Below, in pieces: positions 1 to 32,000 of a stretch of DNA of 32,000 nucleotides. Position 1 is the stretch's first letter, and the number at the start of each line of letters is the position of its first letter. This stretch comes from Idiomarina loihiensis L2TR (GTDB lineage: Bacteria > Pseudomonadota > Gammaproteobacteria > Enterobacterales > Alteromonadaceae). The DNA is taken from contig NC_006512.1 in the NCBI RefSeq assembly GCF_000008465.1, forward strand, positions 960,001 through 992,000, given 5' to 3'. The position numbers were made by a program, and so were the translations under genes. The notes beneath the pieces were generated by a model. The model made no database searches and was not told where the DNA came from. It saw only the letters and a list, made by a program, of their open reading frames with translations.

Positions 1-176
1 TCTACAACACTCTCATCACTGATAAGAATATCGCTTCCAGGTTCTATACTGATAATTCGAGTCTCACCTTCTTCAAGATAGTAGGAGCTATGATTAACCT
101 CGGCCCGAGCACTAAGGGCGACGAAAAATAACAAAGTCACGACTAAGTAATGTTTGAACTTTACTGAACCTTCCAT
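1..176 (-). CDS. CpaC/RcpA-type pilus secretin, N-terminal fragment (gene runs off the left edge)
   Basis: My own minus-strand translation from the ATG at 176-174 gives MEGSVKFKHYLVVTLLFFVALSARAEVNHSSYYLEEGETRIISIEPGSDILISDESVV... It has a signal-peptide-like start (hydrophobic core, ARA) followed by the pattern of the pilus-secretin N-terminal region. The start overlaps the cpaB stop by 16 nt. The position after cpaB matches tad/cpa loci. At 58 codons it is too short for the ORF track. Confidence 0.45.
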   Translation of the reverse strand, partial: MEGSVKFKHYLVVTLLFFVALSARAEVNHSSYYLEEGETRIISIEPGSDILISDESVV

Positions 177-868
177 GGTTGCACCTTGCTTTGTTTAGAA
201 TCTTGATGCCAAATACTTGCTTGCTCTAAATGACGGCCTCTCGCCCAGACCAACATTGGACTTCCAATAGCTCTTGTAAATGCGGCTACCTTCTCGGGCT
301 CCACCAACAATGTCAGCGAATATGAACCATATCCCTCCTGCAAGCCGTGGATATCGAAAACCTCAATTTCTTCAAATGAAACGTATTGTCTTGAGTTTTC
401 AAAAGACTCCCCGACAAATACAATATCGACCAGATCTCCGACTTTCAGCAGCGCATTGTGGTGGCCTAAATTGTCCGTAGTGACCGTAATAGCGTAGTAA
501 CCGTTAGGCAGAACTTCCGATAAACCATTGTTCTGATTATTCGATAGAACGCGTTCAGAAACCGGTTCACCAGATTTAACAGAACTTCGCAGTTTCCTAC
601 CGATAATCAAATTAGCGGCGCTCTCCAAATACCAATGCTCATTGATAAGTTCGTGCGGATATTTTCGAACCAAGAGGTCGCTTACTTCTAAAATATCCCC
701 GACATTAAGATCTTTGGAAAAAACAACAACACTATCAGCATTTCCTGACGCCTCTTGAAGTCGTCGGGAAGTTTCTTGCTGTAGATATTGATTAATTAGA
801 AAAATCGTCACCATCGAAATTATTGAGCTAAAAATCACGGCAAAAATCCATTTCGCCTTTTTTTTCAT
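161..868 (-). CDS. cpaB: Flp pilus assembly protein CpaB/RcpC
   Basis: N-terminal TM segment (KWIFAVIFSSIISMVTIFLI). SAF-like segment VVVFSKDLNVGDILEVSDL...GRKLRSSVKSGEPVSERVL. RcpC-type C-terminal segment GYYAITVTTDNLGHHNALLKVGDLVDIVF. I trimmed the start to the ATG at 868, which is preceded by AGGAGGAGG and forms an ATGA overlap with the upstream ORF. Confidence 0.75.
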   Translation of the reverse strand: MKKKAKWIFAVIFSSIISMVTIFLINQYLQQETSRRLQEASGNADSVVVFSKDLNVGDILEVSDLLVRKYPHELINEHWYLESAANLIIGRKLRSSVKSGEPVSERVLSNNQNNGLSEVLPNGYYAITVTTDNLGHHNALLKVGDLVDIVFVGESFENSRQYVSFEEIEVFDIHGLQEGYGSYSLTLLVEPEKVAAFTRAIGSPMLVWARGRHLEQASIWHQDSKQSKVQPWKVQ

Positions 869-1056
869 GATCCTCCTCCTGGTATTAGTACTAAATAGCG
901 CCAAATAAAATAATAAAACTCTTTCGCCTCACGACCCACTTCAATTAAGTAGTCAATGAGTGAAAGTTGCTCTTCAACAACAAATAAAATGGTCATTATT
1001 AAGAGAGAGAGCAATAACCACTCTGTCGATGCCTGGCCATTTTGTTGTCTTCTCAT
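865..1056 (-). CDS. Flp-sized mini-pilin / TadE-F-like pseudopilin (63 aa)
   Basis: The N-terminus MRRQQNGQASTEWLLLSLLIMTILFVV has the Flp-type processing pattern: G, four residues, E, an aromatic, then a hydrophobic helix. ATGA overlaps at both ends (1053-1056 and 865-868) argue that it is translated as part of the operon. Confidence 0.5.
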   Translation of the reverse strand: MRRQQNGQASTEWLLLSLLIMTILFVVEEQLSLIDYLIEVGREAKEFYYFIWRYLVLIPGGGS

Positions 1057-1559
1057 AGAACATGAACCAAAATCACATACTCACCTTGCTCGGAGAACAT
1101 TAGGCTTCCCATATCTTCTTTAAAGATCCAAAAGTCATGGGGTTTCTCAATCGATTGAAAAGAATCGATTTTTTGGCTGTAAGTTAATTTTAATACGTTT
1201 TTTATATCTTTGAATTTGAATGTCGATAAATAAACCCAGACCTCTTTTCCATTTTTCCGGTTTTTTGAAATGGCATTAAAAGGCCCGTCAAGCTTAGGCT
1301 TTTCCATATACGGAAGAATTATTTTACTTAAAATCCATGAACCATCATTTCCTTTGAAGAAAGTCCAGTTGTCTTCTCCAATTGGACAGATCCAAAAATC
1401 TCCATGAGGGGCTGGACAGTAGGAATAGAAATCTTCAATAACACTCCAGTCTGGAACATTAGGACTTTGTAAAAAATAAGCAGTAGCCGTCGCATTCTGA
1501 GAAATTGGCATTTCAGACCATTCCCATTTATCAAACCCTGCAGGAATATCAGCAATCAT
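1053..1559 (-). CDS. Hypothetical protein, paralog B of a tandem pair (168 aa, no signal peptide, Trp-rich)
   Basis: Long ORF that is clearly paralogous to 1667-2167. Shared blocks: W.W.E.PIS, PDW, FY.YCP, FW(I/L)CPI, W(T)FF.G..G.WIL and YSQK(I/V)DSFQSIEK..D.WI.KEDMG...FSEQGEYVIL.H.L. Its stop overlaps the start of the next gene (ATGA). Confidence 0.7.
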   Translation of the reverse strand: MIADIPAGFDKWEWSEMPISQNATATAYFLQSPNVPDWSVIEDFYSYCPAPHGDFWICPIGEDNWTFFKGNDGSWILSKIILPYMEKPKLDGPFNAISKNRKNGKEVWVYLSTFKFKDIKNVLKLTYSQKIDSFQSIEKPHDFWIFKEDMGSLMFSEQGEYVILVHVL

Positions 1560-1666
1560 ATACGCACCTTAATTAAAGCTTTACTAAGAATTTGTTACAG
1601 CTAAACCCACAGATTTTTAGAAAAGTAATTTTCCATTTTTATGTAGATAAATCTTTAGTATTCCAG

Positions 1667-2167
1667 TCATAAATAATGTGCCAAAATCACATATTCACCT
1701 TGTTCAGAAAAAACTACGCGCCCCATATCTTCTTTTAATATCCAAACATCATTTTCTTTCTCAATAGATTGAAAAGAGTCTACTTTTTGGCTGTAATAAG
1801 ACATCATTGCCGTTTGCAATGGTTTAAGCGGATATCTAGCTAAATAAATCCATATCTTTTCTCCATTACTTTCATATCCTGAAATTGGAGTAATGGGTCC
1901 CTTTAAAGATTCTTCATGTCCTGGAGACTTAGTCAGTGGCATTAGTATCCATTGTCCGTTTTCTCCCTCAAACAACGTCCATTCAGTATCTTCTATGGGA
2001 CAAAGCCAAAAAATTATTTCCCCTCCGGGACAATATGGATAAAACTGGCTCAACTCTTTCCAGTCAGGAATTTCTGGTTTTCTCAAAAAAAGAGCATCAA
2101 TATTGATGGATGAACTAATCGGTTGCTCAGCCCAGCTCCAGTCCTCTAAAACTACGGGTAAATCCAT
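1667..2167 (-). CDS. Hypothetical protein, paralog A of a tandem pair (166 aa, no signal peptide, Trp-rich)
   Basis: Paralog of 1053-1559 (see that entry). Its start lies 2 nt downstream of the tadE-like stop. I do not recognise the family. Confidence 0.7.
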   Translation of the reverse strand: MDLPVVLEDWSWAEQPISSSINIDALFLRKPEIPDWKELSQFYPYCPGGEIIFWLCPIEDTEWTLFEGENGQWILMPLTKSPGHEESLKGPITPISGYESNGEKIWIYLARYPLKPLQTAMMSYYSQKVDSFQSIEKENDVWILKEDMGRVVFSEQGEYVILAHYL

Positions 2168-2169
2168 AA

Positions 2170-2709
2170 CTATTCCTTTTTTTGAAGTACTTCCTCGGGC
2201 ACGACATCTGGAGATATCGTACCGAAAACTAAATAATCGGAACTAAGCTCTTTAGCCAAAAAAAGTGAGCTAAGCCCATCTTGGATTAATTCTGTTATTT
2301 CTCCCGAGAGTAAGTTATTTACAACTAAAGACGCAGGCCTAGTCGATAGCTCCTCGCTGCTTCTTGCCTGCCAACTATCTGTTAACCTACTCATTGGATA
2401 AAAAGGTTTTTTATCCAGTTTCTTCAACTCTCTTAAGTTTTTCCCTTGGAGCTTTACTGGAAGAAGTCTATTTAGAGGGATAAATAACTTTTCTGTATGT
2501 TTATTTAGCCGATACTCTCCCGATAATTGAGCTCGATCAACATCCATAACCCTGCTCCAAATAATTTTACGAGCCTCAATAAGGTTAACGGTACTGTTGT
2601 TAATCGCAGGTATAAGGACTTGATACAACGACAAGTAAATAGCTAGCAAAATACCAATTGATAACATGACCTCAACAGTAGCTTGACCTTTACATTTAAA
2701 GCGCATCAC
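2170..2709 (-). CDS. TadE-like pseudopilin
   Basis: The N-terminus MMRFKCKGQATVEVMLSIGILLAIYLSLY matches the TadE-type motif (G.a.vE followed by a hydrophobic helix). It overlaps the upstream tadG-like gene by 14 nt. Confidence 0.65.
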   Translation of the reverse strand: MMRFKCKGQATVEVMLSIGILLAIYLSLYQVLIPAINNSTVNLIEARKIIWSRVMDVDRAQLSGEYRLNKHTEKLFIPLNRLLPVKLQGKNLRELKKLDKKPFYPMSRLTDSWQARSSEELSTRPASLVVNNLLSGEITELIQDGLSSLFLAKELSSDYLVFGTISPDVVPEEVLQKKE

Positions 2710-3919
2710 GACCTAAAATTCCTGTTTTATCTTTATAAGATATTGAAGTTAGCTGAGGCTCCCAGAGCGCATTAAACAAGTTATCCGTTTCATAAAGATC
2801 ATCTTTTCTATAGAAGATTTTGTCTGGACGACTAAAATGCGTTTTTGCTTTAGCATATGCAACTTGGTTACTGTCCCCCACTTTTATTATCACCGTATCC
2901 ATGCCCATCTTTAAAAAGTTGCTTAGCCGCATATAGCTAAATTTTTGTGGGTTCGAATTAAACGACTCCATCTGCGCCAAACCAAGTCTGGAAGACATAG
3001 AATTACTTTGAAAGGCTGCACCATAACCAGAGCGATGATAACGTCTTTGCTGTTGTGCTTTAGCGCCCCAGCCTAATGGCAATTGCTCCCGAAAACTTCC
3101 TACGAACCATTTTCGCCCGTGAAGCGAAACGGAATCCAGCGCATGCCAGTCCCAGCCTCCGTTTCTGTTCCTTGATAATTCTGTTCCTCCACGCTTTATT
3201 ATTTTATGAGTGAATACGTCTATCCAGTTATATCCTCTGGATTTGCTGAAGGGATCCAGACTTTTCAGTGTCAACTCTTCTAGTTCTTTTGATTGTCTTT
3301 CATTACTGGTTTTACGGACTTCTGTTTTGCGCCACCAAAGAGTTGGAAATGGCACAACACCACCTCCCTGATACGCTTCCCAACTTAGATCTCCTGAATG
3401 TTTAGAAACGATATCTTGAATAAGAAGTGGTAGCTCCAAGACGAAACTTGCATCTAAAAGTCTCTGTGCCGCTGATATTCCCTGTATCACAGCCGATTGA
3501 AAACGGATTAAGACGCGCGCCAATTGCTGATAAGCTTCCTCGACTCGGTCGAGAATGGTTGATAACACTCTGGTTATTTGCCCGATATAAGGAATGAATG
3601 ACGTTACTGTCTCTAAGTTGTCCGCCGTCCGGTCTAACATAGACATATAGCTCGCTAGACCAACCCACTGAGCTATTGCTACCTGGTTTCCAATAAGTGC
3701 ACGATTTGTTAAAGCTAGAAAATTCATCTGCCGGGACATAGCAACAGCTGCGCTATAAGCCGCGTTATCAGCAACACTTTGCAAGTACCATTGACGCCGG
3801 GCGTGTTTTCCCATGTCCGTTACAGCGAAAAGCAACATCGAAACGAGTAACAAAACCCCGACCATTAAAATCAGGGTTTGTCCTTTTATTCGCGTATTGG
3901 ATTTTCCCAAAGCAATCAT
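2696..3919 (-). CDS. TadG-like Flp pilus assembly protein (Tad N-terminal domain)
   Basis: The N-terminus KGQTLILMVGVLLLVSMLLFAVTDMGKHARRQWYLQSVADNAAYSAAVAMS matches the TadE/G-like pilus-assembly N-terminal pattern (TM helix, D.G, then aaDaAA.Aaa). ATGA overlap with flp (3916-3919). Confidence 0.65.
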   Translation of the reverse strand: MIALGKSNTRIKGQTLILMVGVLLLVSMLLFAVTDMGKHARRQWYLQSVADNAAYSAAVAMSRQMNFLALTNRALIGNQVAIAQWVGLASYMSMLDRTADNLETVTSFIPYIGQITRVLSTILDRVEEAYQQLARVLIRFQSAVIQGISAAQRLLDASFVLELPLLIQDIVSKHSGDLSWEAYQGGGVVPFPTLWWRKTEVRKTSNERQSKELEELTLKSLDPFSKSRGYNWIDVFTHKIIKRGGTELSRNRNGGWDWHALDSVSLHGRKWFVGSFREQLPLGWGAKAQQQRRYHRSGYGAAFQSNSMSSRLGLAQMESFNSNPQKFSYMRLSNFLKMGMDTVIIKVGDSNQVAYAKAKTHFSRPDKIFYRKDDLYETDNLFNALWEPQLTSISYKDKTGILGRDAL

Positions 3920-4194
3920 TTCTTCTTGCCTTGCTCGGTGGCCTCGTCATAATTTCCGAGGTTTACTTCAGTATTTGCCACGGTTCCTGCGCGCCTTGAC
4001 GACTGGCGAGCTCGGTTTAACTGTTGCGTAGATGATTGCCCTGTCATTTCTTGAGCAAGTCCAGCCACCTGGTTACGTATGGACTTACCAAAAAGTGAAT
4101 AGACTCCGATTGCAGCAACAGCAATCAAAGCGACAATAATGATGTATTCCGTCATTCCCTGACCACGAGAACGCCGAGCTAAATGCGTATTCAT
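3916..4194 (-). CDS. flp: Flp/Fap family pilin (92 aa precursor)
   Basis: MNTHLARRSRGQGMTEYIIIVALIAVAAIGVY carries the Flp motif G/xxxxEY followed by a hydrophobic helix. RBS AGGAGGG lies upstream. It is the first gene of the coupled operon. Confidence 0.75.
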   Translation of the reverse strand: MNTHLARRSRGQGMTEYIIIVALIAVAAIGVYSLFGKSIRNQVAGLAQEMTGQSSTQQLNRARQSSRRAGTVANTEVNLGNYDEATEQGKKK

Positions 4195-4290
4195 AATTCC
4201 CTCCTGGCAATAGGCAACACCGTAATTGGCGTTGACGTCAGGAAGTATAGAACGAGTTTTAGAGAGTCAGATCAGAAGTAGCAAATGTCT

Positions 4291-4329
4291 TACTCAATAT
4301 TCAGATATTTATGCATCTGCGTAGAAAGT
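4291..4329 (-). repeat. Orphan copy of the queE 3' end (att-like direct repeat, copy A)
   Basis: tactcaatattcagatatttatgcatctgcgtagaaagt aligns by hand to 5041-5079. The first 30 nt have 1 mismatch, then 3 mismatches, then gaaagt. In the queE frame it reads LSTQMHKYLNIE*, but no gene body is attached. Confidence 0.8.
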
Positions 4330-4348
4330 TTATGGCAGCTCAGATTTT

Positions 4349-4648
4349 TTAGGTGCTTAGTTTACTGTGCCACTTCATTGGCGCTTGTTTTGGATGGAAG
4401 ACGGCTAATATGAGAATAAACTCAGCTTCATCACGATAGAGTATTCCGTGAGGAAATATCTCTAAAGGCCAACGGCGAACCTTATGCTCAAGAATTTGCA
4501 TCGCCAAAGGTTGGTTTGCAGCAGCTTTAACGGCTGTTTCTACTGCACTTTGAAACTTTCTAGCTAAGTCAGGGCTAATTTTCTGATAATAGCTCTTTTC
4601 TCGCCGAATATCTTCGCGGGCAGATGCAAGAAAGCGAACAGGTTTCAA
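4349..4648 (-). CDS. Type II toxin, RelE/ParE family
   Basis: 99 aa. The ARKF...AV..l...P..g....e.....R.w.l..FP..ilYr.....i.IlaV.H pattern is typical of ParE/RelE plasmid-stabilisation toxins. 4-nt overlap with the upstream antitoxin gene. Confidence 0.8.
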   Translation of the reverse strand: MKPVRFLASAREDIRREKSYYQKISPDLARKFQSAVETAVKAAANQPLAMQILEHKVRRWPLEIFPHGILYRDEAEFILILAVFHPKQAPMKWHSKLST

Positions 4649-4884
4649 CGATCATCTGCCTTAAGGTCTTTAAATACGTCCTCAGATGGGATAGCTTGCT
4701 CTTCACCCCGAATATAAGCTTCGTATCGGTTATTTGCTTCAGCCACCCAGGCTTGCTCCACTTGTTGCGAATTCGAGCCAGAACGCTGTTCAAGGCTCTC
4801 CAATAGGTGAACTATCAATCGGGTTTTCTCCTCTTTGGGAAGGGAAAGCGCTTCAGTTTCGAGAACTTCTGCAGATATCGTCAT
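4645..4884 (-). CDS. Type II antitoxin, 'putative addiction module component' family
   Basis: ISAEVLETEALSLPKEEKTRLIVHLLESL...VEQAWVAEANNRYEAYIRGEEQAIPSEDVF matches the addiction-module antitoxin pattern (a.sLp..eR..L...Ll.SL......ve.aW..e...R...). I placed the start at the ATG at 4884, after GAGG; the track ORF begins at a GTG two codons earlier. Confidence 0.8.
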   Translation of the reverse strand: MTISAEVLETEALSLPKEEKTRLIVHLLESLEQRSGSNSQQVEQAWVAEANNRYEAYIRGEEQAIPSEDVFKDLKADDR

Positions 4885-5039
4885 AACCACCTCGGTTAAT
4901 ATTTACTCTATAACACCCTACTATACGAGAAAGATGAAATGAAACCAGCATGCCCCACAAAATATTTCGACGCCTAAACAGCACGCAATATAAACGTTAA
5001 TTATAATGGCATAGATAGGAACATCGCTTTTTTAGCAAG

Positions 5040-5711
5040 TTACTCAATATTAAGATATTTATGCATCTGCACGGAAAGTCGCCAGTTGCGCGCTATGCAG
5101 GTTTTCATCGCAAGCTCGGTGGCGCGTGGCCGCTGGCTTATTGGTTGCAGGCAAATAATGGCGTCTGCTTTGGGTGGGCAGCGTTCTAGTAAGGAATCTA
5201 GCGCGTCTATGTGCTTTTGCATGGCTATGGGGTGCTTTATTTCATTAGCGCGTGCCATGCAGTCGGGGCGCACTAAATAACCACCGGGCATATCCAGCTT
5301 GGGTGATACCGTTACCCAGGTGCTGTCGGTCACTTTTAGCTCAAAGGTACCGCTGGTTTCTATTTGCAACTGGTAGCCTTTGGCTTCTAAGGCTTTGCCA
5401 AGCGGCAGTAAGTCAAACATAGCGGGTTCACCGCCGGTTATCACTACATGTTTGGCGGAGTAACCTTCTTGTTCAAAACGCGCAATAATGTCCTCGGCGG
5501 TCATTTCTGACCATTTTGCAGAGGCTTCGGTTTTTGCCATTAATGCGTCTATGCTTACCTGGTCGGTGGGGTTGGTTTCCCATGTGTGCTGGGTATCGCA
5601 CCAGGGGCAGCCCACAGGACAACCCTGCAAACGCAGAAAAATAGATGGCACGCCGGTAAAGGTGCCCTCGCCTTGCAAGGTTTCAAAAATTTCGTTGATG
5701 CGGTAAGACAT
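5040..5711 (-). CDS. queE: 7-carboxy-7-deazaguanine synthase QueE (radical SAM)
   Basis: INEIFETLQGEGTFTGVPSIFLRLQGCPVGCPWCDTQHTW closely parallels the N-terminus and Cys cluster of E. coli QueE. The start is trimmed to MSYRINE, which is preceded by GGAAG. Confidence 0.9.
   Translation of the reverse strand: MSYRINEIFETLQGEGTFTGVPSIFLRLQGCPVGCPWCDTQHTWETNPTDQVSIDALMAKTEASAKWSEMTAEDIIARFEQEGYSAKHVVITGGEPAMFDLLPLGKALEAKGYQLQIETSGTFELKVTDSTWVTVSPKLDMPGGYLVRPDCMARANEIKHPIAMQKHIDALDSLLERCPPKADAIICLQPISQRPRATELAMKTCIARNWRLSVQMHKYLNIE
5041..5079 (-). repeat. queE 3' end (att-like direct repeat, copy B, within the intact gene)
   Basis: tactcaatattaagatatttatgcatctgcacggaaagt encodes LSVQMHKYLNIE*. 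It is the partner of 4291-4329. Confidence 0.8.
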
Positions 5712-5773
5712 AGCTTCCGTTAAAATGGCTTTGGTTAACATGAGTGAATGCGGATTATACGGGGAGTTACAGC

Positions 5774-6430
5774 ATGTCGCAAAAGGTCGTTGTTATTTAT
5801 TCAGGCGGAATGGACTCTTTTACCGTTTTGCACAGAGCCCTGGCCGAGGGAAACGAGGTACTGGCACTGTCGTTTAACTACGGACAACGCCATGTCAAAG
5901 AATTAGAAGTTGCGGGTAACGTCTGTAAACAGCATGGAATACCCCACAAAGTGGTGGACATTACCGCTATTAACTCGCTGCTGTCCGGTAGCTCGCTAAC
6001 CGACGACATCGACATTCCTGAAGGCCACTACGAAGAAGAGTCAATGAAGTCCACTGTGGTACCTAACCGCAATATGATTTTACTGTCGCTGGCCATTGGT
6101 TATGCGGTGTCTGAAGAGGCTTCTGCGGTGTATTACGGCGCGCATTCGGGTGATCACGCTATTTACCCGGACTGTCGCCCTGAGTTTGTGCGGCAAATGG
6201 ATGTAGTAAGTAAAATGGCGAACTACGAGCCGGTAGCGGTTCATGCGCCTTATTTAGACGTGGACAAAAACGCCATTTTGGCCGACGGCATTAAAATGGG
6301 GCTGGACTACAGTCAAACCTGGACTTGCTATAACGGCCGCGACAAAGCCTGTGGAAAATGCGGAGCCTGCCAGGAACGCTTAGAGGCCTTCGCCGCCAAC
6401 GGCATTGAAGACCCTATTGCTTACGAATAA
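5774..6430 (+). CDS. queC: 7-cyano-7-deazaguanine synthase QueC
   Basis: The P-loop-like segment [12 protein letters not shown] and the C-terminal Zn cluster CYNG...CGKCGAC are QueC hallmarks. The start is trimmed to the ATG at 5774, after GGGGAG. Confidence 0.9.
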
Positions 6431-6445
6431 AAGGCTACGAATAAC

Positions 6446-7438
6446 CTACAGCCAGCGTTGGGCTTGTTCCCAGCGCTGAGTGCGTTTTAACTCTTCGAGC
6501 GACACCGCGTTCGACGACATTAGCATTCGGTTCACGCGTTGGGCACTTTCCGGCTCAGTGGCGGGTAAGTCAGCGTCCAATACTTGCACCGCTCCGGCTC
6601 TGTCATTGCATACCAATATCATGTCACAGCCAGCCTTTAGCGCCGCCACTGCACGCTGTTCCATATCTCCGGCAACGGTTGCGCCCTGCATAGACAAATC
6701 GTCACTAAAAATAGTGCCGTTAAACTGCAGTTCACTGCGCAGTATTTGCTGCAGCCAGAACTCGCTGAAACCGGCAGGCTGCGGGTCTATTTGCGGGTAA
6801 ATAACGTGAGCCGGCATTATGCCGTCTAGTTTCTGGATTAATGACAAAAATGGCTTTAAATCGTGCGCGCGAATTTGCTCTAAGGTACGGTCGTCTTCCG
6901 GAATGGCAATGTGGGAATCGGCCTGAACAGAACCGTGCCCAGGGAAGTGCTTGCCGGTGCAGGCCATACCGGCCTCATGCATGCCTTCAATAAACGACGA
7001 CGCCAGTTTAGAAATTTCCGACGGCACTGCAGAAAATGCGCGGTCACCTATAACGTCACTGCAGTCGTCTACGTCCAGTACCGGGGCAAAACTGATATCA
7101 ATGCCCACAGCCTGAACTTCTGCTGCCATTAGCCAGCCTAAGTCGCGCGCGGCACGCTGGCGCTCATCTTCATTTTCTATTTTTTGCAAAGAGCCCATAG
7201 ACGGAATGGCGCTAAACCCCTCACGAAAGCGCTGTACCCGCCCACCTTCGTGGTCTACTGCAATAAGCAACGGCTTAGCAGCAGCGGCTCGTGCCTCACG
7301 TATTAACTCCTGCAGTTGTTCCAGCGAGGCAAAATTTCGCGTAAATAGAATTAGTCCGTTTACGGCGGGTGCCGCAAGAAGTTTTTTGTCCTCGGCGGTC
7401 AGCTCTGTGCCCGCAATATCTATCATTAATTGTGCCAT
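6446..7438 (-). CDS. nagZ: Beta-N-acetylhexosaminidase NagZ
   Basis: MIDIAGTELTAEDKKLLAAPAVNGLILFTRNF, AVDHEGGRVQRF and KHFPGHG are GH3 NagZ motifs. The 330-aa length is typical. Confidence 0.9.
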   Translation of the reverse strand: MAQLMIDIAGTELTAEDKKLLAAPAVNGLILFTRNFASLEQLQELIREARAAAAKPLLIAVDHEGGRVQRFREGFSAIPSMGSLQKIENEDERQRAARDLGWLMAAEVQAVGIDISFAPVLDVDDCSDVIGDRAFSAVPSEISKLASSFIEGMHEAGMACTGKHFPGHGSVQADSHIAIPEDDRTLEQIRAHDLKPFLSLIQKLDGIMPAHVIYPQIDPQPAGFSEFWLQQILRSELQFNGTIFSDDLSMQGATVAGDMEQRAVAALKAGCDMILVCNDRAGAVQVLDADLPATEPESAQRVNRMLMSSNAVSLEELKRTQRWEQAQRWL

Positions 7439-7571
7439 AACAGCAGCTGTCTCATTTCGTTTTCAATAGTCAGCAGTTTGCCATGAGTTCAGTAAAGACG
7501 CCATGTTCCCTGTTTATCTTTTCGTCCGCTGTGCTAAATTAACATTATTACAACAATAAGAGAGACGTAGT

Positions 7572-8915
7572 ATGAAACTCGAAAAATCGCTTTTATGTAT
7601 TGGTATTACTTTGGCACTGTCTGCCTGTGATGGCTCAGACAGCGGCAGTTCCGGTAGTTCAGGCTCCGCTGGTGGTGGCGACAATGACTACGCGTTTTGT
7701 TCCGCTGAATATCAAAATGAAGAGTTTTTCGAGTACATGAAAGAGGATTACTTCTGGGCAAGTCAGCTACAGGACAGCTTAGACCCAGAGGCATTTGACG
7801 ACGTTTATGCGGTTCTTGAGGAATTGCGCGTACCGGAGGACACCTACAGCTACATTCTTACAGAAGAGGAATACAATGACCTGTTTGTCAGTGCGACTTA
7901 CTTCGGGTTTGGTTTTTCTATGGAGCAAATTAGCGCAAGCCGGGTGAAAATTCGTTTTGTTTATGACAATTCCCCCGCCGCTGCAGCTGGCATTGCCCGA
8001 GGCGATGAACTATTGGAAATAGATGGGCAGTCGGTAGCGGACTTACTTGCCAATGGGGAGTTTAATAACGCATTGGGCCCCAACGAGAGTGGCGTCAGTA
8101 AAAGCGTTACCTGGAGACGTCCGGACGGTAGTGAAGAAACCGAACTCTTAAGTAAAGTTGAAGTAGAAACCAATACCGTTATGGGGTCTCAAACTTACAC
8201 ACAAAATGGAGAAACGGTTGGTTACTTTGCTCTGGACTCATTCATTAACCGCACGGGTTCAGACTTAAACATGGCATTTGATCAGTTTGCCGCCGACAAC
8301 ATCGACCATTTAGTCATTGATGTGCGCTATAACGGCGGTGGTTTAATTCGTTACGCTAATCAAATTTCTACTCAGACTGCCGGCAGCAATGTGCTGGGTA
8401 AAACCTTTCTGCAATACCGCTTTAACGAGCAGAACAGCGACCAGAACCAGACACTCCCTTTTAGTTTGGTCGATGGTGTCGAGCAACTCGATTTAGACCG
8501 GGTGTTTGTGCTAACCACCGGCAGCAGTTGTTCGTCTTCCGAAATTATTATTAACTCGTTAAGCCCGCATATTGAAGTTGTCACCATAGGCGAACAAACA
8601 TGTGGAAAGCCTGTCGGTCAGCAACCTGCCGAACTCTGCGATAAAGTCACTTTTGCCATTAACTTTGAAACGGTTAACTCAGAAGGCGAAGGGAAATACT
8701 ACAATGGTCTGGCACCAACCTGTTCGGTTGAAGACCAACTGGTCGCTGACTGGGGAAGCTCAGAAGATCCACTAACAGCGGCCGCAAACACATACATTAG
8801 TACCGGCAGTTGCCCGGTAAGCTCTGCCAGCGCAGAAATAAAAAAGAGCGCTCAGGCGCGCTCTTTTGTTAAACCTATTCACAACATGAAGGATAAGCGC
8901 GAGTCCCTGCAGTAA
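7572..8915 (+). CDS. S41-family peptidase lipoprotein with a PDZ-like segment
   Basis: Lipobox LALSAC followed by a Gly/Ser linker. PDZ-like segment AAAAGIARGDELLEIDGQSV. S41 blocks VIDVRYNGGG, TTGSSCSSSEI (Ser nucleophile region) and GEQTCGKPVG (Lys region). Confidence 0.75.
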   Translation: MKLEKSLLCIGITLALSACDGSDSGSSGSSGSAGGGDNDYAFCSAEYQNEEFFEYMKEDYFWASQLQDSLDPEAFDDVYAVLEELRVPEDTYSYILTEEEYNDLFVSATYFGFGFSMEQISASRVKIRFVYDNSPAAAAGIARGDELLEIDGQSVADLLANGEFNNALGPNESGVSKSVTWRRPDGSEETELLSKVEVETNTVMGSQTYTQNGETVGYFALDSFINRTGSDLNMAFDQFAADNIDHLVIDVRYNGGGLIRYANQISTQTAGSNVLGKTFLQYRFNEQNSDQNQTLPFSLVDGVEQLDLDRVFVLTTGSSCSSSEIIINSLSPHIEVVTIGEQTCGKPVGQQPAELCDKVTFAINFETVNSEGEGKYYNGLAPTCSVEDQLVADWGSSEDPLTAAANTYISTGSCPVSSASAEIKKSAQARSFVKPIHNMKDKRESLQ

Positions 8916-8939
8916 GGCTATACGCAGGAACCCGATGCA

Positions 8940-8971
8940 GCAGCGGTTAATCTTTAACCGCTGCTTTTCTT
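8940..8971 (+). terminator. Rho-independent terminator of the S41 peptidase gene (overlaps the fadE stop codon)
   Basis: Perfect 11-bp stem gcagcggttaa / ttaaccgctgc with a 3-nt loop, followed by ttttctt. Confidence 0.6.
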
Positions 8972-11286
8972 ATGTCGCCTTTAGCCGTGTAAAACTGGTT
9001 GTTTTCGATAATACCGGGAGCAAAGCTGTCCACGCCAATGGCGGTTAAACGAAGCTCTTCAGTTTCTGCCAATTTTGCAGCCGTGTCTGCATCCACCAAA
9101 CCTTTTTCCAAAGCCACATCGGCAAGCTCTTTACCATTGAGGTTAGAGGATAATTCACCGCGTTTTTGCGCTTTACGCAGCGTTTTGTAAACCGACTTCA
9201 TTTCCAGCATAGAAGTAAAAGCTTTTTCCATGTGCCCTGTTGCATCACCAATACTGTCTTTCCAGTAACACAGGAAAGTATGGCGGTCACGAGTAACGCC
9301 CGGCTCCATCATGCTGACACTGATATCCTGTAAAATTTCATCAGACGGCTTTTTGAAGTGATTGCCCAGCGGGAATATCAAAATACGCATTACCCAAGCC
9401 ATAAAGCGATTCGGGAAGTTATCAAAAAAGCCATAGAACGCATCGGCAATGCTGTATAAATGGTGCTTCAGCGCATAATGAACGTAAGGTAAGTCGGCTA
9501 CCTGACGGCCTTCGTCTTCAAAGCGCTTCAGTACTGCCGAGCCCATATATAAATGACTCAAAATGTCACCTAAGCGGGCTGAAATCATTTCTTTACGTTT
9601 CAAATCGCCACCCATCATCAGCATAGAAATATCTGATGCTAAAGCTAAACCACGGCTCATACGACCCAGCTTACGATAATAATGAGCAGTTTCACCACTC
9701 ACCGGAGACTCGCCAAAGCGTGCGCCACTTAAGCCCAGCCATAAGCTGCCAAAGACGTTACTGGCGGCAAAACCGATATGCTTCATCAGCAGGCCGTCAA
9801 ACTCACGCATACCCTCATCTTCATTAGGGTTAGCCGCAGCTTTCATTTCTTTAAGTACATAGGGGTGACAACGCGTTGCACCCTGACCAAATATCATCAG
9901 GTTACGGGTCAGAATATTTGCACCCTCAACCGTAATAGACACTGGCGTCGCCATGTAGGCGTGGCCTAAATAGTTATGCGGACCTAATTGAATGCCCTTA
10001 CCGGCGTGAATATCCATTGCATGCTCTAATACCTCACGACCCATTTCGGTCATATGGTATTTAGTCATGGCAGTTACTACTGAAGGACTCTGTCCCTGAC
10101 ATAAAGCCGAAATGGTCAGACGACGCATAGATTCCAGAATGTAGTTGGTGCCACCAATTTTACCCATTGATGACTGCACACCTTCGAACATACCAATTGG
10201 CATGCCAAATTGCTGACGCACATAAGCGTAAGCACCGGTCATACGCTGAGTTACGTGGCCTGATGCAGCAGCCAGTGCCGGCAGTGAAATACCACGCCCT
10301 GCCGACAAACATTCAACCAGCATACGCCAGCCTTTACCGGCATAGTCTGAACCACCAATAATCCATTTCAGCGGAATAAAGACGTCTTTACCATAGGTTG
10401 TACCGTTCAGAAACGCCTGGTTCAGAGGAAAATGACGGTCGCCAATTTCAACACCTTTGTGCGATGTCGGAATTAACGCACAAGTAATGCCAATTTCTTT
10501 CTTATCACCTAATAAGGCATCCGGGTCGTAGAGTTTAAATGCCAAACCCAGAACCGTTGCTGAAGGCGCTAAGGTAATATAACGCTTCGACCAGTTAAGA
10601 CGAATGCCAACAACTTCTTCACCCTCGTGCTCGCCTTTACAAATAATACCTTCATCCGGAATAGCACCAGCATCTGAGCCAGCTTCCGGTCCGGTTAAGG
10701 CAAAACACGGAATGTCGGTACCATCAGACAGGCGTGGCAACCAATAGTCTTTTTGCTCTTTGGTACCATAATGAGTTAGTAACTCGCCCGGCCCCAGGGA
10801 GTTTGGAACCATAACAGAGACCGCAGCACTGATAGAACGACTGGCAATTCGCGAAACAATGTAGGAGTTTGCCGCCGGGGTAAAGTCGAGGCCGCCGTAA
10901 TCTTTACCAATAATCATGGCGAAGAAGCGTTCTTTACGCAGATAATCCCAAACTTGTTTAGGTAAATCGCGATCCTGCTGAACAATTTTAAAATCATCCA
11001 GCATGTCCAGCAGTTTAGCCAACTGGTTGTCGACAAACGCCTGTTCTTCGGCAGTGAGTTTAGGTTCAGGTACATCCAGCAGTTTTTGCCAGTCCGGACG
11101 TCCGCTGAACAGCTCTCCGTCCCACCATACATCGCCCGCTTCCATGGCCTCACGTTCTGTGTCAGACATAGGCGGCAAAATGCGTTTAAAAATAGCAAAA
11201 ACGGGTTTAGTCACCAGGCTGCGACGGATATCTCCGACTGCAAACACCAGTACCACTAAAACCACTAACAGAATAAAAATTTCCAT
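8947..11286 (-). CDS. fadE: Acyl-CoA dehydrogenase FadE (long, membrane-anchored type)
   Basis: 779 aa with an N-terminal hydrophobic anchor. Blocks PxMSDTEREAMEAGDVWWDGELFSG and FALTGPEAGSDAGAIPD, plus the overall length, match E. coli-type FadE. Confidence 0.9.
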   Translation of the reverse strand: MEIFILLVVLVVLVFAVGDIRRSLVTKPVFAIFKRILPPMSDTEREAMEAGDVWWDGELFSGRPDWQKLLDVPEPKLTAEEQAFVDNQLAKLLDMLDDFKIVQQDRDLPKQVWDYLRKERFFAMIIGKDYGGLDFTPAANSYIVSRIASRSISAAVSVMVPNSLGPGELLTHYGTKEQKDYWLPRLSDGTDIPCFALTGPEAGSDAGAIPDEGIICKGEHEGEEVVGIRLNWSKRYITLAPSATVLGLAFKLYDPDALLGDKKEIGITCALIPTSHKGVEIGDRHFPLNQAFLNGTTYGKDVFIPLKWIIGGSDYAGKGWRMLVECLSAGRGISLPALAAASGHVTQRMTGAYAYVRQQFGMPIGMFEGVQSSMGKIGGTNYILESMRRLTISALCQGQSPSVVTAMTKYHMTEMGREVLEHAMDIHAGKGIQLGPHNYLGHAYMATPVSITVEGANILTRNLMIFGQGATRCHPYVLKEMKAAANPNEDEGMREFDGLLMKHIGFAASNVFGSLWLGLSGARFGESPVSGETAHYYRKLGRMSRGLALASDISMLMMGGDLKRKEMISARLGDILSHLYMGSAVLKRFEDEGRQVADLPYVHYALKHHLYSIADAFYGFFDNFPNRFMAWVMRILIFPLGNHFKKPSDEILQDISVSMMEPGVTRDRHTFLCYWKDSIGDATGHMEKAFTSMLEMKSVYKTLRKAQKRGELSSNLNGKELADVALEKGLVDADTAAKLAETEELRLTAIGVDSFAPGIIENNQFYTAKGDIRKAAVKD

Positions 11287-11349
11287 GGGTATCTCCAGTG
11301 CACCATCACAATAAAAGTGTAGTCAAATCTCAAACTTACGACAGGTTGT

Positions 11350-11976
11350 TTACGCTTCTTCCAGCCCGCCGGAAACAAATGGGATCAAATGATCAATAAC
11401 ATCCTGCGCACCCACTTTTTGATTGAATTCGGCCTCAGCAATTTCAATCAGAGCTTGCCCAGATACCTGGGCAAAAACTGCTGCTCCCAGAATAAAGTGT
11501 AGACGCCAGAACATTTGTTGCTCATCCAAATGTGGATTCGCGCGCTTTAATAAAGCCATTAAATGCTGTAATACCTCACCAAACTCCTGCTGAGTGTATT
11601 TACGTAAATGCCCCTGAATTTCGGAATAAGCAAAGCCCAGTAATCTTAAAAAGATATCGGGGCCGTGTTTATTAACTTCGGTTAACTTTGCCAGAGGTAT
11701 TTTAAAGCGCTTAAACAATTCTTCCGTTTTTAACTCGCTCTGCTGCTCTGCCAGCTTTAACTGTTCTTCCAGAACCGGCATAAAAACAACCAGATAACGC
11801 GCCATTACGGCCTGAATAAGTGCTTTTTTTGAGCCAAAGTGATAGTTTACAGAAGCAAGGTTAACCCCCGCTTCCTGCGTAATTTGCCTTAACGAAGTCT
11901 GCTCAAATCCATCGCGGGAAAAGAGCATTTCTGCGGCATTAAGTATTTTCTTTTGAGTCGGAATTCGGGCTGCCAT
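11350..11976 (-). CDS. TetR family transcriptional regulator, PsrA-like (probable fatty-acid degradation regulator)
   Basis: The HTH region ILNAAEMLFSRDGFEQTSLRQITQEAGVNLASVNYHFGSKKALIQAV closely resembles my recollection of Pseudomonas PsrA. It lies directly upstream of fadE and is co-directional with it (63-nt gap). Confidence 0.8.
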   Translation of the reverse strand: MAARIPTQKKILNAAEMLFSRDGFEQTSLRQITQEAGVNLASVNYHFGSKKALIQAVMARYLVVFMPVLEEQLKLAEQQSELKTEELFKRFKIPLAKLTEVNKHGPDIFLRLLGFAYSEIQGHLRKYTQQEFGEVLQHLMALLKRANPHLDEQQMFWRLHFILGAAVFAQVSGQALIEIAEAEFNQKVGAQDVIDHLIPFVSGGLEEA

Positions 11977-11984
11977 GAAATAAA

Positions 11985-12011
11985 TAAACGCATGATTTAA
12001 ACATGCGTTTA
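11985..12011. promoter_or_regulatory. Perfect 10-bp-arm palindrome: candidate TetR operator and/or trkH terminator
   Basis: taaacgcatg-atttaaa-catgcgttta lies 9-35 nt upstream of the TetR start codon and about 80 nt downstream of the trkH stop. On the minus strand it is followed by ATTTATTT. Confidence 0.4.
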
Positions 12012-12090
12012 ATCTAATTCATGTCGTTTCAGCGTGCAAGTGTTCGCTGAATTTATTTTTGGTAAGAGTGTAAACCTTTTCAGGCTGCAC

Positions 12091-13584
12091 TTAGTGGCGC
12101 CAATAATGACGATGGAACAAAATAAGTACCGTCATAATTTCCAGACGGCCTGCCAGCATAGCAAAAACCAGCAAAAGTTTAGCTCCCCCGTCAAGGCTCG
12201 CGAAGTTTCCTGCCGGACCAATAATGTCGCCTAATCCAGGTCCAACGTTGCCCACCGCAGAAGCCGCACCTGATATTGCCGTCATAAAATCCAGATCAAA
12301 TAATGATAACCCCAATGCAATAACCGCTATCAGCAAAAAGTACATAAAGCAAAAAGCGACCATTGAGCCAAGTAATGAGTCATTTACCCGACGCTCCTGA
12401 TAGGTCTGGACACTGACCAGGTTAGGATGAATTAACTGGCTGAACTGTTTTCTTAATAACAGCTGCGACAACTGAAAACGAAAAATTTTCATACCGCCGG
12501 AAGTTGAGCCGGTGCAGCCGCCAATAAACATTAAGTAGAAGAAAGCCATTAACGACCAACTTCCCCAGTTTCCGTAATCTTCGGTTGCGTAACCGGTTGT
12601 GGTCACAACTGACACGACATTAAATGCCGTATGCATTAATGCATCACCAAGTTCCCGTCCTTTAACTATCTGAACCAGGGTAATCAACGCAATAGCAATG
12701 AGAAGGAAGGTAACAAAAGCCCGTACCTGGCTATCTTTCCACAATGGTCCAAAGTCACCTTTTACAAAGCGAATGTAGAGCACAAAAGGTAAGGCGCCTG
12801 CCACCATAAAAATAGTGCCCGTTATCACCAAAAATGGTGTATTAGAAAAATGCCCAAAAGACGCATCGTAGTTAGAGAAGCCTGCTGTCGCTATGGTGGT
12901 CATGCCGTGCACAAAGGCATCAAAACTGCCCATGCCGCCAATTAAATACAAGCTAATAACGGCAGCCGTCAGAATGAGGTAAACCCGCCCTATTGCCAAA
13001 ACCATATGGCTGGAACGTGGCATAAATTTACCCGACATATCGGAAGATTCAGCCTGGAACAGGCGCATGCCGCCAACTTGCAAAAACGGCAAAATGGCCA
13101 TAGCCATAACGATAATTCCGATTCCGCCCAACCATTGCAACATAGCCCGCCACAACAGAACACTCGCGGGCAAGTCGTCCAGCCCCGAGATAACGGTGGC
13201 TCCGGTAGTTGTAATGGCTGACATGGCTTCAAACCAGGCACTGGAGAAGTCCAGATAAGGTCGAGCAAAAATAAACGGCAAGGTGGCGAATAAGCTGGCC
13301 GAAACCCAGCATAAGGAGGTCAACAGAAAAACTTGTCGTGCCCGCAGTTTGGCCTCACCCGCTGGCTGCAAAAACAGAAGCAAACCAAAAACCAGACCCA
13401 GGCTGGATAATGTCAGGTAAGTCCACTGCTCTTTTTCGCCACTAACCACCGCCATAACAAAGGGCGCCAGCAAGGCGATAGAAAGCAATGCAATGAGCCC
13501 GCCAATGGCTTTCAGCAATAGCTTAATAGCCTGACGCTTATCAAGCGGAGTCTGACGCAATGACTGGCTTGCCTGCATTGACAT
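12091..13584 (-). CDS. trkH: Trk-type potassium uptake protein TrkH
   Basis: Polytopic protein with selectivity-filter-like repeats TTTGATV, ATAGFSN, TTTGYAT and NVGPGLG. The segment LQWLGGIGIIVMAMAILP parallels E. coli TrkH. Confidence 0.88.
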   Translation of the reverse strand: MSMQASQSLRQTPLDKRQAIKLLLKAIGGLIALLSIALLAPFVMAVVSGEKEQWTYLTLSSLGLVFGLLLFLQPAGEAKLRARQVFLLTSLCWVSASLFATLPFIFARPYLDFSSAWFEAMSAITTTGATVISGLDDLPASVLLWRAMLQWLGGIGIIVMAMAILPFLQVGGMRLFQAESSDMSGKFMPRSSHMVLAIGRVYLILTAAVISLYLIGGMGSFDAFVHGMTTIATAGFSNYDASFGHFSNTPFLVITGTIFMVAGALPFVLYIRFVKGDFGPLWKDSQVRAFVTFLLIAIALITLVQIVKGRELGDALMHTAFNVVSVVTTTGYATEDYGNWGSWSLMAFFYLMFIGGCTGSTSGGMKIFRFQLSQLLLRKQFSQLIHPNLVSVQTYQERRVNDSLLGSMVAFCFMYFLLIAVIALGLSLFDLDFMTAISGAASAVGNVGPGLGDIIGPAGNFASLDGGAKLLLVFAMLAGRLEIMTVLILFHRHYWRH

Positions 13585-13588
13585 AGTT

Positions 13589-14446
<858 letters not shown>

Positions 14447-15718
14447 TTAACTACCGACAACTCGTAGAATCTGTCCGGCGAAATACGCCATATAGGTTCC
14501 AAGCGCATAACCCATTACCGCTAATAATACACCAACCGGCGCCAATGACGGATGAAAAGCTGAAGCAACAACCGGTGCTGACGCTGCGCCACCCACATTA
14601 GCCTGACTGCCCACAGCCATATAAAATACAGGAGCACGAAGCAGTTTAGCCACGAATAACATAAGCCCAGCATGGATCAGCATCCAGATAGCACCAATTA
14701 AGAAGTACTTAGGCGCCTCTACTATTTTGGTTACGTCCATATGCAGGCCAATGCTGGCCACCAGAATATAAACAAAAACGGAGCCTATTTTTGACGCCCC
14801 GGCGGCCTCCAAAGAACGAGCCCGGGTAAAAGAAAGTGCAATACCGCCAGCAGTGGCTAAAACAATGACCCAGAAAAACAGACTGTCCAGGCTGAACTTA
14901 CTTAGTGCAGGATAATTCGTTGCTATTCCCGGAGCTATCCAGTCAGCCAGCAAATGCGCTAACCCGGCAATACCGAAACCAACAGCCAGAATCAGCATTA
15001 AATCACGTAAGCTCGGGTTTCTGACATGCTCGGCTTCATACTGCTCCACTTTACGACGAATGTTGTCGATAGCGGATGTATCAGCGCCGGTGCGGGCATC
15101 AATTTTCTTAGCATTTGCTGCCATATAAAGCAGTACAGCCATCCATAAGTTGGCAACAATAATGTCTACTGTCACCATGGCTGAGAAAATATCACCGCCG
15201 ACTTCATAAACTTCTTTCATGGCAGCCTGGTTTGCGCCGCCACCAATCCAGCTTCCGGCAATGGTTGTCATGCCACGCCAAACAGCATCAGGGCCCGCAC
15301 CGCCAAGCATTTCAGGGAATATGGCAGACACCAGTAACAAGGCTATAGGTCCGCCAATGACAATACCAAAAGTACCGGTTAAAAATAGAATAAGAGCCTT
15401 TGACCCAAGACCCATTACGGCTTTTAAATCCAGACTTAGGGTAAGCAATACCATACAGGCGGGTAACAGATAATCCATTGCTATATCTGTTACGGCAGTT
15501 TGATTTCCGTCGACAATACCAAAAGTATTCAGCAAAGACGGTATGAAATAGCAAAGCAGTAAAGCCGGAACAAAACGATAGAATTTCTTGAAAAAAGGAT
15601 GCTCGCTGCTATTAGTGTAAAATACAAAACCAAGGATGGTCAGCAATAAACCAATAACAACCCCATCGTTAGTGATTAAGGCATTCGTTTCCGAAACAAC
15701 AGACTCAGGCGCTAACAT
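14447..15718 (-). CDS. Polytopic inner-membrane protein (DUF819-like by recollection)
   Basis: 423 aa with about 12 hydrophobic segments. It is tightly packed between sirB2 and kdsA (15- and 12-nt gaps). The family assignment is from memory only. Confidence 0.65.
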   Translation of the reverse strand: MLAPESVVSETNALITNDGVVIGLLLTILGFVFYTNSSEHPFFKKFYRFVPALLLCYFIPSLLNTFGIVDGNQTAVTDIAMDYLLPACMVLLTLSLDLKAVMGLGSKALILFLTGTFGIVIGGPIALLLVSAIFPEMLGGAGPDAVWRGMTTIAGSWIGGGANQAAMKEVYEVGGDIFSAMVTVDIIVANLWMAVLLYMAANAKKIDARTGADTSAIDNIRRKVEQYEAEHVRNPSLRDLMLILAVGFGIAGLAHLLADWIAPGIATNYPALSKFSLDSLFFWVIVLATAGGIALSFTRARSLEAAGASKIGSVFVYILVASIGLHMDVTKIVEAPKYFLIGAIWMLIHAGLMLFVAKLLRAPVFYMAVGSQANVGGAASAPVVASAFHPSLAPVGVLLAVMGYALGTYMAYFAGQILRVVGS

Positions 15719-15733
15719 AGGTACTCCTTTTAC

Positions 15734-16108
15734 TTAACCGGCAATAAGTGCTTGTTTGGACACAGCCACATGCAACAGGAAGGCTATCCAGCCGCAAGCG
15801 CCAATAAAACCAAGCCAGCGCGCACCAGCTGTTTTTCCTTTCATAGCTAAGACACCAAAGCCAATATAAGCAATAACACCTATGACTTTATCAGTTAACC
15901 AGGGAACCTGAATTGGGTACATGCTTAACGTCACCATGATACCCACCGCACTGAGCAACAATAAGGTATCGTTAACGTGAGGGACTATCTTCAACCACTT
16001 CTTTTTTAATAAAGGTGAGTCAAGAAGCAGAAGCACAAAACGGAATAAAAAAAGGCTGATCGAAATCAGCACAAATAATACATGCAGGTGTTTAAAAGCA
16101 GCGTACAC
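15734..16108 (-). CDS. SirB2/YchQ family membrane protein
   Basis: 124 aa with 4 TM segments and the N-terminus KHLHVLFVLISISLFLFRF. It sits between prmC and kdsA, as ychQ does in E. coli. Confidence 0.7.
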   Translation of the reverse strand: MYAAFKHLHVLFVLISISLFLFRFVLLLLDSPLLKKKWLKIVPHVNDTLLLLSAVGIMVTLSMYPIQVPWLTDKVIGVIAYIGFGVLAMKGKTAGARWLGFIGACGWIAFLLHVAVSKQALIAG

Positions 16109-16132
16109 AGTAACCTCTTATTTTTAATTTAA

Positions 16133-17605
16133 TTAAATGGTTCTCAACTCAGGCAGGGATTTTATAACAACATCAAGAAACTTAGGTGAATAATAGCGGC
16201 CCCGTTCATCTTTCAGGCGTACCGCAATATCGCTGTCACTAATGCCACTTTCCCACCAATCCAGCAACTGCTCGGTCAACAGAAGAACCTGAGTGCTTAT
16301 CGCGATATCCGAGCCTTGTTTACCTTCGGGCAAACCCAGGCCGTCCCAGCGCTCCAGTCTTTCAATAAGTGCCCTGTGCGCATTTTGTGTTGCTTCATGC
16401 TCACCGTGCCCCAACGCTCGTAATGAGCGGGCAACTCGTTGCTGACACGTGGTTTCTACCGCTGCAGCCGCATCTGAAGCGCAATTAAGCAACGGCCGCG
16501 CTTGCGCAAATAAAGACCAGGCCAAAGCCGTTGTCTCTGCGTCTTCTGCCGCAACTTTTTGAGCTACAGCATATGCCAATCGAACTTCGCTGTTTTGCTC
16601 CAGAATGCCGTTAAAATGGCTGGCATGGTGCAGCATAAGTTGATCGGCTAAACGCGCCAGAAACTGATCGGAATCTTCCAGACAAACCACGTTATCCTGT
16701 GCCAGTTGTACATTTTCAGAAAATAGTTGAAGCACATGGTGATCATCGGCCGTAAGTGCTCTGGATAAGCCGCCGATAAACAAAACAGAACCGTGCGACC
16801 GGCAATGACTGCGGCAATATAACAATACGAAGTCGTCACCATAATACGAGCCATGATTCGCAATAACATGCTCTAACTCGGCTAAGGCCTTTGACGGAAT
16901 AACTGAACGTAAAGTCTGACCAACACAAACCCCGGAATCTTCTCCATGAGCGGCTAACACTTTATAAGATGAGCCGTCTTCATTGGAAGTAGCATACAAG
17001 GTTTGTTTGGCACCGCCGATTACCCAGCTCAACTGCTGCACTAAACCATCAACAAAACTGTTCATTGGTTGCAGAGCATAAAGATTAGCCGAAGCGGCGA
17101 TGATTTTCTCAAGCCCGTGACGACTTTGATCAATGGACATGATATCGCGGTACGAACGCAGCGATGACATTACTGCAGTAAAGAGTTTCTGTGCAGTGAG
17201 TTCGGTTTTGGATTTGTAGTCGTTGATGTCGTAGTTAACGATAACCGTGCGTTCAGGTGCCTGACCCGGCTGCCCTGTCCGCAAAATAATACGAGTAAAG
17301 TGGTTGTCGGCTTCTTCCCGAATATAACGCGCTACCTGCAGTCCGGCATCATCGGTTTCCATAACAACGTCCAGCAGTAATATAGCTGCGTCAGGATGCT
17401 CGTCAATTAACCGCTTTGCTTCTTCACCAGAAAAAGCACTGTAAAACTTTAAACCACGACCTAAAAAATTAAAGTCGTTGAGTGCCAGTTTGGTTACCGC
17501 ATGCACCTCTGGTTCATCATCGACAATCAGAATTTTCCAGTATTCTGTCGGTAATTTTGTGGTTTGCTGGCTGGTTTCGTCAGCAAACATAAACTGATTG
17601 CTCAT
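16133..17605 (-). CDS. Response regulator: REC domain, central domain (DUF3369-like by recollection) and a degenerate HD-GYP-like C-terminus
   Basis: REC motifs ILIVDDEPEV and AILLLDVVM (acceptor Asp). The C-terminus has ERLERWDGLGLPEGKQGSDIAISTQV, which aligns to the HHERWDGSGYP.GL.G..IPL.ARI block of HD-GYP domains but with the His and Tyr residues replaced. Confidence 0.8.
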   Translation of the reverse strand: MSNQFMFADETSQQTTKLPTEYWKILIVDDEPEVHAVTKLALNDFNFLGRGLKFYSAFSGEEAKRLIDEHPDAAILLLDVVMETDDAGLQVARYIREEADNHFTRIILRTGQPGQAPERTVIVNYDINDYKSKTELTAQKLFTAVMSSLRSYRDIMSIDQSRHGLEKIIAASANLYALQPMNSFVDGLVQQLSWVIGGAKQTLYATSNEDGSSYKVLAAHGEDSGVCVGQTLRSVIPSKALAELEHVIANHGSYYGDDFVLLYCRSHCRSHGSVLFIGGLSRALTADDHHVLQLFSENVQLAQDNVVCLEDSDQFLARLADQLMLHHASHFNGILEQNSEVRLAYAVAQKVAAEDAETTALAWSLFAQARPLLNCASDAAAAVETTCQQRVARSLRALGHGEHEATQNAHRALIERLERWDGLGLPEGKQGSDIAISTQVLLLTEQLLDWWESGISDSDIAVRLKDERGRYYSPKFLDVVIKSLPELRTI

Positions 17606-17607
17606 TA

Positions 17608-18453
17608 TTAGTCTCTCCCCGCCCTGGCTTTTTTCCCGCCGGTAACTCGGTCTACCCTAGCATAATCCTGCCAACGGTTAACCTTTTTATAACCACTTTT
17701 AAACAGTAGCTCTGCAACGCTATCAGCCTGTTGCCATCCCTGCTCAAGTAGTAACCAACCCTGGTCTGCTAAATGGTTGTTGGCTTCTTTTATAATAGTC
17801 TCTATATCGGCTAAACCGTTATTTTCCGCAATTAACGCCGTCTGGGGCTCAAATCTGACATCTCCCATACTCAAGTGCGGATCGCCTGCATCAATGTATG
17901 GAGGGTTCGATAAAATCAAGTCAAATTTAAGAGACTTTGGCACAGATTGAAACCAGTTGCTGCACAAAATTTCAACATTTAAGCCTAAAGCCTGACTATT
18001 CCGGCGTGCCAGTTCCACCGCATCGCCGCTTTTATCGCACGCCCAAACTTGCCAGCCGGGACGTTCCGACTTTAATGCCAAGGCGACCGCTCCCGTACCC
18101 GTGCCTAAATCCAGTACGCGGGCATTTTCAGGAAGCTCAAGACTAAGCGCCGCTTCAACCAGCGTTTCAGTATCGGGACGGGGAATTAACGTGCTGGCGT
18201 TTACTTCAAGCATCAATGACCAAAACTCGCGGCGACCAGTGATATGAGCCACGGGCTTGCCTTTCTGCCGGGCTAAAATACATTCCTCATAATGCCGTTG
18301 CTGCTCTTGTGTCAGCGGCTTTTCCGGCCAGGTCATAAGGTAAGTTTTTTCTTTATCCAGCACAAAGCAAAGTAAGGCAGAAACATCCGCAGCAGCATCT
18401 TCACTCTGCTCTAACTGCTCCCGCCCCCATTTTATGGCTTGCTGCAGCGTCAT
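17608..18453 (-). CDS. prmC: Release factor glutamine methyltransferase PrmC (HemK)
   Basis: SAM motif [13 protein letters not shown] and catalytic motif NPPY (LILSNPPYI). 4-nt overlap with prfA. Confidence 0.92.
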
Positions 18454-19544
18454 TGCTGTCCTTCAGACAGAGCCGCCAGTTGATCCGCCTGATGCTCAGT
18501 AATAATGGCATCCAGTATCAAATCGATATCGCCGGTAAGTACTTCATCTAACCGATACAGCGTCAGGTTAATGCGGTGGTCTGTTACCCGGCTTTGCGGG
18601 TAATTATAAGTGCGAATGCGCTCTGAACGATCACCACTTCCTACCAAATTACGGCGGGTACTGTCTTCTTCTGCCTGACGTTTTTCATCTTCCAGACGTT
18701 GTATTCTTGCCTGTAAAACCGACATGGCTTTAGCCCGGTTTTTATGTTGCGAACGCTCTTCCTGACATTCAACAACCACACCAGTTGGTATGTGGGTAAG
18801 ACGAATAGCAGAATCGGTTCGGTTAACGTGCTGACCACCAGCACCCGAGGCGCGGTAAGTATCGACACGTAAGTCCGCCGGGTTAATTTCAACGGCCTCG
18901 GCTTCTGGAATTTCCGGTAACACGGCAACGGTACAAGCTGAAGTATGAATACGCCCTTGCGATTCAGTTTCAGGAACACGCTGCACCCGATGCCCACCAG
19001 ACTCAAACTTCATGCGCCCGTAAACACCATCACCACTCATGTGAGCAATAATTTCTTTATAACCGCCGTGTTCGCCATCACTGGCACTGACAATATTGAC
19101 CTTCCAGCCATTTTTTTCAGCGTAGCGGCTATACATACGGAATAAATCGCCGGCGAATATCGACGCTTCATCACCGCCAGCTCCGGCCCGAATTTCCAAA
19201 TAGCATGAACGATCATCGTTCGGGTCTTTAGGCAGCAACAGAAGTTGTAGGCGGTTTTCCAGCTCTTCTTCGGCTTTTCTTGCCTCTTTTAGCTCTTCTT
19301 CCGCCATTTCGCGCATTTCAGCGTCATCATCTTCAGCCATATCTTTTGCAGCTGCCTGATCATCCTGATTCTGGCGGTACTCTTCAAAGCAACCAACCAC
19401 CTCTTCTAATTGAGAGTACTCACGCGATAATGAGCGAAAACGGTTTTGATCACTGATCACATCGGGCTCACCCAATAAAGCTTGCACTTCCTGATAACGC
19501 TCAACTAACCCTTCTAGTTTGCGTTCAATGGATGGATTCAACAT
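18450..19544 (-). CDS. prfA: Peptide chain release factor 1
   Basis: GGQ motif (SGAGGQHVN), the RF1-type P.T tripeptide (RVPETES) and a 364-aa length. Confidence 0.95.
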
Positions 19545-19548
19545 GTTT

Positions 19549-20820
19549 TTATTTGCCTTTTGATGAGTCAGAGGATGGCTCTGACCAAAGTTGTTGCAAA
19601 ACGGCCAGCGTATATTGGTCGTTATTTTCGCCGGCAGATTTCAATAAGCTTGTCGGTTTATGCGTTAACTGCTGCACCAGCCTGTGACTGAATCGTTGCA
19701 GCACTTCGGCCGGGTCTTTGCCCTGCTCTATTTGCGCTAATGCTTTTTTTAACTGCTCGTCAGCTAGTGTTTTTGTGTGCGTACGGTACTCCCGCACCAG
19801 CTCTACACTATTCAGGGATTTCAGCCAGTCATTAAACTCTTTCGTTTGCTGCTGAATAATAACCTGAGCTTCACGAGCTGCCTGCTCACGGTTACGAATA
19901 TTTTCGCTAATAATACTTTGAAGATCGTCAACTGTATAAAGGTAAGCGTCATCGAGTTCATTAACCTGCTCTTCAATGTCCCGCGGCACAGCCAGATCAA
20001 TTAACAGCATGGGTCTGTGGCGACGCTTTTTCAGTGCTTTTTCAATGCTGCCTTTGCCCACAATAGGCAAAGTACTGGCGGTTGAACTGACGACAATATC
20101 GGCCTGCGGTAATAACTCTGATAACTCAGACAAGCTGTGAGCCGTTGCCCCGACACGTTCAGCCATTTCGCTAGCTCGTTGCAGAGTCCGGTTTGCCACC
20201 AGAATTTCGGTTACGCCTTGTTGTTTCAAATGCTGAGCAACCAGCTCGGAAGTATCACCGGCTCCAATCAGCAGCACCTTCGATTTCTGCAAATTAGCGA
20301 AAATATGACGCGCCATAGAAACCGCAGCATATGCAACCGAAACCGCGTTTTGACCTACCGCGGTTTCATTTCTAACGGTTTTTGCTACACGAAAGGTTTG
20401 CTGAAATAAGCGTTCAAGGATACCGCCCACCGAGGCCTGACGTTTTGCGGCCTGATACGCTTGCTTCACCTGCCCCAGAATTTGTGGCTCGCCAAGCACC
20501 AGTGAGTCTAAACCACTGGCAACCGACATAAGATGAGTAATGGCCTGCTCGCCCTGAAAGTGATAATGATGATTTTCCAGCGCATTTGGTGCCAATTTGT
20601 GGAAACCGGTTAACCAGCCCAGGAGCAAGTCGCCAGACACTTCACCCCGGCAATATAGCTCGGTTCGGTTACAGGTAGAGACGATGACGGCTTCTTCAAC
20701 ACCTTGAAGATTACGTACAGCCTGCAGCGCAGCATCAAGCTGTTCAGCACTGAACGCAACTTGCTCGCGCAAATCGACTGATGCGGTTTTATGATTAATT
20801 CCGAGAGCTGAAATGGTCAT
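19549..20820 (-). CDS. hemA: Glutamyl-tRNA reductase HemA
   Basis: [23 protein letters not shown] (catalytic Cys) and the NADPH motif [12 protein letters not shown]. Its position upstream of prfA matches enterobacteria. Confidence 0.95.
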
Positions 20821-20952
20821 CTGACTGTGAAACTCGTTATCCCAACGCGGCCAAAATCTAAGTTGCCCGATTGTACGTGAAAGCCTTAGTCATTGAAAGT
20901 GACAGCGCTTTCTGGTCAACTAATTACATTCCGATTGCAGCAATTGAAAAAT

Positions 20953-21579
20953 ATGATTCAACGCCGACTATTCTGGGTTTACCTGGTTGTCATAACATCG
21001 TTAACCGGGTGCGCGCTGCCGACGCCATCAGAGCAAGCAAGCAGTACCGAAGTTAATCAACGTATTATTGACGCTCATCAACAAAAGCTGGAGCAGTTGC
21101 AACAGTGGTCGTTAAGTGGCCGCATGGCGGTTATTCAAAAGCAAAATAAGGAAAGGGACAGTTTTTACATTAACTGGCACTACCAGCCTCACCAACAGGT
21201 TATTCGTTTTTCTCACCCGCTAAAAGGCCAACTGGCTAAGCTGACCGTCGATGACAGCGGCGCCTTGTTAACTGACTCCGATGATCAGGAACGCTGGGCT
21301 CCTTCAGCAGACGCTTTATTATACCGTCTACTGGGTGCAGCCGTTCCCTTTGAGCAGTTACACCACTGGGTTCTGGGCAGAAAAACAAACTCACTAAAGT
21401 CTGTGAGTTATCATAAAGATGGAACCTTAGCTCAGTCGACGATATTTCACCGGGGTCAAAACTGGCAGCTCAACTGGTTCTATGATCAGGACAAAGTACA
21501 AACAGTAACCTTGCCGGAACAAATCCATCTGGAAAGTCCGGTTCTACTGATAAAGGTACAAGTGAACGAATGGCAGTAA
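20953..21579 (+). CDS. lolB: Outer-membrane lipoprotein LolB
   Basis: Lipoprotein signal MIQRRLFWVYLVVITSLTGC. Conserved position divergent from hemA and upstream of ispE. The start is trimmed from the TTG at 20893 to the ATG at 20953. Confidence 0.8.
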   Translation: MIQRRLFWVYLVVITSLTGCALPTPSEQASSTEVNQRIIDAHQQKLEQLQQWSLSGRMAVIQKQNKERDSFYINWHYQPHQQVIRFSHPLKGQLAKLTVDDSGALLTDSDDQERWAPSADALLYRLLGAAVPFEQLHHWVLGRKTNSLKSVSYHKDGTLAQSTIFHRGQNWQLNWFYDQDKVQTVTLPEQIHLESPVLLIKVQVNEWQ

Positions 21580-22430
21580 ACATCTTAACGCTCCCAGCTC
21601 CGGCGAAACTCAACCTATTTTTGCATATTATCGGGCGCCGCTCCGACGGGTACCACAATTTACAGACTGTTTTTCAGTTTCTGGACTACGCCGACACTCT
21701 GAAATTCTATACCGCCGCCGACGACAAGTTTGATTTAATTGACCACGATAGCCACATTCCCCGCGACGAGAATTTAGTCTGGAAGGCGTTAACAGCGCTA
21801 AGAAAAACATACGAAGAAAAAGGCATTACGCAACTTCCTGGCTGCTCGATTGAATTAATTAAGAGACTTCCTCAGGGTGCCGGGCTAGGTGGTGGTTCAT
21901 CTAATGCGGCAACCGCACTGGTGGGGCTGAATCAGCTTTGGGGTAGCCATTTAAATAGCACTGAATTACAGGCAATAGGTCGCAAACTCGGTGCCGATGT
22001 GCCTGTGTTTATTCATGGACATGCTTGTTTTGCTGAAGGTATCGGCGATGTGTTCACTAATATAACACCGCCTACTCCGTGGTATTTAGTGGTTAAACCC
22101 AATGTTTCTATCAGTACGGCTGCGTTGTTCTCTCACCCTAAGCTAGAACGCAACTGCTCGCCGGTTACCGCGGACAACTGGCAACAGCAAAAAGTCGCGA
22201 ATGTGTTTGAACCAGTGGTCTGCGATCTACACACCGAAGTTGCTATGTTACGCCGTGCCTTGCTAGAATACGCCCCGACTCGGCTCACTGGCAGTGGAGC
22301 ATGTCTTTTTTCAACATTCGAAACAAGACAAGCCGCAAAGGAAGCGCAACAGCAGGTTCCCAAAGAACTTTGCTCATTTATCGCTCAAGGCCAGAACCGT
22401 TCACCACTTATCCAGACATTAACCCAATAA
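21570..22430 (+). CDS. ispE: 4-diphosphocytidyl-2-C-methyl-D-erythritol kinase IspE
   Basis: PAPAKLNLFLHIIGRRSDGYHNLQTVFQFLDY and the GHMP motif PQGAGLGGGSSNAA. Confidence 0.92.
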   Translation: MAVNILTLPAPAKLNLFLHIIGRRSDGYHNLQTVFQFLDYADTLKFYTAADDKFDLIDHDSHIPRDENLVWKALTALRKTYEEKGITQLPGCSIELIKRLPQGAGLGGGSSNAATALVGLNQLWGSHLNSTELQAIGRKLGADVPVFIHGHACFAEGIGDVFTNITPPTPWYLVVKPNVSISTAALFSHPKLERNCSPVTADNWQQQKVANVFEPVVCDLHTEVAMLRRALLEYAPTRLTGSGACLFSTFETRQAAKEAQQQVPKELCSFIAQGQNRSPLIQTLTQ

Positions 22431-22445
22431 AAGTCGAGGTATGTT

Positions 22446-23393
22446 GTGCCTGACATGAAACTTTTCGCCGGCAACGCCACTCCTGAGCTAGCCCAGAAAA
22501 TCGCCGATCGCCTTTATATCAAACTTGGTGAAGCTTCCGTTGGTCGCTTTAGTGACGGCGAAATTAGCGTCGCCATCAATGAAAACGTCCGCGGTTCCGA
22601 CGTCTTTATTCTTCAATCTACGTGCGCCCCAACCAATGACAATTTAATGGAACTCATTGTTATGGTGGACGCCTTACGTCGTGCGTCTGCTGGTCGTATT
22701 ACTGCAGTGATGCCTTATTTTGGTTACGCTCGTCAGGATCGCCGGGTTCGTTCAGCTCGTGTTCCTATTACTGCTAAAGTTGTTGCCGATTTCTTATCCA
22801 GTGTGGGTGTTGACCGTGTACTGACTGTCGACTTACACGCAGAGCAAATTCAGGGCTTCTTCGATGTGCCTGTCGATAACGTTTTCGGAACCCCGGTTTT
22901 ATTAGAGCACATGCGTCAGCAAAACTTCGACCATCCGGTTGTGGTCTCTCCTGATATTGGTGGTGTTGTGCGTGCCCGTGCTTTTGCCAAGCTAATGGAC
23001 GACACCGATTTAGCCATCATTGATAAGCGCCGTCCGTCAGCCAACGTATCGCAGGTTATGCACATAATTGGTGATGTTAAAGGCCGTGACTGCATTATTG
23101 TCGATGACATGATTGATACTGGCGGAACGCTTTGCAAAGCCGCAGAAGCACTGAAATCTCACGGTGCAAAGCGTGTGTTTGCTTACGCTACTCACCCGGT
23201 GTTTTCCGGTAATGCGGTGCAGAACATTAAAGACTCTGAAATTGACGAATTTATCGTTACCGACAGTGTTCCGTTGAGCGATGCCATGAAAGCCACTGGT
23301 AAAGTTACTCAGTTAACCTTGTCCGGTATGCTTTCAGAAGCACTGCGTCGAGTCAGTAATGAAGAATCTATTTCAGCAATGTTCGATTACTGA
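22446..23393 (+). CDS. prs: Ribose-phosphate pyrophosphokinase
   Basis: [22 protein letters not shown]...[10 protein letters not shown] is nearly identical in pattern to E. coli Prs. PRPP loop [12 protein letters not shown] start, as in E. coli. Confidence 0.95.
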
Positions 23394-23433
23394 TTGTTGT
23401 AATTATTCCTGCCCAGTGCTAGTATTGCGCGCC

Positions 23434-23470
23434 CTTAGAAACCGGCCTCGTTGTCGGTTTCTAAGTTTCT
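23434..23470 (+). terminator. Rho-independent terminator of prs
   Basis: Perfect 11-bp stem cttagaaaccg / cggtttctaag with a 10-nt loop, followed by tttct. Confidence 0.65.
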
Positions 23471-23531
23471 GGGTCAGCTCTTGGTCGCGAGTGCTGACAA
23501 ATAAAAACTTTAAACATTGAGAGGCCAAATC

Positions 23532-24197
23532 ATGGCTGAATTAGATTTTAACATCCAAGCTACCGTCCGCACGGACAAAGGGAAAGGTGCGAGCCGCCGC
23601 CTGCGTCATGAGGACAAAGTACCAGCGATTTTATACGGTGGTCAGGGCGAGCCAATCGCATTAGCGTTAGACCACAATAAAGTGAATAACATGGCCGACT
23701 ACGAAGCCTTCTATTCACACATTGTGACGCTGGAATTTGATGGTAAGAAACATCAGGCAATCCTAAAAGACATGCAGCGTCACCCGTACAAGCCTAAATT
23801 GACTCACCTGGATTTCCAGCGTGTAGAAAAAGGCCACAAACTTCACACTAACTTACCTCTGCATTTCTTAAACGAAACAACTGCGAAGGGCGTTAAAGAA
23901 GAAGGCGGTGTTGTTGTTCACCACGTAAACGACGTGGAAATTACTGTATTACCGAAAGACTTACCAGAATACCTGGAAGTTGATATTGCTGAACTCAGCG
24001 TAGGTGACACCATTCACCTGACTGACTTAAAACTGCCAAAAGGCGTTGAGTTAGTTGAACTGACTAAAGGTGAAGACCACGACCAGGCGGTTGTGTCTAT
24101 TACTGCTCCTCGCGTCGAGAAAGAAGAGACCGAAGAAGATACAGTAGCACCCGGCGACGTTCCTGCTGAAAACAGCAAAGACGCTGACGAAGAATAA
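23532..24197 (+). CDS. rplY: 50S ribosomal protein L25, long Ctc form
   Basis: RTDKGKGASRRLR...KVPAILYG plus a Ctc-type C-terminal domain and an acidic tail. The start is trimmed to the ATG at 23532, after GAGAGG. Confidence 0.9.
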   Translation: MAELDFNIQATVRTDKGKGASRRLRHEDKVPAILYGGQGEPIALALDHNKVNNMADYEAFYSHIVTLEFDGKKHQAILKDMQRHPYKPKLTHLDFQRVEKGHKLHTNLPLHFLNETTAKGVKEEGGVVVHHVNDVEITVLPKDLPEYLEVDIAELSVGDTIHLTDLKLPKGVELVELTKGEDHDQAVVSITAPRVEKEETEEDTVAPGDVPAENSKDADEE

Positions 24198-24211
24198 GTC
24201 AGTCTCCTGTT

Positions 24212-24808
24212 ATGGGAACTGAAGTAAAACTGCTTGTGGGCCTGGGAAATCCGGGCCCCGAGTATGAACGAACTCGCCACAACGCTGGTTTCTGGTTAGT
24301 CGATGACTTTTGCAGACGCCACGCGATTACGCTCTCCCCTGATACAAAAAGCAAAGCTCTGATTGGACGCTGGCAACAAGGCGCTCATGACCTGCGCATT
24401 GTATTACCACAAAATTTTATGAACCGTAGTGGCTTCTCTGTTGCGGCTCTGGCTAACTTTTATAAAATACCGGCTAACGAAATTTTAGTGGCTTACGATG
24501 AGCTCGATTTACCACCCGGCGTTGCTAAGTTTAAGAAAGGTGGAGGTGCCGGCGGGCATAACGGAATTAAAGACATTATTGCCCAGACAGGCAGCCAGGA
24601 CTTTATGCGGTTACGCATTGGTATTGGCCACCCGGGCGATAAAACGAAGGTAACTGGCTTTGTCTTAGGCAAAGCTTCAGCAAATGAACAGCGGCTTATT
24701 GATGACTGTATCGATGAAGCCAGCCGCAGTATCGACACATTAATGGCGGAAGGCTGGGGAACTGCGTTGCAGCGCCTGCATAGCTACCGCCCTGAACAGA
24801 AAGGCTAA
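24212..24808 (+). CDS. pth: Peptidyl-tRNA hydrolase
   Basis: LLVGLGNPGPEYERTRHNAGF and GGHNGIKDI are Pth signatures. Confidence 0.93.
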   Translation: MGTEVKLLVGLGNPGPEYERTRHNAGFWLVDDFCRRHAITLSPDTKSKALIGRWQQGAHDLRIVLPQNFMNRSGFSVAALANFYKIPANEILVAYDELDLPPGVAKFKKGGGAGGHNGIKDIIAQTGSQDFMRLRIGIGHPGDKTKVTGFVLGKASANEQRLIDDCIDEASRSIDTLMAEGWGTALQRLHSYRPEQKG

Positions 24809-24814
24809 ACTCTC

Positions 24815-25906
24815 ATGGGATTTCGATGTGGTATCGTTGGTTTACCTAACGTAGGTAAATCCACTCTCTTCAACGCACTGACCAAAGCAGGCATTGAAGC
24901 TGCAAACTTTCCATTTTGTACCATCGAACCAAACACTGGCGTTGTGCCTGTTCCTGACCCTCGCCTTGATAAACTAGCCGCTATTGTTAACCCGGAACGA
25001 GTCATTCCAACAACCATGGAGTTTGTGGATATCGCCGGGTTAGTTAAAGGTGCTTCAAAAGGCGAAGGCTTAGGTAACCAGTTTTTAGCAAACATTCGTG
25101 AAACTGACGCTATTGGCCATGTTGTTCGCTGTTTTGAAGACGACAACATAGTGCATGTCAGCGGTGGTATCGACCCTGCCGATGACATTGACACCATTAA
25201 CACCGAGCTGGCATTAGCCGATTTAGACTCGGTTGATAAGTCTCTATACCGTTTAAGTAAAAAAGCGAAAGGTGGAGATTCACAAGCTAAAGCCGAAATC
25301 GCCGTGCTGGAAAAGCTGAAACCGGCACTGGACGAAGGCCAAATGGCTCGTTCTGTTGAGCTAAGCAAAGATGAGCGTGCCACTATTCGTTCATACAACT
25401 TGCTAACTTTAAAGCCGACTATGTACATTGCTAATGTCAACGAAGACGGCTTTGAAAATAACCCTCATCTTGACAAAGTTCGTGAAATTGCCGCAACCGA
25501 GAATGCGGTAGTCGTTCCGGTATGTGCCGCTATTGAATCAGAAATTGCCGAGCTGGACGAAGCCGATAAAGAAGAGTTCTTAAGCGAACTGGGTCAGGAC
25601 GAACCGGGGCTTAACCGCGTTATTCGTGGCGGCTATGAACTACTAAACCTGCACACTTACTTCACCGCCGGCGTAAAGGAAGTTCGCGCCTGGACAGTTA
25701 AAGTGGGTTCAACTGCACCGCAGGCAGCCGGACGCATTCATACTGACTTTGAAAAAGGCTTTATTCGTGCCGAGATTGTTGGTTATGACGACTATATAGC
25801 TAACAACGGTGAACAAGGCGCAAAAGATGCCGGGAAATGGCGTCTCGAAGGGAAAGAGTACATTGTGAAAGACGGCGATGTCATTCACTTCCGCTTTAAC
25901 GTTTAA
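24815..25906 (+). CDS. ychF: Ribosome-binding ATPase YchF
   Basis: [52 protein letters not shown] is near-identical in pattern to E. coli YchF. 363 aa. Confidence 0.96.
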
Positions 25907-25916
25907 ATACCGATTA

Positions 25917-25944
25917 GTGGCTCGCTCTCAGCGAGCCACTTTTT
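25917..25944 (+). terminator. Rho-independent terminator after ychF (at the convergent junction with the globin gene)
   Basis: Perfect 9-bp GC-rich stem gtggctcgc / gcgagccac with a 5-nt loop, followed by ttttt. Confidence 0.75.
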
Positions 25945-25949
25945 CCTCA

Positions 25950-26357
25950 TTACTCTTCAACAATATCGCCATGCATTGGCGCCAGCACGCCCAATAACTG
26001 ATTCTGCGCTGAAACCGGCACATCCTCTTTTTCCATTGCAGCAATCAAGTGTTCGACTAAAGCGTTAAAATCCGCATTGTCGACTCCCATATTACGATGG
26101 GAAGTTTTCATATCCTCGCCACTGTAATCACAAGGACCGCCACTTAAGTCACACACTTGTTCACTAATGAGTTTGTGCACACGCATAATATCAACACCAT
26201 CAAAATGATGCGCAATACGCTCATCACCACCCACCCGATAGAGCATTTCTTCGACGATAGTCTCTATGCCCTGCTGCTCACCCAGTTGCTGATACAGACT
26301 CTGAGCAAAGCTAAGCGGCGAAAACAACAAGACCGCCATTAACAAAACGGTTTTCAT
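25950..26357 (-). CDS. Truncated (2-on-2) haemoglobin, group I-like, with an N-terminal Sec-type signal peptide
   Basis: After MKTVLLMAVLLFSPLSFA|Q the sequence follows the trHb pattern. It has LYQQLGEQQGIETIVEEMLYRV (B10 Tyr), GGP.DY.G and DMKTSHRNMGVDNADFNALVEHL (proximal His). RBS AAGGAGAG lies upstream. Confidence 0.75.
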   Translation of the reverse strand: MKTVLLMAVLLFSPLSFAQSLYQQLGEQQGIETIVEEMLYRVGGDERIAHHFDGVDIMRVHKLISEQVCDLSGGPCDYSGEDMKTSHRNMGVDNADFNALVEHLIAAMEKEDVPVSAQNQLLGVLAPMHGDIVEE

Positions 26358-26366
26358 AGTCTCTCC

Positions 26367-27221
26367 TTAAAAGGCTGCCTGAACCGATAAATACCAACCC
26401 GTTTGATCATCCAGGCCGGCAATCGAGCCCAGATCGGTGTAGGCACCAACGACCGATACATGTTTATTCGGGAAATAAGCAACAAAAAGATCTTTCCAGT
26501 CCTGCTCTTGAGCAAAACTTAAGTTGTCCGGTTTCTGTCGGTACTCAACGCCTACAGCCCAATAACGATTAATAAACGCAGCTACGGAAGCTTCAGCCAG
26601 CCACTCGCGTCCATCTTCTTTATCGCCGCCAAAGCCCAGTAAGCCCAATTGATTAGCTTTACTTGAACGCAAAGTCAGATTAGCAACCCAGGTACGGTGG
26701 AAAGGCCCGTCTAGCCAGGCTTTTGCCGCACTGACATACCAGTCGGTGCCACTGTCATCCTGAGAGCCTACCGCCGCTGGCAACTCATAATCGTTGTTCT
26801 TCTTATGTTGTAAACCCAGGCTTATTTGCGGTAGGCCACCATAAATTAAGTCTCCTGCCAAACGTACTTTTGCACCAACAATGCTTTGGCTCAATTCGCC
26901 GCCAATAGTGGAGAGATCAAAGGTTTGTTCAGCATACGAAAGCTCAATACGGTTGTTCCAGCTCAAACTGGCGCCCTGAACACTTAAGCGGAAATCATCA
27001 ACTGAAACTTCACTTAAGTTAACCGTCGCGCCAAATTGGCCTTCACCGGCATAACTGCTTAACGTAGCCCAGGGCACTATGCCTCCGCCGCCAGAGCCTT
27101 CAAGACTACTGGTACCACCGGTCGCTAGTAATCGGGCTCCCTGATCCGCTGCTGCAGGCGGGGTTAAAGCTAGAGCACAGGTCAGCAAAAAACCGCCACC
27201 ATATAAACACTTGTTCATCAT
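26367..27221 (-). CDS. Outer-membrane beta-barrel-like protein (DUF3034-like by recollection)
   Basis: Signal peptide (...LTPPAAA|D), a Gly-rich segment LATGGTSSLEGSGGGGIVPWATL, alternating amphipathic strands and a C-terminal aromatic residue (SVQAAF), as in OMPs. Confidence 0.6.
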   Translation of the reverse strand: MMNKCLYGGGFLLTCALALTPPAAADQGARLLATGGTSSLEGSGGGGIVPWATLSSYAGEGQFGATVNLSEVSVDDFRLSVQGASLSWNNRIELSYAEQTFDLSTIGGELSQSIVGAKVRLAGDLIYGGLPQISLGLQHKKNNDYELPAAVGSQDDSGTDWYVSAAKAWLDGPFHRTWVANLTLRSSKANQLGLLGFGGDKEDGREWLAEASVAAFINRYWAVGVEYRQKPDNLSFAQEQDWKDLFVAYFPNKHVSVVGAYTDLGSIAGLDDQTGWYLSVQAAF

Positions 27222-27227
27222 TCGTTA

Positions 27228-29522
27228 TCATCCATTGGTTTCATGGTTATTTAAGTAATCTATAAAGCCTGAAATTGGTAAGGGTTTGCTAAAGAAATAG
27301 CCTTGCAACTCATCGCAATGCATCGACTGCAACACTCTCCAGCTATCCTCATTTTCCACACCTTCTGCAACGACACGAAGACCTAACTCGTGAGCTAAGT
27401 GTATGGTTGAACGAACAATAGATTTGTCCTTAGACTCCTCGCTCAAATGCTGCACAAAGGCCCGGTCTACTTTCAATTCCTCTACTGGTAAACGGCGCAA
27501 TTGTGCCAATGAGGAGTGACCGGTACCGTAGTCATCAATTGATATTGAAAACCCAAGACGCTTCAATGTTTCCAGCCGGGCAATGGCTTTTTCCGGGTCT
27601 TTCATTACCGCACTTTCTGTAATTTCCAGTACCAGTAATTTTGGCAACTCAGGAAAATCAATAATGAGTTGTTCAAACAGCAAGGGTAAGGCGTCGCTCA
27701 ATAAGTCGACGGTTGACAAATTGATGCTCAATTTTAAAGTTCGCCCCTGCTCATGCCAGCTCTGAAGCAGTTTGGCCGACTCTCTGCACACCCAGTTGGT
27801 CAACTCTGTAATGGCTCCGGATTGCTCTGCTAACGGAATAAATTCATCCGGTCCGACAAATCCGAGCTTATCACTTTGCCATCTCAACAATACCTCAGCC
27901 CCCACCAATGAACCCGTCTGGCAATTAATTTTAGGTTGCAGTACAAGATGTAGCTCCTTATCCGCTACTGCGTCTTTAAGGGACTCGATAATTTGCAGGC
28001 GCCGCATGTATTGTTCGTCCAACCCACTTTTATATTCAACATAAAAGCTCTTCTGGAGTTTGGACTGCTGAACACTGACTTGCGCGCGACGAATAAGTAA
28101 GTCGACCTCGTTGCCATGCCCAGGAAAATAAACAACACCGATATTAAAGGCCAGCCGATAATCACTGTCGCCGACTTTAAAAGGCGTATCAAGAAAAGAG
28201 TGAAGCTCTTTAATTTTGTTGTCGAGATCGAATTCGGACTTATCAGAAGCGTATAAAACAGCAAATTCGTCGCCACCGATGCGAGCCAATAATTCAGCGT
28301 TGCCACAACACCACTTCAGCCGGGCAGATAACTGACGCAGGATGTCATCACCGATTTCCTGCCCCACACTGTCGTTGAGAACTCTGAATTGATGAATATT
28401 CAACAATAACAGGCATCCGGAGCTGGTATTGCCATCTAAACGGTACTGTAACTGCTCACGGAAAAACGAACGATTCGGTAAATCGGTTAAATGGTCATGA
28501 GATGCCTGATAAGAAATTCTTTTTTCACGTTCGGAAATAGCCTTGCGCATGCTGCCAAAGGTATTCGCCAGCTCTCCGAACTCATCGTCGTTCAGCGACA
28601 ACTCGGATTCGCTGTAGTCGCCTTGCTGTAATTTCCTAGCCGCTCCCGATAACTGCTGTAACGGACGGGAAACCCCTCGGGCTATAATCGCCGCTAAAAG
28701 CATAGCTATAACCAGAGCGACAATTGCAATTAAAGCAATTTGCCAATGCAGCCGTGTGAACTCGGCGGCCGCCGTTTCAAGTGACGTTGTCAATGCCACA
28801 TGAACGGCGTCATCGGAACCGGCATCAAGCACCACTTCACTCCCCGCCAGTTCCTGGCTTAACAGCCAGTTATCAAGAGTATGACCGTCTTTGTTCAGGG
28901 CTTTTGCAAACGAGGACACTTGTCGGGCCTCCAAACTGGAAGCAATGACTTTTCCCGAGTTCTCCAGCCACAGGGTGATATCGGCATTAGCCAGGTTTTT
29001 TAACTCTTCTGCTAACCCCGAATCCACTTCAAAACCTAAGGTTGCCCAGGCAATAAGATTTGGAGCATTAACCGGTACTGTAACCAGTTGAAACAGTTCT
29101 CCTTCGACAACCGCCAGTTCACTGTTCGAGCCTGCCCCACTATGTCTAATACGTAGCTTATCAAAAGCATGAGATGATGCTATTTCTTCGCCCTCGGGAG
29201 TTTGCAGCACCATCAACTCAGCTTCAATACGCTCACCGTAATTGACCAAAGCTGACACTATGGTTTCCCGATCTTTTGAAGCCACCGCGCGTTTAAACCC
29301 AAAATCGTCGGTAAGAACTTCTGCCGCTTGCAACAACTGAGCGCTACGGCTATCCAGAAGCTCCCGGAAGACTCTTTCACTAACACTAAGCTCACGTTCA
29401 ATGGAGCGGCCTAACTGATTCTCTGTAGCGACCCAAACTGCAGCTAACGCAACCAACAAAGCGCCAGCTACAAGCCCTGCAAGGATGAGAACTAAACGGG
29501 TTCTGAACCGTGTTATCATCAA
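27228..29522 (-). CDS. Bifunctional diguanylate cyclase/phosphodiesterase: TM, ~235-aa periplasmic sensor, TM, HAMP, GGDEF, EAL
   Basis: Two hydrophobic segments (about residues 9-31 and 266-288). HAMP-like segment RPLQQLSGAARKLQQGDY. GGDEF motif RIGGDEFAVLY (28263-28277). EAL-domain residues GAEVLLRW, SINLS, LEITES, DDYGTGHSSL, KVDRAFV, VAEGVENE and QGYFFSKP. Confidence 0.9.
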   Translation of the reverse strand: MMITRFRTRLVLILAGLVAGALLVALAAVWVATENQLGRSIERELSVSERVFRELLDSRSAQLLQAAEVLTDDFGFKRAVASKDRETIVSALVNYGERIEAELMVLQTPEGEEIASSHAFDKLRIRHSGAGSNSELAVVEGELFQLVTVPVNAPNLIAWATLGFEVDSGLAEELKNLANADITLWLENSGKVIASSLEARQVSSFAKALNKDGHTLDNWLLSQELAGSEVVLDAGSDDAVHVALTTSLETAAAEFTRLHWQIALIAIVALVIAMLLAAIIARGVSRPLQQLSGAARKLQQGDYSESELSLNDDEFGELANTFGSMRKAISEREKRISYQASHDHLTDLPNRSFFREQLQYRLDGNTSSGCLLLLNIHQFRVLNDSVGQEIGDDILRQLSARLKWCCGNAELLARIGGDEFAVLYASDKSEFDLDNKIKELHSFLDTPFKVGDSDYRLAFNIGVVYFPGHGNEVDLLIRRAQVSVQQSKLQKSFYVEYKSGLDEQYMRRLQIIESLKDAVADKELHLVLQPKINCQTGSLVGAEVLLRWQSDKLGFVGPDEFIPLAEQSGAITELTNWVCRESAKLLQSWHEQGRTLKLSINLSTVDLLSDALPLLFEQLIIDFPELPKLLVLEITESAVMKDPEKAIARLETLKRLGFSISIDDYGTGHSSLAQLRRLPVEELKVDRAFVQHLSEESKDKSIVRSTIHLAHELGLRVVAEGVENEDSWRVLQSMHCDELQGYFFSKPLPISGFIDYLNNHETNG

Positions 29523-30175
29523 TTCCCTCTACGATTAAAGCGCTGTTCCAGCCGCGACGGCTCTTTATCTTTCTGCACCGGCGGTGATACTTGCACCTGC
29601 GCGGTTAGCTTCCCTGAATCTGAGGCTAATTGCACGCTCTGTGCTTTAGACAATTCGTCCCCCATCCAATAATGCCAAACCTTGATTTCAGCGGGCGGTT
29701 CTCTTTCTTCCAGATTAAGCTCCGCAATACCTTGTTCATTCGTTACAGCAACATCATATTCGTCACTTACCAACACATAGGCAACCATCTGGTCGTGAAT
29801 ATTGCACCCGAGAGTCACTATGCCAGCTTTATCAAAATTAACACTTGGCTTTTCTTTATCGGAATAAAGTTTTAACTCAAAATTCTTAGCCTCAGAAAAA
29901 GAGTAAACATGGTGTCGAATGTTATCACTGTTAGGAAAAACAACGTCAGTGCCAGGCTCTACTGCGCTAACCGTGGGCGTAAACTGCTTGTCCACCTGAT
30001 CAACTACCGCCGACTGCCCAGGCACTTTGACAGACGGCTTTTCCCTCTCAATTAATAGTGCAGCATTTGCCAACGGCTGACCATCTGCGGCCACAACCTC
30101 AACCGTTACGGTATCTGCAACTACGTTTTGAACCACAGATGCCATGAAAAAAACACCAACAAAAAATCGCTTCAC
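29519..30175 (-). CDS. Secreted cupredoxin-like protein (family often annotated 'methylamine utilization protein')
   Basis: GTG start after GGAGG. Signal peptide MKRFFVGVFFMASVVQNVVA|D. Candidate type-1 Cu ligands are His in NIRHHVYSF and C-x2-H-x2-M in LGCNIHDQM. ATGA overlap with the downstream GGDEF-EAL gene. Confidence 0.65.
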   Translation of the reverse strand: MKRFFVGVFFMASVVQNVVADTVTVEVVAADGQPLANAALLIEREKPSVKVPGQSAVVDQVDKQFTPTVSAVEPGTDVVFPNSDNIRHHVYSFSEAKNFELKLYSDKEKPSVNFDKAGIVTLGCNIHDQMVAYVLVSDEYDVAVTNEQGIAELNLEEREPPAEIKVWHYWMGDELSKAQSVQLASDSGKLTAQVQVSPPVQKDKEPSRLEQRFNRRGN

Positions 30176-30367
30176 ACAGGATCCTCCACAAAATCACCAT
30201 TGGGCGCACATCAGTCAACCGTAACCGAAAAAACGAAATTGCGCTATGATTGGAGTACGTATTAATGATCCACTATGGTTCATTATTGGTATTTGAAATA
30301 CTCAGTGGCGACATACTAATTTCGATACGAAGCTTTTACTCTTAAGCTTATGACAGGAGGGATATTC

Positions 30368-31750
30368 ATGAGTCAGGATTATCGCACAGAGAAAGACAGT
30401 ATGGGCGAGGTCAAAGTCCTCTCAAAAGCACTTTATGCTGCACAAACTCAACGCGCCGTTGATAACTTTTCCATCAGCGGGTTAACCTTACCCACTCAGT
30501 TAATACAAGCCATCGCAATGGTTAAAGCGAGTGCGGCCGGAGCAAACGCTAAAATCGGTCAGTTAGAAAAGGAACAGGCTGGCGCCATTATTAAAGCGGC
30601 TAAAGAAATCATTAACGGTCAACACTTAGAGCACTTCCCTATCGATGTATTTCAAACCGGTTCAGGCACCAGTTCCAATATGAATGTGAACGAGGTTATT
30701 GCCAATTTAGCTAAACAAAACGGTGTTGAAATTCACCCCAATGACCATGTAAACCAAAGCCAGTCAAGCAACGATGTTATACCTACCGCCATTCAGGTAG
30801 CGAGTGTGCTGGCTGTAGAAAAACAGTTAGAACCGGCTTTAAAAGGTCTTATTGACACCATTCGCAAGAAAGCCATTGAGCTACGCAATGTGGTAAAAAC
30901 CGGCAGAACCCATTTAATGGATGCCATGCCAATGACCATGGCGCAAGAACTTGAAGCCTGGGCGGGTCAGTTGGACATTACCGCTGAACAACTTCCACAG
31001 TTATTGCAGCGCAGCCGAGTTCTTCCTCAGGGCGGTACAGCAATAGGTACCGGAATAAATGCCCCTAAAGAATTCGCAGCTGAGTTTGCCGAACAGTTGA
31101 CTCAGCTTAGCGGCAGTGACTTTAAACACTCCGCGAACCCTTTTACGGGTATTGCCGGACAGGAAATCAATTTACAACTCTCGGCACAACTGAATACGCT
31201 GGCGACTACCTTACTCAAAGTCAGTAACGACTTACGCTGGATGAACAGTGGACCACTGGCGGGCTTAGGCGAAATTCAGCTAACCGCATTACAACCCGGA
31301 AGCAGTATTATGCCGGGTAAAGTGAACCCGGTTATTCCGGAAGCTGTAGCTATGGTTGCCGCTCAGGTAAATGGTAATCACACCACAATTACAACCGCAG
31401 CTCAGCAAGGCAACTTCCAGCTAAACGTTATGCTGCCGGTTATTGGCTACAACTTACTACAGTCCATTAATATACTCAGTAACAGTTGTGAAGCTCTGGC
31501 AAGCAAAGCTATTGCCGACTTCGAGGTTAATGAAGAGCGACTGCAACAAGCTTTAGCGAAAAACCCTATTCTGGTAACGGCTCTTAATCCGGTCATTGGC
31601 TACAATAAGGCCGCTGAAATTGCCAAAGTAGCTTATAAAGATGGCAGAGCCATTATCGATGTTGCTGATGAGATGACCGACTTAGGTCGTGACCGGCTGG
31701 AGCACTTGCTGGACCCGAAAAAATTAACTGAAGGTGGCGTTAGCGAATAG
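30368..31750 (+). CDS. fumC: Class II fumarate hydratase (fumarase/aspartase superfamily)
   Basis: EKDSMGEVKV...AQTQRAVDNF, QTGSGTSSNMNVNEV, SQSSNDVIPTA, GRTHLMDAMP and GSSIMPGKVNP are mostly FumC-type blocks. The start is trimmed to the ATG at 30368, after AGGAGGG. Confidence 0.85.
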   Translation: MSQDYRTEKDSMGEVKVLSKALYAAQTQRAVDNFSISGLTLPTQLIQAIAMVKASAAGANAKIGQLEKEQAGAIIKAAKEIINGQHLEHFPIDVFQTGSGTSSNMNVNEVIANLAKQNGVEIHPNDHVNQSQSSNDVIPTAIQVASVLAVEKQLEPALKGLIDTIRKKAIELRNVVKTGRTHLMDAMPMTMAQELEAWAGQLDITAEQLPQLLQRSRVLPQGGTAIGTGINAPKEFAAEFAEQLTQLSGSDFKHSANPFTGIAGQEINLQLSAQLNTLATTLLKVSNDLRWMNSGPLAGLGEIQLTALQPGSSIMPGKVNPVIPEAVAMVAAQVNGNHTTITTAAQQGNFQLNVMLPVIGYNLLQSINILSNSCEALASKAIADFEVNEERLQQALAKNPILVTALNPVIGYNKAAEIAKVAYKDGRAIIDVADEMTDLGRDRLEHLLDPKKLTEGGVSE

Positions 31751-31774
31751 CGCCTCTGGTATTTGGAGTACAAA

Positions 31775-32000
31775 ATGAGTCAACAACAAGTTTTAATTAC
31801 CGGTGCAAACCGCGGCATTGGCTACGAGTTTGCGCGCCAGTACGCTGACAAAGGCTATAAAGTTATTGCGGTTTGCCGTAACAACTCAAAGCAACTGACT
31901 GAGTTAGATGTCGATATTATTGAAGGCATTGATGTTACAAAAGCGTCAGATCTTCTTCGTCTTACGGAAAGCATCGGTGATAAAAAAATTGATGTTTTAA
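31775..32000 (+). CDS. Short-chain dehydrogenase/reductase (SDR), N-terminal fragment running off the right edge
   Basis: My own translation from the ATG at 31775 (after GGAG) gives MSQQQVLITGANRGIGYEFARQYADKGYKVIAVCRN... It carries a TGxxxGIG Rossmann motif. Confidence 0.7.
   Translation, partial: MSQQQVLITGANRGIGYEFARQYADKGYKVIAVCRNNSKQLTELDVDIIEGIDVTKASDLLRLTESIGDKKIDVL

Follow-up and report, generated by a model that had tools for sequence, protein, structure and literature searches.

Two adjacent genes, X_B and X_A, located in a Tad-like pilus operon within the window (the whole 32,000-nt stretch of DNA analysed here), were found to belong to a protein family, X, whose first copy co-varies with the tip minor pilins. 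This co-variation, in the form of a recombining cassette, is the main feature that an earlier note on this DNA had missed. In alignments of near-identical strains, the C-terminal part of the TadG-like protein, the TadE-like pseudopilin and the adjacent X were shown to behave as one block exchanged by recombination. Because X occurred only in the Tad-like operon and is swapped together with pilus-tip genes, the family is probably a tip-specific pilus helper. The interpretation of the two genes given in the earlier note was partly supported.

Operon organization

All operon features described here lie on the minus strand. The Flp-type major pilin (3916..4194; 92 aa) carries the motif G/QGMTEY, which was conserved at all loci, and gave weak matches to Pfam Flp_Fap and Class III signal models. 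The TadG-like protein matched Pfam Tad (PF13400) at 2e-08. Its N-terminal ~100 residues (TadG_N; 3620..3919) comprise the PF13400 helix region and form the conserved left anchor of the cassette, and its C-terminal ~300 residues (TadG_C; 2696..3619) form the variable left part of the cassette. The TadE-like pseudopilin (2170..2709; 179 aa) has one N-terminal hydrophobic helix and a G-x4-E site, of which G8 and E13 were invariant in the alignment. It is adjoined by X_B (1667..2167; 166 aa), the first family copy, which is separated from the last copy, X_A (1053..1559; 168 aa), by a 107-nt spacer (1560..1666) with an AAGGTG Shine-Dalgarno sequence ahead of X_A. X_A adjoins the gene for a mini-pilin (865..1056; 63 aa, G/QASTEW, one hydrophobic helix), the stop of which overlaps the start of a CpaB/RcpC homolog (161..868). 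The latter probably starts with the ATG at 868 and is then 235 aa long, the length found in orthologs; it matched TIGR03177 at 7e-19, in addition to SAF and RcpC. The G-x4-E prepilin motif was conserved in Flp, the TadE-like protein and the mini-pilin. The placement of the two genes between a pseudopilin gene and a mini-pilin/cpaB, as given in the earlier note, was therefore correct. The remaining operon lies beyond the left edge of the window, and its continuation was read in a 99%-identical locus (L005), where CpaB is followed by a secretin, a TadA-type ATPase, TadB, TadC, a DUF192 protein and a TPR protein. No TadZ/CpaE gene was found in the operon, including this continuation.

The TadE-like stop codon (TAG, 2172-2170) is followed by 2 nt and the ATG of X_B at 2167, and the stop codon of X_A (TGA, 1055-1053) overlaps the ATG of the mini-pilin gene (1056-1054) as ATGA, confirming both the 2-nt upstream gap and the downstream overlap reported earlier. 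Across loci, the upstream junction of X consisted of stop-2nt-ATG or an overlap, each with a Shine-Dalgarno sequence, and the downstream junction of ATGA or an overlap in all loci but one (L033; 20-nt gap). A fusion of X_A to the mini-pilin across the ATGA was considered and rejected, as there is no slippery site and the junction ranges from a 31-nt overlap to a 20-nt gap. A sigma-70-like match (TTGGCA-16-AATACT) was located at 1684-1657, the match count not being above shuffled expectation, and a search of positions 1-5100 of the window against Rfam gave no match. Elsewhere in the window, the equal-sized ORFs at 12091-20820 are unrelated housekeeping genes and do not represent a duplication.

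Properties of X_B and X_A

X_B and X_A aligned without gaps over 165 residues, with 46% identity and 62% positives (BLASTP, E 3e-59). This similarity is far above chance and the two proteins are paralogs, in agreement with the 40-50% identity previously estimated by eye. The shared blocks with two cysteines were recovered as well: P, WxW, L, C..W.C and W.L, and with them both Cys, were invariant in 28 distinct domain sequences, and an N-terminal motif, D-[LI]-P-x5-W-x-W, was conserved across the family. What had been described as a near-identical C-terminus corresponds to the last 45 residues, which are the most alike (67-77% amino acid identity vs. 30-47% elsewhere). Sequence variation of X was concentrated at residues 81-130, with both ends conserved, and a profile comparison of the N-half with the C-half was negative for internal duplication. 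Against orthologs, dN/dS values were 0.08-0.15 for X_B and 0.05-0.17 for X_A, showing that both are genuine coding genes under purifying selection. Orthologs of X_B in Idiomarina were 73-99% identical and those of X_A 55-96%. In the family tree, X_B was placed in clade B and X_A in clade A, a conserved clade of last copies.

As judged from their sequences, X_B and X_A are leaderless and soluble. The maximum 19-residue Kyte-Doolittle mean was 0.58 for X_B and 0.93 for X_A; values of 2.1-2.9 were obtained for Flp and the TadG-like, TadE-like and mini-pilin proteins. An upstream in-frame start that could add a leader was absent in both cases: X_A is preceded by a stop after only 3 codons, and no start codon occurs among the 25 codons upstream of X_B. 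The N-termini MDLPVVLEDWSW and MIADIPAGFDKW lack the G-x4-E prepilin motif. Hydropathy analysis and the upstream-start check revealed neither a Sec, Tat or lipoprotein signal nor a prepilin signal, and the class III signal that defines Tad/Flp pseudopilins (TadE PF07811, Tad PF13400, TadF PF16964; short basic leader, G-x4-E, hydrophobic alpha1N helix) was not detected in X. The hydropathy maxima and the lack of any possible upstream start thus agree with the earlier claim that signal peptide, transmembrane helix and prepilin motif are missing. The proteins also differ in charge, with a pI of 4.4 for X_B and 5.0 for X_A vs. 9.2 for the TadE-like and 9.8 for the TadG-like protein.

Family identity

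That the two proteins are of unknown family was upheld. Searches of X_B and X_A against Pfam, NCBIfam, PADLOC and PHROG gave no significant match, all 19 aligned members gave nothing significant against Pfam, and comparison with PDB sequences, using both single sequences and a profile, gave nothing below E 0.6. Pilin families of Pfam and NCBIfam were not matched at E up to 1. Matches at noise level occurred in these searches, e.g., nspC (0.014) and phrog_9723 (0.0066). The first AlphaFold model of X reached a pLDDT of 67 from 14 sequences, and the X_A model a pLDDT of 80.3 from 19 sequences; when the models were compared by Foldseek with PDB (twice) and BFVD, nothing matched at E <= 0.001. Weak Foldseek matches to TBP, AlaX-M, YbjN, PCNA and TM1622/DUF192 had TM-scores of only 0.2-0.36 and were not relied on. 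Comparison by hhalign of the X profile with the DUF192 protein of the operon was negative, and with the TadE-like profile it gave a probability of 0.1%. Neither a profile nor a fold match was obtained to SUKH/SMI1_KNR4, Imm, CesT-like, DUF1795 or PADLOC models, and no match supported an identity as TadZ/CpaE, the ParA/MinD-type localisation ATPase of Tad systems (P-loop ATPase fold, Pfam). The Idiomarina literature found by search made no mention of the family. By these comparisons, X is an orphan protein family; its members are confined to Idiomarina and close relatives.

Distribution and copy number

An exhaustive HMM search of 1.84 billion proteins (representatives) returned 20 matches to X, eight of which were looked up and occupied the same slot of one Idiomarina-type Tad-like operon. 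Two matches of the representative search (P0024 and P0031) were discarded as repeat proteins unrelated to X. Among 5.8 billion proteins, the family formed 13+6 clusters. All members with readable context (>20 distinct loci) were found in the same slot of the same operon, so that the neighbourhood survey proposed earlier as a test places X with Tad genes and supports the suggested association with pili. Loci were recovered via X, via the TadE-like protein or by exact look-up, and every recovered operon locus, genomic or metagenomic, carried 1-4 X domains between the TadE-like and mini-pilin genes. Wherever the flanks were readable, the operon was located on the chromosome between queE and smpB; no match to plasmids was obtained by tblastn with X_A or with the TadG-like protein. 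Among the loci recovered, X is thus a core component in the operational sense, being present in every instance of the operon, at a fixed position, and nowhere else.

The copy number per locus was 1, 2, 3 or 4, including fused two-domain genes. For this reason, the pair proposed in the earlier note is not general, and its other suggestion, a piggy-backing cargo, is unlikely: X is an old, vertically kept part of the operon that was never found elsewhere or beside a toxin domain.

Polymorphic tip cassette

Loci L003 and L004 were 97-100% identical at the nucleotide level except for a sharply bounded block at 42-76% identity, which covers TadG_C, the TadE-like gene and the first X. The block (L003:6900-8898) starts approximately 100 codons into the TadG-like gene, and its right-hand boundary falls exactly after the first X, the later copies being 98-100% identical. 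Between strains differing in the cassette, protein identity was 62-68% for TadG_C, 60-64% for the TadE-like protein and 38-42% for the first X, vs. 98-100% for TadG_N, the last X, the mini-pilin and CpaB. TadG_N was 99-100% identical between strains with different cassettes, Flp was conserved at 98-100%, and the last X copy was 100% identical in strains whose first copies differ. In the window itself, identity to an I. loihiensis-type locus (L029) dipped to 0.76-0.80 at positions 3151-3450.

Backbone-corrected Spearman coefficients for the first X were 0.76 with TadG_C and 0.66 with the TadE-like protein, and approximately 0 with TadG_N, Flp, the mini-pilin and the last X. The identity of TadE-like proteins between strains followed the type of X rather than backbone identity: it was 0.41-0.46 whenever the X clades differed, even at a backbone identity of 0.92, and the TadE-like type tracked the X type across many lineages, including pairs in which TadG_C did not. 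X was the fastest-evolving gene of the operon (dN 0.17 vs. 0.03-0.11; L017/L018), and at least 11 types at <=60% identity were present within one genus. The dS of the cassette was saturated, which points to old alleles rather than to a demonstrable arms race.

Comparison with known systems

TfpX, TfpY and TfpZ, which are FimB-like proteins, are allele-linked accessories of the type IVa pili of P. aeruginosa; they were proposed to contact pilins and to prime assembly without being part of the fibre, and TfpY-like proteins combine a periplasmic domain with three N-terminal transmembrane helices (PMC11841053). As in TfpX/Y/Z, the X gene lies directly 3' of a variable pilin gene, with which it is co-inherited in an allele-specific manner, and its product has no recognisable domain. 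Unlike TfpY-like proteins, X is without a hydrophobic segment, and its partners are Tad minor pilins rather than a type IVa major pilin. The two were compared by description, and no sequence similarity is claimed. Tad pili have minor-pilin tip complexes of TadE, TadF and TadG, represented by the KilL/M/N "Tips" of Myxococcus (PMC12075869). X is likewise encoded among tadG-like and tadE-like genes, tip genes are exchangeable, and the C-terminal domain of TadG is a variable module; in contrast to TadE, TadF and TadG, X has no N-terminal hydrophobic helix or G-x4-E site.

X shares with CdiA-CT/CdiI, SUKH and Imm systems a small size, acidity, a predicted cytoplasmic location, extreme divergence between close strains, tandem arrays, fused domains and orphan copies, and its variable block, like that of CdiA-CT, has its start within an exported protein. 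It shows the hypervariability, arrays and orphans of immunity proteins, first copies being 38-42% identical at 99-100% backbone identity. Unlike in toxin-immunity modules, searches revealed no toxin domain, and X, coupled to pilin genes, occurs in every instance of the operon. Similarity was also noted to type III class I chaperones and type VI Eag/DUF1795 proteins, which are small and acidic and are encoded beside a co-varying basic exported client, but X had no fold or sequence match to these (best Foldseek TM-score 0.26-0.36, E > 0.01). We are not aware that any type IV filament system has been reported to possess chaperones or adaptors of the type III class I or Eag kind.

The soluble proteins TcpF and CofJ dock on the tip minor pilin and are thereby secreted through type IVb pili (cited in PMC12075869). 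X resembles them as a soluble non-pilin whose gene sits inside a pilus operon, with a link to a tip minor pilin. A Sec signal peptide is present on both TcpF and CofJ but absent from X.

Proposed function and alternative explanations

We tentatively prefer, as possible rather than probable, the reading that X serves the tip minor pilins as an allele-specific partner in the cytoplasm, in the role of a chaperone or loader. X would stay in the cytoplasm and recognise its cognate basic tip minor pilin, chiefly the TadE-like protein and perhaps the TadG-like C-domain, via its variable middle (residues ~81-130), before or during membrane insertion, and its conserved ends would contact a conserved partner such as the mini-pilin, the platform or the ATPase. 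By combining recognition of a cognate pilin with contact to a conserved partner, X would act as an allele-specific chaperone or loader, priming tip assembly. In this window, X_B may have come in with the present TadE-like allele, and X_A may be an older resident copy. The strict linkage to the operon, the gene coupling, the purifying selection, the complementary charge, the co-variation in the cassette, the variable middle of X between conserved ends, the absence of TadZ and the precedent of TfpX/Y/Z are consistent with this proposal. Against it, X resembled none of the chaperone or adaptor families searched, either in sequence or in fold, co-variation with X involves regions of TadG and TadE that lie in the periplasm or outside the cell, the invariant CX9C pair would be more usual as the disulfide of an exported protein, and X varies between 1 and 4 copies against a constant number of pilin-like clients. 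We also know of no type IV pilin that needs a dedicated cytoplasmic chaperone.

The co-variation of X with the tip genes could be physical linkage between two anchors (TadG_N and the conserved 3' end of X) only. X would then be a fast-evolving gene that hitch-hikes and serves some other purpose, for example as a regulator or a TadZ-like localisation protein, without direct contact with the variable pilins, which appears unlikely but credible. With TadG_N on one side and the 3' end of X plus the mini-pilin on the other, such anchors would be enough to make the intervening genes co-vary, and both the purifying selection on X overall and the missing TadZ fit such a role. However, the block ends exactly after the first X, with later copies nearly unchanged, and the TadE-like type follows that of X in many lineages, also where TadG_C does not; a cytoplasmic protein of conserved function would moreover be expected to be homogenised like its neighbours. 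It is highly improbable that X_B is instead made by -1 frameshifting as a C-terminal extension of the TadE-like protein and exported within the pilin. A heptamer, A_AAA_AAG (2176..2182), lies in phase one codon ahead of the TadE-like stop, and X_B follows in the -1 frame without an intervening stop, but the heptamer is present only in the window, L005 and L006. A slippery site is missing from the other loci, some of which show stops in the -1 frame or a +1 relation, and all of which keep a Shine-Dalgarno sequence and a start codon of X itself. Because the slippery site is confined to three loci, such a fusion was rejected as a general mechanism, and the heptamer is probably incidental.

Two further roles would make TadG_C-TadE-X the specificity module of a polymorphic contact-dependent Tad system in marine Idiomarina, with X either as immunity protein or as leaderless exported tip partner; the likelihood of such a system is small though appreciable. 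As an immunity-like protein, X would neutralise a cognate tip (TadG_C and/or the TadE-like protein) that harms neighbouring cells, and the extra downstream copies would be orphan immunities to tips carried by other strains. The small size, acidity and missing leader of X would fit this role, and so would its being more diverged than any other gene of a cassette that near-identical strains exchange. The wealth of types within one genus, the tandem arrays with fused two-domain genes and the orphan-like, conserved downstream copies would also fit, as would the sharp junction inside an exported protein, as in CdiA-CT/CdiI, and the existence of contact-killing Tad-type pili in Myxococcus (PMC12075869). 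The resemblance to immunity arrays raised in the earlier note gains some weight from hypervariability and orphan-like extra copies. We nevertheless consider this role unlikely: eight TadG-like and TadE-like variants matched only Tad and N_methyl in Pfam at E up to 0.5, the TadG-like protein had no PDB sequence match, and X had no match to immunity or defence models (Pfam, PADLOC). Like a machine part, X moreover occurs at all loci and is coupled to the pilin genes that flank it, the TadE-like gene sits between TadG_C and X, and the saturated dS of the cassette suggests old alleles. That X leaves the cell by a non-classical route and docks on the tip minor pilins, like TcpF/CofJ, is quite unlikely. 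In that case X would be the most exposed part of an "adaptable tip" and for this reason the most variable, as would suit the fastest-evolving gene of the operon and the most diverged of the cassette. Its place among minor pilin genes, its two invariant Cys and numerous conserved Trp, which recall disulfide-bonded binding domains, and a variable copy number reminiscent of interchangeable tips (PMC12075869) point the same way. The conserved N-terminal motif could be taken as an export signal, but fused proteins retain it in their internal domains and the model shows it mostly as beta-strand, which suggests a structural role instead. X has no Sec, Tat, lipoprotein or prepilin signal, nor a possible upstream start, and we know of no type IV filament system that exports a leaderless cytoplasmic protein. 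Either of these roles, immunity or machine-exported tip partner, would, if true, be a mechanism undescribed for type IV filaments.

Significance

Tad pili are widespread adhesion and colonisation machines, and their tips were only recently recognised as exchangeable modules (PMC12075869). The narrow taxonomic range of X (Idiomarina and close relatives) limits the generality of the finding. The role of X is testable, since natural strains (L001, L003 and L004) differ almost only in the cassette. The locus presents a Tad-like (type IVc) operon without TadZ and a tip cassette with sharp boundaries, recombining among near-identical strains, and an orphan-fold, leaderless family travels with this cassette and expands to up to four copies. 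Should X prove to be an immunity protein or to be exported as a partner, Tad pili would be counted among the polymorphic contact-dependent systems; if it is a cognate cytoplasmic loader, the handling of pseudopilins prior to membrane insertion can be allele-specific.

An orphan protein family in a Tad-type pilus operon

A Tad-type pilus operon begins on the minus strand of the window, with genes for a Flp pilin (3916–4194), a TadG-like minor pilin (2696–3919), a TadE-like pseudopilin (2170–2709), two members of an orphan protein family (X), namely X_B (1667–2167; 166 aa) and X_A (1053–1559; 168 aa), which are separated by a 107-nt spacer, a 63-aa mini-pilin (865–1056), and CpaB/RcpC (161–868). 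Past the window's left edge, the operon was followed in the 99%-identical locus of an Idiomarina sp. MAG (L005). There it occupies L005:7974–16898, window 161–4194 being its first part, and the further genes encode a secretin, a TadA-type ATPase, TadB, TadC, a DUF192 protein, and a TPR protein. No TadZ/CpaE was found in the operon as read through in L005, and no A24 prepilin peptidase was present in it either, although four operon proteins have G-x4-E prepilin motifs. A DUF192 (PF02643) gene occurred in every locus read to the operon end, and more distant loci had a further gene of 117–127 aa in the operon. The G+C content of the TadE-like, X_B, X_A, and mini-pilin genes (865–2709) was 0.36–0.38 vs. 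0.47–0.52 in the housekeeping flanks, consistent with a frequently exchanged surface-structure region.

The earlier note, made from the sequence alone, had described the X genes as tandem leaderless paralogs of unknown family, and its observation on the two ORFs was right in all details open to checking. The proteins aligned without gaps at 46% identity (E 3e-59); the X_B ATG follows the TadE-like stop codon after 2 nt, and X_A overlaps the mini-pilin gene by ATGA. Both are leaderless, acidic, and soluble in character: neither has a hydrophobic segment (maximum 19-residue hydropathy of 0.58 and 0.93, compared to 2.1–2.9 in the four pilin-like proteins), no in-frame upstream start able to add a leader was found for either gene, and their pI values of 4.4 and 5.0 contrast with those of the basic TadE-like (9.2) and TadG-like (9.8) proteins. 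The dN/dS ratios of X_B and X_A relative to orthologs (0.05–0.17) indicated that both are real coding genes.

Searches with single sequences and profiles against Pfam, NCBIfam, PADLOC, PHROGs, and PDB sequences gave no significant match for X, and no relation to the operon's TadE-like or DUF192 protein was found. Word-indexed searches of 5.8 billion clusters matched only Idiomarina ‘hypothetical proteins’ and unnamed metagenome proteins. HMMER, run exhaustively with the family profile on 1.84 billion representatives, retrieved 20 hits (two of them repeat proteins, rejected as spurious), and a scan at one genome per species (185,579 species) gave 10 loci, eight in Idiomarina and two in unclassified Pseudomonadota MAGs. 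The AlphaFold model of X, built from 19 sequences (pLDDT 80.3, pTM 0.58; all five models at 77–80), consisted of two alpha/beta subdomains, predicted at residues 13–79 (beta-beta-alpha-beta-beta-beta) and 95–167 (beta-beta-alpha-beta-beta-beta-beta); an internal sequence repeat was not detectable. Foldseek comparison of this model with PDB and BFVD returned nothing at E ≤ 0.001, with best TM-scores of 0.26–0.36. Residues P4, W10, W12, L28, C46, W54, C56, and W73 (X_B numbering) were invariant in 28 distinct domain sequences and make up an N-terminal core that is rich in Trp and contains a CX9C pair.

Fixed position and variable copy number

Homologous loci from other genomes and metagenomes were reached by four routes: X itself, the TadE-like protein in metagenomes, an exact look-up that covered the most distant X members (21–31% identity), and the genome scan. 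In every locus reached, X lay between the TadE-like gene and the mini-pilin gene, and the operon was always located between queE and smpB. X is therefore a fixed member of the pilus operon, which makes the piggy-backing cargo considered in the earlier note unlikely. It is tightly joined to the pilin-like genes on either side, upstream by a stop-2 nt-ATG arrangement or an overlap of 11–31 nt and downstream by ATGA or a longer overlap, with a 20-nt gap in L033 as sole exception; a Shine-Dalgarno sequence precedes each X start. A TadE-X fusion by −1 frameshifting was rejected as a general mechanism: an in-phase A_AAA_AAG heptamer (2176–2182, minus strand), a slippery motif of the dnaX type, is located one codon ahead of the TadE-like stop with X_B open in the −1 frame, but it was limited to the window and its close relatives L005 and L006.

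At the queE side, a toxin-antitoxin pair, ParE (PF05016) with Unstab_antitox (PF09720), was inserted between queE and flp (4349–4890, minus strand). The pair also occurred in L005 and in the I. loihiensis-type loci L028–L030 and was absent from L001–L004, L015, and L017, while L003 had, instead, a HipA/HTH pair at the operon's far end; toxin-antitoxin modules thus gather at the operon borders.

The term “pair” proved too narrow, since loci contained one to four copies of X: one in I. abyssalis, I. aminovorans, I. ramblicola, I. tyrosinivorans, and others; two in the window, L005, I. rhizosphaerae, and the I. loihiensis type; three in the I. zobellii type (a fused two-domain gene of 355 aa and one single gene); and four in the I. 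piscisalsi type (a fused two-domain gene between two single genes). The fused genes (L001:8895–9962, 355 aa; L003:8902–9966, 354 aa) had a linker of ~20 residues, and their two domains showed just 60 and 41% identity across strains whose backbones were 99–100% identical. In a tree of all X domains, several clades were resolved: clade A comprised the copy adjoining the mini-pilin, including X_A; clade B comprised X_B and the sole copies of I. abyssalis, HP20-50, and I. aminovorans; the remaining clades were restricted to 3- and 4-copy loci. On a 1-kb metagenome contig, an X gene was broken across two reading frames (L023:606–971), which reflects a sequencing error or else a pseudogene.

A recombining TadG-TadE-X cassette

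In a pair of loci without cassette exchange, X was the fastest-evolving operon gene (dN 0.17 vs. 0.03–0.11), under purifying selection (omega 0.12). Across the family, residues 81–130 were most variable (mean pairwise identity 0.24–0.35) and both ends most conserved (0.51). The near-identical C-termini noted earlier were evident over the final 45 codons of the two window genes, which were 67–77% identical in protein and 0.63 identical at third positions, compared to ~0.4 in other gene parts. In I. abyssalis, HP20-50, and I. aminovorans, the sole, B-type gene had an A-type 3′ end (…WIFKEDMGRLMFSEQGEYVILVH.L), its last ~20 codons being equally near or nearer to A-type genes than to X_B. These three genes (L007:10001–10498, L009:10001–10498, and L010:10001–10498) look like chimeras of a B-type body and A-type last 20–25 codons, a structure that unequal crossing-over between B and A copies in tandem would produce; at the 3′ end, such crossing-over can remove or generate tandem copies. 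Because of these A-type ends and the raised 3′ identity of X_A and X_B, the conserved 3′ end of X appears to serve as a right-hand recombination anchor.

DNA of L003 and L004 was 97–100% identical over the operon and flanks except for one sharply bordered block (L003:6900–8898; 42–76% identity), which started ~100 codons inside the TadG-like gene, included the entire TadE-like gene, and ended exactly after the first X, i.e., the copy adjoining the TadE-like gene. Among three cassette alleles from strains with 99–100% identical backbone proteins, identity was 62–68% for the TadG C-part, 60–64% for TadE-like, and 38–42% for the first X, compared to 98–100% for the TadG N-part, Flp, last X (adjoining the mini-pilin), mini-pilin, and CpaB. 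Since dS within the block was high or saturated (1.4 for the TadG C-part, not calculable for either TadE-like or the first X), these variants are old alleles moved by recombination. A small mosaic patch is present in the TadG C-part even among close relatives: window 3151–3450 (minus strand) matched L029, an I. loihiensis-type locus, at 0.76–0.80 DNA identity, with flanks at 0.90–0.99.

X is co-inherited with the variable tip pilins, TadE-like foremost. With the backbone signal removed, first-X identity correlated with that of the TadG C-part (Spearman 0.76) and TadE-like (0.66), and no correlation was found with the TadG N-part, Flp, mini-pilin, or last X. TadE-like proteins next to X of the same clade were 58–79% identical across lineages, whereas those next to X of different clades were 41–46% identical, even at 92% backbone identity. 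The window conforms to this: its backbone and X_A were nearest to I. ramblicola (X_A 85%, TadB 89%), yet TadE-like was only 41% identical to its counterpart there, and the window's TadE-like and X_B were nearest to the abyssalis group (59–64 and 73%, respectively). Judged from these differing nearest relatives, X_B and the current TadE-like allele most likely arrived jointly, and X_A is most likely the resident copy whose original partner is gone.

Possible role of X

We tentatively favor, at less than even probability, the view that X acts in the cytoplasm and partners the basic tip minor pilins in an allele-specific manner. The middle of X, which is variable, would recognize its cognate pilin ahead of membrane insertion or while this takes place, and the conserved ends of X may touch a conserved element, for example the mini-pilin, platform, or ATPase, whereby X would prime tip assembly in a TadZ-less machine. 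The nearest functional analogy is the Pseudomonas type IVa pilin-accessory cassette, in which TfpX, TfpY, and TfpZ are passed on along with pilin alleles and have been proposed to prime assembly (PMC11841053); those are membrane proteins with periplasmic domains, which places X outside that family. Our caution regarding the partner role reflects that a chaperone-like fold was not found, that the pilin parts with which X co-varies are not cytoplasmic, that an invariant Cys pair is unusual in a cytoplasmic adaptor, and that X copies vary while the clients are constant in number. Linkage alone may also explain the co-variation, and a hitch-hiking gene with another cytoplasmic role is an unlikely alternative.

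The hypervariability, arrays, fusions, and orphan-like copies of X would also be accounted for by an immunity-like protein, for which the contact-killing Tad tips of Myxococcus offer a precedent (PMC12075869); we consider this unlikely, given that no toxin domain was detectable in eight TadG-like and TadE-like variants and that X is universal in the operon. Export of X as a leaderless tip partner, which would account for its core rich in Trp, its Cys pair, and the greatest divergence being that of X, seems slightly less likely again: X has no export signal, and its conserved N-terminal motif is kept in internal domains of fused proteins and is hence structural.

Tad-type pili, variable tips, and allele-linked pilin accessory genes are already known as concepts. 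What is new is, first, a leaderless family of orphan fold, obligatory in a TadZ-less Tad-like operon and able to expand there; second, the way this family co-varies with tip minor pilins; and third, a sharply bounded TadG C-part-TadE-X cassette. While the range of the family is limited to Idiomarina and its close relatives, and we infer what the family does, it represents unusual biology that is directly testable in natural near-isogenic strains.

Follow-up and report, generated by a model that had tools for sequence, protein, structure and literature searches.

A conserved four-gene envelope locus of Idiomarina loihiensis as a putative cupredoxin- and globin-fed input system for c-di-GMP signalling

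Why should a secreted cupredoxin-like protein, a membrane-bound GGDEF-EAL protein, a predicted outer-membrane barrel, and an exported truncated haemoglobin be encoded side by side? The question is raised by four minus-strand genes of I. loihiensis L2TR, lying in the window, i.e., the whole stretch of 32,000 nucleotides that we analysed. The initial annotation had described these genes as one operon and could not relate their composition to any characterised system.

Organisation of the locus

All four genes were recovered as open reading frames (Table 1) and their coordinates uphold the operon-like packing, the 6-nt gap between the sensor and DUF3034 genes and the 9-nt gap between the DUF3034 and globin genes being both correct. 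On the contrary, the ATGA overlap reported between the cupredoxin and sensor genes is not there: positions 29522-29519 read TTGA, the cupredoxin gene stops at TGA (29521-29519), and the sensor gene starts either at TTG 29522 or at ATG 29519, the latter giving a 1-nt overlap (TGATG). The neighbours in the window are the convergent ychF (+) and a fumarase/aspartase-family gene.

The strong hairpin said to end the unit is present as a perfect stem (dG -21.5 kcal/mol, z = -4.8), but its limits had to be corrected from 25917-25944 to 25916-25940, and it is common to ychF. Since its T-run is clear only on the + strand, the minus-strand tail being merely AAUCGGUAUUU, it is the ychF terminator at least as much, and likely a bidirectional terminator of the ychF and globin genes. 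The divergent region ahead of the cupredoxin gene carries GGAGGA as its ribosome-binding site, offers only a weak match of the sigma-70 type (30311-30282), and is without Rfam elements.

Table 1. Features of the locus, in window coordinates
Feature	Position (nt)	Strand	Residues	Details
Cupredoxin-like gene	29519..30175	-	218 aa	GTG start; ORF list
Sensor GGDEF-EAL gene	27228..29522	-	764 aa	ORF list
DUF3034 gene	26367..27221	-	284 aa	ORF list
Truncated haemoglobin gene	25950..26357	-	135 aa	ORF list
GC-rich hairpin	25916..25940	.		between convergent ychF (+) and globin gene (-); 11-bp stem, 3-nt loop
Divergent intergenic region	30176..30349	-		174 bp; upstream of cupredoxin gene
Sensor TM1	29492-29436	-	11-29	hydropathy
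Sensor periplasmic dCache_3	29408-28917	-	39-202	Pfam match, E 6e-12
Sensor TM2	28739-28683	-	262-280	hydropathy
Sensor HAMP		-	280-330	Pfam
Sensor GGDEF		-	340-491	Pfam, E 2e-31
Sensor EAL		-	513-747	Pfam, E 7e-72; catalytic motifs all intact
Cupredoxin Cu ligand codons	29914-29912, 29806-29804, 29797-29795, 29788-29786	-	H88, C124, H127, M130	
Globin proximal His	26099-26097	-	His87	
Globin Cys pair	26153-26151, 26132-26130	-	Cys69/Cys76	

The four products

Three of the products were expected to be exported, and they do carry signal peptides, called by visual inspection and hydropathy; orthologues keep leaders or lipoboxes. The 218-aa protein, which is 100% identical to an I. loihiensis protein publicly named "methylamine utilization protein" or "plastocyanin/azurin family", gave no family match in Pfam or NCBIfam. 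We nevertheless identify it as a cupredoxin because structure prediction and conserved ligands agree. Its AF2 model (pLDDT 86.7) has the Greek-key beta-sandwich of cupredoxins, and Foldseek searches of the PDB were led by amicyanin, pseudoazurin, and plastocyanin (E 3.5e-6 to 1e-4, prob 1.0), with an rmsd of about 2.1 A over ~98 columns for pseudoazurin. Behind a signal peptide (approximately residues 1-21), H88, C124, H127, and M130 fall in a profile alignment on amicyanin H53, C92, H95, and M98, i.e., a His plus Cys-x2-His-x2-Met set with the amicyanin spacing, in agreement with the type-1-Cu-like site that had been predicted. The four ligands are kept in 18/18 diverse homologues and in all 82 locus copies, the second figure being partly circular, as the search patterns used for the loci contained these motifs. 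Copper binding itself is inferred from these residues.

The globin is a member of the group-1 truncated haemoglobins, both by Pfam (Bac_globin PF01152, E 6e-12, 46.2 bits versus a cut-off of 21) and by its best PDB matches (HbN, E 4.9e-15). The proximal His, Phe52 at CD1, and the Cys pair are invariant over 58/58 locus copies; among 78 representative globins, the His and the Cys pair are found in all, whereas the residue at CD1 is Phe in 74 and Tyr in the other 4. This supports the haem-type globin initially recognised, haem occupancy being deduced from the conserved residues. Of the trHbN hallmarks, sequence membership, His F8, and Phe CD1 are thus met; the Tyr B10/Gln E11 hydrogen-bond network is not, since it is absent from the window globin and from its exported clade. 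In Idiomarina, the distal positions are apolar (B10 Leu39, E7 Val60, E11 Ile64), and across the clade they are almost always aliphatic or Phe (B10 L/I/V, E11 L/I/V/F, E7 L/F/V). The protein had been called secreted: a signal peptide (residues 1-18/19, SFA/QS) does direct its export, but in most species it is predicted to be a lipoprotein rather than soluble. Indeed, a lipobox-type Cys stands right ahead of the globin domain in 47/58 locus globins (43 by strict pattern, 4 by eye), and a hydrophobic leader is present in 75 of the 78 representatives. By these sequence traits, the exported globins are a distinct clade, mostly of putative lipoproteins.

The DUF3034 protein matches PF11231 over its full length (E 1.5e-109, 365.9 bits versus a cut-off of 25). 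It consists of a signal peptide, a highly conserved Gly-rich segment near the N-terminus (about residues 30-57), and a predicted 12-strand beta-barrel, and ends on an aromatic residue (...QAAF). The AF2 model shows the 12 strands with modest to moderate confidence (pLDDT 69, pTM 0.71) and is matched in Foldseek by outer-membrane barrels and channels, i.e., FapF, OmpG, NanC (TMt 0.67), KdgM (TMt 0.83), and the COG4313 channel. With its signal peptide, closed antiparallel barrel, and C-terminal aromatic residue, the protein fits the outer-membrane assignment made earlier, at moderate model confidence.

In the sensor, about 230 periplasmic residues are enclosed between two TM segments that lead to HAMP-GGDEF-EAL (hydropathy, Pfam), much as had been described. 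The GGDEF motif is intact (residues 416-420), without an RxxD I-site, and the EAL catalytic motifs (E-x-L, N, E-x-T-E, DDxGxG, K-x-D, EGVE, QG) are complete, reading AEVLLRW, INLS, LEITES, DDYGTG, KVDR, AEGVE, and QGYFF. Over 71 sensors, a count that takes in 70 orthologues, DD(F/Y)GxG and EG(V/I/L)(E/D) are present in every one, and GG(D/E)EF is intact in just 23; in the four-gene loci, it is intact in 12/54 and degenerate in 42/54. Therefore, the output of the family is mainly c-di-GMP hydrolysis. The "c-di-GMP turnover" proposed at first suits the window protein, where both domains are intact and which, given its GGDEF motif, may be bifunctional, but not the family, which mostly has an EAL phosphodiesterase output. 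All scores against the named NCBIfam equivalogs (DibA, GepA, DosP, HmsP, YfiN, and others) stayed below cut-off, e.g., 291 versus 857 bits for DosP and 124.6 versus 325 bits for YfiN.

Linkage across genomes and exchange of the output domain

Relatives of the cupredoxin occur in at least 599 species-level genomes. We compared 81 loci, i.e., the best 80 cupredoxin loci of these genomes plus locus L001; because the 80 are the best-scoring relatives of the Idiomarina cupredoxin, the architecture fractions may not hold family-wide. In 75/81 loci, a gene beside that of the cupredoxin encodes a sensor that shares the periplasmic domain, and all four genes are together in 55/81. Absence of such linkage would, according to the initial annotation, have refuted its proposal; the outcome is clearly positive. 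Within the 81 loci, DUF3034 was never detected without the globin (56/56), and in the 57th globin locus the globin gene lies at a contig end. L084 has DUF3034 and globin genes without adjoining cupredoxin or sensor genes. Conversely, in 13 loci whose flanks are adequate, the cupredoxin and sensor genes are accompanied by neither DUF3034 nor globin, and hence the globin half is not obligatory. Look-ups started from DUF3034 returned the same four genes, and those started from distant exported globins found the set again in Thermomonas and in L090.

This linkage withstands rearrangement. The four families co-travel across Gamma-, Beta-, and Alphaproteobacteria in at least three orders: cupredoxin>sensor>DUF3034>globin; DUF3034 on the minus strand beside globin>cupredoxin>sensor; and DUF3034>globin>cupredoxin>sensor, seen on a Caballeronia megaplasmid whose RefSeq annotation gives exactly these four names. 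The flanking genes are unrelated, differing in every genome. Recurring in dozens of distantly related genomes, the four-gene linkage is far beyond chance.

The envelope proteins also occur in combination with other outputs. In L051 and L054, a full-length cupredoxin precedes a dCache_3-HAMP-adenylate/guanylate cyclase, and in L085, L086, and L088, the order DUF3034>globin>cupredoxin is followed by a TM-HAMP-PAS-histidine kinase, the cupredoxin being here of 106-107 aa with the same C-x2-H-x2-M motif as the full-length form. Because they are found ahead of kinases and cyclases too, the envelope proteins behave as a portable input module. An output domain that varies (EAL, cyclase, kinase) beside constant envelope proteins is a pattern typical of input modules.

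A proposed mechanism and its competitors

We propose, with a probability of roughly 55%, that the four genes form one envelope-spanning c-di-GMP signal-input system fed by the cupredoxin and the globin, its contacts and signal being inferred. The set resembles a sensor of gas or redox state in the cell envelope that has yet to be characterised. The inner-membrane dCache_3-HAMP-GGDEF-EAL protein would be the transducer, with c-di-GMP hydrolysis by EAL as its conserved output. Its dCache_3 domain is probably not a direct reader of small molecules, and we infer that what it senses is the state of the cupredoxin, which would dock on it as LuxP does on LuxQ, NspS on MbaA, and YfiR on YfiN. The globin (lipid-anchored in most species, soluble in Idiomarina) and the DUF3034 barrel, whose role is conjectural, would make up the outer-membrane-side half. 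A ferrous haem in a fully apolar distal pocket would be expected to bind a diatomic gas, for which NO is our first choice, in analogy to the NO-selective H-NOX proteins, and O2 the second. Once the globin has bound its ligand or become oxidised, either its electron exchange with the type-1 copper or its binding to the cupredoxin would alter, a change that would be relayed via HAMP to the EAL domain. The contacts among the four proteins are inferred, with no experiment and no complex prediction in support; what the signal is (NO, O2, redox, or Cu) and in which direction the system responds to it are likewise inferences. Moreover, as gases pass membranes freely, it is not obvious why a gas sensor should sit in the periplasm and be combined with an outer-membrane barrel. 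Type-1 Cu potentials usually exceed those of globin Fe(III)/Fe(II) by a wide margin, and reduction of the haem by Cu(I) would therefore be uphill.

The globin, cupredoxin, and barrel could instead be a periplasmic detoxification or electron-transfer pathway, with the globin as NO dioxygenase or small oxidase, the cupredoxin as electron donor, and a signalling gene that is merely co-regulated or senses a product of the pathway. HbN-type truncated haemoglobins are the closest solved relatives of the globin, and M. tuberculosis HbN acts as an NO dioxygenase, but its O2-stabilising Tyr B10 and Gln E11 are aliphatic throughout the exported clade. Cupredoxins are classical one-electron carriers, which the fold matches would suit, and in cable bacteria, periplasmic truncated-haemoglobin domains fused to multihaem cytochromes are proposed oxidases (PMC11976967); here, however, the clusters of related loci do not share a reductase, a cytochrome, or any further redox gene. 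As a transmembrane signalling protein almost always adjoins, and its output is swapped while the envelope proteins stay unchanged, we regard this pathway as unlikely.

It is rather improbable that the module senses or handles copper, the apo or holo cupredoxin reporting periplasmic Cu to the sensor, DUF3034 being a Cu or haem channel, and the globin having an accessory or storage role. Such a function would not explain why DUF3034 is almost obligatorily paired with a haem globin, and cop or cus genes are not linked in the window or related loci. The invariant Cu site does adjoin the sensor in those 75/81 loci, globin-less ones included, and cupredoxin-like periplasmic proteins of Cu tolerance exist, e.g., CopI; yet the affinity of type-1 sites for Cu is very high, and they are not known to act as reversible Cu sensors.

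The layout over three compartments, with a component in the outer membrane, a partner in the periplasm, and a c-di-GMP enzyme in the inner membrane, also recalls YfiBNR, and the TM-HAMP part of the sensor gives weak matches, below the respective cut-offs, to YfiN and to a "YfiR-like-associated" kinase model. The cupredoxin and globin would then be cofactor-free scaffolds that relay envelope stress in the manner of YfiB/YfiR/YfiN. We find this very hard to accept: although overall identity is only 35-50%, all four Cu ligands, the proximal His, and the CD1 Phe are invariant, which makes a loss of the cofactors difficult to credit. Finally, an accidental neighbourhood of four unrelated envelope genes in Idiomarina, favoured only by the absence of experimental data, is refuted by the comparative genome data, in which the families recur jointly in dozens of genera with differing flanks and orders.

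Comparison with known systems

The system that we favour, an envelope input feeding a c-di-GMP enzyme, has no characterised counterpart of this four-part composition in the searchable literature, consistent with the failure of the initial annotation to find one. Its parts do have relatives. Amicyanin and MauL-type cupredoxins share the fold, the His...Cys-x2-His-x2-Met spacing, and the signal peptide, but the Idiomarina protein is twice the size of amicyanin, having in addition a beta domain at the C-terminus as well as a basic tail, and its type is locked to a signalling gene. A relation to MauL itself is presumed from a database name only. The cupredoxin gene is not part of a mau (methylamine dehydrogenase) cluster: its neighbours in the window are the sensor, DUF3034, globin, ychF, and fumarase/aspartase-family genes, and no mau genes were seen in related loci with Pfam or RefSeq annotation. 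With group-1 truncated haemoglobins (M. tuberculosis HbN, Paramecium and Chlamydomonas trHb), the globin shares family, His F8, Phe CD1, and the GGP motif; its clade differs by being exported or lipidated, by the invariant Cys pair C-x3-G-G-P-C, and, compared with HbN-type proteins, by an all aliphatic or Phe distal pocket.

Globin-coupled sensors (EcDosC, BpeGReg, HemAT) and DosP likewise control c-di-GMP synthesis or hydrolysis through haem domains. However, theirs are cytoplasmic N-terminal fusions to the output, made of 3/3 globins (PAS-haem in DosP), whereas the Idiomarina globin is a truncated 2/2, separate, and extracytoplasmic polypeptide; with a signal peptide on this 135-aa protein and a TM-dCache_3-TM N-terminus on the sensor, membership of that group was discarded. 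In the systems of H-NOX with HaCE (H-NOX-associated c-di-GMP enzymes; Shewanella woodyi, Legionella) and of NosP, a separate haem protein is likewise encoded beside a GGDEF-EAL enzyme and the likely logic is the same, i.e., a gas ligand switching c-di-GMP hydrolysis; NO-selective H-NOX also has an apolar distal pocket without a hydrogen-bonding Tyr. These proteins are cytoplasmic and of unrelated folds, while the Idiomarina haem protein is an exported 2/2 globin, usually lipidated in its clade, accompanied by a cupredoxin and an outer-membrane barrel and by a transducer that senses the periplasmic side. None of the four products matched H-NOX (HNOB), and the haem protein being a globin, the locus is not an H-NOX/HaCE system.

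In YfiBNR (TpbB), too, one operon serves three compartments: it encodes a component of the outer membrane, a partner in the periplasm, and a HAMP-coupled c-di-GMP enzyme of the inner membrane. None of its proteins is homologous to the Idiomarina four, it works without metal cofactors, and a cyclase, not an EAL phosphodiesterase, is its output; with no match of the cupredoxin, DUF3034, or globin product to YfiR or to YfiB (Pal/OmpA-like lipoprotein), and a YfiN score under the cut-off, membership was excluded. LuxP-LuxQ and NspS-MbaA, MbaA being also a GGDEF-EAL protein, offer another parallel: in both, a separately encoded periplasmic protein is the real ligand-binding unit of a transmembrane sensor. 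Their partners are solute-binding-protein folds for AI-2 or polyamines, whereas the Idiomarina partner would be a type-1-copper cupredoxin.

Organisation of the unit and its surroundings

The four genes follow one another head to tail, with junctions made of a 4-nt overlap, then a 6-nt gap, and then a 9-nt gap. The two spacings are those of the initial annotation; the overlap between the cupredoxin and sensor genes, read there as ATGA, is actually TTGA; with the ATG at 29519 as sensor start, it would be TGATG. AAGGAG precedes the globin start and GGAGGA the GTG of the first gene. On its upstream edge, the unit faces a divergent fumarase/aspartase-family gene whose substrate assignment is ambiguous (522 bits vs. 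a curated cut-off of 665 bits for class II fumarase; 504 vs. 510 bits for aspartate ammonia-lyase). Downstream, the unit had been proposed to end at a strong hairpin. Such a hairpin does bound the globin gene on this side, but its location had to be corrected and its T-run lies on the strand of ychF, for which it is at least as likely a terminator; a terminator of the four-gene operon only is thus ruled out.

The more distant flank consists of housekeeping genes (hemA, lolB, ispE, prs, ctc, pth, and ychF). An Rfam scan of the whole window, including the leader region, gave no RNA element, and a PADLOC scan gave no defence-system match. A duplication within the window, considered for two ORF pairs of equal lengths (281 and 423 aa), was dismissed since the proteins are unrelated. 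Farther away, a segment of lower GC content contains small minus-strand genes, among them those for a TadE/G-like Flp-pilus protein and a SAF-domain protein, and may be a Tad/Flp pilus island. The DUF3369 response-regulator architecture is often found with an HD-GYP c-di-GMP phosphodiesterase domain; on this general background only, the DUF3369 gene of the window may be its second c-di-GMP-related gene.

Location of the four genes and of neighbouring features in the window
Feature	Coordinates	Strand	Remarks
Cupredoxin-like gene, 218 aa	30175-29519	minus	ORF call, head to tail with the next three
Sensor gene, 764 aa	29522-27228	minus	ORF call
DUF3034 gene, 284 aa	27221-26367	minus	ORF call
Truncated haemoglobin gene, 135 aa	26357-25950	minus	ORF call
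Divergent intergenic region, 174 bp			Upstream edge of the unit, next to the fumarase/aspartase-family gene
Hairpin, 11-bp stem	25916-25940		Between the globin gene and convergent ychF; dG -21.5 kcal/mol, z = -4.8
Fumarase/aspartase-family gene	30350-31750	plus	Divergent neighbour
Segment with small minus-strand genes	1-3919		GC 0.36-0.41 vs. ~0.47 elsewhere
Response regulator with DUF3369 domain, 490 aa	16133-17605	minus

The four encoded proteins

The 218-aa cupredoxin belongs to no Pfam or NCBIfam family and a sequence-only PDB search also gave no usable match, so that structure prediction and profile search were needed. Its AlphaFold2 model (pLDDT 86.7, pTM 0.80) matches amicyanin, pseudoazurin, and plastocyanin in a structure search of the PDB (E 3.5e-6 and weaker, prob 1.0), and a profile alignment superimposes H88, C124, H127, and M130 on the amicyanin Cu ligands H53, C92, H95, and M98. 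The cupredoxin fold and the type-1 Cu-like site of the initial annotation are borne out in this way, Cu binding itself being inferred. The motifs FPNSD..RH.VYSFS and LGCNIHD.M are invariant across 18 aligned homologues with identities as low as 35%. After the cupredoxin core (~residues 55-140), the model shows another small beta domain and, at the C-terminus, a basic helix; the N-terminus (MKRFFVGVFFMASVVQNVVA, followed by D) resembles, as judged by eye, a Sec signal peptide. The product is 100% identical to an I. loihiensis protein, and databases name it 'methylamine utilization protein' or 'plastocyanin/azurin family'; the methylamine label is a homology-derived name, without any mau context.

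The 135-aa product is a group-1-type truncated haemoglobin, a separate polypeptide carrying, as first read, a signal peptide (…LSFA, followed by QS; the leader was not scored by a dedicated predictor). An exhaustive globin search gave 3379 matches at E<=1e-3, and 78 single-domain representatives were examined. All 58 copies found at the loci compared retain the proximal His, Phe at CD1, Tyr78, and two Cys residues around GGP (C69/C76); His, Tyr78, and the Cys pair are also invariant in the 78 representatives, CD1 being Phe in 74 of them and Tyr in 4. In this clade, position B10 is Leu, Ile, or Val, not Tyr; E7 is Leu, Phe, or Val; and E11 is Leu, Ile, Val, or Phe, not Gln. A lipobox-type Cys, never followed by Asp, stands directly ahead of the globin domain in 47/58 locus copies, its place being taken by a signal-peptidase-I type leader in Idiomarina and Pseudidiomarina. 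The invariant Cys pair fits an oxidising compartment and, as far as can be judged from sequence, these globins are a new exported clade with a putative disulfide-type Cys pair and a predicted apolar distal pocket. Cable-bacterial cytochrome fusions include periplasmic truncated-haemoglobin domains (PMC11976967), which makes export of this fold plausible, although their context differs. The top of the globin search (P0241-P0260) is occupied by giant proteins that string together 3-12 truncated-haemoglobin domains in tandem (e.g., P0241, 1882 aa; P0244, 1386 aa), some of which retain the C…GGPC.Y motif; the shorter tandem proteins P0242, P0243, P0247, and P0252 start with a lipoprotein-type leader.

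The 284-aa product is a full-length DUF3034 protein (E 1.5e-109). The outer-membrane barrel suggested for it is supported by a moderate-confidence model (pLDDT 69), which predicts 12 strands and matches FapF, OmpG, NanC, KdgM, and the COG4313 channel. The most conserved part is a Gly-rich segment ahead of the barrel (T34, G35, G42, G45-47, P50, W51, and Y57), placed without confidence in the model.

In the sensor, strong TM segments at residues 11-29 and 262-280 flank a dCache_3 domain, and HAMP, GGDEF, and EAL domains come after them. The named NCBIfam equivalogs (DibA, GepA, DosP, HmsP, LapD, and YfiN) are all far under their cut-offs, and a sequence search found no solved relative of the periplasmic domain. 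A conserved patch covers L70-R98, with D73, F76, T87, S90, N94, and R98 among its residues. In Idiomarina, GGDEF and every EAL catalytic motif are intact, and the window sensor contains no RxxD I-site. Since the EAL motifs are present in 71/71 sensors and GG(D/E)EF is mostly degenerate (intact in 23/71, and in 12/54 among four-gene loci), the family consists primarily of phosphodiesterases; the Idiomarina enzyme may be bifunctional. The c-di-GMP turnover first proposed as output hence stands on its EAL side, but has to be narrowed mainly to hydrolysis for the family as a whole. Deletion of Pseudoalteromonas marina cdgD, which encodes a dCache_3-GGDEF-EAL protein, lowers biofilm c-di-GMP about threefold (PMC11190208); cdgD may be an orthologue of the sensor gene, a suggestion with no sequence comparison behind it. 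In two Methylophaga loci (L016, 12175-13620 (-), and L065, 12011-13429 (-)), a convergent second gene directly after the four-gene cluster encodes the same type of periplasmic sensor domain with GGDEF only, and may provide the phosphodiesterase with a partner cyclase.

Linkage across genomes and exchange of outputs

At least 599 cupredoxin relatives were obtained when each GTDB species, represented by a single genome, was scanned with patterns; in the best 80 of these loci, together with locus L001, ORFs were called and searched with iterated profiles of the window proteins. Co-occurrence across genomes, which the initial annotation had put forward as its own test, was found: all four genes are present in 55/81 loci, and a sensor gene with a matching periplasmic domain adjoins the cupredoxin gene in 75/81. 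Among the four-gene loci, 42 of 55 (mostly Gammaproteobacteria) show the order cup>sensor>DUF3034>globin and 10 (mostly Betaproteobacteria) have DUF3034 on the (-) strand beside globin>cup>sensor, other orders accounting for 3. With adequate flanks, 13 of the 81 loci contain only the cupredoxin and a GGDEF/EAL sensor, and 3 the cupredoxin alone. No DUF3034 gene without a globin gene was found among the 81 loci (56/56 DUF3034-bearing loci have one); the globin gene is present in 57, the extra one (L015) lying at a contig end. Architecture fractions and ligand invariance are biased here, because the 80 loci are best-scoring and were fished with two motif patterns. Free of this bias are the 18-sequence alignment and the look-ups from the other genes: those from DUF3034 (Shewanella psychrotolerans and Granulosicoccus antarcticus) and from distant exported globins (Thermomonas and locus L090) gave the same four genes. 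A Caballeronia megaplasmid presents a fourth order, DUF3034>globin>cup>sensor, under the RefSeq names 'DUF3034 family protein', 'group 1 truncated hemoglobin', 'methylamine utilization protein', and 'EAL domain-containing protein'. The genes flanking the set differ everywhere in the genomes compared. Such a co-localisation, kept through rearrangement and relocation, is strong evidence of functional coupling.

Other compositions also occur. In Roseateles amylovorans (L084, 4845-8232), DUF3034>globin is followed by two ~250-aa proteins without family, cupredoxin and sensor not being in that place. On Comamonas aquatica plasmid p1_SCLZS63 (143 kb; L091, 5012-8966), a DUF4394 gene lies upstream of a cupredoxin and EAL-sensor pair, near type IV pilus and shufflon genes and without DUF3034 or globin.

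The output itself can be exchanged. A dCache_3-HAMP-adenylate/guanylate cyclase follows the cupredoxin in Aliikangiella and in one Verrucomicrobiae MAG. Three unrelated genomes (L085, L086 from Rhizomicrobium, and L088) present the order DUF3034>globin>cupredoxin>TM-(4HB)-HAMP-PAS-histidine kinase, with a cupredoxin of only 106-107 aa that has a signal peptide, the motifs FSNQDEFIHQIY…RCHIHPKM, and the C-x2-H-x2-M spacing of the full-length protein, and that matches the core of the cupredoxin profile (E 2e-8). Envelope proteins that stay constant as transducer and output vary behave as an input module. Genes for a ChrR-like Cupin_7 anti-sigma factor and an ECF sigma factor adjoin the kinase cluster of L088 (8720-10345) and, in L089 (349-4252), an exported globin of two domains ahead of two cupredoxin genes, without DUF3034; this pair may be a fourth regulatory output for globin and cupredoxin.

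A putative envelope sensor, its alternatives, and known systems

Three apparently exported proteins with conserved metal ligands, a transducer with a predicted periplasmic domain, linked genes, and swapped outputs are what the sequences support directly. They sustain and extend the initial interpretation, namely a genuine signalling module of the envelope, widespread and as yet uncharacterised, whose cofactors, contacts, and signal are inferred. The cupredoxin, the most constant neighbour of the sensor and kept where globin and barrel are missing, would contact the periplasmic domain of the transducer directly, with L70-R98 as candidate interface. Globin and DUF3034, found together, the globin usually lipidated, would form an outer-membrane-side unit. 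NO (or O2) would be bound by the haem, whose predicted pocket is apolar like that of H-NOX, and the state of the haem could reach the cupredoxin via electron transfer or sequestration, as in YfiB/YfiR; the reading favoured is control of c-di-GMP hydrolysis by NO or redox state.

We consider this general model of an envelope sensor for c-di-GMP slightly better supported than not (roughly 0.55), and have much less confidence in NO or redox as its specific signal. To a further, tentative proposal we give somewhat less than even odds: DUF3034 would join a type-1-copper cupredoxin and a truncated haemoglobin, exported and in most cases lipidated, in a so far unrecognised portable sensor of a diatomic gas or redox signal. 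In hundreds of species of proteobacteria, this sensor would be connected to c-di-GMP phosphodiesterases, to histidine kinases, and, at least in the case of the cupredoxin, to nucleotide cyclases. The model has weak points: the barrel is without explained role, there is no obvious reason for a gas sensor outside the cytoplasm, and Cu and haem potentials may be mismatched. Its rivals are a pathway of the periplasm for NO detoxification or oxidase activity, copper sensing, and scaffolds without cofactors. Chance adjacency of the four genes is excluded.

To our knowledge, the bacterial sensors known to link O2, NO, and redox cues with c-di-GMP and with biofilm decisions are all cytoplasmic haem proteins (H-NOX, NosP, and globin-coupled sensors). 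The system described here is widespread (at least 599 species-level genomes) and places a truncated haemoglobin outside the cytoplasm, where it is paired with a barrel of the outer membrane and a blue-copper protein; if the portable gas or redox sensor exists as proposed, no dedicated sensory role would have been known before for a 2/2 haemoglobin, nor a haem-copper relay outside the cytoplasm. Both DUF3034 and the family misnamed 'methylamine utilization protein' receive a concrete context that can be tested, which for DUF3034 is the first functional one. A sensor role for 2/2 haemoglobins is an open question in globin biology, and the operon of Idiomarina, Pseudomonas, Shewanella, and Alteromonas offers a tractable means of asking it.

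The initial annotation could match this four-part composition to no characterised system, and a literature search on combinations of DUF3034, MauL/cupredoxin, truncated haemoglobin, and c-di-GMP likewise found no description of the cluster in the papers searched. In its inferred working it is closest to H-NOX/HaCE and NosP, whose c-di-GMP enzymes are controlled by a haem protein that is a separate polypeptide, and the likeness to YfiBNR, LuxPQ, and NspS-MbaA is one of layout; the module is a member of none of them, since their defining protein families are absent. Nor is it a globin-coupled sensor, its globin being of the 2/2 type, unfused, and exported. This globin lies in the trHb1 sequence family, but fails the distal-site signature of that family. 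We regard the module as a new form of partner-protein and haem-based c-di-GMP control.
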